Source: Candidatus Bathyarchaeia archaeon
Lineage (GTDB): Archaea > Thermoproteota > Bathyarchaeia > Bathyarchaeales > Bathycorpusculaceae
Assembly (NCBI GenBank): GCA_049512935.1
Contig: JBEKWR010000001.1
Coordinates: forward strand, 128,001-192,000
Reading direction: 5' to 3'
DNA: 64,000 bases
A program made the position numbers and the translations under genes. This document shows positions 1 to 64,000 of the stretch, piece after piece. Below the pieces are notes generated by a model. It searched no databases. It was not told the origin of the DNA and saw only the letters and a program-made list of their open reading frames with translations. Every line of letters begins with the position of its first letter. The first letter of the stretch is position 1.

Positions 1-212
1 GTATTGCTGTGACGGCGGCGGCTCCCCAAGTTCCCCAGCCACTCGTTGATCAACTGAAGCCTGACGGTGGCGTAATGGTGATTCCTGTCGGCACGGTTTC
101 CTTCTATCAAACCTTGATAAGGCTGACTAAAAACGCCGCTGGCGAAGTTCGGCAGGAAGACCTCGGCGGAGTAGCGTTTGTCCCCCTGACAGGCGAGTAC
201 GGGCAAGGCTAG
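1..212 (+). CDS. pcm: Protein-L-isoaspartate O-methyltransferase, C-terminal part (5' truncated by window)
   Basis: VTAAAPQVPQPLVDQLKPDGGVMVIPVG...GGVAFVPL is the typical PIMT C-terminus. Confidence 0.9.
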   Translation, partial: IAVTAAAPQVPQPLVDQLKPDGGVMVIPVGTVSFYQTLIRLTKNAAGEVRQEDLGGVAFVPLTGEYGQG

Positions 213-216
213 CGGG

Positions 217-1245
217 TTACCCGAACCATTTTTCCAGCGTCATCTTGGACTTCTGCTTCTTGCTGCCAGCAAGCATTTTATCCAGTGATTTTCTGACGCG
301 ATCCTCTGAGAACTCTTTTTGCCTAACCATCAAGTCGACGACGCCTTCAACGTTCGGTTCACACCATTGGAGCTTGTAGTTGTCCGTTACCTCAGGATGC
401 AGGAAGACCTGGCGTATGCAGTTTGGCTCAACTGGGAAAGAAGCGTTCTTTATGTGGGGCAACGCGTTCTCCAACGACCCGAACTGCTTGACCAGTTTCA
501 GGGCGGTTTTCGGCCCTAGCCCCTTTATTCCGTCAGGGTTAAAGTCTGTGCCGATGAGAATGCCCACGTCGATGAGCTGCGGGTAGGTTAAGCCCGTCTC
601 GCTCAGCGTCTTAGACAGCTCCATCACTTCGGGCACAACCTCGATGTAGGCGTTACCGCGTTTGCGTCTGCCCGAAATCGTGATGTTCCGCAGCATTCTG
701 GGCGCCCCAAAAAGTAGGCTGTCGTAGTCTTGGCTTGCACAGTAATCTGCGTCGCCTTTCTTGGTCATGTAGGCGGCTTGGGCTTCGCCTTCGCTTGGCG
801 CGTTAATCCACGGCAAACCCATAAGCTCCAAGAGCCTGCGGCTGTCATCCTGCATGTAATCTTTCATGCTTGTCGCCGCCTGCGCGAACACTCGCATCTT
901 CTCCGTGTCGCCCTTCGCCGCCGCCTTCTCGTAGCTGGCGATAGCTTGCACCTTAACAGCTTTGCGCCGCTCAATCTCAGCCGCCTTCAGGGTCGGGGGA
1001 ATCCCATCGAAAACGTAGATCGGCTTCAAACCCATCTCAACAAGGTTGCTTGTGCGGTAGAAAAGCCCGCTTAGGTGGCTTGTGACGTGTCCAGTGCTGT
1101 CTTTTAGCGGGGTTCCGTCGGGTTGGCGGATGATGGCGAGAAACTGGTAGATTGCATTGTAAGCGTCTATGGCAATTATTTTGCCGCTTAAATCTTCAAG
1201 CTTCACGGGAGTTTTCGGAACTAAATCTTTGAAGTCTACGCCCAA
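217..1245 (-). CDS. fen: Flap endonuclease 1
   Basis: IAIDAYNAIYQFL, TSHLSGLFYR, APSEGEAQAA, SQDYDSLLFG, GTDFNPDG; PIP-box-like MTLEKWF C-terminus. Confidence 0.98.
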   Translation of the reverse strand: MGVDFKDLVPKTPVKLEDLSGKIIAIDAYNAIYQFLAIIRQPDGTPLKDSTGHVTSHLSGLFYRTSNLVEMGLKPIYVFDGIPPTLKAAEIERRKAVKVQAIASYEKAAAKGDTEKMRVFAQAATSMKDYMQDDSRRLLELMGLPWINAPSEGEAQAAYMTKKGDADYCASQDYDSLLFGAPRMLRNITISGRRKRGNAYIEVVPEVMELSKTLSETGLTYPQLIDVGILIGTDFNPDGIKGLGPKTALKLVKQFGSLENALPHIKNASFPVEPNCIRQVFLHPEVTDNYKLQWCEPNVEGVVDLMVRQKEFSEDRVRKSLDKMLAGSKKQKSKMTLEKWFG

Positions 1246-1394
1246 AATTCATCACAAAATAAAAGGCAAAACGTCAAGCTAATAAAACTTGCGAATTCGA
1301 GTTCTGTGAAGTTAGCGATTGAATAGAGGTTCATGTGAAAAGTCGGTTGATGGGGTCGGAAGGGGTTGCTGAAATTGGAGGCAAAACCCCGTCT

Positions 1395-1835
1395 TCAGCT
1401 TGGCGGAAAAGCTCTGTTTGCTTGCTCATGCTTCAACTCAACGAACAGCAGAGCTATTACGGAAGGAAGGAAAAACTCGAAAACGCCCCCAAATGAAGAG
1501 CTTGCGAAAATAATTGAGGTGTACGCATTATAGTATTGCGGGTTTATTGAGAGCAGATTGAAAATCGTTGAGCCGAAGATAACGCCTAAGAGTAAAGCTA
1601 TGACAGTAGATTTCGAAGCACACATATTGAACCTATCTGCCAAAAAGTAGAACACGCCGAAAACAACGGCAAGAAGCACTAAGTTGAAAAGCATGCTACT
1701 AAGCGTGAAAATCGGTATAGCTTCGGAAAACGTGACTGAGAATAAAGAGAACGCTCCAAATCTGGCATAAGGCAAATAGGTGAATCCCATTGACAAAAAG
1801 AGTGAAATAGCAAATGCTGCCAGCGGCTTTTGCAT
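1395..1835 (-). CDS. Hypothetical multi-pass membrane protein
   Basis: 146-aa ORF with about 4 hydrophobic segments; lies between the two fen1 5' copies. Confidence 0.65.
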   Translation of the reverse strand: MQKPLAAFAISLFLSMGFTYLPYARFGAFSLFSVTFSEAIPIFTLSSMLFNLVLLAVVFGVFYFLADRFNMCASKSTVIALLLGVIFGSTIFNLLSINPQYYNAYTSIIFASSSFGGVFEFFLPSVIALLFVELKHEQANRAFPPS

Positions 1836-2021
1836 GATTTACATCTCCTGCGGTAAATGGGTGCTATTAGAGGCTGTATAAAAAACTTTCACAATTCCGT
1901 TTTCGGGATTACGTTTGACTAATTTTTTGTTTTCTTGACGCATTTTCTATGAGTTTTCCACTTATTTTCTCCCTCAATCGTTATTCCGCAAGCCACAGAG
2001 GGGGTTTTGCCGTCTAAGGAT

Positions 2022-2159
2022 TTATGGGTAAACCCAATATAAGATGATGATGAGGAACTGGTAGATGGCGTTGTAAGCGTCTATGGCGATTATTTTGCCG
2101 CTTAAATCCTCAAGCTTCACCGGGGTTTTTGGAACAAGATCCTTAAAGTCTACACCCAA
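2022..2159 (-). pseudogene. fen: Truncated duplicate of the fen1 5' end
   Basis: Translates MGVDFKDLVPKTPVKLEDLSGKIIAIDAYNAIYQFL (identical to FEN1 aa 1-36) then IIILYWVYP*; upstream promoter region also similar. Confidence 0.92.
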
Positions 2160-2254
2160 AACTCATCACAGCTAAAATAGGCGAAAAACTTTCTTAATAA
2201 ACTTGCGAATGGCTCTTAAATGCCCAAGCTCACTAGCTTAATGTTGGAAAGAAA

Positions 2255-2542
2255 TTGAAGCAAGAGCAAAGGAAAGTGGGGCAAAAAGGGCAGGTCACTA
2301 TTCCGAAGGAAATGCGGGAAGCCCTCAAAATAGAACCCGGTTCCACGGTAACGTTTACGGTGGAAGGCGATAAGTTAATTGTGAGAAGGTTTTTTGATGC
2401 TGTAGCTGTGTTTAGAAAAGTAGCTAGAAGCGGCAAGTCTGTTTCAAGAATAGACCCTCACGCAGCTTACGAGGAAGAAATCGAAGAAAGATACCAACGT
2501 GCGCTTGCTGGAGCGAAGGAACAGAAAGAAAAAAGTGACTAA
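2255..2542 (+). CDS. AbrB/MazE/SpoVT-family DNA-binding protein (VapB-like antitoxin)
   Basis: KVGQKGQVTIPKEMREALKIEPGSTVTF swapped-hairpin motif. Confidence 0.88.
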   Translation: MKQEQRKVGQKGQVTIPKEMREALKIEPGSTVTFTVEGDKLIVRRFFDAVAVFRKVARSGKSVSRIDPHAAYEEEIEERYQRALAGAKEQKEKSD

Positions 2543-2600
2543 AATAACTTGAAAAAATAGTTCACTTCTCTTAACTGCCTATTACATTCTTTTAAAAAAC

Positions 2601-3143
2601 TTAGGCTTGTGTTGCTGTTATGCTGACGTCGAAGCTGTAGCTGAACGGTGTGCCCGCTACGAAGTTCGTGTTTGTCGTAACCATGTTTATGGCTACGTAC
2701 AGGTTCGCCGATGCGCCCACAGCAATCGGGTTGAATTCAACGTCGCCCGCCAGATTAAACTGGATGTTGCTCGGGACGTTAACGTTCGATGCCGCTACGG
2801 TTATGTTGATGGGGACGCTGCCCGTGTTCTGGACAACCAACGCGGTCGTCGCGGGGATTCCTCCGACAGAGTCTAACGGTCCGTAGATGTTGCAGGGCAG
2901 GTTAGTCAAGGTCGCGGGGCAGCTGGTTCCGTTAGGAAAAAACAGGGCGAACTGGATGGTTGCTGGGGGGTTTGAAGTCGTGGCGGTTGGTGAAGGTGTC
3001 AGGGTAGGTGAGATGTTTCTTGGGTATTTTGCGGTTCCGCTTACGTGGATGGTTTGGGTTTGCTGGGCGATTTGGGCAATCACCAGCGGAACAGCTATGG
3101 CTACTATAAGCACTATGGCTAAAACGAAAAGTTTCTTTCTCAC
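2601..3143 (-). CDS. Secreted/surface protein, beta-rich
   Basis: Signal peptide MRKKLFVLAIVLIVAIAVPLVIA, Pro/Thr linker, VQNTGSVPINITV Ig-like motif; GGAGGTGA RBS upstream. Confidence 0.75.
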   Translation of the reverse strand: MRKKLFVLAIVLIVAIAVPLVIAQIAQQTQTIHVSGTAKYPRNISPTLTPSPTATTSNPPATIQFALFFPNGTSCPATLTNLPCNIYGPLDSVGGIPATTALVVQNTGSVPINITVAASNVNVPSNIQFNLAGDVEFNPIAVGASANLYVAINMVTTNTNFVAGTPFSYSFDVSITATQA

Positions 3144-3443
3144 TCATTTCACCTCCGAACGCTGCCGCTTCATCCTTGGCTTTCATCTCAGACTTGATAA
3201 TTAATAAAACGATGTTGTAACATGTTGACGCCACATAGATGTGTATCAAATAATAAATCGAAAGGATTTTTGTTGCAAATTCACGGTTGGAAATGTAAGT
3301 ACGTTGAATTGTGAAAATGCAGACGATGAACCTTTTGTTTTCAAGCAGCAAATCCCGAAGGTGAAGTAGCGGATTATTGGGATTCGTTGAGCACAGCAGA
3401 TATAAGGAAGCCTTACAATTTAGAACCGCAAGAGATGTAGATT

Positions 3444-3632
3444 ATGACAGAAAGACAAACAACACTGTCCTTGGTCACCTGCACGAGCTGCGGCAAACCG
3501 ATCCCGCCAGGCAGCGAATCCACGAAATTCCTCTGCCCCAACTGCGGAGAAATCCAGATCAAACGCGACGGAAAATGCCGCAAGTTCGGACGCATCTACA
3601 AGTGCCCAAAGTGCGGTTTCACAGGACCATAA
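3444..3632 (+). CDS. Zinc-finger small protein (HVO_2753/DUF1610-like)
   Basis: CTSC..CPNCG..C..CPKCGFTGP; conserved position upstream of aEF1-beta. Confidence 0.9.
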   Translation: MTERQTTLSLVTCTSCGKPIPPGSESTKFLCPNCGEIQIKRDGKCRKFGRIYKCPKCGFTGP

Positions 3633-3645
3633 AGGGCGAATGGGC

Positions 3646-3921
3646 ATGGGCAGCGTTCTTGTAACTTACAAGATTTTTCCAGAAGACATCGTAAAGAACT
3701 TTGACGACATAAAAAAGCAGATTGAAAGCATCAAACCCGAGTTCGTTTCCATCGAAGGATGGGGCGAGGAACCAGTGGCTTTCGGGCTGGTAGCACTCCT
3801 TGTCCAGCTGAAGTTTCCGGAAGACAAGACCGGGATCGTTGACGAGTTTGAAGAAAAACTCGCGAAGCTTCCAGGGATAAGTCAAGCGCAGACCTTGCAA
3901 ATCCGCAGAACCAGCAGATGA
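3646..3921 (+). CDS. ef1b: Translation elongation factor aEF1-beta
   Basis: EEPVAFGLVAL motif, about 90 aa. Confidence 0.93.
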   Translation: MGSVLVTYKIFPEDIVKNFDDIKKQIESIKPEFVSIEGWGEEPVAFGLVALLVQLKFPEDKTGIVDEFEEKLAKLPGISQAQTLQIRRTSR

Positions 3922-4074
3922 ACCGCTAACGTGCGGTTAACCGCAAAAAAACCATCAGTCTTCTTTTTAACATGCACCTGAAAGTCTCTGCCGTTACGCT
4001 TGAAGGTTTATATAGTCTTTGAATGTTCTTTCAAACACATACCTTTGAGCACCAGATTATTTGGAGGATTCTGA

Positions 4075-6279
4075 TTGAGCGAAGTTCAACTACGCGTCGG
4101 AGATGCACGACAAAGAGACGTGGGCAGAGGAATCGCCCGCATAGACCAGCGGACAATGCAGAAACTAGGCATAAGCGCTGGCGACGTAATAGAAATCATT
4201 AACAAACGCACGACTTCGGCTATTGCTTGGCCAGCTTACAGTGAAGACCAGAACCGCGATATCATACGAATCGACGGCTTCACGCGAAAGAACAGCGGCG
4301 TAGCCATAAACGAGTATGTTGTTGTGCGGCCTGCAAAAGTCAAAACGGCGTTAAGCTTGACTCTTGCTCCTGTTGACATGCGCCTTAACGTTGACGAGGA
4401 CTTCACTAACTTCGTGAAGAACCGCCTTATGGAGCGCACCCTTGTTGAAGGCGACACCACGCTGGTTATGATGCTGGGACACGCCATACCGTTCACCGTT
4501 TCAAAAACCCGTCCGCACGGCATAATAAAAGTCACAACTGAGACGCACCTGACCATACTGAATGAGCCAGCGCCCGAAGGCAAAGGCTTACCCAGAACCA
4601 CGTACGAGGACATCGGTGGTCTGCATGAGGAAATTCAGCGAGTCCGCGAAATGGTCGAGTTGCCGCTTCGGCATCCTGAGCTTTTCCAGCGGTTAGGAAT
4701 AGAGCCGCCGAAAGGAGTTCTGCTTCACGGTCCGCCAGGCTGCGGCAAAACGTTGCTTGCCCGAGCAGTCGCGAACGAGTCAGAGGCAAACTTTTACTCC
4801 ATTAACGGTCCAGAAATCATGAGTAAATTCTACGGTGAATCTGAAGCGCGGCTGCGGGAGATTTTCCAGCAGGCCCAGCAAAACGCTCCAAGCATAATAT
4901 TCGTCGATGAACTCGATGCGATAGCGCCTAAAAGGGAAGAAGTCACGGGCGAAGTTGAAAGGCGCGTCGTCGCGCAACTCCTCGCTTTGATGGATGGGCT
5001 CAGCGGAAGAGGAAACGTCATAGTTATCGGCGCGACTAACCGTCCAGGCGCTCTTGACCCAGCCTTGCGTAGACCTGGAAGGTTTGATAGGGAAATAGAA
5101 ATCAGCGTACCCGACAAGAAAGGGAGGTACGAGGTGTTGCAGATTCACACGAGAGGCATGCCGCTTCACGGTGTTGAAAAACCTGAAGAGGAAAAGTCCG
5201 CTGAAGATGTTGACCTTAAGAAACTTGCTGACATGACGCATGGTTACACAGGCGCTGACTTATCAGCGTTAGGCAGAGAAACAGCCATGAAAGCGCTCCG
5301 CAGATATCTGCCGCAAATTAACCTTGAAGAAGAACGCATTCCACCCGCCGTGCTGGAGAAGATGGAGGTTACGATGGACGATTTCTTGGGCGCGTACAAG
5401 GAAGTTACGCCTACTGCAATGCGTGAAGTTTACATTGAGGTTGCAACGGTGCATTGGAGCGACATCGGCGGTTTAGACAGCGTCAAAGACCACCTTAAAG
5501 AATCCGTCGAGTGGCCGATCAAGAATCCTGAAATGTTCACCCGACTTGGAATTAGAGCACCAAAAGGCATTCTACTTTATGGTCCACCTGGCTGCGGCAA
5601 AACCCTGCTTGCACGGGCGGTCGCGACTGAGAGCGAAGCCAACTTCATATCCATAAAAGGACCTGAGGTTTTCAGCAAATGGCTCGGGGAATCGGAAAAA
5701 GCGATTCGGGAAGTCTTCCGTAAAGCCCGCATGGCGGCGCCGTCGGTCATATTCTTGGATGAGATAGATTCTCTTACGCCGAGACGTGACATGGGCATGT
5801 CTGACAATGGCGCTTTCGAGAGGGTCATAAGCCAGTTGCTAACGGAAATGGATGGCATAACAACCCTGCAAGACATCGTAATTATCGCCGCGACGAATCG
5901 CCCTCACATGGTTGACCCCGCAGTGCTTCGCCCAGGCAGGTTCGACCGTTTAATCTACGTGCCTGAACCAGATGAAAAGAGCCGCCTGCAAATCTTTATG
6001 CTGTACACGAAGGGTATGCCAATCTGCAGCGATGTTGATTTGAACGTGTTGACCACCCTGACGAGGTACTATTCTGGCGCCGACATTGAATCTTTATGCA
6101 GAGAAGCCGCTATGCATGCCTTGCGCCGAGATGTTAAAGCACGCGAGGTTACGATGAAGGATTTTCAAGATGCCCTGAAAGAGATGGGCCCGTCGATTAC
6201 GCCTGACATGGAGAAATGGTACAAGGGCTTCATGCAGCAGTTCCGACAAGTACAAAAGCCAGCAACACCCGTTGCTTAG
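4075..6279 (+). CDS. cdc48: CDC48/VCP AAA+ ATPase
   Basis: N-domain plus two AAA modules (GPPGCGKT twice, RPGRFDR twice). Confidence 0.98.
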
Positions 6280-6290
6280 AAGGAAAGTTT

Positions 6291-6521
6291 ATGCCTCAGA
6301 TGAAAACTTGGAAAACCCGACCCGACTACTTTGTGTTATTGGAGATCCTAAAGAAAAAAGGCGACATGACCGACGACGACCTGTTCACCGCTCTTAAAGG
6401 AGAGTTCGAGGATTTAGGCTTCAAAGACTTCAACGGTCTGCTGCTAAATCTGGAAGTAAGCGGCAAAATCCGCACTTCATCCTTGGCCCGTGGGAAACGC
6501 CGAATAGAACTGGTCCAATAA
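6291..6521 (+). CDS. Small winged-helix protein downstream of cdc48
   Basis: Likely start MPQMKTWK at 6291; FNGLLLNLEVSGKIR wHTH-like. Confidence 0.75.
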   Translation: MPQMKTWKTRPDYFVLLEILKKKGDMTDDDLFTALKGEFEDLGFKDFNGLLLNLEVSGKIRTSSLARGKRRIELVQ

Positions 6522-6531
6522 CAACGTTACG

Positions 6532-7779
6532 ATGACCGCGCTCACCCAGTCAACAGGCACCGCTTCAGACGCCATAATCATCGGAGGCGGACCCGTCGGC
6601 TCATACGCAGCCTTAAACTTAGCCAAAGCAGGCATTGAAGCAACGGTTTTTGAAGAGCATCCCCAAATCGGGTACCCGTCTCACTGTGCTGGGCATATAA
6701 GCATCCGAAGCCTACGCAGCATGGGGTTGTTTCCGCTTCCCGACGGGATTGTGGAGAACACTTTTCGCACTGCAAACTTTTACTCGCCTAAGGGCACCAA
6801 GTTTTCAATCCACCTTACCCGCCCAGTGACAGCCGCTTTGAACAGGGCACGCTTCGACCAGTACTTGGCTAAGCAGGCAGAAAAAGCGGGCGCACATTTT
6901 GCCCTAAACAGCCGCGTCCAAACGCTTGTTATCCGAGACGGCTTCGTCAGAGGCGTAAACATCCAGCGGAACAGTGAAGAACAGGTGCAAGCTGCCGGTA
7001 AGGTAATTGTTGATGCCGAAGGCATTTCTTCTAGGCTTTTAAGGCAGGCTGGTTTGAAAGCGCTCAGGCCAGAAGGGCTGGTTTACGCGGTTGAAGCTGA
7101 AGTTGAAAATGTGCATGATGTTGAACGTGACGGGGTTGAAGTTTACTTGGGCAGCGCCTACGCATCGGGCTTTTATGGATGGCTGATTCCGAGGCTTGAT
7201 GGAACTGCTAAGGTGGGGTTGGCGACAAACAAAGGAAACCCCCGTGATTGCCTCCGATTGCTTATGACTAAGCATCCTGTGGCTTCCAGACAGTTTAGCG
7301 GCGCCAAAATAATGCAGATCGGCTATCACGCCATAACCTTGGGCGGCCCAATCGAGAAGGCTTACGCTAACGGATTCTTGTCCGTCGGCGACTGCGCCTC
7401 GCAGGTTAAACCCACCACGGGCGGCGGAGTAATCTTCGGGTTAACTTGCGCGAAAATTGCGGCGGAAACCGTAAGCCAAGCCATACAGCAAGGTGACTTT
7501 TCGTCCAACGCGCTGCAGGTTTATCAGAAGCGTTGCTCCGACCTGTTGAGTTTTGATTTCAACGTTATGCTTAGGCTGCGGCGGTTCCTTAACTCTTTGT
7601 CTGACGAGAAAGTTGACGAGATGCTTCGGGTCTGCAGCAAGTTGGGCGTCGATAAAGCTCTAAGCAACGAGGATGAGATTGATTTTCAGGGAAAAATGAT
7701 TCTTAAATCGGTCGGGAAGCCTTCCATGCTGGCTGCTTTGGCTTATTTTGCGATGCTTTACTTGTCTGCAAACCCTTAA
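6532..7779 (+). CDS. Geranylgeranyl reductase family FAD oxidoreductase
   Basis: GGGPVG FAD motif, YGWLIP, GDCASQVKPTTGGG. Confidence 0.92.
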   Translation: MTALTQSTGTASDAIIIGGGPVGSYAALNLAKAGIEATVFEEHPQIGYPSHCAGHISIRSLRSMGLFPLPDGIVENTFRTANFYSPKGTKFSIHLTRPVTAALNRARFDQYLAKQAEKAGAHFALNSRVQTLVIRDGFVRGVNIQRNSEEQVQAAGKVIVDAEGISSRLLRQAGLKALRPEGLVYAVEAEVENVHDVERDGVEVYLGSAYASGFYGWLIPRLDGTAKVGLATNKGNPRDCLRLLMTKHPVASRQFSGAKIMQIGYHAITLGGPIEKAYANGFLSVGDCASQVKPTTGGGVIFGLTCAKIAAETVSQAIQQGDFSSNALQVYQKRCSDLLSFDFNVMLRLRRFLNSLSDEKVDEMLRVCSKLGVDKALSNEDEIDFQGKMILKSVGKPSMLAALAYFAMLYLSANP

Positions 7780-7814
7780 AATCTCGGCTGCCTAACATAG
7801 AAGCGGGAAATGCA

Positions 7815-8177
7815 ATGGGCGAATTCGAGTACAAGCAGGTTCTGGTTTTCCGCAAGGACCTCAAGATGGGTAAGGGGAAGATTGCTGCGCAGGCTGGGCA
7901 CGCGGCGGTTTCAGCAGCTCAGGAAGCGTATATTCACAACAAAAAGTGGTGGGAGGCATGGTTTTTCGAGGGGCAACGCAAAATCGCTGTTAAAGTGGAG
8001 TCGGAGAAGGAACTGCATGAGTTGGAGGATGCCGCGGCAAGGTTGGGTTTGCCTCATGCACTGATTGTTGATAGGGGTTTAACGCAGATTCCTGAGGGCA
8101 CGGTGACTTGCCTAGGGATTGGTCCTGCTCCTAACGGGTTAGTTGATAAGTTAACCCGTGATCTTCCGCTTTTCTAA
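7815..8177 (+). CDS. pth2: Peptidyl-tRNA hydrolase 2
   Basis: KMGKGKIAAQAGHA, DRGLTQI, GIGP. Confidence 0.97.
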   Translation: MGEFEYKQVLVFRKDLKMGKGKIAAQAGHAAVSAAQEAYIHNKKWWEAWFFEGQRKIAVKVESEKELHELEDAAARLGLPHALIVDRGLTQIPEGTVTCLGIGPAPNGLVDKLTRDLPLF

Positions 8178-8188
8178 GGCGAGTTTTC

Positions 8189-9559
8189 TTGTCTGCGCCG
8201 CCCATTGACAAACAGCTCGGCATCGAAGTTTACCTCACTGAAAGCCCCGGCGTGGGCGGCGTCATCCGCGGCGAGGTCGAGGATTTTGTGGTTGAGGAAG
8301 TGCTTGTTGACGGCTCCAGAGCACGGGTAAGCGGAGTTGTCCCAAGCAGGGTTTTAGGCTCAACTGTTGAGCGGCAACGGTTTTTGCTGTGCGTCATGGT
8401 TAAGCGAAACTGGGACACGTTCATAGCCGTGAAGAACATTGCGAAACAGTTGGGCATTGACCAGAACCGTATCCAGATTGCAGGCATCAAAGACGCAAAA
8501 GCCGTGACGGCTCAGCACATAACTGTTGACGGAGGCTCATTGGAGGATGCCGCAAAAATCAACGTTAAAGACATCCAAATCGTCCCTGTGGGTTACGTTC
8601 GCGAAGCGCTTTCAACCTTTTACTTGCTCGGCAACAGCTTCACAATAAAAATCAAAGGCATCGAACTCCAGAAATCAAGCGTTGAAACACGTTTAGCCCA
8701 CACAATCGGGGAAATCGAAGCTGCCGGTGGCATTCCAAACTTTTTTGGGCACCAACGCTTCGGAACAACCCGTCCGATTACGCATTTGGTTGGAAAAGCC
8801 ATTGTAAGAGGCGATTTTAAGCAAGCCGCTATGCTTTTCTTGGCTAAACCAAGCGAGTATGAGCATCCAGCCTCGAGGCAAGCGCGCCAGCAGCTTCAGG
8901 AAACAGGCGATTTTAGGCAGGCGCTGGAGAATTTTCCTCGGCAGCTTCGTTTTGAAAGGTTGATGCTGGGTCACTTGGCGGATAACGCGGAAGATTTCGT
9001 CGGTGCCTTCCAACAGTTGCCCGTTAAGCTTCAGGAGCTTTTTGTTCAGGCGCATCAGTCTTACCTGTTTAACCGCTTCCTAAGTGGGCGGCTCACGCAT
9101 GGTTACGCTTTGAACAGGGCTGAGGCGGGGGACTGGGTTGTCAGCGTTGAACGTTCAGGCTTGCCCTTAACTAAAGTGGCGAAAATTGTTGCAGCCCAAG
9201 ATGAGGCGGCGGTTAATGAGCAAGTCAAGGCTGGCAAAACGCGGGTCGCTTTGCCCATCATCGGGGTGCGGCAGAAGCTGTCGGAGGGAGTCATGGGGCA
9301 GATAGAACGGGACGTTCTTGAGGGTGAAGCGGTTAAATTGGAAGAGTTGCGTGTGAACCCCCTGTCAAGGGTCGGTGGCAAAGGCGGGTTGCGGACGGCG
9401 GTTGCTCCTGTCAGAGACTTCAACTTCCATGTTTCAGCAGACACGAGCGAGAAAGGCTGCCAAGCCGAGTTAAGCTTCATGCTGCAAAGAGGCTGCTACG
9501 CGACCGTGCTTCTCAGGGAAATAATGAAACCTGCTGACCCGTTAACCGCTGGGTTCTGA
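8189..9559 (+). CDS. truD: tRNA pseudouridine(13) synthase TruD/Pus7
   Basis: AGIKDAKAVT, PNFFGHQRFG, GCYATVLLRE. Confidence 0.96.
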   Translation: MSAPPIDKQLGIEVYLTESPGVGGVIRGEVEDFVVEEVLVDGSRARVSGVVPSRVLGSTVERQRFLLCVMVKRNWDTFIAVKNIAKQLGIDQNRIQIAGIKDAKAVTAQHITVDGGSLEDAAKINVKDIQIVPVGYVREALSTFYLLGNSFTIKIKGIELQKSSVETRLAHTIGEIEAAGGIPNFFGHQRFGTTRPITHLVGKAIVRGDFKQAAMLFLAKPSEYEHPASRQARQQLQETGDFRQALENFPRQLRFERLMLGHLADNAEDFVGAFQQLPVKLQELFVQAHQSYLFNRFLSGRLTHGYALNRAEAGDWVVSVERSGLPLTKVAKIVAAQDEAAVNEQVKAGKTRVALPIIGVRQKLSEGVMGQIERDVLEGEAVKLEELRVNPLSRVGGKGGLRTAVAPVRDFNFHVSADTSEKGCQAELSFMLQRGCYATVLLREIMKPADPLTAGF

Positions 9560-9567
9560 AGCTCGCA

Positions 9568-10050
9568 TCATTCGACGTATAAAACGGACGGCTCGTTCTT
9601 CAGTAGGCTTTGTGCGAATGCTTCTGCTTGTTTTAGGTCATCCGCGTTCGGTCTGCCCTTGTTTGTGCCGCCGACGATTTTAAGCGGTCCGAAAGTGTCG
9701 AAGGCTGCGCAGTTAAATTCTCCGACAACAGTGTACCCTTTAGACTCAAGTTTTTCCTTGAGCGGCTTGTGGAATTTAGCCGCGGCTTTTCCCGCTCTTC
9801 CGCTGGTTGAGAAAATGAATGCTTTCTTGCCTGTGGCTTGCGGGATTTTGTCGGCGAGTTCAAGAAGGGTTTTGCCGAGTTTCCCGAAATAAACCCCTGA
9901 GCCGAAACCGACAAGCTCATAATTTGCAAGGCTGTTTGGGTCGGTTTGCTCGGGAGTTTTTATTTCTGCACCAATAACCTTGGCGATTACTTGGGCGACT
10001 TTCTCCGTGTTTTTATGATGATAAGAAAACAGGATTATAACCGAGTTCAA
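9568..10050 (-). CDS. Flavodoxin family protein
   Basis: SYHHKNTEKVA, GFGSGVYFG, NKGRP. Confidence 0.88.
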   Translation of the reverse strand: MNSVIILFSYHHKNTEKVAQVIAKVIGAEIKTPEQTDPNSLANYELVGFGSGVYFGKLGKTLLELADKIPQATGKKAFIFSTSGRAGKAAAKFHKPLKEKLESKGYTVVGEFNCAAFDTFGPLKIVGGTNKGRPNADDLKQAEAFAQSLLKNEPSVLYVE

Positions 10051-10167
10051 TTTGAGGCACGCAACCTGCCAGTTGTAGAGGCAGCAACCCGTATTTTAGC
10101 GCTGTGGTCAGTAAGCAAGGTTGATAAGCAAGCGCAACTTCAGAATTGCTTGAGGATGCCTCCTTCT

Positions 10168-10728
10168 ATGGAAAATGAACAGCAGCGGCAATGCGTCATA
10201 CCTCTTCATAGACCCAGCTGGAAAGAGTACGCGTTCTTTTTCATTTCAGGCATCTTGGTTAGCGTGCCGATGGCGCTGTTCTTCTCACAGGCTTACCCGT
10301 ACGTTCCCGTGATAATATCCGTCGCCGTTTTCGCACCCTTCGTGGAAGAGTTCGCCAAAGTTTTCCCGCTGTTCTACAGGCACGGCGAGACCGAAAGATC
10401 CTACGTGAAACTGGGCGTTCTAATCGGGCTGGGCTTCGGCGTTTCAGAGTTTTTCTTGTACGTGGTTTTCTTGCATGTTCCCCCCATCGTTAGAATCCCA
10501 GGCGTGATTTTCCACGCGTCAAGCGCGGCGGTCACGGCTTATGGCATAGCCAAAAAGAATCCGCTACCGTACTACCTGATTTCGGTTGCGCTGCACGCGA
10601 CAAACAACTTTTTTGCGGTTACAAGCGTCCCCGTGGGCATATTCGCCGAGTTGATAGTCTTAATCACCGTTTACCTTCTTGCTTGGCAATTTTACCATAA
10701 AGCCTCAGACGAAAAAATGGTTGTTTAA
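10168..10728 (+). CDS. PrsW-family intramembrane protease
   Basis: APFVEEFAK, GLGFGVSE, FH...LHATNN; start trimmed from the long ORF. Confidence 0.85.
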   Translation: MENEQQRQCVIPLHRPSWKEYAFFFISGILVSVPMALFFSQAYPYVPVIISVAVFAPFVEEFAKVFPLFYRHGETERSYVKLGVLIGLGFGVSEFFLYVVFLHVPPIVRIPGVIFHASSAAVTAYGIAKKNPLPYYLISVALHATNNFFAVTSVPVGIFAELIVLITVYLLAWQFYHKASDEKMVV

Positions 10729-11258
10729 GCCTCAACCTTGTCTGTTCTTGCCAGGTCGCGGAGCCTGTTGACGCCGTCTATTTCACAGATGAAGTCGGCG
10801 ACGCTTTTGGGAACAAGCTCTCGCCAGCTGTCGTCGCCTTGAAGCATTTTTTCCCTAACCACCGTTGACATGTACTGTTTCCTGTCAAAGAACGGTATGT
10901 CCCTCACTGGGTAGCCGGCTTCCGTAAAAAGCCTCTTCGTCAAAGGCTCGTTTGAGAATACAGTATTAAATTTTGGCGTGTAACCTTCAAGCGCGCTGAC
11001 CCATAGCATATGCAGATGGACGTCTGGAACGGGAACAATCCAAAATTTGGAGTAGTCAACGTTAGCCTCCTGCAGGGCACGGCGGATCATGACCAGCCTT
11101 TCGCCTGCCGTGAACGGGTTGTTGATGTTGTGACTGTACTGCGCGCTGCCGATGACTATGACCAGTTCATCAACTTTTTTCAGCACCGCCTTGACTGCGC
11201 CAAGATGCCCTAGATGGAAAGGCTGAAACCTGCCTACGTAAAGACCCCGAGTAACCAA
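10725..11258 (-). CDS. nadM: Nicotinamide-nucleotide adenylyltransferase
   Basis: GRFQPFHLGH, NPFTAGER. Confidence 0.95.
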   Translation of the reverse strand: MVTRGLYVGRFQPFHLGHLGAVKAVLKKVDELVIVIGSAQYSHNINNPFTAGERLVMIRRALQEANVDYSKFWIVPVPDVHLHMLWVSALEGYTPKFNTVFSNEPLTKRLFTEAGYPVRDIPFFDRKQYMSTVVREKMLQGDDSWRELVPKSVADFICEIDGVNRLRDLARTDKVEA

Positions 11259-11330
11259 CTTTCCCTACCTGCCCATTTACGGTTGAACTCTCATGCTTTT
11301 ATGATTTGCGTTAAAAAAAATTTCAGAGTT

Positions 11331-11915
11331 TCAAACCAGATTTCCAAGCACGCATTCAACAGGAAAAACCGTGAGGTTTCTGCCGTTTACGGGTATCTGT
11401 TTCGAGGTTGAAGAGCCTTTTTTCTCCCGCCTTAGAAACTCAACTTTGACCTTTAAGCCTCCGCCGTAACCGCCAAGTGTAAAGTCGGATTTGACGACCC
11501 TGTGGCAGGGAACGATGGGCGCGAAGGGGTTTGAAGCCATGACGTTTCCCACCGCCCTCGGGCTGCCGCCTATCGCTTTGGCGATCGAGCCGTAAGACGT
11601 AACGTAGCCAAGCGGAACCTGCAATGTCGCCTTCAGCACCTTCTGCGTGTAGGCTGGCAGGTGCGAGTAGGCTAACGGGAAGGTGGCGTTGACGTTTTCT
11701 CCGTCGTAGATTTCTTTCAGGGAAGCAAGGATGTCTTTGGCGAACCCTGAGGGCTCATGGAAAACCTGGAAAGGCGTATTGTACGGAATTATCGTTAACA
11801 TGTTGCCTAACGTCTGCTGTTCGCTTGTGCTAAAAGACGACGCGATGATTTGCTGTTTAGCGTAGGCGACCCCGAACCATACACCATCCAAGTTTTGGCT
11901 GTAGACTTCAATCAT
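11331..11915 (-). CDS. ogt: Methylated-DNA-protein-cysteine methyltransferase
   Basis: PCHRVV active site, RAVG motif. Confidence 0.95.
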   Translation of the reverse strand: MIEVYSQNLDGVWFGVAYAKQQIIASSFSTSEQQTLGNMLTIIPYNTPFQVFHEPSGFAKDILASLKEIYDGENVNATFPLAYSHLPAYTQKVLKATLQVPLGYVTSYGSIAKAIGGSPRAVGNVMASNPFAPIVPCHRVVKSDFTLGGYGGGLKVKVEFLRREKKGSSTSKQIPVNGRNLTVFPVECVLGNLV

Positions 11916-12076
11916 CTGTTATAGCCCTCACCCGATTTCAAAGCTAAGAGAGCACGCTACACCATAAAGGTTCTGCGTCTACCCGCCGTTTCAGGTCGCC
12001 TCCAACGCATGGAATTGCTTAATAAGTAACCTTAATAATTTGTCTTGTGTATATCAACGGGAAAAGGCGAAAATTT

Positions 12077-12766
12077 ATGGAAGGTTACGGACCACAATTA
12101 CCCCAATTACCGCAAGTTCCGCAGTACCCGCAGATTGCGCAGGATCAACAGCAGCAGGCTCAGCAGGGCGGCATGGTGTGGATGCCAGGCGCCACAACGG
12201 TCGGCGTTGTCTTCAAAGACGGAGTGCTCCTAGCCGCTGAGAAAAGGGTAACTTACGGCTATTTTGTCATGAGCAAAGGCGGAAAAAAAGTTTTCAAAGT
12301 CACAGAGCGAATCGGCGTTGCATGCGCGGGGCTTGTGGGCGACATGCAGATTCTTGCGAGAGAAATGGAGGCGCAAGCCAACCTTTTCAGCATGGACACT
12401 GGCAGACAAATCACCGTTCGCGCAGCTGCTAAGCTGATGGCTAACGTGCTGTTCAACAGGCGTTACGCTCCACTTTTCACCCAGACGATCGTGGGCGGCT
12501 TAGACGAGGAAGGCGCATCGCTTTTCGTGCTTGACGTCTTAGGCTCCCTCATCCCAGACAAGTACGCGGTTGTCGGTTCAGGAACTGAAATCGCCATCGG
12601 CGTCATCGAAGAAGCCTACAAGGAGACCATGAGCGCAGATGAAGCGAAACAACTTGTGATGCGGGCGATAAAGTCTGCGATAAGCAGAGACTCGATGAGC
12701 GGCGACGGCATAGACTTCCTCATCATAACCAAGGAAGGCATAGCTGAAGAATCAATAAAGTTCTAA
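12077..12766 (+). CDS. psmB: Proteasome beta subunit (probably non-catalytic type)
   Basis: GATTVGV, AAEKR, AGLVGD, GSG, RDSMSGDG. Confidence 0.95.
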   Translation: MEGYGPQLPQLPQVPQYPQIAQDQQQQAQQGGMVWMPGATTVGVVFKDGVLLAAEKRVTYGYFVMSKGGKKVFKVTERIGVACAGLVGDMQILAREMEAQANLFSMDTGRQITVRAAAKLMANVLFNRRYAPLFTQTIVGGLDEEGASLFVLDVLGSLIPDKYAVVGSGTEIAIGVIEEAYKETMSADEAKQLVMRAIKSAISRDSMSGDGIDFLIITKEGIAEESIKF

Positions 12767-12849
12767 AACAACTTTTCCTCACCATTTTTTGTTCTTGCAA
12801 CTGTTCAGCGGCGCCCACGCGCTGCCGAAACTTAAAGGAGTAGAAGCGT

Positions 12850-13473
12850 ATGTCGTTTGAGCTAAGTTTAGATGAAGGAAAATTCCTAATCAACCTGGCA
12901 AGAAACACGGTTAAAGAATATCTTGAAGAAGGAAAAACTCTTAAGCCCCCAAAAGGCACCCCTGAAAAGCTGTTTGAACGCTGCGGAGTCTTCGTCACTT
13001 TAAACAGCGTTAGGAACGGGGAAAAGGAGCTTCGCGGCTGCATCGGATACCCTTACCCGACCAGCCCGCTTGTGGAGGCAGTAATTGACTCCGCCATTAA
13101 CGCCGCAACTCAGGATCCACGGTTCTACCCCTTATCCCTTGACGAACTGGGCAAAGTTGTTTTTGAAGTAAGCGTCCTGACGCCTCCGCAACCAGTCCAA
13201 GTGGACAACCCAAAAGAGTACATGAGCAAAATCAGGGTTGGCGAAGACGGCTTAATCGTTGAAAAAGGCTTCTACAAGGGACTGCTTCTGCCGCAGGTTC
13301 CTGTCGAGTGGGGATGGTGCGAAGAAGAGTTTCTTTGCCAATGCTGCGTCAAGGCAGGCCTACCGCCCGACAGTTGGCTAACAAAGGGCGCCAAAATATA
13401 CAAGTTCAAAGCTATCATATTTGAGGAAGAAACGCCGCTTGGCGAAGTTAAACTCTTAAGCCTAAGCAAGTAA
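12850..13473 (+). CDS. AMMECR1/TIGR00296 family protein
   Basis: GVFVTL..LRGCIG, DPRF, GLLLPQV. Confidence 0.95.
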   Translation: MSFELSLDEGKFLINLARNTVKEYLEEGKTLKPPKGTPEKLFERCGVFVTLNSVRNGEKELRGCIGYPYPTSPLVEAVIDSAINAATQDPRFYPLSLDELGKVVFEVSVLTPPQPVQVDNPKEYMSKIRVGEDGLIVEKGFYKGLLLPQVPVEWGWCEEEFLCQCCVKAGLPPDSWLTKGAKIYKFKAIIFEEETPLGEVKLLSLSK

Positions 13474-13480
13474 CAAACGG

Positions 13481-14620
13481 TTAATCCTGTAGGGTTTCCA
13501 CGATTTCTTCCGCCCTGTCTAAACCCTTAAACCTGTTAGAGAACACGTTTAGCGTCCGCATGTTTCTGTCAAAGGATTCCTGTTCATCATCCATTCTTTC
13601 AAAAGCCTTCTCTAACTGCTTTCTGTTCTTGACGGTTATTGAGCAGTTTAAATCCTGCAGTTTGGCAGCGTTGCCCTGCTGTTCCGGCTGCGTTGGGATG
13701 CAGATGCTTGGTTTCGCGTACTTGATGGTTTCAAAGCATGTCGCGTGTCCACCGCTGAAGATCACAAACTTGGCGTTCCTCATGCATTCTGCCCGTTCTT
13801 CAGCAGACAGCCAACTGTGAAGCTCGCAGTTCCCCACTTTTGCAGTGGCTTTCTTGCCGGGAGTGCCTAAACTAACGATGCATTTGGTTTTTATTTTTTC
13901 TATTACTGGAAGCAGAATCTTTAACATTCTGGCTCTCGTGCCGGGTGGTCCGCTTATGGGTGCAAAAATGTGCTGCTTTGAGCCCGCAACGGGCGACGTG
14001 TCGACGAAGCTTCCGACGTACTCAACCTTCCCGTCTAAACCCATATTATCGATGTTTCCGACACTGTACTCTGAAATGGTGTAGGGCGGAGGATTGTCGG
14101 GAATGATTATTTTTGAGCATCGCTTGACGTACCGTTCAACCAGCCGTTCGCCAGGATTAAGGAAAGCGGAGAAACCGTAGCTTGGTCTAATCAGGTTAGC
14201 TATGTAAACTGAGGGGAACCCCCACCGTTGAGCGAGCCTAAGCGCGTTTATGTCCCCGTCCGCGATGAGAAGGTCGGGCGCCAATTCACGAATGTTTGCC
14301 CTAAGGTCGTAGTAGCGGTGGATGGTTTCCCAAGCGTTGGAGTTTTTCATTTCAAGCTTGTTCTTTTCAAAGTTGAACCATGGAAGCGGAAAAAACAGGT
14401 TAATGAGCGATGCGGAGGTGATTATGCCGTAGGAGTTCTCATACCAAGATATCGGCGTGCACTTGTAAACGTGGCTAAACTCCTTCTGCAACATCTCGTA
14501 GGCTTTGCCTCCTGAGAAAAAGAACATTTCGTGACCATGCTTCTCCAGCCGTTTCCCTAACGGGATGATGCGTGAAACATGACCTAAGCCAAGCTCCGAA
14601 CAGCTAAACAGCAGCCGCAT
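13481..14620 (-). CDS. GT-B glycosyltransferase (GT28/MJ1255-like)
   Basis: GLGHVSR at N-terminus, GGHATCFE...PTQPEQ at C-terminus. Confidence 0.85.
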   Translation of the reverse strand: MRLLFSCSELGLGHVSRIIPLGKRLEKHGHEMFFFSGGKAYEMLQKEFSHVYKCTPISWYENSYGIITSASLINLFFPLPWFNFEKNKLEMKNSNAWETIHRYYDLRANIRELAPDLLIADGDINALRLAQRWGFPSVYIANLIRPSYGFSAFLNPGERLVERYVKRCSKIIIPDNPPPYTISEYSVGNIDNMGLDGKVEYVGSFVDTSPVAGSKQHIFAPISGPPGTRARMLKILLPVIEKIKTKCIVSLGTPGKKATAKVGNCELHSWLSAEERAECMRNAKFVIFSGGHATCFETIKYAKPSICIPTQPEQQGNAAKLQDLNCSITVKNRKQLEKAFERMDDEQESFDRNMRTLNVFSNRFKGLDRAEEIVETLQD

Positions 14621-14715
14621 GTGCTACCGTTACGCCGACGATTTATTTTAACTATCCCATACCCCGCGTGGAAAAAACTAAGCAGTTTTAAGCTAGTTGC
14701 TGACACTAAATTGGT

Positions 14716-15588
14716 ATGTTTGTTCCACGGAAAATCCTTGAAGAGAAGCTTAGGCAAATCCTCGCTGACGACATCGGGCTAGGCGACGTCACAGCCCAAA
14801 CGGTTATTCCCGCAAACCTGATTGCTGAGGCGGTGGTTGTCGCGAAAGAGGAAGGTGTCGCTGCGGGAATTGAGGAGGCAACTGTTCTTGCGGAGAGTCT
14901 GGACTTAAAAGTCAAGGCTAAAGTTGTTGACGGCGAAAAAATCAAAAACAAACAGGTGCTGATGGAAATTTCAGGTGACGCAAGAACCATCCTGTCGGCT
15001 GAGAGGACTATACTGAACATTGTTTCGAGGATGAGCGGAATCGCGACGGCTACTCGAACCTTAACTGAGAAGCTTCAAAATGCAGGCTTCAAAGCCAAGA
15101 TTGCCGCGACGCGTAAGTCGGCGCCTGGACTGCTCTATTTTGATAAGAGGGCGGTAGTCATAGGCGGCGGTGACCCGCATAGGCTTCACTTGGACGACAT
15201 GGTGCTGATTAAAGACAACCACGTCGCCATTGTCGGTAGCCCCGAAGAGGCAGTGAAAAAGGCGAGGGCGAACGTTTCTTTCACCAAGAAAATCGAGGTC
15301 GAAGTGACCAAGGTTTCAGACGTTTTGAAGGTTGCGCAGGCTGGGGCAGACGCAGTTATGCTTGACAACTTCTCTATCGAGCAGGTTAAAGAAGCGGCGG
15401 ATTTGCTGGAGAAGGCAGGTTTTTTGGGCAAGGTGGTTTTAGAGGCAAGCGGCGGAATCACGGCTGAAGACATACTTGATTACGCGGCGGCAAAGGTCGA
15501 CGTCATCAGCATAGGTCACTTGACGCACAGCGTTAAAGCGTTAGACGCCAGTTTGGAAATCGTTCAAACGCATGTTAAAAGCGCTTAG
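14716..15588 (+). CDS. nadC: Quinolinate phosphoribosyltransferase
   Basis: TRK, HR, LIKDNH, EVEV, MLDN, EASGGI. Confidence 0.97.
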   Translation: MFVPRKILEEKLRQILADDIGLGDVTAQTVIPANLIAEAVVVAKEEGVAAGIEEATVLAESLDLKVKAKVVDGEKIKNKQVLMEISGDARTILSAERTILNIVSRMSGIATATRTLTEKLQNAGFKAKIAATRKSAPGLLYFDKRAVVIGGGDPHRLHLDDMVLIKDNHVAIVGSPEEAVKKARANVSFTKKIEVEVTKVSDVLKVAQAGADAVMLDNFSIEQVKEAADLLEKAGFLGKVVLEASGGITAEDILDYAAAKVDVISIGHLTHSVKALDASLEIVQTHVKSA

Positions 15589-16139
15589 ACTCCGATTGAT
15601 ATGAGCCACGCTTCAATAATTGCCCCCAAGGCAAGCAAGCCAGCGCAGACACCTATTAAAATGGCTGTGTTTTTGAATTCCCGGAATCGTTTCTGCAGCA
15701 GCCTGCGAATTAGCCAGACGCTTTCGCTGATGGCGATGGAGTAAGATATGAATTCTAACCAGAAGAAAGGAAGAATTAATAAAAGCAGAAGGTAAAATAC
15801 TGAAGGTACGCCTTGCAGCAGAGATTCAGCGCCGAGAATGTATCCTGTGTAGCTGAACGAGATCAAGCCAAATATGGGTCCGATGATGGGGATGAACATT
15901 ATGAGGCAAATTCTGAAGTTGTTCAAAAAGATGTACTGAGGCAGCGTTCCCGAGTTTTTGTTTTGCTGCGCCGTTTGATTTATGGGATTAACCAGTTGCT
16001 GGGCAGCTTGATGACTGATCGGCACTAAAGACCCGATAAGAGTTAAGAGGAAAGCGACTATGAAAACGAAAATGGCCGAGTAGATTCTTTTTCTCCGCGT
16101 CGATGCTTTGGTCCAAAAGGACAAATCAAGCTTCACCAT
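15585..16139 (-). CDS. SpoIIM-like membrane protein
   Basis: IFLNN, LE, AIIEA pattern with multiple TM helices. Confidence 0.8.
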   Translation of the reverse strand: MVKLDLSFWTKASTRRKRIYSAIFVFIVAFLLTLIGSLVPISHQAAQQLVNPINQTAQQNKNSGTLPQYIFLNNFRICLIMFIPIIGPIFGLISFSYTGYILGAESLLQGVPSVFYLLLLLILPFFWLEFISYSIAISESVWLIRRLLQKRFREFKNTAILIGVCAGLLALGAIIEAWLISIGV

Positions 16140-16151
16140 TCAACCTTCCCT

Positions 16152-16844
16152 TCAGCTCTTAGGCTCAATTTTTAAGGCACGAAACCCCCGTGCAGAAGGG
16201 TTTAACGTTTCTGTGAATTTAACCTTTTTTAAGACGCTCTCAGCGTCGACAGCGTATCCGCGAACGTCATGCTCAGCCGCCATAAGCGAATGGAGATAAA
16301 CTTGGTTTTCTTGGGTCCTCGGCTGGCACATCATAGGTAAACCCAACAGGACAGGCTTGCCTTCATCCACCACTTTCTTGCAGGCAAACAGAATCGCTTC
16401 TGACCCAGCTGTTAACTCGGCAATCCTCACTGGAACGCTTTCTTTGCCGATAGCGAACATGTCGACGCCGTGAACCCGTTTTATTTCGCCAGCGATTTTC
16501 CTCAGCCTCGGCAAAATCTTAAGGATGTTCTGCCTCCCAGTTCTCGACACACGCAGGTTTACAAGCTCAACTGGCGATAACTCTTCAATTGACACGCCGC
16601 CAAGCGTCAAATCCAAATGCACAACGTCGGCTTTCATCTTGTCCAGCAGGCTTCTGCAAAGCTCAGCCTCATGAACCACAACTTCAAAGTCGCCGTCGAC
16701 TTCCCTGAATATCGGTTCAGCCAACCTGTAAGACGGCTCCCTGTAAGGTGGGTTAACAAGCACCGAAACGGAAGCTACAAGGTATCGGGGCTTGAATTCC
16801 TCGTCAAGAATTGCCGCAGCTGAATCCGCCGAAATAACCCTCAA
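16152..16844 (-). CDS. DUF4152-family protein
   Basis: MRVISADSAAA, VVHLD, GKESVPVRIAEL. Confidence 0.75.
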   Translation of the reverse strand: MRVISADSAAAILDEEFKPRYLVASVSVLVNPPYREPSYRLAEPIFREVDGDFEVVVHEAELCRSLLDKMKADVVHLDLTLGGVSIEELSPVELVNLRVSRTGRQNILKILPRLRKIAGEIKRVHGVDMFAIGKESVPVRIAELTAGSEAILFACKKVVDEGKPVLLGLPMMCQPRTQENQVYLHSLMAAEHDVRGYAVDAESVLKKVKFTETLNPSARGFRALKIEPKS

Positions 16845-16909
16845 GTCTTCACCTACCGAACCTTAAGTGTCGAGGGTAAAAAAATAGGTTGCTGAAAAAG
16901 CGCTTGTGG

Positions 16910-17515
16910 CTACTTTAAGCCTAAAGCCAAAATGTACATTTCTGAGCTTTTTGCGCGGCTTGCCTGAGGCTTCACAAGCATAACCGTTTCGAAGCTGGCT
17001 TTCACGGTTTGAATGTACTCGTCAAGCAGGCCTCCTTGGAAGACCTTCACAAAAAAGTTTCCCCCTGGATGCAGCAAGCACTGGGCGATTCCCAACGCTC
17101 TCGTGGCTAAGTCGATTTGCCTCGCATGATCGACCTCCCACACGCCAGTGATGTTTGGCGCGGCATCAGAGATCACCGCGTCTGCTTTGCGCGGCAAGAA
17201 AGAGACGATTTGCTGAACAATGTCTGGGTCAGTCATGTCCGCGATTATTGTTCGAATGTACTCCTGAGTGAAAGGCTCGATTGGTTTAAGGTCCACGCCT
17301 AAAACATAACCGTGTTTCCCAGTCATTTTCCTTGCCGCTTGGATCCATCCGCCTGGAGCAGCGCCCAAATCGACCACTACGTCGTTTCTTTTTATGAACT
17401 GGTACTTCTCGTTGGCTTGAACAAGCTTGTACGTGGCTCTTGAACGGTAGTTTTCTTCTTTAGCTTTCTTGTAGTAGAATTCCTTTTTTCTATCTTGAAT
17501 CCAAGCCTTCGGCAA
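16910..17515 (-). CDS. rlmE: 23S rRNA 2'-O-methyltransferase RlmE
   Basis: YRSRATYKL, DLGAAPGGW, SDAAP, KP.ASR..SSE. Confidence 0.96.
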   Translation of the reverse strand: MPKAWIQDRKKEFYYKKAKEENYRSRATYKLVQANEKYQFIKRNDVVVDLGAAPGGWIQAARKMTGKHGYVLGVDLKPIEPFTQEYIRTIIADMTDPDIVQQIVSFLPRKADAVISDAAPNITGVWEVDHARQIDLATRALGIAQCLLHPGGNFFVKVFQGGLLDEYIQTVKASFETVMLVKPQASRAKSSEMYILALGLK

Positions 17516-17948
17516 CGGAGTTGTCAGCCCCCTCTATGTCTTGCAATTTTGGATCAGGAACCGGTGCTGCGGGTGCTGCTGTAGATGCCGCGGTGGCTTC
17601 TTTTCCCAAGGAAAGTATCCAGTCGGTGAGTCTGGGGCAGCTTTTAGGAGAAATCGCCGTGGTCGGGTCGCATCTTGCGTTGTCTGGGCACAGTAAGCAT
17701 GGGCAGTCAATTATGGTTTCTATAGATGCAGGCAGTCTTTTGGGGTACAGCCGATAGGTCCACCTGCCTTCCTGAAGCTCTTTTTCCCGTCGGATTAACC
17801 CTTTCTCCTCCAGCTTGATGGAGACTCTTGAGCCTTCGCGGCTGCTTGCGCCCAGTTCGCGCCATAAGTCTGACTGAAGCACGCCTTGATAACCCGTGTT
17901 TACCACATAATGGAGTGCTTTCTGTTCAAGGTCATTACGTTTAGGCAT
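17490..17948 (-). CDS. TFE-beta / RPC34-like factor (winged helix plus Fe-S cluster domain)
   Basis: N-terminal wHTH (QSDLWREL..SR...KLEEKGLIRR) plus CPCLLC-x5-C-x7-SPKSC..LTDW. Confidence 0.8.
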   Translation of the reverse strand: MPKRNDLEQKALHYVVNTGYQGVLQSDLWRELGASSREGSRVSIKLEEKGLIRREKELQEGRWTYRLYPKRLPASIETIIDCPCLLCPDNARCDPTTAISPKSCPRLTDWILSLGKEATAASTAAPAAPVPDPKLQDIEGADNSVAEGLDSR

Positions 17949-18031
17949 CTACGATCAATTCCAAATAATGCAATTAGATATAAGCGTTGAATCCAAATAA
18001 AAATATGTATCCCCCGAAAAACGTGAAATCC

Positions 18032-19063
18032 ATGAACAACATGCCAGCAGACCCGAAAAACGAGGAAAGTTACTGTTTAGGAATTGAGTCTTCAGCAGAC
18101 GACTTCGGCGTCGGCGTAGCCACGTTTAAAGGCGAGATACTGGCCAACAAATCCGACAGTTACATTCCAGCGGAGGGCGGAATTCATCCCCGTGAAGCCG
18201 CGAGACACCACGCTGAAGTTGCGGATAAAGTGGTGAAAGACGCTTTAACCGCGGCAGGCATCAAACCTCGTGACCTGTCAGTTATCGCTTTTTCGCAAGG
18301 TCCAGGTTTAGGTCCGAGCCTGCGCACGGGAGCCACCGTCGCCCGCGCCTTAGCCTCTTACCTTGAGATTCCCCTCGTCGGCGTTAACCATTCTGTGGCT
18401 CACATCGAGATCGGCAAATTGAAAACGGGCGTGGTTGACCCGGTGACGCTTTACGTTTCAGGCGGCAACACCATGGTGACCGCTTTTGAAGCTGGACGCT
18501 ACAGGGTCTTCGGCGAAACGCTGGACATCGCGCTTGGAAACTGCCTGGACGTTTTCGCTCGGGAAGCAGGACTTAGGCACCGCAAAGGTCTGCCGCTTGG
18601 CGCCGCCGTGGAGCAGTTGGCAGCTAAAGGAAAAAACCTGGTTTCTTTGCCGTACGTGGTGAAGGGCATGGATTTGTCCCTCAGCGGCTTGTTGACGGCG
18701 GCAACTGCGATGCTTCAGAAGGGCTGCCCATTGGAGGATTTGTGTTACAGTTTGCAGGAAACCGCGTTTTCGATGGTTACCGAGGTTACGGAGCGGGCGC
18801 TGGCGCACACGGAGAAGCGGGAGGTTTTGTTAACGGGCGGGGTGGCGGCTAATAAGCGGCTGCAATCTATGCTCGGCGTCATCGCGGAGGAGCATGATGC
18901 AGTTTTTCACGTGGTTCCGCTTGAGTTCGCCACTGACAACGGCGCCATGATTGCTTGGACAGGGGTTTTAGCCTACACGCACGGGTTGACTACGCCTTTG
19001 GCTGAGAGTTACGTGAAGCTTCGGTGGCGGGTAGACAAGGTGGATGTGCCATGGATACGTTAG
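18032..19063 (+). CDS. kae1: KEOPS t6A synthase Kae1
   Basis: GGIHPREAA, GPGLGPSL, HSVAH, SGGNT, TDNGAMIA. Confidence 0.97.
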   Translation: MNNMPADPKNEESYCLGIESSADDFGVGVATFKGEILANKSDSYIPAEGGIHPREAARHHAEVADKVVKDALTAAGIKPRDLSVIAFSQGPGLGPSLRTGATVARALASYLEIPLVGVNHSVAHIEIGKLKTGVVDPVTLYVSGGNTMVTAFEAGRYRVFGETLDIALGNCLDVFAREAGLRHRKGLPLGAAVEQLAAKGKNLVSLPYVVKGMDLSLSGLLTAATAMLQKGCPLEDLCYSLQETAFSMVTEVTERALAHTEKREVLLTGGVAANKRLQSMLGVIAEEHDAVFHVVPLEFATDNGAMIAWTGVLAYTHGLTTPLAESYVKLRWRVDKVDVPWIR

Positions 19064-19710
19064 GCGCTCGGCGGCTGATGAAGAAGGGCGCGGAAGCCAG
19101 CCTCTATCTAGCCGAGTGGCATGGACTGAAAGTTGTCGTTAAAGTGCGGATTCCAAAGAAATATCGTCCGCCAGCATTGGACGTGCAGATTCGAACGTAC
19201 CGCACGGTTCACGAGCCGCAGCTGATGCATGAAGCCAAAGCCGCGGAGGTGCCGACGCCGCTGATCTACATGGTTAACGTTCCCGAAGCCTCCATCACCA
19301 TGCAGTACATTGAAGGGCAACAGATTAAGCAGCTTCTAAACAGGGCTCCAGAAGAGACGCGGCACGAACTCTGCATGAAAATAGGCGACTTAATCGGGAA
19401 ACTTCACAGGCAAGGCTTAATCCACGGCGACCTGACAACCTCAAACATGATCCTCAGCCCAGAAGGCAAAATTTACTTCATTGACTTCGGCTTAGGCGAA
19501 AAAAACAGCGAGGTTGAAGCGCAGGGTGTGGATTTGCATCTGATGAAGCGCGCACTGCAGAGCACACATTACATGTTCTGGGAAGAATGCTTCAAAAACG
19601 TCCTTTCCGGGTACTCCTGCGTTGTAGGCGCAGATTCGGCGGAAAAGGTTTATGAGAAAATCCGTGAAATAGAGAGGCGTGGCCGCTATGTCGAAGAAAG
19701 AAAACAGTAA
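19051..19710 (+). CDS. bud32: KEOPS kinase Bud32
   Basis: GAEA, HGDLTTSN, IDFGL, RGRY. Confidence 0.96.
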   Translation: MDTLGARRLMKKGAEASLYLAEWHGLKVVVKVRIPKKYRPPALDVQIRTYRTVHEPQLMHEAKAAEVPTPLIYMVNVPEASITMQYIEGQQIKQLLNRAPEETRHELCMKIGDLIGKLHRQGLIHGDLTTSNMILSPEGKIYFIDFGLGEKNSEVEAQGVDLHLMKRALQSTHYMFWEECFKNVLSGYSCVVGADSAEKVYEKIREIERRGRYVEERKQ

Positions 19711-20320
19711 CGCAAGCTGCGTTCTAAACGGAAAGATCGTTTTTTTCGCCACGGGCAACATCAACAAATTCAACGAGGCGCGAGTCATTGTCGGCTCTTA
19801 CGGCTTGGCAGTTGCGATGCTACGCGTGAAAGGCGAGGAAATCCAGAGCGACAGGCTGCAGGACATTGCAAAGGCAAGCGTCATAAACGCGTTTAAGGCA
19901 AGTGGACTGCCCATTTTCGTGGAGGACGCAGGCTTATTCATCGAGGCGCTCGGCGGTTTCCCAGGTCCCTACGCGGCCTACGTTTACAAGACCATCCACA
20001 ACGGCGGCATCTTGAAGCTGATGAAAGATGCAGAGGACAGGCATGCCAAGTTCCAGTCAGTAATAGCCTACCTTGACGAAAACCAGCCCGAACCCCGATG
20101 CTTCGAGGGTGAATCAGACGGGGAAATAACCTTAACTGAGCGTAAGCGGCAGGGAAAAGCTGCGTTCGGTTTTGACCCGATTTTTCAGCCAGACGGCAGC
20201 GGCAAAGCCTTTGCGGAAATGACTATTGAGGAGAAGAACGGGTTTTCGCACAGGGCCAAGGCTATTCGCAAGTTTGCTGAATGGTACAAGCAGACGTTGA
20301 ATTCGCCGGGTAAAGAGTAG
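19688..20320 (+). CDS. rdgB: XTP/dITP diphosphatase (RdgB/HAM1)
   Basis: ATGNINK, EDAGL, FGFDPIF, SHR. Confidence 0.95.
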   Translation: MSKKENSNASCVLNGKIVFFATGNINKFNEARVIVGSYGLAVAMLRVKGEEIQSDRLQDIAKASVINAFKASGLPIFVEDAGLFIEALGGFPGPYAAYVYKTIHNGGILKLMKDAEDRHAKFQSVIAYLDENQPEPRCFEGESDGEITLTERKRQGKAAFGFDPIFQPDGSGKAFAEMTIEEKNGFSHRAKAIRKFAEWYKQTLNSPGKE

Positions 20321-20603
20321 GCTTGAAATCCTGTTCAGAATGACGAGCCGTGCAGCTTAGTGCTGCTGTAATTTTTGGAAAGAAGAAAACAGTCCTTCAT
20401 CATTATCAAGAATAACGGGCAAGTCAGTAGACTTTACATTCTGCGGTGGAAAAAAATTAGTATCATCAACAACAAACAACATGGCGTTAATCAAAACTGG
20501 GCACTCTAAGCACAGCTCGAGAATGATGCAGAGGCAACGGCGGCACAGAATAAAAAACGTTATATCTGCAGAGCCACCGAATCTGAAAGCAGGGGACCAA
20601 GCA

Positions 20604-21185
20604 TTGAGCAGAAAGACAAAGACAAACTTTAGCGTCGTCGGCGGGCTTGTAGCTTTGTGCGCCGTTATTTTGGTTGGGTCGGCAAGCCTGATCTTGGAGT
20701 ATTATACGCCCATGATAAATTCCAGGGATAACGAAATAGCGAACCAAACTGGCGAAATAGCCAGCATGAACGCAACCATTTCGAGCCTGAACAGCCAAAT
20801 AGCCAGCCTCAACAACCAGCTAACCAGCATTCAGTCAAAATACACCGCTAGCCTTGTCACCGCGCTTGGAGTCAAAGACCTCCCAGGCGGCGGAGCCAAC
20901 ACCACCGACCTCAATCACCTCTACATAACAGGCGCGGTAACCAACACGGGCATCACAACGGCTTATAACGCGGGCTTGCACGTTAACGGCTACGCAAGCG
21001 ACGACACGGTTCTCATCGACATAACCGTCCCGATCGCCTACTACGTTTCACAAGACGGCTTCACCAACGCAACTGGACTCACGACGATTTACCCGAGCCA
21101 ACAAGCAACAGCGGATATAAGCATAATTCACAGCGGCAACGTTACAACTTGGAATATAATACCCGTGTTTACAAATTCGCCCTAA
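20604..21185 (+). CDS. Membrane-anchored surface protein (coiled coil plus Ig-like domain)
   Basis: TM helix, heptad IASLNNQL repeats, ITGAVTNTG motif; start uncertain (ORF open from 20481). Confidence 0.7.
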   Translation: MSRKTKTNFSVVGGLVALCAVILVGSASLILEYYTPMINSRDNEIANQTGEIASMNATISSLNSQIASLNNQLTSIQSKYTASLVTALGVKDLPGGGANTTDLNHLYITGAVTNTGITTAYNAGLHVNGYASDDTVLIDITVPIAYYVSQDGFTNATGLTTIYPSQQATADISIIHSGNVTTWNIIPVFTNSP

Positions 21186-21263
21186 AACCCAACATTCTTC
21201 ACCAATTTCAACGGTTTCTTAATCTTTGCATCTTGCTCATGTAGATTTCAAATTCGGAGTTCT

Positions 21264-21356
21264 TGATGACAAAAGCCCATCGATGAATCAAACTCGCACT
21301 CGTTGAAGGTCTCTCTAATCTGCGATGGCACCTGAGCACTCAACGCATCTGATGGG
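21264..21356 (+). ncRNA. Putative structured small RNA (C/D-box or K-turn-like); strand uncertain
   Basis: Nested stems CCCATC/GATGGG, GATG/CATC, CGTTGA/TCAACG, AGGT/ACCT; TGATGA, CGATGA and two CTGA motifs. Confidence 0.4.
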
Positions 21357-21410
21357 ATTACTTTTAAATATTGGCGCGTTGTGGTTTAGGTGCAGTTTAA
21401 GGTGTAACAT

Positions 21411-21851
21411 TTGCCAAAGCAGGAAAAAGGAAAATCCCATTCAGTGCGTCCCGTAAGCCGAAGGCCACCAAGCTGGTGCAAGTATCAGCCTGAAGAAGTA
21501 GAATCATTCATCATCAAACTCGCCAAGGAAGGCCACTCAACCAGCAGCATAGGCACCATCCTAAGGGACCAGTACGCAATTCCCCTAGCAAAGCAGATAA
21601 TCGGCAAAAGCATAACCGACGTTCTGGAAAGCGCAGGATTAGCTCCAACTTTACCTGAGGACCTGTCAAACCTCATGAAGAAGGCACAAAGCCTCGCGGT
21701 TCACTTGGACAAGAACAAGAAGGACCTGCATAACAAACGCAACATGCAGATAATTGAGGCACAAATCCACAAGCTTTCACGCTACTACAAGCGCGAAGGC
21801 GTTTTGGCGAAGAACTGGAAGTACGAAGCAAAAATCGCGTCCGTAACCTAA
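21411..21851 (+). CDS. rps15: 30S ribosomal protein S15 (uS15)
   Basis: GKSHSVRP, IGTILRDQY, PEDL, RYYK. Confidence 0.97.
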   Translation: MPKQEKGKSHSVRPVSRRPPSWCKYQPEEVESFIIKLAKEGHSTSSIGTILRDQYAIPLAKQIIGKSITDVLESAGLAPTLPEDLSNLMKKAQSLAVHLDKNKKDLHNKRNMQIIEAQIHKLSRYYKREGVLAKNWKYEAKIASVT

Positions 21852-21944
21852 ACGCGGAAGCCTCACAATTTTAGCCATTTTCCATTTGTGGTTGATACGT
21901 AGCTTTAAATCTGTTCATGGCATTTTAGCCAAGAGTGAACAAGG

Positions 21945-23411
21945 ATGGCTGCAGAGCAAGCATCAATCGAACGCTTCTTGGCCTCAGCGTCGGAAGCAGC
22001 AAAAGTGATTTTGGAAACAGCCCAGAAAGACGGGTTCATACATGTTTTTTCACATCTCGACGCGGACGGCGTTGCAGCCGCAGGCGTGATGGGCAAGACG
22101 CTCTTCAGGCTTGACGCGAAGTTCAGAATCAGGATAACTCAGCAGCTTGACGAGAAAATCATCGGTGAAATAGTCGCTGACAAGCCCAAGCTTGTGATTT
22201 TAACGGATTTCGGCAGCGGTAACCTTGACTTGTTGAACGAGAAGATCCCTAACTTCAACGTCTTAATCCTTGACCATCACCAGGTTAACGGCGCGGTGAG
22301 CAAACCCAATTTCGTTCAGGTCAACCCTCACCTTTTCGGCATCGACGGTGCATCCGACGTTAGCGGTTCAGGCGTGGCTTACTTTGTCGCTAAAGCGGTT
22401 GACCCGTCGAACGTGGATTTGGCGCCTGTGGCGTTGGTGGGCGCATTAGGTGACATGCAGGACAAGTATGACCAGAGAAAACTGTGCAGCCTAAACGAGA
22501 TAATAGTCGACGACGGCGTCGCCGCTGGCTTGCTGAAAGTTGAGAAGGACTTAACATTCTTCGGCAGAGAAACCAGACCCATCCACAAAACACTGGCAAC
22601 CACAACCAACCCGTTTATTCCAGGGTTAAGCGGGGAAGAAGACAAAGCCTTAGTGTTCCTCGCAAGCTTAGACATCCCGATTAAGCAAGGTGACAGGTGG
22701 CGGGCGCTGTGCGACCTAACCGATACTGAGAGAAAACGGTTGTGCTCCGCGCTGGCAGATCACTTGTTGTCTAAGGGACTGCATATGGAAGTGGAAAACC
22801 TCATCGGGTACATTTACGTTTTGACCAAAGAAGAACCGAACACCGCCCTGCGCGACGCGAGAGAATTCGCGGTAGTGCTGAACTCGACGGGACGCATGGA
22901 CAGGCCAAGCTTGGGCATCGCCATCTGCATGGGTGACCGCAAAGCCGCCTTGGAGGAAGCAAACAAAATCCTTGAAGACTACCGCAGAAACATCAACAAG
23001 TACCTCGGGTGGGTTAACGAAAAACCCGAACGCATGCGTGAACTCCAAAACATCTACGTCATCAACGGCGAAAGCTTCATCAACGAAAAAATCATAGGAA
23101 CCATTTCATCCATAATCGTCTCAGGACTTGCCAGCAACGAAAAGCCGCTTATAGCCTTCGCAAACGTTGAAAAAGAACAGGCTGCCAAGTTTTCAGCGAG
23201 AACAACTGAGGCAGCGATCCGAAAAGGCGTAAACCTGGGTGAAGTCATGCGGTTGGCTTCAGAGGCAAACGGCGGCAAAGGCGGAGGGCACAACATTGCT
23301 GCAGGGGCACAGGTGCCTCTGGACAGGGTTGAGGTTTTTGTTAAGGCGGTTGATGAACTGGTTGGCAAACAGTTGAAGGGTGAAAAGATTGGAAGCAACA
23401 TTGACACTTGA
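21945..23411 (+). CDS. DHH-family RecJ-like protein
   Basis: HLDADG, TDFG, LDHH, GGGHNIAAG; conserved position after rps15. Confidence 0.92.
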   Translation: MAAEQASIERFLASASEAAKVILETAQKDGFIHVFSHLDADGVAAAGVMGKTLFRLDAKFRIRITQQLDEKIIGEIVADKPKLVILTDFGSGNLDLLNEKIPNFNVLILDHHQVNGAVSKPNFVQVNPHLFGIDGASDVSGSGVAYFVAKAVDPSNVDLAPVALVGALGDMQDKYDQRKLCSLNEIIVDDGVAAGLLKVEKDLTFFGRETRPIHKTLATTTNPFIPGLSGEEDKALVFLASLDIPIKQGDRWRALCDLTDTERKRLCSALADHLLSKGLHMEVENLIGYIYVLTKEEPNTALRDAREFAVVLNSTGRMDRPSLGIAICMGDRKAALEEANKILEDYRRNINKYLGWVNEKPERMRELQNIYVINGESFINEKIIGTISSIIVSGLASNEKPLIAFANVEKEQAAKFSARTTEAAIRKGVNLGEVMRLASEANGGKGGGHNIAAGAQVPLDRVEVFVKAVDELVGKQLKGEKIGSNIDT

Positions 23412-23634
23412 GTACGAAGACGAGAAGATCGCCAAGGCAGTTGCCGACGCGGTTTCGCCAGACAACTTCAAAACGCCGCTTGGACTGACCGTAAAAACGC
23501 TCAGGAAAAAGGGGAAAGTGACAACGACGATTCAATGCCAAGATAAACTCGCCACCTTTACTGCGACGATCGACGATCTGCTTTTCAGTGCAACCACAGC
23601 CGAAAAAACGCTTAAGGCAGTAGGGAAAATCTAG
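23380..23634 (+). CDS. pcc1: KEOPS subunit Pcc1
   Basis: AVSPDN, ATIDDLL, 84 aa, conserved gene order. Confidence 0.85.
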   Translation: MKRLEATLTLEYEDEKIAKAVADAVSPDNFKTPLGLTVKTLRKKGKVTTTIQCQDKLATFTATIDDLLFSATTAEKTLKAVGKI

Positions 23635-23801
23635 AAGACGATTCTCAAAGGCGCAATGAACTCGCTCGCTTGCGAATTTGAGCTTTTCTCAGACTTAATT
23701 CTGGTTTTTTAACTCAAGCTCTAAATACAACCTGCTTTACTGTAAGGTAAATAAATAAGCGAACACAACATTTAAGAAAATTACCAATTGGGTGCATTTA
23801 G

Positions 23802-25643
23802 TTGAAGAGAACGCATGCAGTATTGATTATCACGGTTTCCTTGTTACTTGTTTCCATGCCGTTTATTGTGCCTGGAGCGGTTTTTGCTCAAACCACAGGC
23901 TACTCAATCACGCAGGTTAACCATCAAGTTAACGTGTTGTACACTGGGCAAGTAGTTATCCAAGACACAATTTACGTTTCTGGGCAAGTATCCGACGGCT
24001 TCACAATCGGGTTACCCGCCCAGTACAGCACCGACATTCTCAGCGCCGTAGCATACGACTCAAACAGCGTCTTCCAAGTCCAATTGGGAGCTCAGTTAGG
24101 CGACCGAAGCGGATTCTACGGGGCAGAAGTGAACTTCAACGGGCAATCACCAAGCGTGTTCACAGTGGCGTTCGTCCTATCCAACCTTGTCACAGGAAGA
24201 GATACGGGTGATTTCAACCTTAATTTTCCAGCTTACCCAGGCCTAACGCAAGCCGTCGGCAGCTGCAATGTAACCCTGACTTTTCCAAGCACTCCTAGGG
24301 TCATAAACGTCGTCAAAAGCGACGGAAACGTGGATACAGAGAATTATATTGTGCCGAACCTGCCAGCATACACCTATTCCCCAGCTACCGCGGCTATCGA
24401 GGTAGCTAACGGAACTATTCAGTTGGCCGAAATAACCCAGTTGAACCGACAAATAACCATTAACCCAACGGGTCAAGTGTCCGCCACAGACACATACACC
24501 ATCATCAACAACTCGACAGCCAAAATGTCGTTTTTCGTATTGGATGCACCGACCAACGCGAAGAATATTGTGATAAAGGGTGAAACCGGCACGCCGCTAG
24601 CACAACAGAGCGCTTCGATAACACCGGTAATCGCCAACATTCTACAGATTAACGCCACTTTATCAACACCCATAACAAGCGGCGAATCTAACGTTTTAAC
24701 GGTTAGCTATAGTTTGCCAAGCGCAACCGTCCAAGGTTCCCAGTACACGCTTAGCAACTTCCCGCTTTTCCCCGCCTTCTATTATTACATTAACAGTGCA
24801 AGCTGCACGTTTAACCCGCCTCAGGGAGCAACAATCACAACGCCAAAGTTAACATCCCTTGGCGCATCCAGTTCTGTAACAAGAAATGGCTTCCAAGACA
24901 CCTTCACCGTGACTACCAGCGGAGTAAGCTACGTTAATGCCATACTTCCAAAAAGCAATACCGTTCAAGTATCGTACAGTTACAATCCAGTCTGGGTCAG
25001 CTACATGCCTACTCTGTGGCTTTCATTTGCGGCAGTTATCGGCTGCGTAGGCGCTGTTGTCTATCAAAAGCGCAAACCAAGCGAAAAAGCACCTGCCCCA
25101 AGCAAAAAATCAAAGATGTCGAGTCCGAAGTTCGTCCCCGTTGCTTCTTCTGAAGAAGTGAAAAGTGCCGAGCCCAGAACCGCCACTGCTGCCGCTAGCG
25201 CTGCCGCTACGCCTCAACGCGTCACTGGAGAAAGCATAAGGGAATTCACTGATTCTTACGATGACAAGAAACGGTTAAACGGTGAACTCAGGTCTCTTGA
25301 TTTGAAAGCGCAGAAAGGAAAGATTCCAAGGCGCCAATACAAAGTTCAACGCAGAACAATAGAAATACGTTTAGAAACAATTTCACGCAACACAAACAAA
25401 ATGAAAGAAGTACTCCGAAACTCGGGCAGCGCATACGCTGACTTGACTAAGCAACTTGACTCCGCTGAAGAAGATTTGACTGAAGCCGAAGACAACATAA
25501 AGAAACTTGAAGACAAGCAGAGCAGAGGCGAAATTTCAATAGAAGCCTACAAGAGAGACATTGCAGACTACCAGAAACGCAGGGACAAAGCCGAATCGAC
25601 GTTGAACGGAATTCTGCTGAGATTACGTGAAAAAGCACGTTAA
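23802..25643 (+). CDS. Ribophorin I (Ost1/RPN1)-like type I membrane protein
   Basis: Signal peptide, two beta-rich lumenal halves (NHQVNVLYTGQVVIQDTI / NRQITINPTGQVSATDTY), TM helix, helical cytoplasmic tail. Confidence 0.6.
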   Translation: MKRTHAVLIITVSLLLVSMPFIVPGAVFAQTTGYSITQVNHQVNVLYTGQVVIQDTIYVSGQVSDGFTIGLPAQYSTDILSAVAYDSNSVFQVQLGAQLGDRSGFYGAEVNFNGQSPSVFTVAFVLSNLVTGRDTGDFNLNFPAYPGLTQAVGSCNVTLTFPSTPRVINVVKSDGNVDTENYIVPNLPAYTYSPATAAIEVANGTIQLAEITQLNRQITINPTGQVSATDTYTIINNSTAKMSFFVLDAPTNAKNIVIKGETGTPLAQQSASITPVIANILQINATLSTPITSGESNVLTVSYSLPSATVQGSQYTLSNFPLFPAFYYYINSASCTFNPPQGATITTPKLTSLGASSSVTRNGFQDTFTVTTSGVSYVNAILPKSNTVQVSYSYNPVWVSYMPTLWLSFAAVIGCVGAVVYQKRKPSEKAPAPSKKSKMSSPKFVPVASSEEVKSAEPRTATAAASAAATPQRVTGESIREFTDSYDDKKRLNGELRSLDLKAQKGKIPRRQYKVQRRTIEIRLETISRNTNKMKEVLRNSGSAYADLTKQLDSAEEDLTEAEDNIKKLEDKQSRGEISIEAYKRDIADYQKRRDKAESTLNGILLRLREKAR

Positions 25644-25703
25644 AACACCTAAAACCTTTTATTTTACTCAATAGCTTTTCAAGAAAACCAGAGGTAGACA
25701 AAA

Positions 25704-25883
25704 ATGGTAAAAATAGTTGTTGACCCCAAATGCACCGGATGCGAAACATGCGTAAACACTTGCCCCGTAGGCGTCTACGAAATCAAAAACGGGAAATCGA
25801 CACCGACCAAAGTCAGTGAGTGCTTAGTGTGCAGAGCATGTGAAGCCCAGTGCCCCGAAGGCGCAATCCAGGTAATCGAGTAA
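25704..25883 (+). CDS. 2x[4Fe-4S] ferredoxin (59 aa, not in ORF track)
   Basis: MVKIVVDPKCTGCETCVNTCP...CLVCRACEAQCP, two CxxCxxCxxxCP motifs. Confidence 0.95.
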   Translation: MVKIVVDPKCTGCETCVNTCPVGVYEIKNGKSTPTKVSECLVCRACEAQCPEGAIQVIE

Positions 25884-26045
25884 ATCTGAAGCCTGTAAAT
25901 TAATTACACGCTTGTCTCTTAAACAGCAGGCTCAGAGAATTCCCTTATTTTGCTTAATTTTTTGATTTGATTGGAAAAATTCTAGACTTGTTTGCCGATT
26001 GGCGTTGCCACTTTCTTAAAATGCCTTATAACGCAGGGGGACATT

Positions 26046-26189
26046 TTAGTCTTCGATGTTCCACAAAAACCTGATTATCTTTGAGATTTGCTCCACTGTC
26101 TCACGGTCAGTTTTTTGCTCTTCTTCTATGTTCTTCAGCGGAATAGAGGTTACCATAGGAAAGGTAATGGGCTGCTTTTGTAATAACAA
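26046..26189 (-). CDS. Possible small protein (47 aa)
   Basis: MLLQKQPITFPMVTSIPLKNIEEEQKTDRETVEQISKIIRFLWNIED; no recognised family. Confidence 0.3.
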   Translation of the reverse strand: MLLQKQPITFPMVTSIPLKNIEEEQKTDRETVEQISKIIRFLWNIED

Positions 26190-26381
26190 TTACGTTGGCG
26201 GCAACTTCGAACTTCGAAGTGAAGCAAAAGTTAGCCCGAAGCATTTTAACAGATTTATGCCAATTTGCGATAGTGCGGTGGATTTTATTCTCTCACATTT
26301 TTCAAATCTTAATGATCTTTCGTTAAATTCGCTGATTTTACGGACAACAGTTATATGTTGAAGTTAACGAGTATTGTGGAT

Positions 26382-26657
26382 ATGGCAGACAAAGTCCACT
26401 GCGCACACATACTAGTCAAAACAGAGACTGAAGCAAAAAACATCAAGGCGCGACTCGATAAGGGCGAAAAATTCGGAGCCCTAGCCAAAAACGTTTCCCT
26501 GTGCCCGTCTTCAAAGAACGGGGGAGACCTTGGCACCTTCACGAGGGGCAAGATGGTTAAGGAGTTTGAGAAGGCGGCTTTCGCGCTTGAGAAAGGCCAG
26601 ACTTCTGATCCTGTTAAGACCCAGTTTGGGTACCATATAATAAAACGGGTAGAATAA
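26382..26657 (+). CDS. ppiC: Parvulin-type peptidyl-prolyl isomerase
   Basis: [23 protein letters not shown]. Confidence 0.93.
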
Positions 26658-26827
26658 GCCAGGCCTAGTTGCAGGGCAGCTTGTTCAGCGCGTAAACAAA
26701 AAATTCGATCACCATAAAGGATAGTTTGGATTGTGACTCTTTAGAGCCTGTTTTTTTCTTTTGCTTTCACGGGGCAAAAATATGTCTTTTTCAGACACAT
26801 TTATAGGCTGCTTTCAAGCATCAAAAC

Positions 26828-28957
26828 ATGAAGGAACAAGTCATGGTTACCGTACGAGACCCTGTATGCGGCATGGATGTTGACACGGAAACAGCCCTCA
26901 GCGCCAAAATAGGCGACCGAACATACTACTTCTGCAGCCAACAGTGCCTCGACGTCTACACGGCTCCAGAGCGTGAGCTGAAAGCGATGCAGCGCCGGGT
27001 TGCCTTCACCTTAACTGGCGCCGTGGCAGCCCTTGCCCTGAAAGTGATTACTCTCTTCGGCCTCATCACGGCGATAATGTATTTTGACGTTGCCGGGGAG
27101 CTCAGGGTCTATGACGTAGCGGTGTTCATTGTTTCGACACCCATCGTCTGGATAGCTGGCTTTAGGATATACAAGGGCGCTTACCAGTCGCTTCGAAACC
27201 GCAACATAAACATGGATGTGCTGGTCACTGTCGGAGTCCTTGCAGGCTGGATCTACGGAGTCATAAACGTGTTCCTCTTGCCCACGGCTTCTCAACCGGG
27301 CTCAGGCTACATGGAAATCGCCATCGGCATCCTGGCTTTCGTTTTGCTGGGAAGATACATCGAAGAATTAATTCGAAGACGCTCAGCCGCGTCGATACGA
27401 AAACTGCTCGAACTTCAACCGACGATGGCGAGAGTTGTCAAGGAAGGAAAAGAAACCGACATTCCTATAGAGCAGGTGCAGGTCGGTGACGTAATCATTG
27501 TGAAGCCTGGCGAAAAAATCCCGATTGACGGCACGGTGACGGCGGGCTACTCGTCGGTTGATGAGAAACTGCTCACTGGCGAGAGCATTCCTGTCGAGAA
27601 AACTGTCGGAAGCGAAGTTGTGGGCGCAACTATAAACAAGACGGGGCTGTTGACGATTAAGGCGACGCGTGTTAGCGACGAAACTGCCCTGTCACAGATT
27701 GTTCATCTTGTCGAAGAAGCACAGGCTTCGACCGCTCCAGTTCAAAGGTTTGCTGACCGTATTGTCAAATGGTTTGTTCCCATCATATTGACAGCCGCCG
27801 CCATTTCCTTTGCCTACTGGTTTGTTTCAAGCGGCAACTTTACAACAGCGTTCTTGGTTCTGTTGGCTGTGATATTGATCTCTTGCCCGTGCGCTTTAGG
27901 CATCGCAACTCCGACAGCTATTCTGGCAGGTGTCGGAAAAGGGGCTGAATACGGCGTTCTGCTTCGAAGCGGAGAGTACGTTGAGAAGGCGCGAAAGCTG
28001 ACGACTGTTGTTTTCGACAAAACAGGCACCTTGACTGTGGGAGAGCCAAGAGTCACCGACATCAAAACCTACAGCGGATTCGATGAGCAGACAGCACTTC
28101 GTTACGCTGGCGCAGCGGAGAAAGGTTCTGAGCATCCACTGGCGGAAGCAATACTCGCAAAGGCTGAATCCGACAAAGTAACCGTTGACCAAGCAGACAG
28201 TTTCGAGGCATTGCCCGGCAGAGGAGTGAAGTGCAGTGTCGGAGCCAAGATGGTGCTGCTTGGAAACCGCATACTGATGCAGGAACAAGGCGTGTCCATC
28301 AGTGAGTCGACAGCTGATGATCTGACTGCTTTGGAAGCGCAGGGAAAAACCGTCATGATTCTGGCTGTTGACGGTGAGAGTGCCGGATTGATTGCTGCGA
28401 TGGATACTCCGAAGGAAAGCGCTGCCGAAGCAATACAGCAGCTCAAGAGCATGAACTTGGAAGTTGCAATGCTAACTGGAGATAACGAGCGAACAGCCAA
28501 AGCCGTCGCCGAGCAGCTTGGGATAACTCAGGTTTTCGCCAGCGTTCTGCCTTGGCAAAAAGTCGATGTCATAAAGAGGCTGCAGGGTGAAGGCAAAGTC
28601 GTGGCCATGGTCGGCGACGGAATAAACGATGCTCCAGCGCTTGCGACAGCCGACATCGGCATCGCCATCGGCAGCGGAACCGACATAGCTAAAGAGACAG
28701 GCGGCATAGTGCTCATAAGAGACGACCTACGCGATGTAGCCTTAGGCATCGAACTCAGCAAGAAAACCATGCGCAAAATCGACACTAACCTGTTCTGGGC
28801 GTTTGCTTACAACTCAGTTATGATCCCGGTTGCCGCTGCGGGCTTGCTTAACCCGATGTACGCTGCTGGAGCCATGGCGATAAGCAGCTTAACCGTTGTC
28901 AGCAACTCGGCTCTGCTGAAGCTGGCTAAATTTAAATCCAAGAAAATTAATGACTAG
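26828..28957 (+). CDS. copA: Copper-translocating P1B ATPase with N-terminal YHS/TRASH domain
   Basis: DPVCGM..YFCS, TGES, CPC, DKTGT, SEHP, GDGIND, YN. Confidence 0.95.
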
Positions 28958-28983
28958 CGTAGGCGTTTGGAGGTGAATGTTTT

Positions 28984-29130
28984 ATGGCTAAGGATCCGAT
29001 CTGTGGAATGATGGTTGACGAGAAAAAAGCCAAGTTTAAATCCGACTATAAGGGCAAAACCTTCTATTTCTGTGCAGCCTCCTGCAAGGCAACGTTTGAC
29101 AAGAACCCTGCAAAATACGCAGGCGCATAA
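28984..29130 (+). CDS. YHS/TRASH metallochaperone (48 aa, not in ORF track)
   Basis: MAKDPICGMMVDEK...FYFCAASCK..F.KNPAKY; GGAGGTGA RBS. Confidence 0.92.
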   Translation: MAKDPICGMMVDEKKAKFKSDYKGKTFYFCAASCKATFDKNPAKYAGA

Positions 29131-29178
29131 AAAAAGTGCTCGATGTGGCTGCTATGAGTAACCGCTAAAACTTCAAAG

Positions 29179-30015
29179 TTACGCGTTTAGTTTTTCGTTT
29201 TCTTTTTTGATTCTCGCGCGCTCTTTTTCGATGGCTTTCTCCACTTCTTCCCTTATCGTGAAGCCGCCGATGTGCAGGATGGGCTCTTTGGTTTCTGGAT
29301 CCGTCTCCATAGTTGCGGTGCACGGGTAGCTGTGATGGGCTTTGGAGATAGCGTCGTAGAGCTCTTCTTTTTTCGTCGGAACACCCGCAAGTTTACGGGC
29401 TATGTACCACGTGGACCCGCACGGAGCGCTGCGCCTGACAACCACGCATTCGATGACCTCTTTCTTATCCACCATTGAAAGCGTGATTTCAAGCAGCGGC
29501 CGCCCCACCTTTGTCTCTTCAATGAAACGGGCAATCGTGGGCTTATCTGCCTCAGGCTCAAGAGTGCAAAACGGCTTGGGAAAAGCGCATTCAAGCCCCA
29601 GTTCGTTGCAGCGAGTTTCAACTTGTTTGCGTACGCCGACGGGGACTTCAGTCCAGTCTTCGATGGGGGCAATCAACGCTTTTATCCCCGCCTTCTTAAG
29701 CTGGTTAGGTAACTCCAACAGCAAATCCTTCTGCAGTCCTGAGGCTAAGCAGACGTCGGCTTTAGGGAGCTTTTTAGGCATGAAATCTTCAGGGTTGTCG
29801 ATGAACGCGGGCAGCTCAGATGGGCTGGGCAGTTGGATGGCTGCTCTGACGTTCCTCACGAAGCTGTAAACGTTGTATTTGCATGATTCACAGTAGAGAC
29901 CGCATGACTGGCAGAAGCAGGGGTCGTTGATTAGGTTGCGGATCACCCGTTCCATGAAGTCTTTGCTGTAAACAAACACTAAGGCTAAAGGTTCCCCGCT
30001 GTCTTTTTTGCTCAC
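29179..30015 (-). CDS. DUF166-family protein
   Basis: PKPFCTL, RSAPCGST, YPCTA, ILH. Confidence 0.8.
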   Translation of the reverse strand: MSKKDSGEPLALVFVYSKDFMERVIRNLINDPCFCQSCGLYCESCKYNVYSFVRNVRAAIQLPSPSELPAFIDNPEDFMPKKLPKADVCLASGLQKDLLLELPNQLKKAGIKALIAPIEDWTEVPVGVRKQVETRCNELGLECAFPKPFCTLEPEADKPTIARFIEETKVGRPLLEITLSMVDKKEVIECVVVRRSAPCGSTWYIARKLAGVPTKKEELYDAISKAHHSYPCTATMETDPETKEPILHIGGFTIREEVEKAIEKERARIKKENEKLNA

Positions 30016-30034
30016 TCTGTGCTCTGCTCCCGTT

Positions 30035-30679
30035 TTAGAAGGCGCCCAGCAGGACATGCTCAGCGAACAAATCTTCGTTGAACGCTCCTGTGAACTCTAT
30101 TTTCTCGTTAATTATGACTTTGGGCACGCCGATCACGTTGTACTTCAGGGCTAAATCGGGAAACTCGCCGCTGTCGATGACGTCAGCCTTTACCAGGTCG
30201 CTTTCGACGGCTAACTTGTGCGCAACCGCGGCGGCTGCGGGGCAGTGAGGGCAGGTCAGGCTTACGAAGACTTGGATGTGAACTGGGTTTTTAACTTCCT
30301 TCAGAATTGACTTGGTGTTTTCAGAAAGGTCAGTTGTCCCTTTGGAAACGATGAAGATTGCCTCTATCAGCGTTTGCAGCTCGTATCCGTAGGGGATGCC
30401 GTAGATTCTCACGCCGTAATCTTTCTTGCCGATGATAGCTAACGCGGGAATCTTGTCAATTCCGTATTCCTTGGCTTTGGCGGCGTCGGCGACAAAATCA
30501 AGAACCTCCAAAGTTATCTTGTCGCTGAGAGGCACCAACTCCTGAACCAGCGTTCTTGTTTGAGAGCAGTATTGGCATTCAATCTCCTGAGTGAACATGA
30601 CGATTTTGACTGGGTCAACCAGCTTCTCCTTGAAATCGGCTTTAAGCAGCTCTTTCTTGTCGTCTGGGATTAAACTCAA
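30035..30679 (-). CDS. Protein disulfide oxidoreductase (two thioredoxin folds)
   Basis: CQYC, GIPYGYE, CPHC. Confidence 0.93.
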   Translation of the reverse strand: MSLIPDDKKELLKADFKEKLVDPVKIVMFTQEIECQYCSQTRTLVQELVPLSDKITLEVLDFVADAAKAKEYGIDKIPALAIIGKKDYGVRIYGIPYGYELQTLIEAIFIVSKGTTDLSENTKSILKEVKNPVHIQVFVSLTCPHCPAAAAVAHKLAVESDLVKADVIDSGEFPDLALKYNVIGVPKVIINEKIEFTGAFNEDLFAEHVLLGAF

Positions 30680-30980
30680 AACCTAAGCCTCCAAAACCTC
30701 CGTCGAATTCCAATATTAAACTGGATGCACAGGCATATAACGATTCTTGATTTTTTGAGCAGGCATACATGGGATTGTTTTCGTGCGGGTCTTTTTTGGA
30801 TTTGACGGTTTTTTAGGGATTTTTGTGTCCGATTTAGGCGTGTTCTCTTGTTTTTTTAAGTTGCGACTTTTGGAGCGGGCGGCATTCTTGATTTAGAAGT
30901 TTTTGATCGTTTGTGGACTGCGGTTTTTGTTTTTAGCCAACTGACTGCCCTTAATTGATTTTAGTTTTCGCTAAGAGAGC

Positions 30981-31235
30981 TTATTTCCAAAATACTTCTC
31001 GATATGTTAGCTTTAACTTTCTTTTCAAATAAGTGAAGCCGACGCCAAAAACTAAAGGCCAAGTGAGTAGCAGAGCTATGCTCTTTACAACATATACCGG
31101 GAAACTATCTACTTTGCCGTTAGATGAGAACAGGGCAAAAGTGAGAACCAAAAAGTATACTGCAGCTCCGATAGTTAGATTTTTTTTTCTTAACCTGTGA
31201 AGTTGCGTATATTTTGATTGATTGCTTGCCATCAA
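30981..31235 (-). CDS. Small two-TM hypothetical protein
   Basis: 84-aa ORF in AT-rich stretch, TATA-like CTTATATA upstream. Confidence 0.5.
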   Translation of the reverse strand: MMASNQSKYTQLHRLRKKNLTIGAAVYFLVLTFALFSSNGKVDSFPVYVVKSIALLLTWPLVFGVGFTYLKRKLKLTYREVFWK

Positions 31236-32381
31236 AAAATTGAGTATAATCTACTGCTATATAAGATTTTAGCGATTTCCTTCTTCCACATGCCGCAAAT
31301 ATCAATACCTCTATGGACCGACATAGCGGCTTAGAATTGCAAACTATTAGAAAAAGATTAGCCCAACCTGTGGGCGCTCCTCCCTCCTTGTGCGCCCCTC
31401 CTCGTGCGTGTCTCGCCTCCATTGTGTGTGTGACTGTGTGATTGTGATTGTAGCTGGTTGTAGTTAGTTCAAAGAGAGAGGGTTAAGTTTTACTATCAAC
31501 CGCGCCTCCATGTGCCGGCCAATGGGGATGTCCGTGCCCTTCATCATTACACTGCGACGCCAATACAGACTTATCGCACGAAGAATCTCCCCTCCACGCG
31601 GCAACAGCGCCTAAACAACGGAAAAAGCAAGCGCCAAAAACTAATTTCAAAAAATAACCTGCCGCCCCACGCTCATCCTTCGCCATCCGCTAAACACCAC
31701 GAAAACAAACACGCCGCCAAACCGAAACGCCCATAACCGACAATAACTTCAACATGCACTCAACATTGAAAGTCGCAAAGCGCCCATCCCGAAAGTCGCA
31801 ACCCACAGCAACCTTCAAACCCCAAACCAAAAACAAAGCCCAAAAAAACGGTTAGGCTGGCTGCCGCTTGCTAGGAGCCGTGTGATGGAGGAATCATGGC
31901 TAACCTTGCTTCTTGGCAAAGACATTTAGTTTCATTTATGAAAGGAAAAAAGGGGACAGAAAAGCGAATAAAAAAGAATCAAACATAGAGCAATTTGAAC
32001 CGAGCAAACAGCGGGTTTACGGCTTTTTGCTTCTTTTTCCAGCCGCGTCATTTCTCTTGGGCTGCAGATGCCTTTCATGCGCATAAAGATGAATGCCCCC
32101 AAGACGCTCCAGTGGGAAAAAAATCTTTATTTTCTATAGACGTGGTAATTGTCGAATAAGACATCAACACGATAGAGCGATACTTCAAAGTGTATGCGAG
32201 AAGTGCATTCGCGGTAAATTACGGTATTTCCTTGACTGATGCGACTTTCCATATTGAACCATATGCAGGCGGCATTGTCGGTTACGGGCGGGGCTCGATT
32301 TACGGGCTGAACAAAAGCCATATAAACAATCGCGAACTATCAAACCTTGATTTTTGCGTTCTCAAAATGGAGATGTGAAAT

Positions 32382-32801
32382 TTGACAACGAAAATGCATG
32401 CAAACGCCAAATTGATTGAGGGCTTCCAAATCCTGCTCGACGACGGCGAGTCCCACAGTTACGTGGTGGATCTTGCCCCTGACTTGGGAACGGGGCTGGG
32501 AGCTTCTTCCCTTGAACTTTGCGTTATGAGCCACGCGGGCTGCTACGTCACAATTCTTGCATTGGTGGCTAAGAAGATGCATATGGCATTGATAGGAGCC
32601 AAAGTCAAGGTGGAAGCCGTGAAGTCGGATGAAACTGGGACTGTCAGCGAGGAAACCTTTGACATTAGCCTCAAGATTGACGCGCCGAAGGATAGGGTTG
32701 AGCGGCTTCACAGGTTGGCGCTTGAAACGTGCCCTGTCGGAATACTTTTTGGGAAGGCAGGAGTTAAAGTAAATTACAAGTTAAACGTGATAAAGGAGTA
32801 G
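32382..32801 (+). CDS. OsmC-family protein
   Basis: SHAGC ... CPV two-Cys pattern. Confidence 0.88.
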   Translation: MTTKMHANAKLIEGFQILLDDGESHSYVVDLAPDLGTGLGASSLELCVMSHAGCYVTILALVAKKMHMALIGAKVKVEAVKSDETGTVSEETFDISLKIDAPKDRVERLHRLALETCPVGILFGKAGVKVNYKLNVIKE

Positions 32802-32808
32802 ATGAATC

Positions 32809-33996
32809 ATGTCAAACGTCGTTTTGAAAGAAGGCGTAAACTGGGTTGGAGTTATCGACTGGAACTTACGGGACTTTCACGGTTACGTCACCCGTCGAGG
32901 CACCAGCTACAACGCGTACCTGATAAGAGACGAGAAAACAGCCCTCATTGATACGGTGAAATACAATTTCGCCGAAGAGCTGGCGCGGAACATTACGGAG
33001 TTGACAAGCTTTGAAAAAATCGATTACATCGTCGTTAACCATGTGGAGATGGATCATTCAGGCAGCTTCCCCGAAATCGCGAAGCTGGCGAAGAACGCCA
33101 AGATAATCGCGTGCCAAAGAGGAAAAGACGCGCTTATTGAGCATTACGGCGAGGAGTTCAGCAGGGTTGAAGTCGTCAAGACAGGCGACGAGCTTAAACT
33201 GGGCAAGCACACGCTGCGTTTCCTTGAAACACCAATGCTGCATTGGCCAGACAGCATGTTCACTTACCTCGTGGAAGACAAAATCCTGTTTTCAAACGAC
33301 GCTTTCGGCGAGCACTACGCAACCTCGGAACGCTTCGACGACGAAGTTGACCAGCAGGAGCTCATGGAGGAAGCAAAAACTTACTACGCGAACATCTTGA
33401 CGCCCTTTGCGCCACTCATCACCCGAAAAATCCAGGAGGTCGTTCAGATGGGCATCCCCATCGAAATTATCGCGCCTGACCACGGCGTGATTTGGCGGAA
33501 AAACCCATCCAAAATCATCAACGCCTACTTGCAGTGGAGCGCGTTCACCTCTGTGCAGAAGGTCATAATTGTTTTTGATACGATGTGGGGAAGCACGGAC
33601 AAGATGGCGCGAGCCATAGAAGAAGGGGTAGCCAGCGAGGGCGTAGAAGTTAAAGTTCTAAAGCTGCGGGCAACGGACAGCACCGACGTCGTAACGGAAA
33701 TACTCGACGCCAAAGCAGTCATTGTGGGTTCCCCGACGCTTAACAGTGGCATGTTTTCGACGCTGGGTTCTTTCTTGACTTACGTAACGGGGCTGAAGCC
33801 TAGAGGCAAACTGTGGGCGTTCTTCGGCTCCTACGGATGGGGCGGCGGCGCAGTCAGAGGCATGGTTGAAATGGCGAAGAAAGTAGGCTTCGAAGTTTAC
33901 GAGCCAACCGTTGAGGTAAAGTATGTTCCTGACGCGGAAGACTTGAAGAAATGTTTTGATTTCGGGCAGCAAATAGCTCAGAAAATCAAAGCTTAG
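32809..33996 (+). CDS. fprA: Flavodiiron protein (FprA)
   Basis: HVEMDH, LHWPD, DAFG, PDHG plus flavodoxin domain (FGSYGW). Confidence 0.96.
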   Translation: MSNVVLKEGVNWVGVIDWNLRDFHGYVTRRGTSYNAYLIRDEKTALIDTVKYNFAEELARNITELTSFEKIDYIVVNHVEMDHSGSFPEIAKLAKNAKIIACQRGKDALIEHYGEEFSRVEVVKTGDELKLGKHTLRFLETPMLHWPDSMFTYLVEDKILFSNDAFGEHYATSERFDDEVDQQELMEEAKTYYANILTPFAPLITRKIQEVVQMGIPIEIIAPDHGVIWRKNPSKIINAYLQWSAFTSVQKVIIVFDTMWGSTDKMARAIEEGVASEGVEVKVLKLRATDSTDVVTEILDAKAVIVGSPTLNSGMFSTLGSFLTYVTGLKPRGKLWAFFGSYGWGGGAVRGMVEMAKKVGFEVYEPTVEVKYVPDAEDLKKCFDFGQQIAQKIKA

Positions 33997-34067
33997 CCCT
34001 TTCCTTCCCTTTTGCATCTGCTTTCGGAAAAATAGAAAAAATAAAAACAAAATTGGGGTGACAGCGC

Positions 34068-34571
34068 CTATTGTATCAACTTGAATTTTGCTTTCGGCGT
34101 GCCGCAGATCGGGCACTTGTCAGGCGCGCTGCCTTCAAACGTGTTTCCGCAGACGGGGCACACCCAGTAATCCGCTTTCGCTGGCTCCTTTTTGTTCTTC
34201 AAAGCGTCAAGAGCTTTCTGGTACATGCCCGCGTGGATTTCCTCAACTTTGTTCGCGTATTCGAAGCTGACTTGGGCTTTTTTGTTTCCAGCTTTCATAG
34301 CTTCAGCGATAAACTCAGGGTACATTTTCTTGAACTCATACGTTTCGCCGCTGATGGCTGTGCTAAGGTTGTCGCTGGTTGATTTCACGTGCCCCATCAC
34401 TTGGAAGTGGTTGAGCGCGTGCACCGTTTCCGCCTCAGCTGCCGCCCTGAAAAGTTTAGCAATCTGGGGAAAGCCTTCCTCGTCTGCCTTCTTAGCAAAA
34501 GCCAGATACATTCGGTTAGCTTGGGATTCGCCTGCGAAGGCATCTTTTAGGTTCTCATCGGTTTTAGTCAT
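34068..34571 (-). CDS. rbr: Rubrerythrin
   Basis: AFAGESQA, ETVH, EEIH, CPVCG..CPICG. Confidence 0.96.
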   Translation of the reverse strand: MTKTDENLKDAFAGESQANRMYLAFAKKADEEGFPQIAKLFRAAAEAETVHALNHFQVMGHVKSTSDNLSTAISGETYEFKKMYPEFIAEAMKAGNKKAQVSFEYANKVEEIHAGMYQKALDALKNKKEPAKADYWVCPVCGNTFEGSAPDKCPICGTPKAKFKLIQ

Positions 34572-34780
34572 ATCAAAATCACCGCAGAATACTAAACCAC
34601 ATTAAGGTTATAAGCTAAACGGATTTAGCCCAAATTTCTGTTAAGGGATACTGTTAAGTGATTTGTCATGACCGAAACCTTGCAACTTCCGTGATTACCC
34701 CCGATAGCCAAACCTTATAACCAAACTCAATTAAATCTATCAGTTATTGCCGCTAAACCGAGAGGGGGCAAACCTTAATC

Positions 34781-35326
34781 GTGCTCGAAGTCCCACATTT
34801 CGGACAAGCCACTGACCATCACTGTGTTCCTACTTGCCAGAAAATGGTTATAGAATATGCGAGACAAACTCTTGGTGTTGACTGCCCTGTTTTGTCGATT
34901 AAGAAAATCGCTAGAATTACAAGAATAGACAGAGATGGTGTTGTCCCAGAGTATGCAGAGAAGGTCAATGAACTTCTAAGAAGAACCAAGCCACCGATGA
35001 AATTCCAAACTCAATTTGGTGCCGAATTTAATGATATAACAAATGAGCTTAAGGAAAACAGACCAGTGATAGCACTGATAAACACAAGGGAACCGCCAGA
35101 TGAGTTGGTTCATGCGGTAATCATTGTTGACTTTGTGCCAAATCGGATTTGGTATCATGACCCTGATGAAGACGAGAAACATGCGGTTAAAGCCTTAGAA
35201 GTTGGTGTTTTTATGAGTATGTGGGGATGGAAAAATAGGTTGATAAAGCTTTTAATATCTAAGCAACAACAGACAACTATCGGAGATTACAACAAGCAAG
35301 ACCAAATGGAGGATGACCAAGAGTGA
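34781..35326 (+). CDS. Peptidase C39-like (papain-fold) cysteine protease
   Basis: VPHFGQ..HHCVPTC, RPVIA, HAVII...YHDP (Gln/Cys/His/Asp set). Confidence 0.85.
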   Translation: MLEVPHFGQATDHHCVPTCQKMVIEYARQTLGVDCPVLSIKKIARITRIDRDGVVPEYAEKVNELLRRTKPPMKFQTQFGAEFNDITNELKENRPVIALINTREPPDELVHAVIIVDFVPNRIWYHDPDEDEKHAVKALEVGVFMSMWGWKNRLIKLLISKQQQTTIGDYNKQDQMEDDQE

Positions 35327-36282
35327 CAATGGCTGACCAAGTAGTGCAAAGATATGCCTTCTCACACTACGGTCATCTAATCTTGGTTGATGAGCCAGTC
35401 TTTGACGAAAGTGAAAACTGTTATCTATCGAATCTACGTTCTGACTATCCTTTTACAATCAAAGATGACAAACTACCGAATGAGCGGTCAGTTTGTCTAT
35501 TAAAGATGGATCACCTTGGTTGCATAGCGGTTGGAAAGGACTTTAAGATTATCCAAGACAAGACAACAGCAAGAATTGATTGCATAAAAAACATTGACTC
35601 ATTCTTTGAAGCGTGGAAAAGAAGAGCTGAGCAAATTGTTATTTCAGAATCCGCCAACAACCTCGCTCGGATAACTCGCTTTGAACACTTTTTCGAGCCA
35701 GTTGATTCTATCCTTGGAGCTTTGTGGAAATACCACTTTGTGGATGATGTGGAAGTCAAAGCAGAACCAATTATTGAACGGAGAAACAAGCTTAAGTTGT
35801 ATCTGGAATTGCTAGAGGGGCTCAAGATTGTTCGCAGAGTTTACAAAGGTTATGAAGAGGGACCATTATCACTATTCCTCAGAGATGAGAAACAGGCTAA
35901 AGAACGACCCTGTAATAGGGAAATATACAGGAACCGAGTTATAGCTGCACTCATAAGAGATAGATATACGACTTTAAGAGATGTTTTCAAGTTAACAATT
36001 TTTGAACGCACAGTACACTTTGATAATTGCGTTTATCTCCCTGAGATCGAGACGAATAAACCAGTTTACCGAACGGTAGAGTCAATGCAAAACCAGTACA
36101 AAAGATTCTATGGACAGAAAATTAGTAAGATGACTACAGAACTAATTTTAGATCAGCTTAAGGAAGTAGATGCAATCAAACACGATGGCAAGCACTATTT
36201 CGGCAATGAAACTCTAAGACGAAAAATGATTATGGTTAAAGAAAAAACTCCCTTGATCAGTCGGGAGTTTTGTTTTAGATAG
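35323..36282 (+). CDS. Hypothetical protein translationally coupled to the C39 peptidase
   Basis: 319-aa ORF overlapping the upstream stop (GTGA); possible wHTH-like segments. Confidence 0.8.
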
Positions 36283-36404
36283 CTATTTTTCTTTTTGTCT
36301 CTTTTTCCCTATTTCGTCAGGGCAAATCACTTAACAGTATCCTTTTAAGGCAAAGTATATTAGTTGTTTTTCCCTTAGGTTTGTTTCAGTTTTTGGTGAA
36401 TTTT

Positions 36405-37019
36405 ATGGAGAAAGTAAAATCGTTTAGTCTACCAAAACTGCCCTACGACTACAATGCCCTTGAACCCTACATTTCCGAGACGCAGCTAAAACTCCACCAT
36501 GACAAGCACCACCAAGCCTACGTGAACGGCGCAAACGCGGACTTCGAAAAACTTGACAAGGCACGAAAAGAAAACGCCGAAGTCGACATGAAAGCCGTCA
36601 TGAAAGACTTATCCTTCAACGTCGGCGGACACCTCTTGCACTCGATCTTTTGGGAAAACATGGCGCCCGCAGGCAAAGGCGGCGGAGGACAACCTGGCGG
36701 AGCCTTAGCCGATGCAATCAACAAGGAATATGGAAGTTTCGAACAGTTCAAGAAAGAATTCACGAAAGCCGCGGCAACCACGGAAGGTTCAGGTTGGGCT
36801 GCCTTAGCTGTTCACCCATGCATAGAGAGACCGCTGATAATGCAGATTGAGAAGCACAACGTCAACGTTTACCCATCATTCAAAATCCTAATGGTCCTGG
36901 ACGTTTGGGAACACGCGTACTACGTTGACTACAAGAACGAGCGCGCCAAATACATCGAAGCCTTCTGGAACGTCGTCAACTGGGACCGCATAAGCAAAAC
37001 CCTAAGCCTCCAAAAATAA
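36405..37019 (+). CDS. sod: Fe/Mn superoxide dismutase
   Basis: [28 protein letters not shown]. Confidence 0.98.
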
Positions 37020-37077
37020 AACCTTAAAACAACCAATCTTTTTTCTACCATTTCTTAACCCGAGTTTAAGAAACGTT

Positions 37078-37737
37078 TCAGTTTCCGCTTTCCAAGCTTT
37101 TAAGCAGGTCCCTTTGCCGTTTACTAAGGACCGAGGATAACCCTTTTTGAAGGTAGATGGACACTGCGGCTATGCTTTTTGTCGGGTCATTTCTCATCTT
37201 TATTGAATACAGGTGAACAAGTTTGGTTCCCACCTGCTCCTTAGAAATCTGCCCCGCGGTAATTCTCATCGCTAGTGAAACAGCGTCGTTAATCGAGCTG
37301 CCCGCGGCGACTATCCTGATTTTTTCAAATTTTGCAAGCCGCAGAAGGCTTATCGTGAGAAGCCGCTCCATACTTGCCGCCCTGCTTACGCTGACGGTTT
37401 GTTCCTCGACGTCTTCAAAGCCCTTTTCCTCTTGTTCTGCTGCTTGTGCGTAATCCCCAATTTGCTTTTGCCCCAGATGCACGGAAATGGCGGATGCTTT
37501 GCCCAGCGCTGGCGACTCCAGGTTCCCGATGAATATGTCTTCAACATAGACTTTAGCGATTTCTGACGCCATGTTCACGGCTGAACAAGCCAGAAAAATC
37601 CCGTCGTTCACTCCCACAACGTCAACTTCTCCAGATTCCATTATGCAGGAGATTATTTCTTCAACAACATCCGTGGTTTTTGCTGAAGCGTCAGAGGGAA
37701 GAACCGTAATGACTTTGCCGTTTTGTTCGGGACTCAT
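37078..37737 (-). CDS. Tandem (double) Alba-like domain protein
   Basis: VDVVGVNDGIFLACSAV and IRIVAAGSSINDAVSLA each resemble the Alba core; both halves end in SAISVHL / AAVSIYL strands. Confidence 0.6.
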   Translation of the reverse strand: MSPEQNGKVITVLPSDASAKTTDVVEEIISCIMESGEVDVVGVNDGIFLACSAVNMASEIAKVYVEDIFIGNLESPALGKASAISVHLGQKQIGDYAQAAEQEEKGFEDVEEQTVSVSRAASMERLLTISLLRLAKFEKIRIVAAGSSINDAVSLAMRITAGQISKEQVGTKLVHLYSIKMRNDPTKSIAAVSIYLQKGLSSVLSKRQRDLLKSLESGN

Positions 37738-37822
37738 AGGTGATGCACTAAGCAGCTATTTGGAGCGTCTGCTAATATAACACTTGCCACTTTTTCCAAA
37801 AAAAAATAAAAACGGGCGCCGC

Positions 37823-38137
37823 TCAATGCGGAGTTATCTTTATCGCTTGAGCGGGACACTGCATTTCACAGGCAAGGCACTGGATGCAGTCGTTTTCTTT
37901 TACGGGGTCAGATTTGCGTTCTGAAAGCGGGTGCCCAGGAGATTCAGCCCACTCGTACAGAGAAACGGGGCAGACGTCGATGCATACGCCGTCTCCAATG
38001 CATGAATCCCAGTCTACGGCGCTCGTTGTTCCGTGGATTCCCAGTTTCTCAGGAGCTACAACTGGTCCCCAAACTTTGTGTCCGTTATGTTCGCCGACAA
38101 CTTGGCGTTTTGTTTGAAAATCAGGGTCGATAGGCAA
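37823..38137 (-). CDS. Zinc-containing-type ferredoxin
   Basis: PIDP..HNGH.VWGP..LGIHG extension; CIGDGVCIDVCP and CIQCLACEMQCP. Confidence 0.88.
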   Translation of the reverse strand: MPIDPDFQTKRQVVGEHNGHKVWGPVVAPEKLGIHGTTSAVDWDSCIGDGVCIDVCPVSLYEWAESPGHPLSERKSDPVKENDCIQCLACEMQCPAQAIKITPH

Positions 38138-38220
38138 AAATTTCACCACTGAAAATTTACGGAACGCATAATATTAAGGGTTTCTACCTACCTTACGTTT
38201 GGTTTAGAGCCGTGGTTTGA

Positions 38221-39000
38221 ATGGTTCAATATTTCCTGCCCAAGGGCATGAGGTACTCAACTCTTGACGAGAGAAAGGAATTCTACAGCGAAGAATTCGA
38301 TGCTCAAAAGGTAGTTGACTGGCTGCGTGGTTGGCAGGGCAAGGTGCACTTTGCAGTGATTATCGGTAGACACACAAAAATTTACCCTGAAAAGTACAAA
38401 GAAGACGCCTCAACAACGATAATAATCGACGACTACACGGACCTGCAAGATGTTAGGCGGCAAATCATCGAGTTTCTGCCTGAAGCCGTTTACTATGACC
38501 GAAACGTCTACGACCAAAGCGGAGCCAAAACGGGGCAGGAGCTCGCGTTTGACCTTGACCCAGAAAACATCACCTGCCCAATCCACGGCAGCCTCGCCGA
38601 CAAGATGAAGCGCAATCAAGGGTTAAGCTTCTGCGAGTTGGAGCTTGAGATGGTTAAGCGGGAAGCCGTGGGTCTTTACGAGTTTCTTGCTGAGCGCTTT
38701 TCTGAGGTGAGGGCTGTTTATTCTGGCAGGGGCTTTCACCTTCACGTTTTAGACAAAAAAGCCTGCACTTTAAGCAGCAGAGAAAGGCTTGGTCTCGCGC
38801 AGCAAGTGAAAGGCGCTGGCTTTCACATTGACGAGTGGGTGACCTCGGGCGAAATGCGCCTAATACGCTTGCCCTACAGCCTGAACGGCTTAGTGTCGAG
38901 AATTGTGTTACCACTAACCAAGCGGGAACTTGAAAGCTTCGACGCCGTCCACGACCCGCGGTGCCTGCCAAAATTCCTGAGCGAAAAGCCTACTTTTTGA
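38221..39000 (+). CDS. DNA primase small subunit (PriS)-like AEP protein
   Basis: ELAFDLD, YSGRGFHLH, RLIRLPYSLNG. Confidence 0.85.
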   Translation: MVQYFLPKGMRYSTLDERKEFYSEEFDAQKVVDWLRGWQGKVHFAVIIGRHTKIYPEKYKEDASTTIIIDDYTDLQDVRRQIIEFLPEAVYYDRNVYDQSGAKTGQELAFDLDPENITCPIHGSLADKMKRNQGLSFCELELEMVKREAVGLYEFLAERFSEVRAVYSGRGFHLHVLDKKACTLSSRERLGLAQQVKGAGFHIDEWVTSGEMRLIRLPYSLNGLVSRIVLPLTKRELESFDAVHDPRCLPKFLSEKPTF

Positions 39001-39161
39001 CTTCTTTGGCTTTTTTCTCTTTTTTGGCGTAGTAGGCTTTCTTTTTCTTCTCCTCTTCTGCTTTTGTTGGTTTGGCTGGTTTTGCTTTTTTTGCCATGAT
39101 AATCCTCAAAACAACTCACCGCTAACTATGATAAAAGCTTTTCAGAGCGGCACAGGAGGGC

Positions 39162-39344
39162 TTACTCTTCAAAGATGAAAACAGCCTCTATCTTAGAATC
39201 TAACGCTTTTGCAATATCATAAGCCAGTTTCAGTGAGGGGTTGTATTTGCCCTTTTCCAAGAAAAGAATCGTCTCCCGCCTCACCCCTACCTTGTGCGCA
39301 AGCTGCTCCTGCGTCAAATGATGCTCTTCCCTCAGCTCTTTCAT
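39162..39344 (-). CDS. XRE-family HTH regulator
   Basis: [25 protein letters not shown]; start uncertain. Confidence 0.9.
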
Positions 39345-39364
39345 CCTTGTCTTAAGCGGTATGG

Positions 39365-39718
39365 CTAGTCTCCTCTCCAGTCATAGTACACAAAGAAACC
39401 GACGAAGCTCAACAGTGTTGCGACAGGAATCAATTCCACGGCCAAAGTGAAGAAGCTTGCGTTTCTGAAAATGGATATGACCAACATTAGGGGGATCAGC
39501 AGCACGAAGAATGCGTTGCGGCTTGATTTGGTGACGTTGGAAGCCCATCTTTCATCGCTTAGTACGGTTCCTTCCTTGGTTTTGGGCCTGGCAAACGCGA
39601 AGAAGAAAAACATCAAGAAAAATATGTAGTAAACCGAGTTGCCGGGCAGGAACCCGACGAAGCCTGCGAATCCAAAGAAGCCGAGGAGTCGTTCGTTAAT
39701 TTTTATCGCCAATGGCAA
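39365..39718 (-). CDS. Membrane protein (DUF3796-like)
   Basis: [12 protein letters not shown] repeat, DER motif. Confidence 0.7.
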
Positions 39719-39729
39719 CGCCTCATTTG

Positions 39730-40029
39730 TTAGAGTTTAATTAGCCCGAGAGCCCATAGCGCTGGAGCGAGTAAGCCTGCAACGCCCAAGACGCTGAGGT
39801 ACTTGAGCTCGTCTTTGAAGTAGTGGAAAAGCCCAAAGAAGACAAAGAACCCGAACAGAAACAGGTATAATGGATTGTGGCTGGAAAACGCTCTGAACGC
39901 TTCGAAGCCGATGAATCCTGAGAAGCCGTAGAAGCCGAGTGTCCATCTTCGCCCGCTGAATCTTCCGTAAGAGTTCGGTCTTGGAAGGTTTGTGGGGATT
40001 TGGTTTATTTGGTTGCTTTTTTTAGTCAT
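39730..40029 (-). CDS. Membrane protein (DUF3796-like)
   Basis: LGFYGFSGFIGF repeat. Confidence 0.65.
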   Translation of the reverse strand: MTKKSNQINQIPTNLPRPNSYGRFSGRRWTLGFYGFSGFIGFEAFRAFSSHNPLYLFLFGFFVFFGLFHYFKDELKYLSVLGVAGLLAPALWALGLIKL

Positions 40030-40045
40030 GCTGGGTCTCCGCTTT

Positions 40046-40083
40046 GATGTTAAGTATTTCTAACGTTAGATATTTCTAACATC
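40046..40083. promoter_or_regulatory. Tandem palindromic operator, probably for the XRE regulator
   Basis: GAT-GTTAAGTATTTCTAAC-GTTAGATATTTCTAAC-ATC: two GTTA-N8-TAAC sites upstream of the operon. Confidence 0.6.
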
Positions 40084-40174
40084 ACTTTTAAGCTTTACGC
40101 ATCAACAACCCGTCAGCTTTCAAGCAACGAAACAGAAAAGGAAAACTACCACGAAAGCTAAAACTATCGTTAAG

Positions 40175-40642
40175 ATGGCAAGCTTAAACGCGGAAAAACA
40201 AGATGACCTAAAGGTTTTCAGCGAGCTGAAAGGCAACACGTTGCGGGTTTACCTGCTCTTGGTCGAAAACCAAGGCCCGATGGGAGTCAGGGAGGTCCAG
40301 AAGAAGCTGGAGTTTTCAAGCCCGACTTTGGCGGCTTATCACCTTGAGAAACTTGAGAATCTGGGGTTGGTCCACAAGGCTTCAGGCGGGTACGTTTTAG
40401 CCCGGGAGGTAAAGGTAGGCGCTCTTTCCCAAGTTGTAAAGTTCGGGTCGCTGCTTTTGCCAAGGTACGTTTTCTACACGGTCCTGTTCTCCGCCATGCT
40501 AGCATGCTACCTTGCCGTTGCATGGATTGAAGGAAGCCTCACGTTTAACCTTGCCAGTGGGTTTGCAGTTCTGCTCGGGATTTCAGTCATCGTGGTCATG
40601 GTCTACGAGTGCCTGCGAATAGTCACGCAAAGGCCTTTTTAG
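40175..40642 (+). CDS. Membrane-anchored winged-helix regulator
   Basis: LKGNTLRVY..GVREVQ..SSPTLAAYHLEKL plus 2 TM helices. Confidence 0.82.
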   Translation: MASLNAEKQDDLKVFSELKGNTLRVYLLLVENQGPMGVREVQKKLEFSSPTLAAYHLEKLENLGLVHKASGGYVLAREVKVGALSQVVKFGSLLLPRYVFYTVLFSAMLACYLAVAWIEGSLTFNLASGFAVLLGISVIVVMVYECLRIVTQRPF

Positions 40643-40723
40643 CGTGTACAATTATTTTGCGCCTTTGTACAAAAACGTTGGATTATATACCTCTTTCAAA
40701 CACTCATGGGCAGGTGCACCTGC

Positions 40724-41563
40724 ATGTCGGTTGACGTAAAAGCAATCATCCAGAACATAATAATCGCGTTGCTGACGGCTGCAGGACTGTTCTGTTCCAT
40801 ACTGCTTCTCACTTATTCTTGGGTGAAAATCGCCGCCATCGTAGCCATACTGATTCCGGGAGCATTCTGGCTGGTTGCTCACGGTCGCGTCAAAAGAATA
40901 TTCAAGTACGTAGTCATTGCGACTCTGATTTTTGCCATAGTCTTTGGCTCTTTTGAAAGCTTCCTGCTTTTGAATGCCGGTTACCCATCAACCAACGTGG
41001 CTCAAGCAGGCGGAACGGCAGGCTACACCTCCATACTCAATCTTTCATTAACCCAACTGATTCAAGGGATAGAAAAAAGCTCAACGTACGCTTTGCTTAC
41101 GGCAGAGCATGGGAAAACGATTCCTGAGTCGATCACGCTTGACTCCTCGTCGTTTCCAGAGTGGGTTGAGGTGGATTTTTACGGTGAAGGCTCAAACACG
41201 TATCTGGCGTTTATGGCGCCGACTGCGGGAAGCCAGTACCACGTTGAGGTCGCAACGTACAGCAGCCAACTCCTGTCGCTACCTTACGTGCAGTCGTCTT
41301 CACAGCAGGAATTCGGCGAAATCGACGCCAAAGGGCTACAATCTTTTTACAACCTTGCTTTACAGTTAGCCCAGAACAGAACAGGCACAACGCCCAAAAT
41401 CGACGGTTTGGCTCTTACAATGACCGTTGAGGACAGGATTTACATGAGTTATGAGGGCATAACGGTTCAGATCGTCGGCAGCTATCAGGGTCAAAGCACG
41501 TTGATTTGCGATTTTGAGCCCGACGGCACTTTAATTTACATGTCGCAGCCCGCAGCAGCCTAA
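40724..41563 (+). CDS. Membrane protein with extracellular domain
   Basis: 3 N-terminal TM helices then a soluble domain. Confidence 0.7.
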   Translation: MSVDVKAIIQNIIIALLTAAGLFCSILLLTYSWVKIAAIVAILIPGAFWLVAHGRVKRIFKYVVIATLIFAIVFGSFESFLLLNAGYPSTNVAQAGGTAGYTSILNLSLTQLIQGIEKSSTYALLTAEHGKTIPESITLDSSSFPEWVEVDFYGEGSNTYLAFMAPTAGSQYHVEVATYSSQLLSLPYVQSSSQQEFGEIDAKGLQSFYNLALQLAQNRTGTTPKIDGLALTMTVEDRIYMSYEGITVQIVGSYQGQSTLICDFEPDGTLIYMSQPAAA

Positions 41564-41613
41564 AAGGTTTATTTTGCACAAGCAAGCCATTCTTATTGAT
41601 GCGAGGTTTGCTT

Positions 41614-42984
41614 ATGGAGCGCTTTGACGTTATCGTTATCGGTTCAGGATCAGGAATGCTGGTTGCCTCAGCCGCCGTTGACCAAGGGTTAAGGGTTGCG
41701 CTGGTTGAGCATGGAAAAATGGGGGGGACATGCATAAACGTGGGTTGCATTCCCTCTAAAATGCTGATTTACCCGTCAGATGTAATCGCCGCCATCAACT
41801 CGGCGGGAAAACTAGGCGTGCATGCAACCGTGGACTCGGTGGATTTTAGCAACATCTTGACTAGGATGCATGAGCTTGTTAACGAGGACTCGGGGCATCA
41901 GGCGTTGGCGGTGGAAGCCACGTCTAGTCTGGTCTGGTTTAAGGAAACAGGCGAGTTCATCTCCGACTACACCATGCAGGTCGGCGCGCACACGATCACC
42001 GCCCCAACCATCTTCATCGCGTCAGGCGCACGCACCGAGGTGCCGCCGATCAAAGGCATAGACAAGATAGCTTACTTGACAAGCGACACGGTTTTGCAGC
42101 TTCAAGCGGCGCCTAAAAGCATCTTGATCGTTGGCGGAGGCTACGTGGGCATGGAGTACGGACACTTCTTCTCAGGCATCGGCACAAAAACAACCATACT
42201 GCAGCGACCCGACCACGTCTTGCCCGACGAGGAACCAGAAATCAGCGAGCTGTTGAAGAAGGAATCGCAGCAACGCATGGAGATCTACACGGGATTTGAG
42301 GTTTTGGAAGCCAGCCAGGAAGGCCAAACCAAGACGCTTGTTGCAAGAAACCGCCATGATGAAAGCCGAAGGGAGTTCAGCGCTGAAGCAGTGATGATTG
42401 CCACTGGCAGAACCTCCAACGCGGACGTTTTGAAACCACAAAAAACTGGGGTGCAACTTGACGAGCGCAACTTCATAAAAGTAAACGAGTTCCTTGAAAC
42501 CAGCAAGAAGAACATTTGGGCTTTCGGCGACGCCATAGGCAAACAAATGTTCAAGCACGTAGCCAACTACGAAGCAGGAACAGTTTGGCACAATGCGTCC
42601 CACGGCCACAAGGTTCCGATGGATTTCTCAGCCGCACCCCACGCAGTCTTCACGCACCCGCAGGTTGCCTCCGTCGGCTTAAAAGAAGCAGAAGCCAAAC
42701 AACAGCACAAAATTCTCGTTGGAACCGCTCTCTACAAGGATACAGCCATGGGCGCCGCTATGGGTTTTCCTGAAGGCTTCGTCAAGGTGATTGTTGAGGC
42801 TGAAACGGGCAAAATCCTCGGCGGGCACATCATCGGTCCAGAAGCTTCGATGCTGATCCAAGAAATCGTTAACGCGATGGTTTCTGAAACTGGAAGCTTC
42901 GCGCCAATCGCCCAAGCTATGCATATTCACCCATCCATGACCGAGGTAGTTCAGAACGCCTTCGGCAACCTCAATCCAGCATAA
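41614..42984 (+). CDS. Class-I pyridine nucleotide-disulfide oxidoreductase (dihydrolipoamide dehydrogenase/mycothione reductase-like)
   Basis: GSGSG, GGTCINVGCIPSK, GGGYVG, HIHPSMTE. Confidence 0.92.
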   Translation: MERFDVIVIGSGSGMLVASAAVDQGLRVALVEHGKMGGTCINVGCIPSKMLIYPSDVIAAINSAGKLGVHATVDSVDFSNILTRMHELVNEDSGHQALAVEATSSLVWFKETGEFISDYTMQVGAHTITAPTIFIASGARTEVPPIKGIDKIAYLTSDTVLQLQAAPKSILIVGGGYVGMEYGHFFSGIGTKTTILQRPDHVLPDEEPEISELLKKESQQRMEIYTGFEVLEASQEGQTKTLVARNRHDESRREFSAEAVMIATGRTSNADVLKPQKTGVQLDERNFIKVNEFLETSKKNIWAFGDAIGKQMFKHVANYEAGTVWHNASHGHKVPMDFSAAPHAVFTHPQVASVGLKEAEAKQQHKILVGTALYKDTAMGAAMGFPEGFVKVIVEAETGKILGGHIIGPEASMLIQEIVNAMVSETGSFAPIAQAMHIHPSMTEVVQNAFGNLNPA

Positions 42985-43061
42985 CCAAAAACCCCGTTTT
43001 TTGGAAATGTAAAAAGTTATATTATCCCGCAAGCAACTGTCTATAGCAGAGTTGTTTTATC

Positions 43062-43346
43062 ATGAACATTTCCAAAGTTGCAGGTAAAAACAATAAACAC
43101 AAGGTTTTCGTCTACGCCCTAAGCACATGTGTATGGTGCAAACTAACAAAACAGTACCTAATCGACAACAACATAGAATACGAATACGTCGACGTGGACC
43201 TATGCGCAGAGGAAGACAAGCAGAAAATCCGCGACACCATCACAAGCAAAGGCGGCATGCTCAGCTACCCCACAACAATCGTCGACGACAAGGTCGTAAT
43301 CACCGGGTTCCGCAAAGACCAACTTAAGGAGTCACTTGAAATTTGA
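43062..43346 (+). CDS. Glutaredoxin-like protein
   Basis: LSTCVWC, SYP, TGF. Confidence 0.9.
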   Translation: MNISKVAGKNNKHKVFVYALSTCVWCKLTKQYLIDNNIEYEYVDVDLCAEEDKQKIRDTITSKGGMLSYPTTIVDDKVVITGFRKDQLKESLEI

Positions 43347-43897
43347 TTACCCTTGAGGAGGTCCGCAGAAGAGCCGAAGCCGACGCTAAAACCTACGGTT
43401 ACTACCTTACTCCTCAACAGGATCTTCTGCAGGGATTCCTTGAAGGGCTAAAGACGAATGAGGACCGATACGGGTACCCGCTGTGCCCATGCAGGCTCAC
43501 CTCGGGCAACTTCGAATTCGACCGCGACATAATTTGCCCTTGCGACTACCGTGACCCAGACGTCGCCCAGTACGGCTCCTGCTACTGCCGACTCTACGTG
43601 AACAAGAAAGTTTACGAAAGCCAAAACCTGCCTGAAGTCCCAGAGCGGCGACCACTGGACAAGCAGGCAAGAGCTTACGGAGGCGAAGCAGCAGCCAAAT
43701 CCACGCCAGCGGGAGGAACACAGGAAAAACAGCCGACAACGGCTAAAGCTGAGTCGACGGTTAAAAAGAAGCTTTGGTACTGCAAGCAGTGCGGTTATGT
43801 GGTGTTCAGGGAGGATCCGCCGTACGTTTGCCCTGTGTGCAAGGCGAAAAGAGAAATGTTTGCTGAAATAGAGAGTTCAGTGGAGTTCAACGGCTAA
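43343..43897 (+). CDS. Ferredoxin:thioredoxin reductase-like (FDR) with C-terminal rubredoxin domain
   Basis: CPCR, CPC, CYC plus CKQCG..CPVC. Confidence 0.92.
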   Translation: MITLEEVRRRAEADAKTYGYYLTPQQDLLQGFLEGLKTNEDRYGYPLCPCRLTSGNFEFDRDIICPCDYRDPDVAQYGSCYCRLYVNKKVYESQNLPEVPERRPLDKQARAYGGEAAAKSTPAGGTQEKQPTTAKAESTVKKKLWYCKQCGYVVFREDPPYVCPVCKAKREMFAEIESSVEFNG

Positions 43898-44049
43898 GGC
43901 TGTTTTTGGATTTCTATCTCAATTTTTTTCCAGTCGTCTTTTATTCCGCGCAGCGAAGTGACCGCGCCCATTATTGTTCCGCTCAAGATTTTTTCCACAA
44001 ACTCGTTCAGGGGTATTTCTTTTCCGTCAACTTTCAGTTTTAAACTCAA
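43894..44049 (-). CDS. Small protein resembling the MobB C-terminal extension (51 aa, not in ORF track)
   Basis: MSLKLKVDGKEIPLNEFVEKILSGTIMGAVTSLRGIKDDWKKIEIEIQKQP; GGTGA RBS. Confidence 0.75.
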   Translation of the reverse strand: MSLKLKVDGKEIPLNEFVEKILSGTIMGAVTSLRGIKDDWKKIEIEIQKQP

Positions 44050-44115
44050 CTCTCTCACCTGGAGGTATTGCATAGTAAAGTTGGAAGGTTAAAAGTTTCT
44101 GTGCCAGGAGGCGTC

Positions 44116-44682
44116 TTAGATTCTTGGCGAGGACGGTTTAATGGTGACCCTAAGCTTAGTCAGGTTCTCTTTTATCTCGGCTTTGACGCCCATGGCTGAA
44201 AAGTACTCTTCGAGGAAGACCCTGATGAAGTCTTTGGACATCTCCGAAACCAACACAAGCGTATAGTCGTTTGGAGCGTTCCTTGTCAGCCGATAAAAGT
44301 TGCAGACCTCAAGCCGCGCAAGCATTTCTTCCGGCGAACGAACCTTTGTCCTAAGCTGCTCCCAATGAGCACGGGCTAGCTCCTTATGAGCGCTCCAGAA
44401 CTTGTCCTTTTCAGGCGAAGAAGCAATCAGGCTAAGAAACATGAGCCAGTGGTCAACGTCTAAAATCACGTGCTCGCCGCCGAGCAGCATGTCCATGTAG
44501 CCGTGGATTTTCTTTTTGACCGCCGGGTCTTCAAGCGCCTTGTTTTCGTTGTAGAATTTGAGGGCGCGCCGCATGACTTCGCTCTGTGAGACTTCTGACT
44601 CGGTGCTTATTTTTTCCAGCAGGTCGGCTGTTGTTTTATCGAACGCCACCGTTATTCTTGTCGGGTTAACCATGAATGCCAC
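44116..44682 (-). CDS. CopG/RHH regulator with C-terminal ligand-binding domain
   Basis: RITVAFD...SQSEVMRRAL, GEHVILDVDHW. Confidence 0.82.
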   Translation of the reverse strand: MAFMVNPTRITVAFDKTTADLLEKISTESEVSQSEVMRRALKFYNENKALEDPAVKKKIHGYMDMLLGGEHVILDVDHWLMFLSLIASSPEKDKFWSAHKELARAHWEQLRTKVRSPEEMLARLEVCNFYRLTRNAPNDYTLVLVSEMSKDFIRVFLEEYFSAMGVKAEIKENLTKLRVTIKPSSPRI

Positions 44683-44894
44683 TCTACATTAATTTAACAT
44701 ATTTTCAGATTATTGAAAATTATATAAACATTTCGCCGCTGATGGAAAGTTTAAACTTAGCAAATTTGAAGGTTAACCTGCAATTTACTAAACAATTGTT
44801 AAAATGGCAGAGACGTTAGGGGTCAAAAATCTTTTATTCCCGCCTCTTCCTAATCCAATTATGCAAGTTGCTTATGTTACTTAGAGGCATCATA

Positions 44895-45554
44895 ATGAAG
44901 AGACCAGAAATTTACCTTGAACCGAAACAGCGCGTGGCAAAAATCATTGAGCTGCTTGAAAAGCAGTACCCCGACGCAAAAACCGCCCTGAACTACTCCA
45001 ACCCGCTGGAGATGCTTGTCGCCACCATGCTTTCAGCGCAAACGACAGATGTGAGAGTCAACATTGTCACCAAAAGCTTGTTCAACAAGTACAAGACGCC
45101 TGAAGACTACGCAAACGCTGACATAAAGGAGCTGGAGCAGGACATTCATTCAACAGGGTTCTACCATAACAAAGCCAGAAACCTGCAGAAATGCTGCCGA
45201 ATGCTCGTTGAGAAGTACCGTTCTCATGTGCCAAAAACCATGGATGAGCTTTTGGAGTTGCCTGGCGTGGCGAGAAAAACCGCAAACATAGTATTAAACA
45301 ACTCTTACGGAATCATCGCTGGCGTAGCCGTCGACACCCATGTCCACAGGCTTTCACAGCGACTCGGGTTAACCGAGAATGAAGACGCCGCGAAAATAGA
45401 GCAGGACCTCATGCAAATCACCCCGAAAGAGAAATGGATGAAACTCACCGACCTGCTGATTCTCCACGGAAGACAAGTTTGCATCGCAAGAAAACCCAAA
45501 TGCGAAGCCTGCGTCCTAAACAAGATTTGCCCCTGCGCCTTTACCTTCGGCTAA
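44895..45554 (+). CDS. nth: Endonuclease III
   Basis: LSAQTTD, LPGVARKTA HhH, VDTH, C-x6-C-x2-C-x5-C. Confidence 0.96.
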   Translation: MKRPEIYLEPKQRVAKIIELLEKQYPDAKTALNYSNPLEMLVATMLSAQTTDVRVNIVTKSLFNKYKTPEDYANADIKELEQDIHSTGFYHNKARNLQKCCRMLVEKYRSHVPKTMDELLELPGVARKTANIVLNNSYGIIAGVAVDTHVHRLSQRLGLTENEDAAKIEQDLMQITPKEKWMKLTDLLILHGRQVCIARKPKCEACVLNKICPCAFTFG

Positions 45555-45608
45555 AAAACAGCACGCATTTATACACCTTCACATTTCCTAAAGTTAGGAC
45601 TTGGTCTT

Positions 45609-46088
45609 ATGACAACCACGGTTAAAGTTGGAGACAAGGCACCAGATTTCACTTTGCCTGACACAGAAAAGAAACAGAGAAGCCTGAAAGAGTTCATCGG
45701 GCAAAAAATCGTTTTAGCGTTCTTTCCAGGCGCGTTTACTGCAACATGCACAATGGAGATGTGTGAGTTCCGCGATTCAATGTCTAGGTTCATCGATTTG
45801 AAGGCGCAGGTCATTGGAATAAGCGTAAGCGACCCGTTCAGCAACAAGGCTTTCGCGGAAAAAAACAGGCTGCCTTTTCCAATTCTAAGCGACTACAAAC
45901 GTGAAGTCATCAAAACCTACGGGTTGGAACTGTCTAACTTTGCCGGACTCAACGGCTACACGGCTGCGAAACGCTCAATCTTCATCTTAGACCCGAAGGG
46001 AATCGTAAGGTACGTTTGGGTTTCAGACAACCCAGCGGTCGAGCCGAACTACATGGAGATTCAGAAGGCTCTGGAAGAAATCATGTAG
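45609..46088 (+). CDS. Peroxiredoxin (BCP/PrxQ-like)
   Basis: FFPGAFTATCTMEMC, AKRS. Confidence 0.92.
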   Translation: MTTTVKVGDKAPDFTLPDTEKKQRSLKEFIGQKIVLAFFPGAFTATCTMEMCEFRDSMSRFIDLKAQVIGISVSDPFSNKAFAEKNRLPFPILSDYKREVIKTYGLELSNFAGLNGYTAAKRSIFILDPKGIVRYVWVSDNPAVEPNYMEIQKALEEIM

Positions 46089-46456
46089 GCGTAGGCTTCT
46101 TCTTCATGAGCGCCGTGTAGAAGAATTGAACATGCCCGTCGCCCTCCATTGACGTGTAATGCCGAAGCTGTTGTATCTCGAACAAGCCAGAGAACAGATC
46201 AATAATCTGTCGCCGCCTGTCGCCTTCTGCTTTATCGTTTTCTCTGAGCTGAACGGTTGTACTCAATCATCAAACACCTGTCCATGACGACAATCAAACC
46301 CGCGCGCCTCCCAGCTTCGGCAGCTTCTTCGTTGACTATTCCAAGCTGCATCCAAACCGCGAAAGGCTTGTGCACCAGCTTAAGGGCGCTTATGTTAACT
46401 ACGCTTTTGGTTACCTTCTCGATAGTGTCTAAAATGGCCTGCTCGTCATAAGACAA
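46081..46456 (-). pseudogene. Chimeric remnants: HtrA-like N-terminus, CoA-binding protein C-terminus, methyltransferase-like C-terminus
   Basis: EKVTKSVVNIS fused in frame to AVWMQLGIVNEEAA..GLIVVMDRCLM; next fragment LFSGLFEI..FYTALMKK. Confidence 0.6.
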
Positions 46457-46510
46457 GTGGATCCCTCAAAACCTGTGGGACTTCGCTTTAATAAATATTA
46501 AACAGCCAAG

Positions 46511-46900
46511 TTAACGGCAGAAAAAGCAGTTCTCCGCCCATTCCTGAGGCATTTCGTTTTGGCAGTTTGGGCACATTAACCCATTTCTTCTGACGGCTTG
46601 GCACGTTTGACAGAACAGCCTGAGCACTTCCGCCTTGTTGTTTGGCTCACGTATAAGACTGGTCACCATCTGATTTATCAGCGTCAGGATTTCAGCCGAA
46701 CTTTCGATTGTACGCAGCACATTTCCCCTCTCATTATTCACGTACCTACTTACGGCTGACTGTGACAGCCCCAAAAGTTCAGCGGTTTGCTGTTCATTCA
46801 ACCCGTGGTTTGTGACGATTTCTCTCGCCATAATAGCCTTTACTGCAGGCAAAACAGTTTTTACCCCTACCTCGCACGGAAGTATCAAGTTCGGCACCAA
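46511..46900 (-). CDS. HTH regulator (COG2522-like)
   Basis: PCE..LPAVK, QQTAELLGLSQSAVSRY..RG, C-terminal Cys pairs. Confidence 0.85.
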   Translation of the reverse strand: MVPNLILPCEVGVKTVLPAVKAIMAREIVTNHGLNEQQTAELLGLSQSAVSRYVNNERGNVLRTIESSAEILTLINQMVTSLIREPNNKAEVLRLFCQTCQAVRRNGLMCPNCQNEMPQEWAENCFFCR

Positions 46901-46933
46901 TTAGGGTTAATTCTGGGGAAAACCTATTTAAAC

Positions 46934-47041
46934 ATGACGCCTGTCATATGTTATGACGCGTGTCATGATGGGCTACCAAATTGCAAAAATTGAAGTTTTA
47001 CTGCAATCTCTTACTCCTTCCCCCGTCATGACACGCGGCAG
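46934..47041. promoter_or_regulatory. ATGAC-N4-GTCAT operator sites between divergent regulators
   Basis: ATGACGCCTGTCAT (46934-47), ATGACGCGTGTCAT (46953-66), partial ATGACACGCGGCAG (47028-41). Confidence 0.6.
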
Positions 47042-47068
47042 CATACTCGCCTAGGAGATAAGAAATAA

Positions 47069-48016
47069 ATGGGCAATGTCCTAACTCAAACCAGAAAGAC
47101 AGAAAACAACCGCGACCTAACAGGAATGCTAAAGACTCTCGATGCGGAATGCAGAAACTGCGCTCCAATCACTCCCTTAGAATGCATAAACCGATGTCAA
47201 GTGTACAAGCTCAAAAATGAACTCAGAAAACTACGAGAAACAATGGATAATCCAAACTACATAAAAGAACTCTTCAACGTCCTCAAAAACGAGACAAGGC
47301 TCCACATCCTTCAAGCAATAGTAAACGGCAGGTACTCAGTAAGCCAACTGCAGCAGGAACTCAAAAGAACGGGTCACAGCCACAGCCAAGACACCATAAA
47401 CGAAGAGTATTTGCGACCGCTAATGGCGGTAGGTCTCGCCACCGAGATGCGAAACGAATACTACGCAACTACCTTCGGAGGACGACTGACCGAGCTGCTC
47501 GGGGTCTTCCCTGAATTCGTTGAGATGCTTCCAGCTCACTCGGAATGCTACGAAGAAATCCTTCTACAATCTTTATTGTCGGGACCAAAGACCTTTGAAG
47601 AGATTGAAGCCTTGATTTCGCCGAAGATCGCTTCGCGAATCCTCAAACGGTTGCGTGCGGTCGGCTTGATAGAAACGCCTGAGGAGAGGGATTACATCTT
47701 TTTCTTCAAGTCAAAACGAGACCCAATCAAAGAAAACTTTTCAGCTACTGAACGTAAAGTTTACGAAACCATCGCGGATGAAGGAATTTCCGCTGGGAAG
47801 CTTGCGAAGGAAACAGGGCTTTCCATGAGAAGAACTTACAAGTACCTTAGAGGCTTGAAGGGCAAAAAACTTGTGTTTATTAGAAGAACGCCGAAAGCCT
47901 ATGGGTTAACCTGCAAAGGCGAAATGTTGGCTTCGGTGCTTAAGGAGCTTCAGCAGATAGTTGAGGACACATGGTGCTCTTCTGAACAGGTCATGCAGAG
48001 CAACATCAACTCTTAG
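47069..48016 (+). CDS. Multi-wHTH regulator with N-terminal 4-Cys motif
   Basis: CRNC..CINRC then several winged-helix units (YYATTFG, YGLTCKG). Confidence 0.78.
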   Translation: MGNVLTQTRKTENNRDLTGMLKTLDAECRNCAPITPLECINRCQVYKLKNELRKLRETMDNPNYIKELFNVLKNETRLHILQAIVNGRYSVSQLQQELKRTGHSHSQDTINEEYLRPLMAVGLATEMRNEYYATTFGGRLTELLGVFPEFVEMLPAHSECYEEILLQSLLSGPKTFEEIEALISPKIASRILKRLRAVGLIETPEERDYIFFFKSKRDPIKENFSATERKVYETIADEGISAGKLAKETGLSMRRTYKYLRGLKGKKLVFIRRTPKAYGLTCKGEMLASVLKELQQIVEDTWCSSEQVMQSNINS

Positions 48017-48046
48017 CAAACAATCTTCTCTGTTTTTTTGTTTCGT

Positions 48047-48532
48047 TTATCCTCCGCCGGGAGCCCCGTGAAACGGCGCGTTTTCCCAGAGGAGTTTCCA
48101 CCAGTCATCTTCTGTGATGGTTTCTCCGTGAATAATGATTTCTAAAACCATCTTGAGCATCTCGTGATGTCTGTGTTCGTCGGCTAATATGGAGTTCAAG
48201 AGGAAAACGACTTTCTTGTCTTCGATGGTTGGGATCTTAGTTTCAAGTTTCTTGATGAGCTCAGACTCTATTTCTATGTGTTTTTCCACGAGTCTTCTCT
48301 GCTCATCCAGGTTATCCTGGTTTAACGCGGTGGAAGCCGCAGACAAAAGAGTAACGGCTGACATGTAGAGTTCCGCATGCTTTATCGAATCAAGCGAGAC
48401 ACCCATCAAAACACCCTTAACAGCTGGATTCTTCATTTCACGCAGCGGTTTCTCAAGGGAAGCCACTATTTCTTTTTCAACAGTAATCTGGTTTTTCAAG
48501 AAATCAATAAGATTGCCTTTTGGTTTTTCCAT
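48047..48532 (-). CDS. Ferritin-like domain protein
   Basis: E..DSIKH and E..DEHRH diiron-type motifs. Confidence 0.8.
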   Translation of the reverse strand: MEKPKGNLIDFLKNQITVEKEIVASLEKPLREMKNPAVKGVLMGVSLDSIKHAELYMSAVTLLSAASTALNQDNLDEQRRLVEKHIEIESELIKKLETKIPTIEDKKVVFLLNSILADEHRHHEMLKMVLEIIIHGETITEDDWWKLLWENAPFHGAPGGG

Positions 48533-48555
48533 AAAATTCTCCCATCCGATTAGTG

Positions 48556-48999
48556 TTAAGCCTTGCTCATCAAGTTTTCGGCGGTTCTTTTTCCCAGGTC
48601 TCTACAGTCGTTAAGCGTCTTTTGGTCGGGCAGATACCGCGCCAGCAGAGGCGGTTCCACAACTTGCATTTCAAACTTGTACTTCATAATCTCTAGAACC
48701 AGTTTAGGCGCTTCACCGGTCCACCCGTACGAACCGAACGCTGCGCCCACTTTACCCTTTAGATTTAAACCTTTGACGGCGGCTTCCTCGAAGAGGTTTT
48801 TGAAGTCAAGTGCCATCTCATGGTGATAAGTAGGCGTCCCGACGAGTATTGCGTCGTAACTGATTAGTTCTTCGGGGTCAACGTGAAAGTTCAACTCCAC
48901 CCTGACGTCGTCACTGATTTTTGCGCCGTCAGCTACCGCCTTAGCCATCCTTTCGGTGTTACCAGTTCTGCTGTAATACAAAACAAGAATTTGCTTCAT
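48556..48999 (-). CDS. Flavodoxin-domain protein
   Basis: SRTGNTERMA, GTPTY, FGSYGW. Confidence 0.88.
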   Translation of the reverse strand: MKQILVLYYSRTGNTERMAKAVADGAKISDDVRVELNFHVDPEELISYDAILVGTPTYHHEMALDFKNLFEEAAVKGLNLKGKVGAAFGSYGWTGEAPKLVLEIMKYKFEMQVVEPPLLARYLPDQKTLNDCRDLGKRTAENLMSKA

Positions 49000-49109
49000 A
49001 AAGATAAAATGCGACAAAATACTATTTCAACATTTTGCTGGAATGAAAGGCAAATAAAAGTTGATACGCTAAAGACCAAATTAAGAAAAGCTGAATTTTT
49101 CGGAGGAAA

Positions 49110-49373
49110 TCATTCTATTTTTCCTATTTCCTTGGTTATGTCTATCGGCGACTTATAGGTCTTGTTGGGCAGCTTGCCTAGCATGTCCATAACGTCTTCT
49201 GGCGCCTTCTTACCCGTTGCAATGTCCACAAGCGCTTTCTTTTCAGCCGGAAAGTGTATTCCGGCAAGATATTTCTCAACGATTGCTGGACTTACGTGCC
49301 CAGGCTTAACGCTCCTGCTTGTGTATTGCTTTCTCGACCCTCTACCTTGACCGATCCCTTTACGCCTTGCCAT
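49110..49373 (-). CDS. DUF2795-family protein
   Basis: YLAGIHFPAEK..L..A...AP..V...L.KLP...Y.SP. Confidence 0.85.
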   Translation of the reverse strand: MARRKGIGQGRGSRKQYTSRSVKPGHVSPAIVEKYLAGIHFPAEKKALVDIATGKKAPEDVMDMLGKLPNKTYKSPIDITKEIGKIE

Positions 49374-49448
49374 TTGGGTTTCTTGCCTACTCGTTGTTTT
49401 TCACCTCCAAACTCTAAAACAAGTCATTACAAAAAATTGCTCAAGCGT

Positions 49449-49619
49449 TCATTCTTCTTCATGCTTCTGTCCAGCCATAATGAGCCTTCGAACCTTTTGC
49501 CCACCCTTGCTGCCTATTTCACTGTAGAATTCGGGTCCGTGAGTCTCAGCCGTCCTCTCACCGCCCATACGCCCAGCCTCCTTAACAGTCATCTTACCCT
49601 TCCTTCTGCCTTCACTCAA
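49449..49619 (-). CDS. KGG-repeat stress hydrophilin (GsiB/Em-like), short copy
   Basis: MTVKEAGRMGG..HGPEFYSEIGSKGG; TTG start after GGAGGTGA. Confidence 0.9.
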   Translation of the reverse strand: MSEGRRKGKMTVKEAGRMGGERTAETHGPEFYSEIGSKGGQKVRRLIMAGQKHEEE

Positions 49620-49749
49620 AAACACGTCACCTCCGAGCACGCAGAGAAACTAGCAAAATCGCAAACTGTCATCATCAATCATTCCTGTTTCTTGATTTAG
49701 AAATCAGGACCCGTTTTGGAGCGCGGAATACGAGGATAAAGTTGGAAAG

Positions 49750-50001
49750 TTACTCTTCTTCATGTTCTTTTCCGGCTTGAATAAGCCTTCGAACCTTTTG
49801 GCCCCCTAAATGCCCTGCCTCCTCAAGGCTGGTTTTCCCCTTCGCTTCCGGAGTGCCCTCATGCTGTTTGGCTCTCTGAGAACCACCTTTGCTCCCAATC
49901 TCACTGTAAAATTCAGGTCCATGGGTCTCAGCCGTTTTCTCACCGCCCATACGCCCAGCCTCTTCAACAGTCATCCTTCCCTTATTTTTGCCTTCACTCA
50001 A
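49750..50001 (-). CDS. KGG-repeat stress hydrophilin, long copy
   Basis: EAGRMGG, EFYSEIGSKGG, EAGHLGG; TTG start after GGAGGTGA. Confidence 0.9.
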   Translation of the reverse strand: MSEGKNKGRMTVEEAGRMGGEKTAETHGPEFYSEIGSKGGSQRAKQHEGTPEAKGKTSLEEAGHLGGQKVRRLIQAGKEHEEE

Positions 50002-50244
50002 AAACACGTCACCTCCAAAGAAACCTTGTAGACTATTTTTTCGCAAAACCTCGGGTTTTTTATCATTCTTCTAGCCTTTAAGAGAACTTTTAAACATATG
50101 TGGCTGCCTCAGCACAGCAACAACGGAGGGAACTTTCTTGATCCAAAATAAACTGTTAACTCTAACAAGAAGTGAGGAAGGCTGAGGCGAAAGGGAGAGA
50201 TATGTTGGTTTTAAAACTGAGAATAAGATCAAAGCAAGCTTTAC

Positions 50245-50433
50245 TTACTCATCTTCGTGCTCTTTTCCTGCCAGAATGAGTTTGCGGACTCTTTGCCCGC
50301 CTTTCGGCCCGCCGATCTTTCCGCCTTTGCGGCCTATTTCGCTATAGAATTCTTCACCGTGCGTTTCGGATGTTCTTAATCCGCCTTTCCTACCCGCCTC
50401 TGCGACGGTCATCTTGCCCTTTTCTCGCGACAA
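50245..50433 (-). CDS. KGG-repeat stress hydrophilin, short copy
   Basis: EAGRKGG, EFYSEIGRKGG. Confidence 0.9.
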   Translation of the reverse strand: MSREKGKMTVAEAGRKGGLRTSETHGEEFYSEIGRKGGKIGGPKGGQRVRKLILAGKEHEDE

Positions 50434-50515
50434 TCAATTCACCTCCCAAAAACGCCTCAAACTAAAAACAACGCGTAAAAAATAACAAGAATAATCCCAA
50501 AAAAACGTAGATATT

Positions 50516-50830
50516 TTACTCTTCCATGTGTTCTTTGCCCGCCTGGATCAATTTCCTGACTCTTTGCCCGCCTCTGTGCCCTGCTTCCTCAAGGCTGGTT
50601 TTCCCCTTCGCTTCACTTGTACCCTCATGTTGTTTTGCCCTTTCAGACCCGCCTTTGCTGCCAATCTCACTGTAGAATTCTGGACCTCGCTCCATGGAAA
50701 CTTTTTCGCCGCCCTTTCGACCTATTTGCTCATAAAACTCGCGGCCATGTGTTTGAGCGGTTCTTTCTCCGCCTTTCCTACCTGCCTCTGCGACGGTCAT
50801 CTTGCCCTTTCTGCTTTCACGCATACTCAA
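50516..50830 (-). CDS. KGG-repeat stress hydrophilin, long copy
   Basis: EAGRKGG, EFYEQIGRKGG, EFYSEIGSKGG, EAGHRGG. Confidence 0.92.
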   Translation of the reverse strand: MSMRESRKGKMTVAEAGRKGGERTAQTHGREFYEQIGRKGGEKVSMERGPEFYSEIGSKGGSERAKQHEGTSEAKGKTSLEEAGHRGGQRVRKLIQAGKEHMEE

Positions 50831-51067
50831 AACTCTTCACCTCCATTAAACTGCCGAAAAGTTAACACTATTTAAGCCGAATTACCGCTCATAAACTTAT
50901 GTGGTTGTAACATGACAGTAACATGCCAATAAGCCTTTGAAAATATTTGTGGCTATGAAAGAAATAAACAGAAAACAGATAATTTTAAAAATGTTCTATA
51001 TCATTAGAGCGAAAGAAGTTAATTTAAATATCCCAAGAGGTCAAGTTTATAGTCACTGGGTACATCC

Positions 51068-52549
51068 ATGAAAATACTTCTCATAAATCCGCCGCAGACA
51101 TTTTATCCGGGCTCAGAACCGCCAGCGGGCAACCTGCCTCTCGGCTTAATGTACATAGCAGCCACGCTTACCAAAGCGGGTTACCGAACGGAAATCTTGG
51201 ATGCATTCATGACTGGCGGCTCATTCCGTAAGATGAATGAAACAACTATCGTTGGCATGAACTTTGAGCAGATAAAGCAGGAAATTGACAGCCGCAAGCC
51301 GGACATTGTTGGTGTGGCAGGCCCTTTCACTTGCCAAATAGAAAACACGGTTAAAGTAAGCGACCTGGCAAAGCAGATTAACCCCGACATTTTAACTATT
51401 GTAGGCGGACCCCACGTTACCACGGTGCCTAAGGGGTTTCTTGAAGAGGCGCGAAGCGTTGACATCGCAGTGATGGGCGAGGGCGAGTACGCCATGCCTG
51501 AGATAGCCCAGTATGCTGAAGGGAAAAAAACGATAAGCGAAATTTTGGGCGTCGCTTACCGCAGAGATGGAGAAGTCGCGGTGAATCCTTCTAGGCCTTT
51601 TATTGAAAACTTGGATGAGCTTCCCTACCCAGCCTACGATTTAGTGGACATGGAGCAGTACCTGAGCCCCAAGAAAATAGGTTACCGCAGCTTCAGGGGC
51701 AGGGCGATATCGATGATAACCAGCAGAGGCTGCCCGTTTAACTGCTGTTTCTGCTCGGTTCACTTGCACATGGGCAGGGGTTTCAGAGCGAACTCCGCAA
51801 ACTACGTACTGAACCACATTGAACACGTTGTGGAAAAATTCGACGTCAAGAACATCTTCTTTGAAGACGACAACTTGACCTTTGACTTGGCAAGGTTCGA
51901 GGAAATCTGCGATGGCTTAATACAGAAGAAGATCAGGATCGGCTGGGAAACCCCTAACGGGGTGCGTGCAGACTGCTTAAACTTGAATCTGCTTCAGAAA
52001 ATGAAGAAGTCAGGCTGCCGCAGCGTCTTTTTCGGCGTTGAGTCAGGCGACCAGCAGATACTGGACAACGTGATTTGCAAGAGGCTCGACTTGAACCGTG
52101 TGGTTGAAGTTGCGAAGATCTGCAGGGACATCGACCTGAAAACAGGCGCCTTCTACATCATTGGGTTTCCAGGAGAAAAGAAAGAGAACATGCAGAAAAC
52201 GGTTGATTTTGCCCTAAGGCTCAAGCGTGATTTTGACGTCGGCATGCACCTGTTCATGGCTACACCGTCGTATGGAACTAGACTTTATGAGGAATGCAAA
52301 TCTAAGGGGTACATTCAGGAAAACTTGGCTTGGGACTCCTTCGCGTCGGCTCGGCAACCCAAAGGCATGCCGCTCATTTCGACACCAGACTTTACTCCTG
52401 AAGATGTCAAGGAAATAGCCGCTAAGGCGCTTGAGGAATACAAGAAGTTGTCCTTGAGAAATCACCTGAGAAACCCGAGGAAAGCGTTGAAGACGGCGTT
52501 TGAGCAGCCGCAGCTCATTTTGAAGTACGTCAAAGGCTTGTTTTCTTAA
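51068..52549 (+). CDS. Cobalamin-binding radical SAM enzyme
   Basis: PLGLMYIA, GGPH, GEGE, SRGCPFNCCFC, GVESG. Confidence 0.93.
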   Translation: MKILLINPPQTFYPGSEPPAGNLPLGLMYIAATLTKAGYRTEILDAFMTGGSFRKMNETTIVGMNFEQIKQEIDSRKPDIVGVAGPFTCQIENTVKVSDLAKQINPDILTIVGGPHVTTVPKGFLEEARSVDIAVMGEGEYAMPEIAQYAEGKKTISEILGVAYRRDGEVAVNPSRPFIENLDELPYPAYDLVDMEQYLSPKKIGYRSFRGRAISMITSRGCPFNCCFCSVHLHMGRGFRANSANYVLNHIEHVVEKFDVKNIFFEDDNLTFDLARFEEICDGLIQKKIRIGWETPNGVRADCLNLNLLQKMKKSGCRSVFFGVESGDQQILDNVICKRLDLNRVVEVAKICRDIDLKTGAFYIIGFPGEKKENMQKTVDFALRLKRDFDVGMHLFMATPSYGTRLYEECKSKGYIQENLAWDSFASARQPKGMPLISTPDFTPEDVKEIAAKALEEYKKLSLRNHLRNPRKALKTAFEQPQLILKYVKGLFS

Positions 52550-52961
52550 AATTCCCTGTTTCCGCACAGGTTTCGCCGTTTTTGTTTGTGCGAGTGCCGA
52601 GCAGGGAAGTGATCATCTAAACTCCGAAAAAAGCCGCTGAAAAAGCTTAGTACACTACTTTGAATTTGAATCCGCAATTGTCACAGGCGTAAAGTGCAAT
52701 ACGAAAAGACGAGTTTTCAATTTTCCGTTCAGGCTTGGTAAGGTTCTTTCCGCACTTTTGGCAACTAACCATGCAGGCACACCTCTAAATAGTTTGGCAC
52801 TACTGCGCATACGCAATATATCAACACTTGTTGTCACACTCAAGCAACCACAAACTCGAAAAAACAAAAGTCAAGTTGCAGCCCACCAAAAACCCAGACG
52901 CTACGGTTGAACTACAACTAGTTTAATATCCTAAAACACGCGGTTTCTTGTAAGGATAGCA

Positions 52962-55367
52962 ATGAAAAAACGCCGGTATGTGCTAATTGCCCTGATTTCA
53001 CTAATCCTAATTCAATCTTTCTGGGCAACGGGGGCTTTAGGCAGCAACGCAAGTTCCAGCAGCGGCAACTGGACGATGTTCCGTCAAAACCCTAGCCACA
53101 GTGGCTATGCGGCGGATAGCAGTTCAACTGCTTCTGCTCAGCTACTTTGGAGTTACACAACAGGCAGAATGGTACAGTCTTCCCCCTCTGTGGCTTTCGG
53201 CTGTGTTTTTGTTGGCTCAAGAGACAGCCAGGTCTACTGCCTCAACGATTCAAACGGTGAAGTAATCTGGAAGTACCCTATCAGATATGAAGTGTGGTCG
53301 TCTCCAGCAGTCTACGATGGCAACGTCTACATAGGCGCCGACGACGGTTACATTTACTGCCTAAACATCACAAATGGAACGCCGCTCTGGCGAACACCCT
53401 TGACTGGAGGTCCAGTTCGGTCTTCACCAACGGTTATCGACGGCGTTGTCTACGCGAGCTCACAGAGCGACCTGTCTGCTCTTAACGCTACTGACGGGGG
53501 CACGTTATGGAATCTGCAGAATTTGAACCCGATAGATTCCTCACCGGCAGTTTCAAACGGCGCAGTCTACATCGCCAGCGCCGACGGGCACATTTACGCC
53601 TTCAACGCGTCCACTGGCGGCAAAATTTGGAGTTTCCATGCCAGAACCTCTGACTCTTCTTCGCCAGCCGTATCCAACGGCCTTGTTTACATCGGTTCGT
53701 ACGACGGAGACATTTACTGTTTGAACGCTTCCACGGGCGCCCAGGTTTGGAGGTACCAGACAGCGGATGAGGTGGAGTCTTCCCCAGCCATCGCTTACGG
53801 CTGCGTTTACGTTGGCTCAGACGACAATAACGTTTACTGCCTAAACGCTTCCACGGGCGGCAAGATTTGGCAGAGCCCGACTGGATACTGGGTTACGTCT
53901 TCTCCAGCGGTCGCAGGCGGCAACGTTTACGTTGGCTCTGAAGACGGCAACATCTACTGCTTCAACGCCGCCACGGGAGCCAAGCAATGGAGCTACCAGA
54001 CTGGAAACTTCGTGGAGTCTTCGCCTGCAATCGCAAACAACATCCTGTATGTCGGTTCAGACGATGACAAAGTTTACGCTTTAGCCTTAAACAACTCAAC
54101 GGCTCAGCCTCAACCTAAGCAAGCAGCTAATGCTTTGCCGTGGACAACCATAGCGTTTGACACCATCGCCTGCGTTATCGGAGGGGCAATCATTTTTGCG
54201 TTGGCACAATCAGCTTATTACGGCAGACGAAAGCGAAAAAGTGAACCAAACGCCGTTTCAAGTCAAAAATACGGTTGGCTAAAAGAACATTATGACACCG
54301 TTTTCATTCTGGCAATCTTGGCTATATCACTGATTTTCTTCGTTAACCTGGGAAGCGGGGTTCTTCAAGTTTCCGACGAGCAAACCTACTCTCAATGGGC
54401 GTACCACATGGTCAAAACAGGAGACTACCTGACCCCTTGGGCTTACGGCGCCGTATCTTTCGACATAAGCAAGCCGCCGCTGACCATGTGGCTGATGTCT
54501 CTGGCGTACCAAGTTTTCGGCGTAAACAACTTTGCTTCAAGAATCTGGAGCGCCACCCTCGGCGCACTCTCACTGGTTCTTGTCTACTACTTGGGAAAGA
54601 AACTCTACAATCCCGCCGTTGGGTTCCTGTCCGCCGTGGTTTTAGGAACCTTTGTAACCTTCTGGGTGTTCGCAAAATACGCCATGACCGACATCCCGCT
54701 TGTCTGCTTCCTTCTCGGCAGCATCTACTTTCTGGTTCTAAGCGAGGACAAGGAAAAAACCAGCCGAAACGGGACGGTGTACGCTGTTTTGAGCGGTTTG
54801 TTTTTTGGGTTGGCGTTGATGACTAAGCAGATTGATGCTCTGCTGATTCCCCTCGTCATGTTCGCATACTTCGCGGCGACACAGAGAAGCCTGCGGTTCC
54901 TGTTCACAAAACGTTTCCTGCTTTTTTTGGGAGTCGGGCTTCTCGTATTTTCGCCCTGGCTGATTTACATGGGTACCCGTTTCGGTTCGCAGTTCTGGCA
55001 GGGATACTTCGTCTACGCCGACTTCACTCGGACAGCCAGCCCGCTTGACGGCCACTCCGGAGGCTACCTGTTCTACTTCAGCTACCTGATCAACAGGGAA
55101 AACTGGGTTTGGGTCGTCTTGCTACCGTTCGCGGCGGGGCTCTGCGCCTTCAACGGGTTCATCAAGCGCGTAAAACAGGACACCTTGATTTTCCTTTGGA
55201 TGGCAATCGTGCTGGTTGTGTTCACTTTGGCGCAGACGAAAATCTACTGGTACATCCTCCCAGCTTTCCCCGCGTTCGCCATAGCCATCGCCAGCCTACT
55301 ATACCAGTTGGCAAACAGAATATTCCAACGCTACCCACGCATAGATCCTACAAAGCGCCTAAAGTAG
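52962..55367 (+). CDS. PQQ/BamB-type beta-propeller fused to ArnT/GT39 (GT-C) glycosyltransferase
   Basis: About 8 SSPA..G.VY.GS.DG..Y.LNA.TG...W repeats, then DE, KPPL, SR, MTK, GH, YILP with many TM helices. Confidence 0.9.
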   Translation: MKKRRYVLIALISLILIQSFWATGALGSNASSSSGNWTMFRQNPSHSGYAADSSSTASAQLLWSYTTGRMVQSSPSVAFGCVFVGSRDSQVYCLNDSNGEVIWKYPIRYEVWSSPAVYDGNVYIGADDGYIYCLNITNGTPLWRTPLTGGPVRSSPTVIDGVVYASSQSDLSALNATDGGTLWNLQNLNPIDSSPAVSNGAVYIASADGHIYAFNASTGGKIWSFHARTSDSSSPAVSNGLVYIGSYDGDIYCLNASTGAQVWRYQTADEVESSPAIAYGCVYVGSDDNNVYCLNASTGGKIWQSPTGYWVTSSPAVAGGNVYVGSEDGNIYCFNAATGAKQWSYQTGNFVESSPAIANNILYVGSDDDKVYALALNNSTAQPQPKQAANALPWTTIAFDTIACVIGGAIIFALAQSAYYGRRKRKSEPNAVSSQKYGWLKEHYDTVFILAILAISLIFFVNLGSGVLQVSDEQTYSQWAYHMVKTGDYLTPWAYGAVSFDISKPPLTMWLMSLAYQVFGVNNFASRIWSATLGALSLVLVYYLGKKLYNPAVGFLSAVVLGTFVTFWVFAKYAMTDIPLVCFLLGSIYFLVLSEDKEKTSRNGTVYAVLSGLFFGLALMTKQIDALLIPLVMFAYFAATQRSLRFLFTKRFLLFLGVGLLVFSPWLIYMGTRFGSQFWQGYFVYADFTRTASPLDGHSGGYLFYFSYLINRENWVWVVLLPFAAGLCAFNGFIKRVKQDTLIFLWMAIVLVVFTLAQTKIYWYILPAFPAFAIAIASLLYQLANRIFQRYPRIDPTKRLK

Positions 55368-55386
55368 TCATGTTCTTTGCAGGAGA

Positions 55387-55402
55387 GGCGGACACGCTGA
55401 GA
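55387..55402 (-). repeat. Degenerate tRNA-Arg 3'-end remnant (att-like)
   Basis: GGCGGACACGCTGAGA vs GGCGGGCCCGCTGGGA at 63096-63111 (13/16). Confidence 0.45.
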
Positions 55403-55479
55403 AGAGTCGTTTGGATAAAGTGAGAACTCAAGTTTATCAGATTGAAATTATTATTTCTAACGACGAGCTGACAGGAGAA

Positions 55480-56250
55480 ATGCAAGTTACCCAATTGCTC
55501 AGTGCATCTGACATCAACTTTGTCTTTCCAGTTGGCTTCTCGTTTTTTGAACCTTACCTAGCATATCACACAAAAGAAATTCTGGAAATAGGCGGTGAAG
55601 CTTACGTAACCAGAACTCCCGACGGAGTTACCTCAGGCTTATTCATTTACGACGGCTCCGAGAAGAGCGGAACAATTTACACACGGTCAAGAGAAATATT
55701 TGATTACTTTTATGAGTTAAAACCGTTTAATTGGCTCTTCTCTGAGATGCAAACTGAGCTCGAAAGCGAAATCTACGATATTTACACTGTGGACCTTGAG
55801 AATCTTGCCCTTGTTCACAGGTTCAGCTATGAAATTTCCATGGCGGAGAAGGGGCAGACAGGTGAGATAGAACGGTTCATGGCTTCAACCCATCCGGGGA
55901 TAAACAAGAGGTGGGTCAGTGTCGCGCTTGAAAACGGGGAAAGATGCTTCACTGTTAGGCTAAGCGGCGAGATTGCTGGGTTAGGTTGGGTCTCGCTTGT
56001 GAATGGTGTTGGAAGACTGCACTCTCTTTATGTGAAGCCTCAACTTAGGAGAATAGGCGTAGGTGAAGACATTTTGAATGCGCGGCTTCTCTGGCTTAAG
56101 TCAAAGCATGCCCGTTCAGCATTCTGCGAAATTTCCCGTTACAACGTGGCTTCTTCAGGAAACGTTACAAAAGCGCACATGAGGGTGTCTGGACAGGTTT
56201 TTCAGTATTTTAGGAAGAACTTGGATAGAAAGAGGGAAATGAAAAGTTAG
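55480..56250 (+). CDS. GNAT-family acetyltransferase
   Basis: LYVKPQLRRIGVG acetyl-CoA motif, N.AS; start uncertain. Confidence 0.85.
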   Translation: MQVTQLLSASDINFVFPVGFSFFEPYLAYHTKEILEIGGEAYVTRTPDGVTSGLFIYDGSEKSGTIYTRSREIFDYFYELKPFNWLFSEMQTELESEIYDIYTVDLENLALVHRFSYEISMAEKGQTGEIERFMASTHPGINKRWVSVALENGERCFTVRLSGEIAGLGWVSLVNGVGRLHSLYVKPQLRRIGVGEDILNARLLWLKSKHARSAFCEISRYNVASSGNVTKAHMRVSGQVFQYFRKNLDRKREMKS

Positions 56251-56259
56251 TACATGTAT

Positions 56260-57291
56260 CTATGTTCTGGGAGCTCCGCATTGAGGGCAGGTCTGAGCTG
56301 TGGAGTCTATTAGTGCTCCGCAGTAACGGCATTTTACCTTCACAACCTCTTTAATCACGATCTGCTGCACCGGCGGCTGCTTCGGAGTCAAATCAATATT
56401 CTCAGGCGGCGGACCTGTTGGAGGGGGCGGCTCTTGGTAGGGTTGCTCGTAAGAATGCTTCGGAAGTTTTCTTCTGCTTCTTCTTGAAAGCGCGTAGATG
56501 AGAATTGCAATTACTATGAGAACTATGATTATTGCAATAATGTAATTGACGTATTGTGTTGAACTTGAATTTCCTCCGCTTGGGGTGCTGGCAGCCGCCG
56601 TTAGCGGATAGCTGGTTGAAGTCACGTAGAGGGTTTCGGTGTAGGTGAACCCGGTTCCAGAGGGGCTGGTGTCCTGTTCATTGTAGCTGTATCCTACGAT
56701 GTATCCTGAGGACGGGTCAAAGTAGGCTTTCCATGTGTAGTCGGCGGTGAATTGTCCGTATACGTCGTTTCGTTGATAGTTTGAGGTTCCTTGAGCAAAG
56801 ATCACGTTCACGTTTCTGTTCTGCGAAGGAAGGTAGTAGCTGTAGGTCCTAGAAATGACTGTCATCACGGTGTTTAGAAGGGTAAAGGTACCGCCCTTCG
56901 GGATCGAGTTATCCATACAGAACCAGACAGTGGGGTTAACGTATCCAGTCTGATCGTCAGTTCCGTTGACGTATAGGAAAGTGACTGGTGAAAAGGTGAA
57001 ATCTCCCGATGGGCTTCCAGTTTCTGTCGTGCCCGAGCTGTTGCTCCAGGTATAGGAGTAACTGTAGCGAGCGGATACAGTTCCGTCTGCGTTGACGCCA
57101 TTTATTGTTTCTGATCCGTTATATGCTGCCTGTTCGCTGTATCCAGCGTAACCGCCGGTGCCGCTTCCAAGAGTTGTAACCTCGTAATAGCTGAAATGAT
57201 CTCCAACATGAGGAGTGTAAGCTGCGGCGAAGGGAGCTGCGAAGAGTGCTAGGAAAAGGGAAAGTATGATTACGAAGGACTTTGAGTTCAA
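56260..57291 (-). CDS. Surface protein with TM anchor, Pro-rich linker and cytoplasmic zinc ribbon
   Basis: Signal peptide, Tyr/Thr-rich domain, TM helix, PPPPTGPPP, CRYCG..CPQCG. Confidence 0.85.
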   Translation of the reverse strand: MNSKSFVIILSLFLALFAAPFAAAYTPHVGDHFSYYEVTTLGSGTGGYAGYSEQAAYNGSETINGVNADGTVSARYSYSYTWSNSSGTTETGSPSGDFTFSPVTFLYVNGTDDQTGYVNPTVWFCMDNSIPKGGTFTLLNTVMTVISRTYSYYLPSQNRNVNVIFAQGTSNYQRNDVYGQFTADYTWKAYFDPSSGYIVGYSYNEQDTSPSGTGFTYTETLYVTSTSYPLTAAASTPSGGNSSSTQYVNYIIAIIIVLIVIAILIYALSRRSRRKLPKHSYEQPYQEPPPPTGPPPENIDLTPKQPPVQQIVIKEVVKVKCRYCGALIDSTAQTCPQCGAPRT

Positions 57292-58844
57292 CCCATGAAA
57301 CCTCCTACGCCGTGAACATGGGCTAGATGGAAGCCTCCGATGCCGCTGTATATTGAATAGTAAGATGAGTGTGCGACAATCAGGGGCACATAGTATATGA
57401 AGAAAACATTTGCTGGGACATAGGTGAACTGCACCGGAGTTTTCACAATATTCGCGGTTGGATCAAGTTGCTTTACAAGTTCATTTTTGATTCCATGAAT
57501 CATCATTACTGCAAGGCTTATCATTTCAGAACGTTCTAGATCTGAAGCGTAAGACCCAAGCAAAGAACATGCCTTTTCCATCAGGTCAAGAGTCTCGTTA
57601 GCTTCAAGCGTCGGTATTGAAGTAAGTACTGCGGAAGCTACAAGTGGAAACTCCAGGTAATTCCTAAGTCCACTTATAATTATTGCCATCTTCGATTTCA
57701 CATCATCTGGTCCCAAATCGGAAATCGATAAGTAGGCAGAAGCAAGTTCGGTATCTTCTGATACCTCATACCCCCAGGACTTAAATAATGACCTAAATGA
57801 CTGGAACTTGCCCGCTATTTGGTCTGAAGGCACATTGATTATTGAAAGTATTGCAGCTGACTCAAACGAGGAGGTCATCTTGGAAAATTCCACAAATCTG
57901 TCAGTAGGATATGTGCCGTCAAATCTCCGCCCAAACAAGACAGTGGCGGCAACGCCGACCGAGAGTAGTTTAGGAACGTGGGCGTCATGCCTAAGTTGAT
58001 GATCAAGACTAACCAAAATTTTTGACTGTTCCTCAAGATCAGAATTGGTTGCAGATTGTGTGGGATCGGCTCTTGATGATGTCATGATTTCTCCTGCCAT
58101 CATCTTATTTTGAAGGGTGCAATCAAAATGTTTGAGAAGGTCAAGAGCACAAATAAATCTTTGACCGATTAGGTCGGGGTCGCCTTGAAGCTTGGCCAAA
58201 CCTATTGATACGCTCCAGAGTTGAGAAAGATCCATTTCTGGAAATCTAGTTCTTAGGTTAGACACGTGAAAGCTGCCTCTTCCTGCTATCGAACGCAATT
58301 CGCCAGTTGTCTCTTGGCTTTCTTCGATGAAGTCTGAAAATTCATTGCCAGACACCCTATAATTTCTGACATTGAGATCGTTCAGCGTAGTAACCCCCAG
58401 ACCGGTAAGTGACAGATAATTGCCGCCGTACGGCACCATCCTGTCAACTATGGATTTCTTCTGAATAAGCTGGTTTATCATGGTGTCTCGTTCAGCTATG
58501 TCTGCATCTATTTTTGAAACAACGTTCTTTTCGCTTTCTACTTTTTCACGTTCAGCTTCCTTATCCTCTTTTCCTTCAAAAAGAAACTTGATTGAATGAG
58601 TTTTCCTCTGCTCTTCGTCCAAAGCCGCCTTTGCGGTTCTGTCAGCGTTCTCTTCGTTAGCCAAGTCCATGTTCATCTGCGTCAAGTTTGAAACTTCGGC
58701 TAAAGCATTATCGTAATCTTTTTTTTGCATGACTGAAAGGTAGCCGTCACCGGATAGAAAATCCATGTCGGTTTGTTGAATCTGCATTGAAATTGATTTT
58801 CCAGCTATCTGGGACAAAAATGTTCTTACATCATCGCACTTCAT
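57288..58844 (-). CDS. Hypothetical protein (coiled coil, helical repeats, Gly/His-rich tail)
   Basis: 518-aa ORF, tightly packed with neighbours (5-bp gap, 4-bp overlap). Confidence 0.85.
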   Translation of the reverse strand: MKCDDVRTFLSQIAGKSISMQIQQTDMDFLSGDGYLSVMQKKDYDNALAEVSNLTQMNMDLANEENADRTAKAALDEEQRKTHSIKFLFEGKEDKEAEREKVESEKNVVSKIDADIAERDTMINQLIQKKSIVDRMVPYGGNYLSLTGLGVTTLNDLNVRNYRVSGNEFSDFIEESQETTGELRSIAGRGSFHVSNLRTRFPEMDLSQLWSVSIGLAKLQGDPDLIGQRFICALDLLKHFDCTLQNKMMAGEIMTSSRADPTQSATNSDLEEQSKILVSLDHQLRHDAHVPKLLSVGVAATVLFGRRFDGTYPTDRFVEFSKMTSSFESAAILSIINVPSDQIAGKFQSFRSLFKSWGYEVSEDTELASAYLSISDLGPDDVKSKMAIIISGLRNYLEFPLVASAVLTSIPTLEANETLDLMEKACSLLGSYASDLERSEMISLAVMMIHGIKNELVKQLDPTANIVKTPVQFTYVPANVFFIYYVPLIVAHSSYYSIYSGIGGFHLAHVHGVGGFMG

Positions 58845-58849
58845 TTCTA

Positions 58850-60019
58850 TTACCTATCCATGATTGGGAATTTCTCAGTTAAACGTTGCTCCCCAAGAAT
58901 GTTACCGACGACCAGCTTAAGGCTTTGTCCCTCACTTGCAAGGTCAACAACTTCATCATCCTTGAGAGCCTCTTTGAGGAGATATTCGAACTGCACTTTC
59001 CTGTCGGTCACATCGCCGAACCTTGCGATTCGTTCTCGTTCTATCTGTTCATACGCATACATGAATTCGTATAGCGACCTGTATATCTGGTCGTCTATCT
59101 TCTCCGAGATTTTCTTTTCCTCGACAGTTATCCATTCCAAGCCTTCAAGATCTACGAAATAAATAGTGCCATCCGGAGCAAGGACCGCATCCTTGTCCAG
59201 CCAGACATCATAGAAATCCAACCCACAGAAAGATCCGTCTTCGTTGCTTTTTATTGTCCTAGGGAACAGAGTAAGGTACGCGATGCCACTTTTAATGAAA
59301 TTCTTCAGAAAATCTTCTGCTTTATCATTGCTGTCTATTCCAAACAGGTCAAAAACTGAGCGTATGTTCCCGCCGATAGTGCTCCCAGAATGAAAATAAA
59401 TCCGCACATTAGAAGGAACCAACCTTAATTCCTGAACCATTCTGCCGCTGAATCTGCGGTACCAAAATATTTTTTTGACTTCACTCTCAAGGTCTTCAGG
59501 AAGGAAAACAATTTTCACAACTGGTGCAACTCGAAATCCGTGAATCGAAGTAAGGTCGGCCATTTCTGAAACTCTCAGCGAAGTTGTTGCGTGCTCAAGA
59601 CCTTGCCCACCGTACGGGGAACCTCTTAACCACAATTCCCCTGTAAGGTATCGTGGTGCGATTCCCTCGGAATTCACGATTCTGTCCTTCAGCGTTGAAT
59701 CCGTCAATAAGCTGCATATTTCAGCTTTCCCGAGAAGCTGAGTTGAAAACGGGTTGGTTGTTGAACCTATGCCTTTAATGGAAAGGTAAAAGTCTGTGCC
59801 GTCCATTTTCAAAAGGGGAAAAGTTGAAACTGCTCCTCTGTTATCGTCCGCAATAAACTCCTTCGTGCTCATGGGGTTGAGAGATGTGAAAGGCCGCATG
59901 CTCTCGGGAAGGTAAAACCTTTCAAATTCAGGGCTTCTGAATTGTTGAAAATTCTTGTTTGCCAGCGTTTCAGAGGCTTCATAAACGTTCAGATTGAGGG
60001 GCGAACCTTTCAGCTTCAT
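58850..60019 (-). CDS. Atypical protein-kinase-fold protein (SelO-like)
   Basis: LSIKGIGSTTNPFS resembles SelO KGxGxTPYS; RLVPSNVRI resembles RxAPSxxRxG; IYFVDLE metal-binding-like loop. Confidence 0.55.
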   Translation of the reverse strand: MKLKGSPLNLNVYEASETLANKNFQQFRSPEFERFYLPESMRPFTSLNPMSTKEFIADDNRGAVSTFPLLKMDGTDFYLSIKGIGSTTNPFSTQLLGKAEICSLLTDSTLKDRIVNSEGIAPRYLTGELWLRGSPYGGQGLEHATTSLRVSEMADLTSIHGFRVAPVVKIVFLPEDLESEVKKIFWYRRFSGRMVQELRLVPSNVRIYFHSGSTIGGNIRSVFDLFGIDSNDKAEDFLKNFIKSGIAYLTLFPRTIKSNEDGSFCGLDFYDVWLDKDAVLAPDGTIYFVDLEGLEWITVEEKKISEKIDDQIYRSLYEFMYAYEQIERERIARFGDVTDRKVQFEYLLKEALKDDEVVDLASEGQSLKLVVGNILGEQRLTEKFPIMDR

Positions 60020-60150
60020 GGGGCATTCGGCACTTTTTATGGATGGTTTAACACTTAAGCCTTCTTGTCTGATGTTCTAACCAGTGCCAGCAGGTCTCAA
60101 ATCTCAAATAGACAAAGTCTCCATCGACTCACCTTTAAAGAAAGTTCAGG

Positions 60151-60192
60151 TGGCGAGTCCGCTGGGATTCATTTGAAATATTAAGCGAATCC
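60151..60192. repeat. tRNA-Arg 3'-end remnant overlapping a 28-bp palindrome (att-like)
   Basis: TGGCGAGTCCGCTGGGATT (17/19 vs tRNA end 63095-63113) runs into GGATTCATTTGAAATATTAAGCGAATCC. Confidence 0.75.
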
Positions 60193-60379
60193 TGAATAAA
60201 TTGAGGACACCCCTTCTTCGCAATAAGTGAGTTGGACTTGGTTTACCTCAGAAATGGGTGAGTCCCCTTGCTTAAAACTTGAAGATTTCGCTGATGCAAA
60301 GATTCGTCTATAAAAAAAAATGAAAAAGAGGAAATTTTGTGGCTTTGTCTTTCGTTTTTTTATGAAATTCGTTCATCAT

Positions 60380-61177
60380 TTATCGGTTTCTTTCGCTTCG
60401 TACGAAGAGAAATGTTCCAATCACGAAAGACGCTATTGAAATTGCAGCGACTATCAATAGATCAAGCAATGGGTTGTACATGATTATCTGGCCGTAGAAT
60501 GGCGTGCCTTGATAGACTAATCCTCTAAGTAAATCTATTAGGTAAGTCATGGGCATGGCATGTGCCAAAGCGCCTAAGACTCCGCTTGAATTTTTTACAG
60601 GTATTAATGCGCCTGAGAGAAACATTTGAGCAAACACAAACATGATTACTCCTTTATCAGCTGTTTTTGGGCTGCTGCTGAATATGCTGGCTACCAATAC
60701 GCCAAGTGTTCCACCTGATATGCAGATAATTGGCGCCAATAAGAGGATCCAACCAATAGCGGGTAACCCAACAGGTATTCCCATAACTAACGCTACCAAA
60801 ACAAAAGCAAACAATTGCAGTATGCTAGTGATGCTGCCGCCTATGATTTTACCCAGAATGATTGAATATCGAGATATTGGAGCAACAAAGATTTCCTGCG
60901 TGAAATCATTTTCACGGTCCTCAACGAGAGATGTGACACTCATCATAGTATTCATAGCAATTGTTGCAGCGACCATTCCTAAAAATGCAAACTGAAGATA
61001 ATTGTAACCTAGACCAGCACCTAAGTTTTGCGCAATGCTGCCGCCTAAAATGCCTAAAAACAGGACGGGAAACATAAAGCTAAAAGCAAGCGAAGTTTTC
61101 CAATCTTTAAAGAACCGCAGCACCTCTCGGGCAGCGATAACTATCGTTGCGTTGAGTTCTTTTTGGAGTGGTAGCAT
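60380..61177 (-). CDS. ABC-2 type exporter permease
   Basis: EDRE..FTQEIFVAPISR..IILGK, FLSGA..P; about 6 TM helices. Confidence 0.92.
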   Translation of the reverse strand: MLPLQKELNATIVIAAREVLRFFKDWKTSLAFSFMFPVLFLGILGGSIAQNLGAGLGYNYLQFAFLGMVAATIAMNTMMSVTSLVEDRENDFTQEIFVAPISRYSIILGKIIGGSITSILQLFAFVLVALVMGIPVGLPAIGWILLLAPIICISGGTLGVLVASIFSSSPKTADKGVIMFVFAQMFLSGALIPVKNSSGVLGALAHAMPMTYLIDLLRGLVYQGTPFYGQIIMYNPLLDLLIVAAISIASFVIGTFLFVRSERNR

Positions 61178-62127
61178 TAAATTGCGGTCTCCTCAGTGTT
61201 GTTTTCAATTAAATTCATGTAGGCTTCTTCAAGCGTAGGCATGTGAAGCTCCATCAAAGACAGGGGCGTTTTAATTTGACTTAGAATTTGCTGCGGCGTT
61301 TGCTGTTCAAAGCATACTTTGAACTTGCCATCTTCAGTGGTTTCAGGCTTAAAAGGCTCAAGCTGAGAACATAAATCACTGCGGTTATCTGCATCTAAAA
61401 GCAAATATTTTTCCATCAGTCGGTTTTTCATCTCTGCAGGTGTACCCAAAAAAACAATTTGACCACGGTTAACGATGCATACTCGGTCTGCGTTTTCAGC
61501 TTCCTCAATATAATGGGTTGACAGGAATATCGTAGTTTTTTGGGTTTTGCTTACCTTTCGCAAATAACTCCACAGGTCTCTACGGGAAACAGCATCTAAC
61601 CCCTGACTTGGCTCATCTAAAAACAACACCTTGGGCTTGTGCATCAAGCCTCGAATGATTTCCAGCTTACGCCTCATTCCGCCTGAGAAGGTTTTAAGAG
61701 GCTTAAACAAGTCTTCACGTAAGCCCATATAGTCAGCCATCTCCAGGACCTGATTTTGGTATTCCTGAGGCATGAGCCGAAAGAGCGGCTTGTAAGCGTA
61801 GACACCGTAAAGGTTTACGTGTAAACGAATATTTTCTTCAGCGGACAGGTGAAGGTCTAAACTTGGATTCTGGAAAATAATGCCTACATTCTGGCGGACT
61901 TCTTTTGCTTGAGTGTTTATGTCGTAGCCTGCGATTGTTACGTTTCCGCTTGTTTTTGCCAGTGTTGTAGTTAAGATTGATATTGTGGTTGTTTTTCCTG
62001 CTCCGTTGGGTCCGAGAAATGCGAAGAATTCGCCGGGGTGTACATCAAAGCTGATGTTGTTTACGGCTGCTTTCTCGGTTTTGCGGTAGCGTTTGGTTAA
62101 TTTTTCTACGTGTATGATTGACTGCAT
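61177..62127 (-). CDS. ABC exporter ATP-binding protein (DrrA-like)
   Basis: GPNGAGKT, FSGGM, LFLDEP, STH, PTLEE. Confidence 0.95.
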   Translation of the reverse strand: MQSIIHVEKLTKRYRKTEKAAVNNISFDVHPGEFFAFLGPNGAGKTTTISILTTTLAKTSGNVTIAGYDINTQAKEVRQNVGIIFQNPSLDLHLSAEENIRLHVNLYGVYAYKPLFRLMPQEYQNQVLEMADYMGLREDLFKPLKTFSGGMRRKLEIIRGLMHKPKVLFLDEPSQGLDAVSRRDLWSYLRKVSKTQKTTIFLSTHYIEEAENADRVCIVNRGQIVFLGTPAEMKNRLMEKYLLLDADNRSDLCSQLEPFKPETTEDGKFKVCFEQQTPQQILSQIKTPLSLMELHMPTLEEAYMNLIENNTEETAI

Positions 62128-62162
62128 TTTCCAGCCCTCATTTGTTTAATTGTTAAATTACC

Positions 62163-62217
62163 TTAACAACGTTAAATAAATACTTAACGCTGTTAAATAA
62201 TCAATTAACGTGGTTAA
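62163..62217. promoter_or_regulatory. Three TTAAC-N3-GTTAA operators at 21-bp spacing
   Basis: 62163-75, 62184-96, 62205-17, between the divergent tetR-like gene and the ABC operon. Confidence 0.75.
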
Positions 62218-62249
62218 GCATATAAACTGCCAACCCCCAATCAATAGCA

Positions 62250-62927
62250 ATGAAAACAAGAAAAACTAAGACGCCACACATACAACCTGACGCCGTCATA
62301 AAAGCAGCATTAGAAATACTAGACGCAGAAGGCCTAGAAAACGTAACCCTAAGACGCATAGCAGCAAAACTCAACGTACAAGCACCAGCCCTATACTGGC
62401 ATTTCAAAGACAAACAAGACATCACAGACGACATGGCACAAGCCATCCTTACAAATCCAAAACTCGAAAGCTTCACCGAACCAGCAAACATAAACCAATG
62501 GCCTCAGTGGTTAACTGACTTAATGCATTGTTTACGTAATTCACTAATTTCTCACAAAGATGGTGGACGTGTTGTTGCAGGAGCATCATTTGGTCGTGCT
62601 CACGCTTTAGAAAAAATCTTAATAAAAATTACTCGAGTTCTGCAAAAAGCTGGATTCGACAGGCTTCATGCAAGCTTAGCTGCTGCAACAACGATTGATT
62701 ATGTTTGGGGCTTTGTAATTGAAGAGCAGGCAGGCACTGAACCGGAAAAACTCATATCAGCTCCATCAAATCCTCAAGAAATTCAATCCATCAGGAATAC
62801 TTCAGAGGATGATGCATTTTTAAGCGCTGTAATGGAAGAATACCGCAAACTCACCCCTACAGAAATTTTTGACTGGGGCTTGCAGGTAATAATAAACGGC
62901 TTAAAGTTAGCCTTAGAGAGAAAATAG
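62250..62927 (+). CDS. TetR-family regulator
   Basis: TLRRIAAKLNVQAPALYWHFKDK; TetR_C-like GFVIEE...FDWGL. Confidence 0.93.
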   Translation: MKTRKTKTPHIQPDAVIKAALEILDAEGLENVTLRRIAAKLNVQAPALYWHFKDKQDITDDMAQAILTNPKLESFTEPANINQWPQWLTDLMHCLRNSLISHKDGGRVVAGASFGRAHALEKILIKITRVLQKAGFDRLHASLAAATTIDYVWGFVIEEQAGTEPEKLISAPSNPQEIQSIRNTSEDDAFLSAVMEEYRKLTPTEIFDWGLQVIINGLKLALERK

Positions 62928-63064
62928 CACCATTTTGTCTCTTGGCCATTTATTCTTGTGTTTTAGGCAACCCAACCAAACGTGAATAAAACAAATGGTT
63001 CTGTAAACTCTTTAGACACGGTCACCAGTTCCGCTCCGATGTTTTTTCAAATTTCTTTTCAAAA

Positions 63065-63092
63065 GGATTCATTTAATATATTAAGAGAATCC
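63065..63092. repeat. 28-bp imperfect palindrome adjacent to the tRNA 3' end
   Basis: GGATTCATTTAATATATTAAGAGAATCC; 25/28 identical to 60165-60192. Confidence 0.8.
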
Positions 63093-63094
63093 GA

Positions 63095-63173
63095 TGGCGG
63101 GCCCGCTGGGATTTGAACCCAGGATTCTCGGCTCCGGAGGCCGATGCCTTAATCCGTGCTAGACTACGAGCCC
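63095..63173 (-). tRNA. tRNA-Arg(CCG), CCA encoded
   Basis: GGGCTCG acceptor, TCGGC-CT-CCG-GA-GCCGA anticodon arm, GGTTCAAATCC T-loop, ends GCCA. Confidence 0.97.
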
Positions 63174-63217
63174 ACATTACAAGCAAACATAAACCCAGTT
63201 AATTTAAATCTAGCCGT

Positions 63218-63718
63218 TTACTCTTGAATTAATTCCTCGTCTATCCACCAAGCCTTCTTCTTGCCTGACCGCTCTCCCGCGTAATACTCGATGACTGATT
63301 TTCCAGCCTGTTTCCTGCTGGTCCTCTGGATGCGCCTCAGCCTGTTGAGCACGAGCCACCTGTTTGTTTTAAGGTACTCGGCAAGTTCAGGCGTTGTAGC
63401 GCTCTTGTAGTGCATCAGGTACTCCATGATTTTGTGGTCAACTTCGTCGATGCAGAAGCTGTGCGGGTTGGTTTTTCCATGCTGAAACGTCAGAAGCTCC
63501 AGGTCGGCAAGGTACTTCCTTATCTGCCCGAACTCAACCTCGATCTTGCCCATCCGCTCCTCCAAAGCCAAAACCTTGTCCGCCTTGGGTGTTTTCTCCA
63601 GTTTTTCGCTTATGGCCTCCCTGACAAAGCTGCTTCTGTCTCCTTCGGGAACACGCAGAGCCATCTCCCGGTAGACTTCTTCAGGAATCTTCACCGAAAT
63701 TACCCTCATTTCACTCAA
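63218..63718 (-). CDS. RHH - coiled coil - wHTH regulator
   Basis: VISVKIPEE..RSSFVREAI; TTPELAEYL..NRW. Confidence 0.82.
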   Translation of the reverse strand: MSEMRVISVKIPEEVYREMALRVPEGDRSSFVREAISEKLEKTPKADKVLALEERMGKIEVEFGQIRKYLADLELLTFQHGKTNPHSFCIDEVDHKIMEYLMHYKSATTPELAEYLKTNRWLVLNRLRRIQRTSRKQAGKSVIEYYAGERSGKKKAWWIDEELIQE

Positions 63719-63829
63719 CGCAGCGCTCGCCTCACAAACGACATATTTAACACTACAATATTATGTTTTTTCCATCCTGTCGCCCTAAACTTGAAAAAAA
63801 TTTAAATGCGATGCCAGAAAAGCTAAGGT

Positions 63830-64000
63830 TTACTCGGGAGAGACAGGTTGACCAGCCAGCGCAGCTAATGCTATGTAGCGCTGCTCCACAATTTCATGCA
63901 GTTGCCTGCGAAGATCCTCGCCAGCTAAGTTTTTCTCCTTCAAAACTGCGACTTCTTTCGCCAGCTCCATGTCGCCGAGCCCGTTGAACCATGCTACGAA
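63830..64000 (-). CDS. DUF5752-like protein, C-terminal part (5' truncated by window)
   Basis: F.AWF..LGD.ELAK.V......GEDLR..L..IV..R. Confidence 0.65.
   Translation of the reverse strand, partial: FVAWFNGLGDMELAKEVAVLKEKNLAGEDLRRQLHEIVEQRYIALAALAGQPVSPE

Follow-up and report, generated by a model that had tools for sequence, protein, structure and literature searches.

A probable mobile insertion cassette of an IS6-like family carries a peptidase and winged-helix gene pair in a Bathyarchaeia genome

Mobile insertion cassettes (MICs) are known from bacteria, such as MIC231 of the Bacillus cereus group, which derives from IS231, and the Tn3-family MICs of Xanthomonas. When 9-bp direct repeats stand outside inverted ends, they are a mark of DDE transposition and not of att-site recombination. 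Bathyarchaeia are abundant in sediment and peat but are rarely cultivated, and no account of their mobile DNA was found in the literature searched. In the sections of a family review used here, canonical IS6 elements are described as 0.7-0.9 kb long, with 8-bp repeats and ends that usually start with GG; some long members from bacteria have a zinc finger, and only one passenger-gene member (ISDsp3) and two MITEs are recorded for the family (PMC7986276). Table 5 of Harmer and Hall, the part of that source drawn on, includes archaeal IS6 members with GA-starting ends and one, ISPfu5, with a 9-bp target-site duplication (TSD) (PMC6807381). According to the portions of both sources used, IS6-family chemistry, as in IS26, yields cointegrates and not simple insertions (PMC7986276, PMC6807381).

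Within the window, by which we mean the whole 64,000-nt stretch of DNA that was analysed, positions 34647-36341 (1695 bp) most probably constitute a non-autonomous transposon, a MIC of an IS6-like family, a reading to which we assign a probability of about 80%. It has the terminal inverted repeats (TIRs) of an autonomous element, no recombinase, passenger genes, a TSD of the parental length just outside its ends, and an empty site in relatives. The passenger genes set it apart from a MITE. The following features were delineated.

34638..34646, no strand: left TSD copy, CTGTTAAGG, 8/9 identical to the right copy; one related copy stands at the empty site of relatives
34647..34672, forward: left TIR, 19 nt perfect, 24/26 when extended
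34673..34780, forward: non-coding leader from the left end to ORF1, with no ORF; presumed promoter region
34781..35326, forward: ORF1, 181 aa, stand-alone C39-like papain-fold cysteine peptidase (PF13529 and fold match)
35323..36282, forward: ORF2, 319 aa, uncharacterised (homologues and AF2 model)
36239..36315, forward: hairpin over the ORF2 stop (inverted repeat 36239-36252 / 36263-36276), then T-runs
36316..36341, reverse: right TIR (repeat search, motif scan and end alignment)
36342..36350, no strand: right TSD copy, CTTTTAAGG, resembling the ancestral state
36351..36363, forward: conserved CAAAGTATATTAG upstream of the superoxide dismutase gene, TATA-box-like with a putative promoter function, undisturbed by the insertion

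The 19-bp TIR, GATACTGTTAAGTGATTTG, is located at 34647-34665 on the forward strand and at 36323-36341 on the reverse strand with no mismatch between the arms, and no third match was found in the window at up to three mismatches. Such a pair is expected 0.01 times by chance, and two or more matches arose in 0 of 100 shuffles. By direct reading the two ends are identical at 24 of 26 positions, and a repeat search gave longer arms, of 30 nt at 90% (34643-34672 / 36316-36345). The flanking 9-mers agree at eight of nine positions; a match with at most one mismatch at a fixed offset has, by arithmetic, a probability of 28/4^9, or about 1e-4. The GC content of the cassette is 0.394 as compared to 0.477 for the genome, and in sliding windows it is 0.35-0.42 within the cassette and 0.48-0.53 across the flanking genes. 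ORF1 and ORF2 overlap by 4 nt, all other ORFs of the cassette (44-104 aa) overlap these two and are mostly antisense, and no Pfam or NCBIfam model of a transposase or integrase matched either protein. The initial annotation, made from the sequence alone, had described perfect 19-bp inverted ends extending to 24/26, a 9-bp TSD, an AT-richer interior and two coupled genes lacking a DDE transposase or integrase, and each of these points agrees with our measurements. Its reading of the region as a non-autonomous cargo element is supported as well, every check that it had proposed having turned out favourably. The hairpin and T-rich stretch at 36239..36315 may serve as a transcription stop ahead of the downstream gene. 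The two metagenome contigs that contain the region show no difference from the window across 8957 bp and give no information on empty alleles.

The cassette is found between genes for rubrerythrin (rbr; 34068-34571, reverse strand) and Fe/Mn superoxide dismutase (sod; 36405-37019, forward strand). Spacers were compared in the 15 of 24 same-genus genomes in which rbr and sod are neighbours on a single contig. The empty site that would be expected in relatives was present in 13 of these 15 as a short uninterrupted spacer of 120-246 bp, in which one target-like copy abuts CAAAGTATATTAG. The latter adjoins sod in all 15 aligned relatives, with slight variations, and relatives read cttcaagg, cttaaag or ctttaaag directly 5' of it; the right TSD copy resembles the ancestral state. 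A search of 40 relatives revealed no copy of the cassette between rbr and sod. It had earlier been said to split an oxidative-stress gene pair. The location between rbr and sod is correct, but neither gene is interrupted and the two divergent core promoter-like motifs between which the cassette is positioned are intact.

Searching the same genome with the TIR at up to three mismatches gave nine matches, compared to none for the reversed control. Three elements with one transposase gene each were identified, and tblastn detected this family transposase at these three loci only, all of them outside contig C1, where the search was negative.

E_C6 (G000:C6:110584-114140), 3557 bp: perfect 9-bp TSD GGTAGGCAG; intact 305-aa DDE transposase encoded at 112403-113320
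E_C5, 5836 bp: perfect 9-bp TSD CTATGGATC; transposase gene with one in-frame TGA
E_C3, 3426 bp: variant TIR; perfect 9-bp TSD CTTCCTTCT; intact transposase gene

As read from the alignment, the left end of the cassette and the right end of E_C6 share 27 of their first 28 positions, so that a transposase-bearing element with these ends, for which a search had been proposed, does exist in the genome. Each E_C6 end is 1 nt off the 19-nt TIR, and at position 14 the ends of this candidate helper have T where the cassette has G. When nucleotide sequences were compared among the elements, the transposase region was all that they had in common, and no close full-length parent of the cassette was found. 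The cassette occurs only once in its genome, which therefore offers no direct evidence of more than one move by this copy. At positions 20 and 22 its right end differs from the consensus of the family; this, together with the 1-nt TSD mismatch, suggests that the insertion may be old and that its ends may be non-functional.

The parent transposase is about 295-305 aa long and includes an N-terminal Cys4 zinc ribbon (an IS1/IS1595-type zinc domain), a helix-turn-helix region and an IS6/IS240-type DDE domain in which D113, D172 and E212 are invariant across 16 aligned copies. It matched the NCBIfam IS6 model NF033587 (129.6 bits, cut-off 125) and the Pfam model PF13610, DDE_Tnp_IS240 (4.1e-20). 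The ends of the family open with GATACTGT(T/A)AA and its target duplications are 9 bp. The link to IS6 that had been proposed earlier from the look of the ends is borne out at the level of the transposase, but the ends themselves are not canonical: these start with GATACTG, in which G7 is present and the canonical GG is absent, and the TSD is 9 and not 8 bp long. This family of IS6-like elements was not found described in the literature searched, supplementary files aside.

In a census of genomes and metagenomes, 23 distinct elements had the two ends and were flanked by a 9-bp TSD, which is perfect in 21 and 8/9 in two; apart from the cassette, it is perfect in 21 of 22. Ends were counted only with an extended match or as pairs with a TSD, because loose 13-mer TIR scans at up to two mismatches were noisy (75 matches vs 40 in the reversed control). 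Eleven elements include a transposase (3125-5836 bp) and twelve do not (674-3782 bp). The ORF1-ORF2 pair is the cargo of three further transposase-less cassettes with perfect TSDs, L058 (1809 bp), L062 (2291 bp) and L055 (2566 bp), and is accompanied by a transposase in L059 (4634 bp) and L066 (5551 bp). Eight elements encode a DDE transposase without the pair (E_C6, E_C3, L081, L084, L110, L129, L143 and L182). Another eight have neither and carry other cargo, with 9-bp TSDs of which seven are perfect and one is 8/9. The co-cargo of sister elements (PIN, NYN, ParB_N, a DNA methylase, and UPF0175 with DUF3368) is of the conflict type. A CTnnnAAG target preference resembling the element's own end, noticed post hoc in the first ten TSDs, was rejected as it fits none of 12 new TSDs.

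The census bears on whether the short form inserted as such. A full-length element, with the order TIR, peptidase, ORF2, transposase and further sequence up to the second TIR, might have inserted here and later lost its interior, the short form never having been mobile as a cassette. L059 and L066 have exactly this gene order, in L061 a 62-aa fragment of a transposase comes after the pair, and the single copy, the 1-nt TSD mismatch and the diverged inner right end are compatible with decay in place. Against this, only 40 bp separate the ORF2 stop from the 19-nt right TIR (59 bp to the end of the element), with no transposase remnant, and L055, L058 and L062 are pair-only elements of divergent lineages at unrelated sites. 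These, together with the eight elements with other cargo, all TSD-flanked, indicate that short forms of the family do insert as such. We consider decay in place unlikely, and favour insertion as a MIC.

ORF1 matched Pfam PF13529 (E 2.7e-8, 34.9 bits, cut-off 24). Residues Q9, C15, H111 and D127 are invariant among 15 homologues and are, by analogy, the putative catalytic residues. A search of PDB sequences returned AvrRpt2 alone (E 0.38), and placement required a fold search: with the AF2 model (pLDDT 79.2), Foldseek gave 31 PDB matches at E<=1e-3, the best being the PCAT1 peptidase domain 7n87 (E 3.0e-6), with 3k8u at E 7.1e-5. ORF1 thus shares its fold and its Gln/Cys/His/Asp set with the C39 domains of bacteriocin-exporting ABC transporters (PCAT1, ComA). 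Unlike these, it is stand-alone, appears cytoplasmic and is paired with a winged-helix protein; the cassette contains no transporter gene for an ABC-exporter partner. Reading of the ORF2 consensus revealed no double-glycine leader of the kind cleaved by such exporters.

ORF2 did not match any family in Pfam, NCBIfam, PADLOC or PHROGs. Its AF2 model (pLDDT 89.4) shows a beta-hairpin domain at the N terminus, long helices and two units that resemble winged helices. Sixty-three homologues were collected, 60 of them 313-322 aa long and none with a function name, and 93 representatives were found at E<=1e-3 among 1.84 billion. A profile search of PDB sequences returned Rio2 alone (E 0.097), and a fold search of PDB and BFVD gave local winged-helix matches only, none at E<=1e-3. 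All ESM Atlas rows scored below 0.9 and serve as leads only, towards double winged-helix and FokI recognition domains. ORF2, a tandem winged-helix protein, is probably DNA-binding.

A DNA-binding protein of no known family could, alone or with the peptidase, be a novel recombinase or transposase acting on these ends, and the cassette would then be autonomous. The two winged-helix-like units, and the constant place of the pair beside the left end, even between elements with protein identities of only 35-50%, would fit such a role. We regard it as very improbable: the same ends delimit the eight elements that have a DDE transposase and no pair, and the eight that have neither, the TSD is 9 bp regardless of the pair, and the PDB and BFVD searches at E<=1e-3 gave no sign of a nuclease or recombinase fold in ORF2. 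Still less credible is that there is no transposon here, an inverted repeat having arisen by chance around two native genes or a site-specific integrase having placed an island in trans, as might be argued from the recombinase-free interior and from the partly palindromic flanking 9-mers, which make the inverted repeat appear 4 nt longer outward; the chance test on the 19-mer pair, the recurrence of the ends in 22 other TSD-flanked elements and the empty sites of relatives effectively refute it.

Under the MIC reading, the cassette would have been moved in trans by the parent transposase. A transposase encoded elsewhere in the genome would bind both cassette ends, the best candidate being that of the intact E_C6, whose ends differ at one of the first 28 positions. 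It would cut the 3' ends and join them to the target with a 9-bp stagger, and repair would then duplicate the 9 bp. The cassette would thereby have landed in the spacer between the divergent rbr and sod promoters and left genes and promoter-like motifs intact. The peptidase and winged-helix genes, putatively coupled in translation, would move as a unit with the transposon family. Movement may be by cut-and-paste, or it may be replicative through a cointegrate. If the chemistry is that of IS26, which yields cointegrates, a simple insertion requires a further recombination step or another mechanism.

The two cargo genes are tightly linked. In all 20 metagenome loci with upstream sequence, and in L044, the gene immediately upstream of the ORF2 homologue is an ORF1 homologue, and the pair stands behind a left TIR in 10 of 15 distinct assessable loci; in related elements, as here, that TIR is about 90-260 bp upstream of the ORF1 homologue. 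At the pair loci L051, L054, L056, L060 and L044, motif and inverted-repeat searches found no flanking TIR, so the pair is not always within a recognisable element. Modelling supports binding of ORF1 to ORF2: the median ipSAE was 0.63 vs 0.33 for the best control, although one of three runs gave only 0.26, and in the benchmark 58 of 80 solved complexes attained the ipSAE mark, as did 2 of 110 mismatched pairs. Agreement between the runs was at least 81% of contacts, with partner pLDDT of at least 83, and the putative catalytic residues Cys15 and His111 fall outside the predicted interface.

The pair does not look like housekeeping genes. PADLOC returned no family for either protein at E<=0.1, and no description of the pair was found in the literature searched, supplementary files aside. 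The ImmA/ImmR system of ICEBs1 is a protease-repressor switch, and the cargo likewise combines a protease partner with a DNA-binding partner. In the part of the source considered here, toxin-antitoxin pairs are presented as integral parts of Tn3-family transposons (10.1101/848275). Like those pairs, the cargo is a small two-gene module at a fixed spot by a transposon end over long divergence. Searches of Pfam, NCBIfam, PADLOC and PHROGs revealed no sequence or profile relation to known toxin-antitoxin, ImmA/ImmR or defence families. With low confidence, we suggest a two-protein conflict or regulatory module that benefits the element, for example a protease-controlled DNA-binding switch. A bolder proposal, tentative and in our estimate rather doubtful, is that the pair is no random passenger but a new transposon-borne module in which a protease gates DNA binding, acting in control of movement at the left end or in addiction or defence that keeps the element. 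Given the many cassettes without a transposase, the family would then be a modular 'cassette shuttle' that carries conflict genes among Bathyarchaeia. If true, its role in this lineage would be akin to that of integrons and Tn3/Tn7 in bacteria. The tight linkage to a transposon end makes the function of this uncharacterised protease/DNA-binder pair testable, and the short ends, the 9-bp target signature and the candidate helper transposase offer a possible archaeal gene-delivery tool.

A single cassette has thus opened up a whole IS6-like family with cargo on every transposase-bearing copy seen. It shares with the IS6/IS26 family, whose archaeal members in ISfinder include ISPfu1, ISPfu2 and ISPfu5, the DDE transposase profile and short TIRs. 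Unlike canonical IS6, all 11 transposase-bearing elements span 3.1-5.8 kb and bring several cargo genes along, every one of the 23 elements has a TSD of 9 bp instead of 8 bp, and the 12 transposase-less derivatives, both cassettes and forms of MITE size, are no rarer than the autonomous copies. Set against the single passenger member and two MITEs recorded in the consulted part of the family review, this clade widens the known cargo of IS6 (PMC7986276). Like described MICs, the cassette combines the ends of an autonomous element with passenger genes, a TSD of the parental length, no transposase and presumed mobilisation in trans; unlike MICs such as MIC231, it has an IS6-like archaeal parent, a cargo of peptidase and winged-helix protein, and parents that all bear cargo themselves.

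Between the rubrerythrin gene (rbr, minus strand; a flavodiiron-type protein gene lies further left) and the Fe/Mn superoxide dismutase gene (sod, plus strand), the window holds a 1695-bp cassette at 34647-36341, composed as follows:

34647-34665, plus strand, left terminal inverted repeat (TIR), exact match to the 19-mer GATACTGTTAAGTGATTTG
34781-35326, plus strand, ORF1 (ORF scan)
35323-36282, plus strand, ORF2 (ORF scan), overlapping ORF1 by 4 nt
36323-36341, minus strand, right TIR, exact match to the same 19-mer

These are the only two matches to the 19-mer in the 64-kb window with up to three mismatches allowed (chance expectation 0.01; two or more reached in 0 of 100 shuffles). The inverted arms extend to 30 nt at 90% in a repeat search and are 24/26 identical by direct reading. 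They are flanked by CTGTTAAGG on the left and CTTTTAAGG on the right, a 9-bp target-site duplication (TSD) with 8/9 identity. GC content is 0.394 in the cassette versus 0.477 in the genome, a dip visible in the sliding GC profile. The inverted ends, 9-bp TSD, AT-richer interior and two coupled genes described in the initial annotation are therefore all present; the cassette is real and its reading as a non-autonomous cargo element is supported. It was also said to split an oxidative-stress gene pair, which is correct for its position between rbr and sod, but neither gene is interrupted. Mobile insertion cassettes, of which MIC231 is one example, are a known category of element, and the cassette is of this kind.

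Forty relatives were searched with window 33000-37800 as the query. The flanking genes were matched in all 24 same-genus genomes among them, and the cassette was found between rbr and sod in none of the 40. In 15 of the 24, rbr and sod are adjacent on one contig, and these were used to compare the spacer. Thirteen of the 15 have a spacer of 120-246 bp; the longer ones are 406 bp (G004) and 1155 bp (G019). The short spacers include one 8-9-mer (such as cttcaagg, cttaaag or ctttaaag) immediately 5' of a conserved CAAAGTATATTAG, which in the window (36351-36363) follows the right TSD copy, so that the empty site anticipated in the initial annotation, with a single target-like copy, exists in these 13 relatives. 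Because the relatives share this arrangement with the right side of the cassette, the right copy CTTTTAAGG looks ancestral and the left copy would have changed T-to-G. The insertion point lies between two divergent promoter-like motifs, probably TATA boxes. The A/T-rich motif by rbr (taataagctata-like, 34607-34618) and the one by sod (caaagtatattag, 36351-36363) are both kept in 15/15 relatives aligned, and the intervening stretch is freely variable in both length and sequence, which fits a spacer that tolerates insertions.

The G019 spacer (L042:179-1168) contains a 990-bp insert at the equivalent position, immediately 5' of CAAAGTATATTAG. Its degenerate ends share the core TCTGTTAA and are 20/34 identical to each other, and its single ORF (208 aa) has a hydrophobic stretch near the N terminus. 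The insert could be a cassette of the same transposon family that is older and has decayed.

The window comes from assembly G000 (49 contigs, 93% complete), where the TIR gave nine matches at up to three mismatches versus none for a reversed control. A transposase-bearing element with the same ends, for which a genome search had been suggested, is represented three times:

G000:C6:110584-114140, E_C6, 3557 bp, perfect 9-bp TSD GGTAGGCAG
G000:C5:60281-66116, E_C5, 5836 bp, perfect 9-bp TSD CTATGGATC
G000:C3:27773-31198, E_C3, 3426 bp, variant end GATACTGTAAACTTATCTG, perfect 9-bp TSD CTTCCTTCT

All three are AT-rich (GC 0.38-0.39), and 27 of the first 28 positions are identical between the left end of the cassette and the right end of E_C6. 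Each includes one gene encoding a ~300-aa protein whose N-terminal region bears a CxxC...CxxC motif. Against the NCBIfam IS6 equivalog the protein from E_C6 reaches 129.6 bits (cut-off 125); it matches Pfam DDE_Tnp_IS240 at 4.1e-20 and also an IS1/IS1595 zinc-binding domain model. Residues D113, D172 and E212 are invariant in 16 aligned transposase copies. By tblastn, the transposase copies in G000 are just these three; that of E_C5 (G000:C5:62560-63606), 74-75% identical to the E_C6 copy, includes one in-frame TGA and may be a pseudogene.

A second transposase-less cassette in G000 (C6:92354-93700, L015:2355-3701; 1319 bp) has ends GATACTGTTAAGT and GATACTGTTAACT, one 354-aa ORF with no Pfam match, and lacks a TSD. 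Separated by 9 bp (GTATCCTTG) from its right end lies a left end of another subtype, GATACCGTTAAGTCTTTTGTGGTGG, for which no partner end was found. At G000:C5:66065-66116 (L013) the right end is doubled: a ...TTATTTG-type TIR lies inside and a ...TCTTTTGTGGT-type TIR 26 bp further out; the perfect TSD of E_C5 belongs to the outer one. The same doubled end, with no TSD, occurs in a relative (L047:4542-4580). Such doubled right ends may be nested or end-swapped elements.

A census in which TIR ends were paired and their 9-bp flanks compared yielded at least 23 distinct elements:

Genome collection, 13 elements found, 12 with perfect TSDs and one with 8/9; L141 duplicates L081
Relatives, 2 elements, L081 (3405 bp) and L084 (3125 bp)
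Metagenome loci, 5 elements, L055, L058, L059, L062 and L066
Own genome, 4 elements, the cassette, E_C6, E_C5 and E_C3

The TSD is perfect in 21 of the 23 and 8/9 in two (the cassette and L167). Eleven elements (3125-5836 bp) include the transposase, none of them a ~1.2-kb transposase-only IS, and 12 (674-3782 bp) are devoid of it. Nucleotide-level similarity between elements is confined to the transposase region; the identified cargo comprises PIN, NYN, ParB_N, an 863-aa DNA methylase and a UPF0175/DUF3368 pair. The right-hand block of E_C5, a 361-aa protein plus the UPF0175/DUF3368 pair (G000:C5:63905-66083), forms the entire cargo of transposase-less L167 (L167:2658-5200), indicating that cargo modules are exchanged between elements.

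The transposase is patchy and low-copy. A sample of 151 genomes from the order included 20 with a copy at E<=1e-20, and among 12 other members of the genus 2 had one. An exact TIR scan (N at position 14, one genome per species) returned 104 stretches. Among the 80 listed, 63 were titled Bathyarchaeota or Bathyarchaeia (one 'Crenarchaeota archaeon') and 16 were single matches titled bacterial or Methanobrevibacter; the latter are at about chance level, since by our own arithmetic 18 fixed bases in 2 x 596 Gb should give roughly 17 matches. The list also included one contig titled Nitrosopumilales archaeon (L142), with two exact 19-nt ends 879 bp apart and in the same orientation. Such a doublet is unlikely to be due to chance; the contig could be mis-binned, or the family could have spread outside Bathyarchaeia.

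The family ends and family-length TSD, the empty sites of relatives, the intact transposase in G000 and the many transposase-less sister cassettes together suggest that the cassette was moved in trans by the family transposase, which would bind its ends and transfer the 3' ends to the target with a 9-bp stagger. The main rival, that this copy lost its transposase after insertion, we judge improbable beside mobilisation in trans. IS26-type elements, according to passages of two papers (PMC7986276, PMC6807381), form cointegrates, and a simple insertion needs later recombination.

ORF1 (181 aa) scores 34.9 bits against Peptidase_C39_2 (cut-off 24), with Q9, C15, H111 and D127 invariant in 15 homologues. 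The fold of its AF2 model (pLDDT 79.2) matches C39 peptidase domains, the best of 31 PDB chains at E<=1e-3 being the PCAT1 peptidase domain (7n87, E 3.0e-6). It is stand-alone, a transporter being absent nearby. ORF2 (319 aa) matched no family in Pfam, NCBIfam, PADLOC or PHROGs. Sixty of its 63 homologues are 313-322 aa long, none of the 63 has a function name, and the two with a named organism are from Bathyarchaeia and a Limnocylindrales bacterium; 93 representatives were found at E<=1e-3 among 1.84 billion proteins. In its confident AF2 model (pLDDT 89.4), a beta-hairpin domain at the N terminus is accompanied by long helices and by two helix-helix-helix-hairpin units. Foldseek against PDB and BFVD gave local winged-helix matches only, none at E<=1e-3, and the Atlas matches to double winged-helix and FokI-recognition-like modules, all scoring <0.9, are leads only.

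An ORF1 homologue lies immediately 5' of the ORF2 homologue in 20/20 metagenome loci having upstream sequence and in a genome of another family in the order (L044). Fifteen distinct pair loci were judged after dropping truncated contigs and duplicates (L049 and L050, both identical to the window; L065 = L068, L066 = L067, L069 = L070). The left TIR lies ~90-260 bp 5' of ORF1 in ten, and neither motif nor inverted-repeat search found a TIR near the pair in L051, L054, L056, L060 and L044. The loci include:

L058, 1809 bp, pair, no transposase, perfect TSD at an unrelated site
L062, 2291 bp, pair, no transposase, perfect TSD at an unrelated site
L055, 2566 bp, pair, no transposase, perfect TSD at an unrelated site
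L059, 4634 bp, pair, transposase and further cargo
L066, 5551 bp, pair, transposase and further cargo
L061, pair, then a 62-aa transposase fragment

ORF1 and ORF2 are a fixed pair tied to the IS6-like transposon family, and the linkage is old because protein identity to the window copies falls to 35-50% across these loci. Complex prediction with both alignments gave a median ipSAE of 0.63 (0.26, 0.73, 0.63) versus 0.33 for the best control, the ipSAE mark being attained by 58/80 solved complexes and 2/110 mismatched pairs. Contacts agreed between runs at >=81%, with partner pLDDT >=83, and the models, whose scores express a predictor's confidence rather than an experimental value, support binding of the two proteins to each other. 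The predicted interface, as listed, excludes the catalytic Cys and His. Our guess is that the cargo acts as a protease/DNA-binder conflict or control module.

The literature consulted, archaeal surveys included and supplements aside, yielded no description of the transposon family or the gene pair. The initial annotation had likened the ends to those of IS6-type elements; the parent transposase is indeed recognised by the IS6 profile, but GG ends are absent. According to a review of IS6, members of the family measure 0.7-0.9 kb, generate 8-bp repeats and have GG ends, none of which applies to the parent element, and one passenger-carrying member and two MITEs are recorded (PMC7986276). The archaeal members listed by Harmer and Hall include some whose ends start with GA and one whose TSD is 9 bp; these authors argue for excluding archaeal members from the IS6 family (PMC6807381). 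Given these three differences and that exclusion, we call the parent 'IS6-like'.
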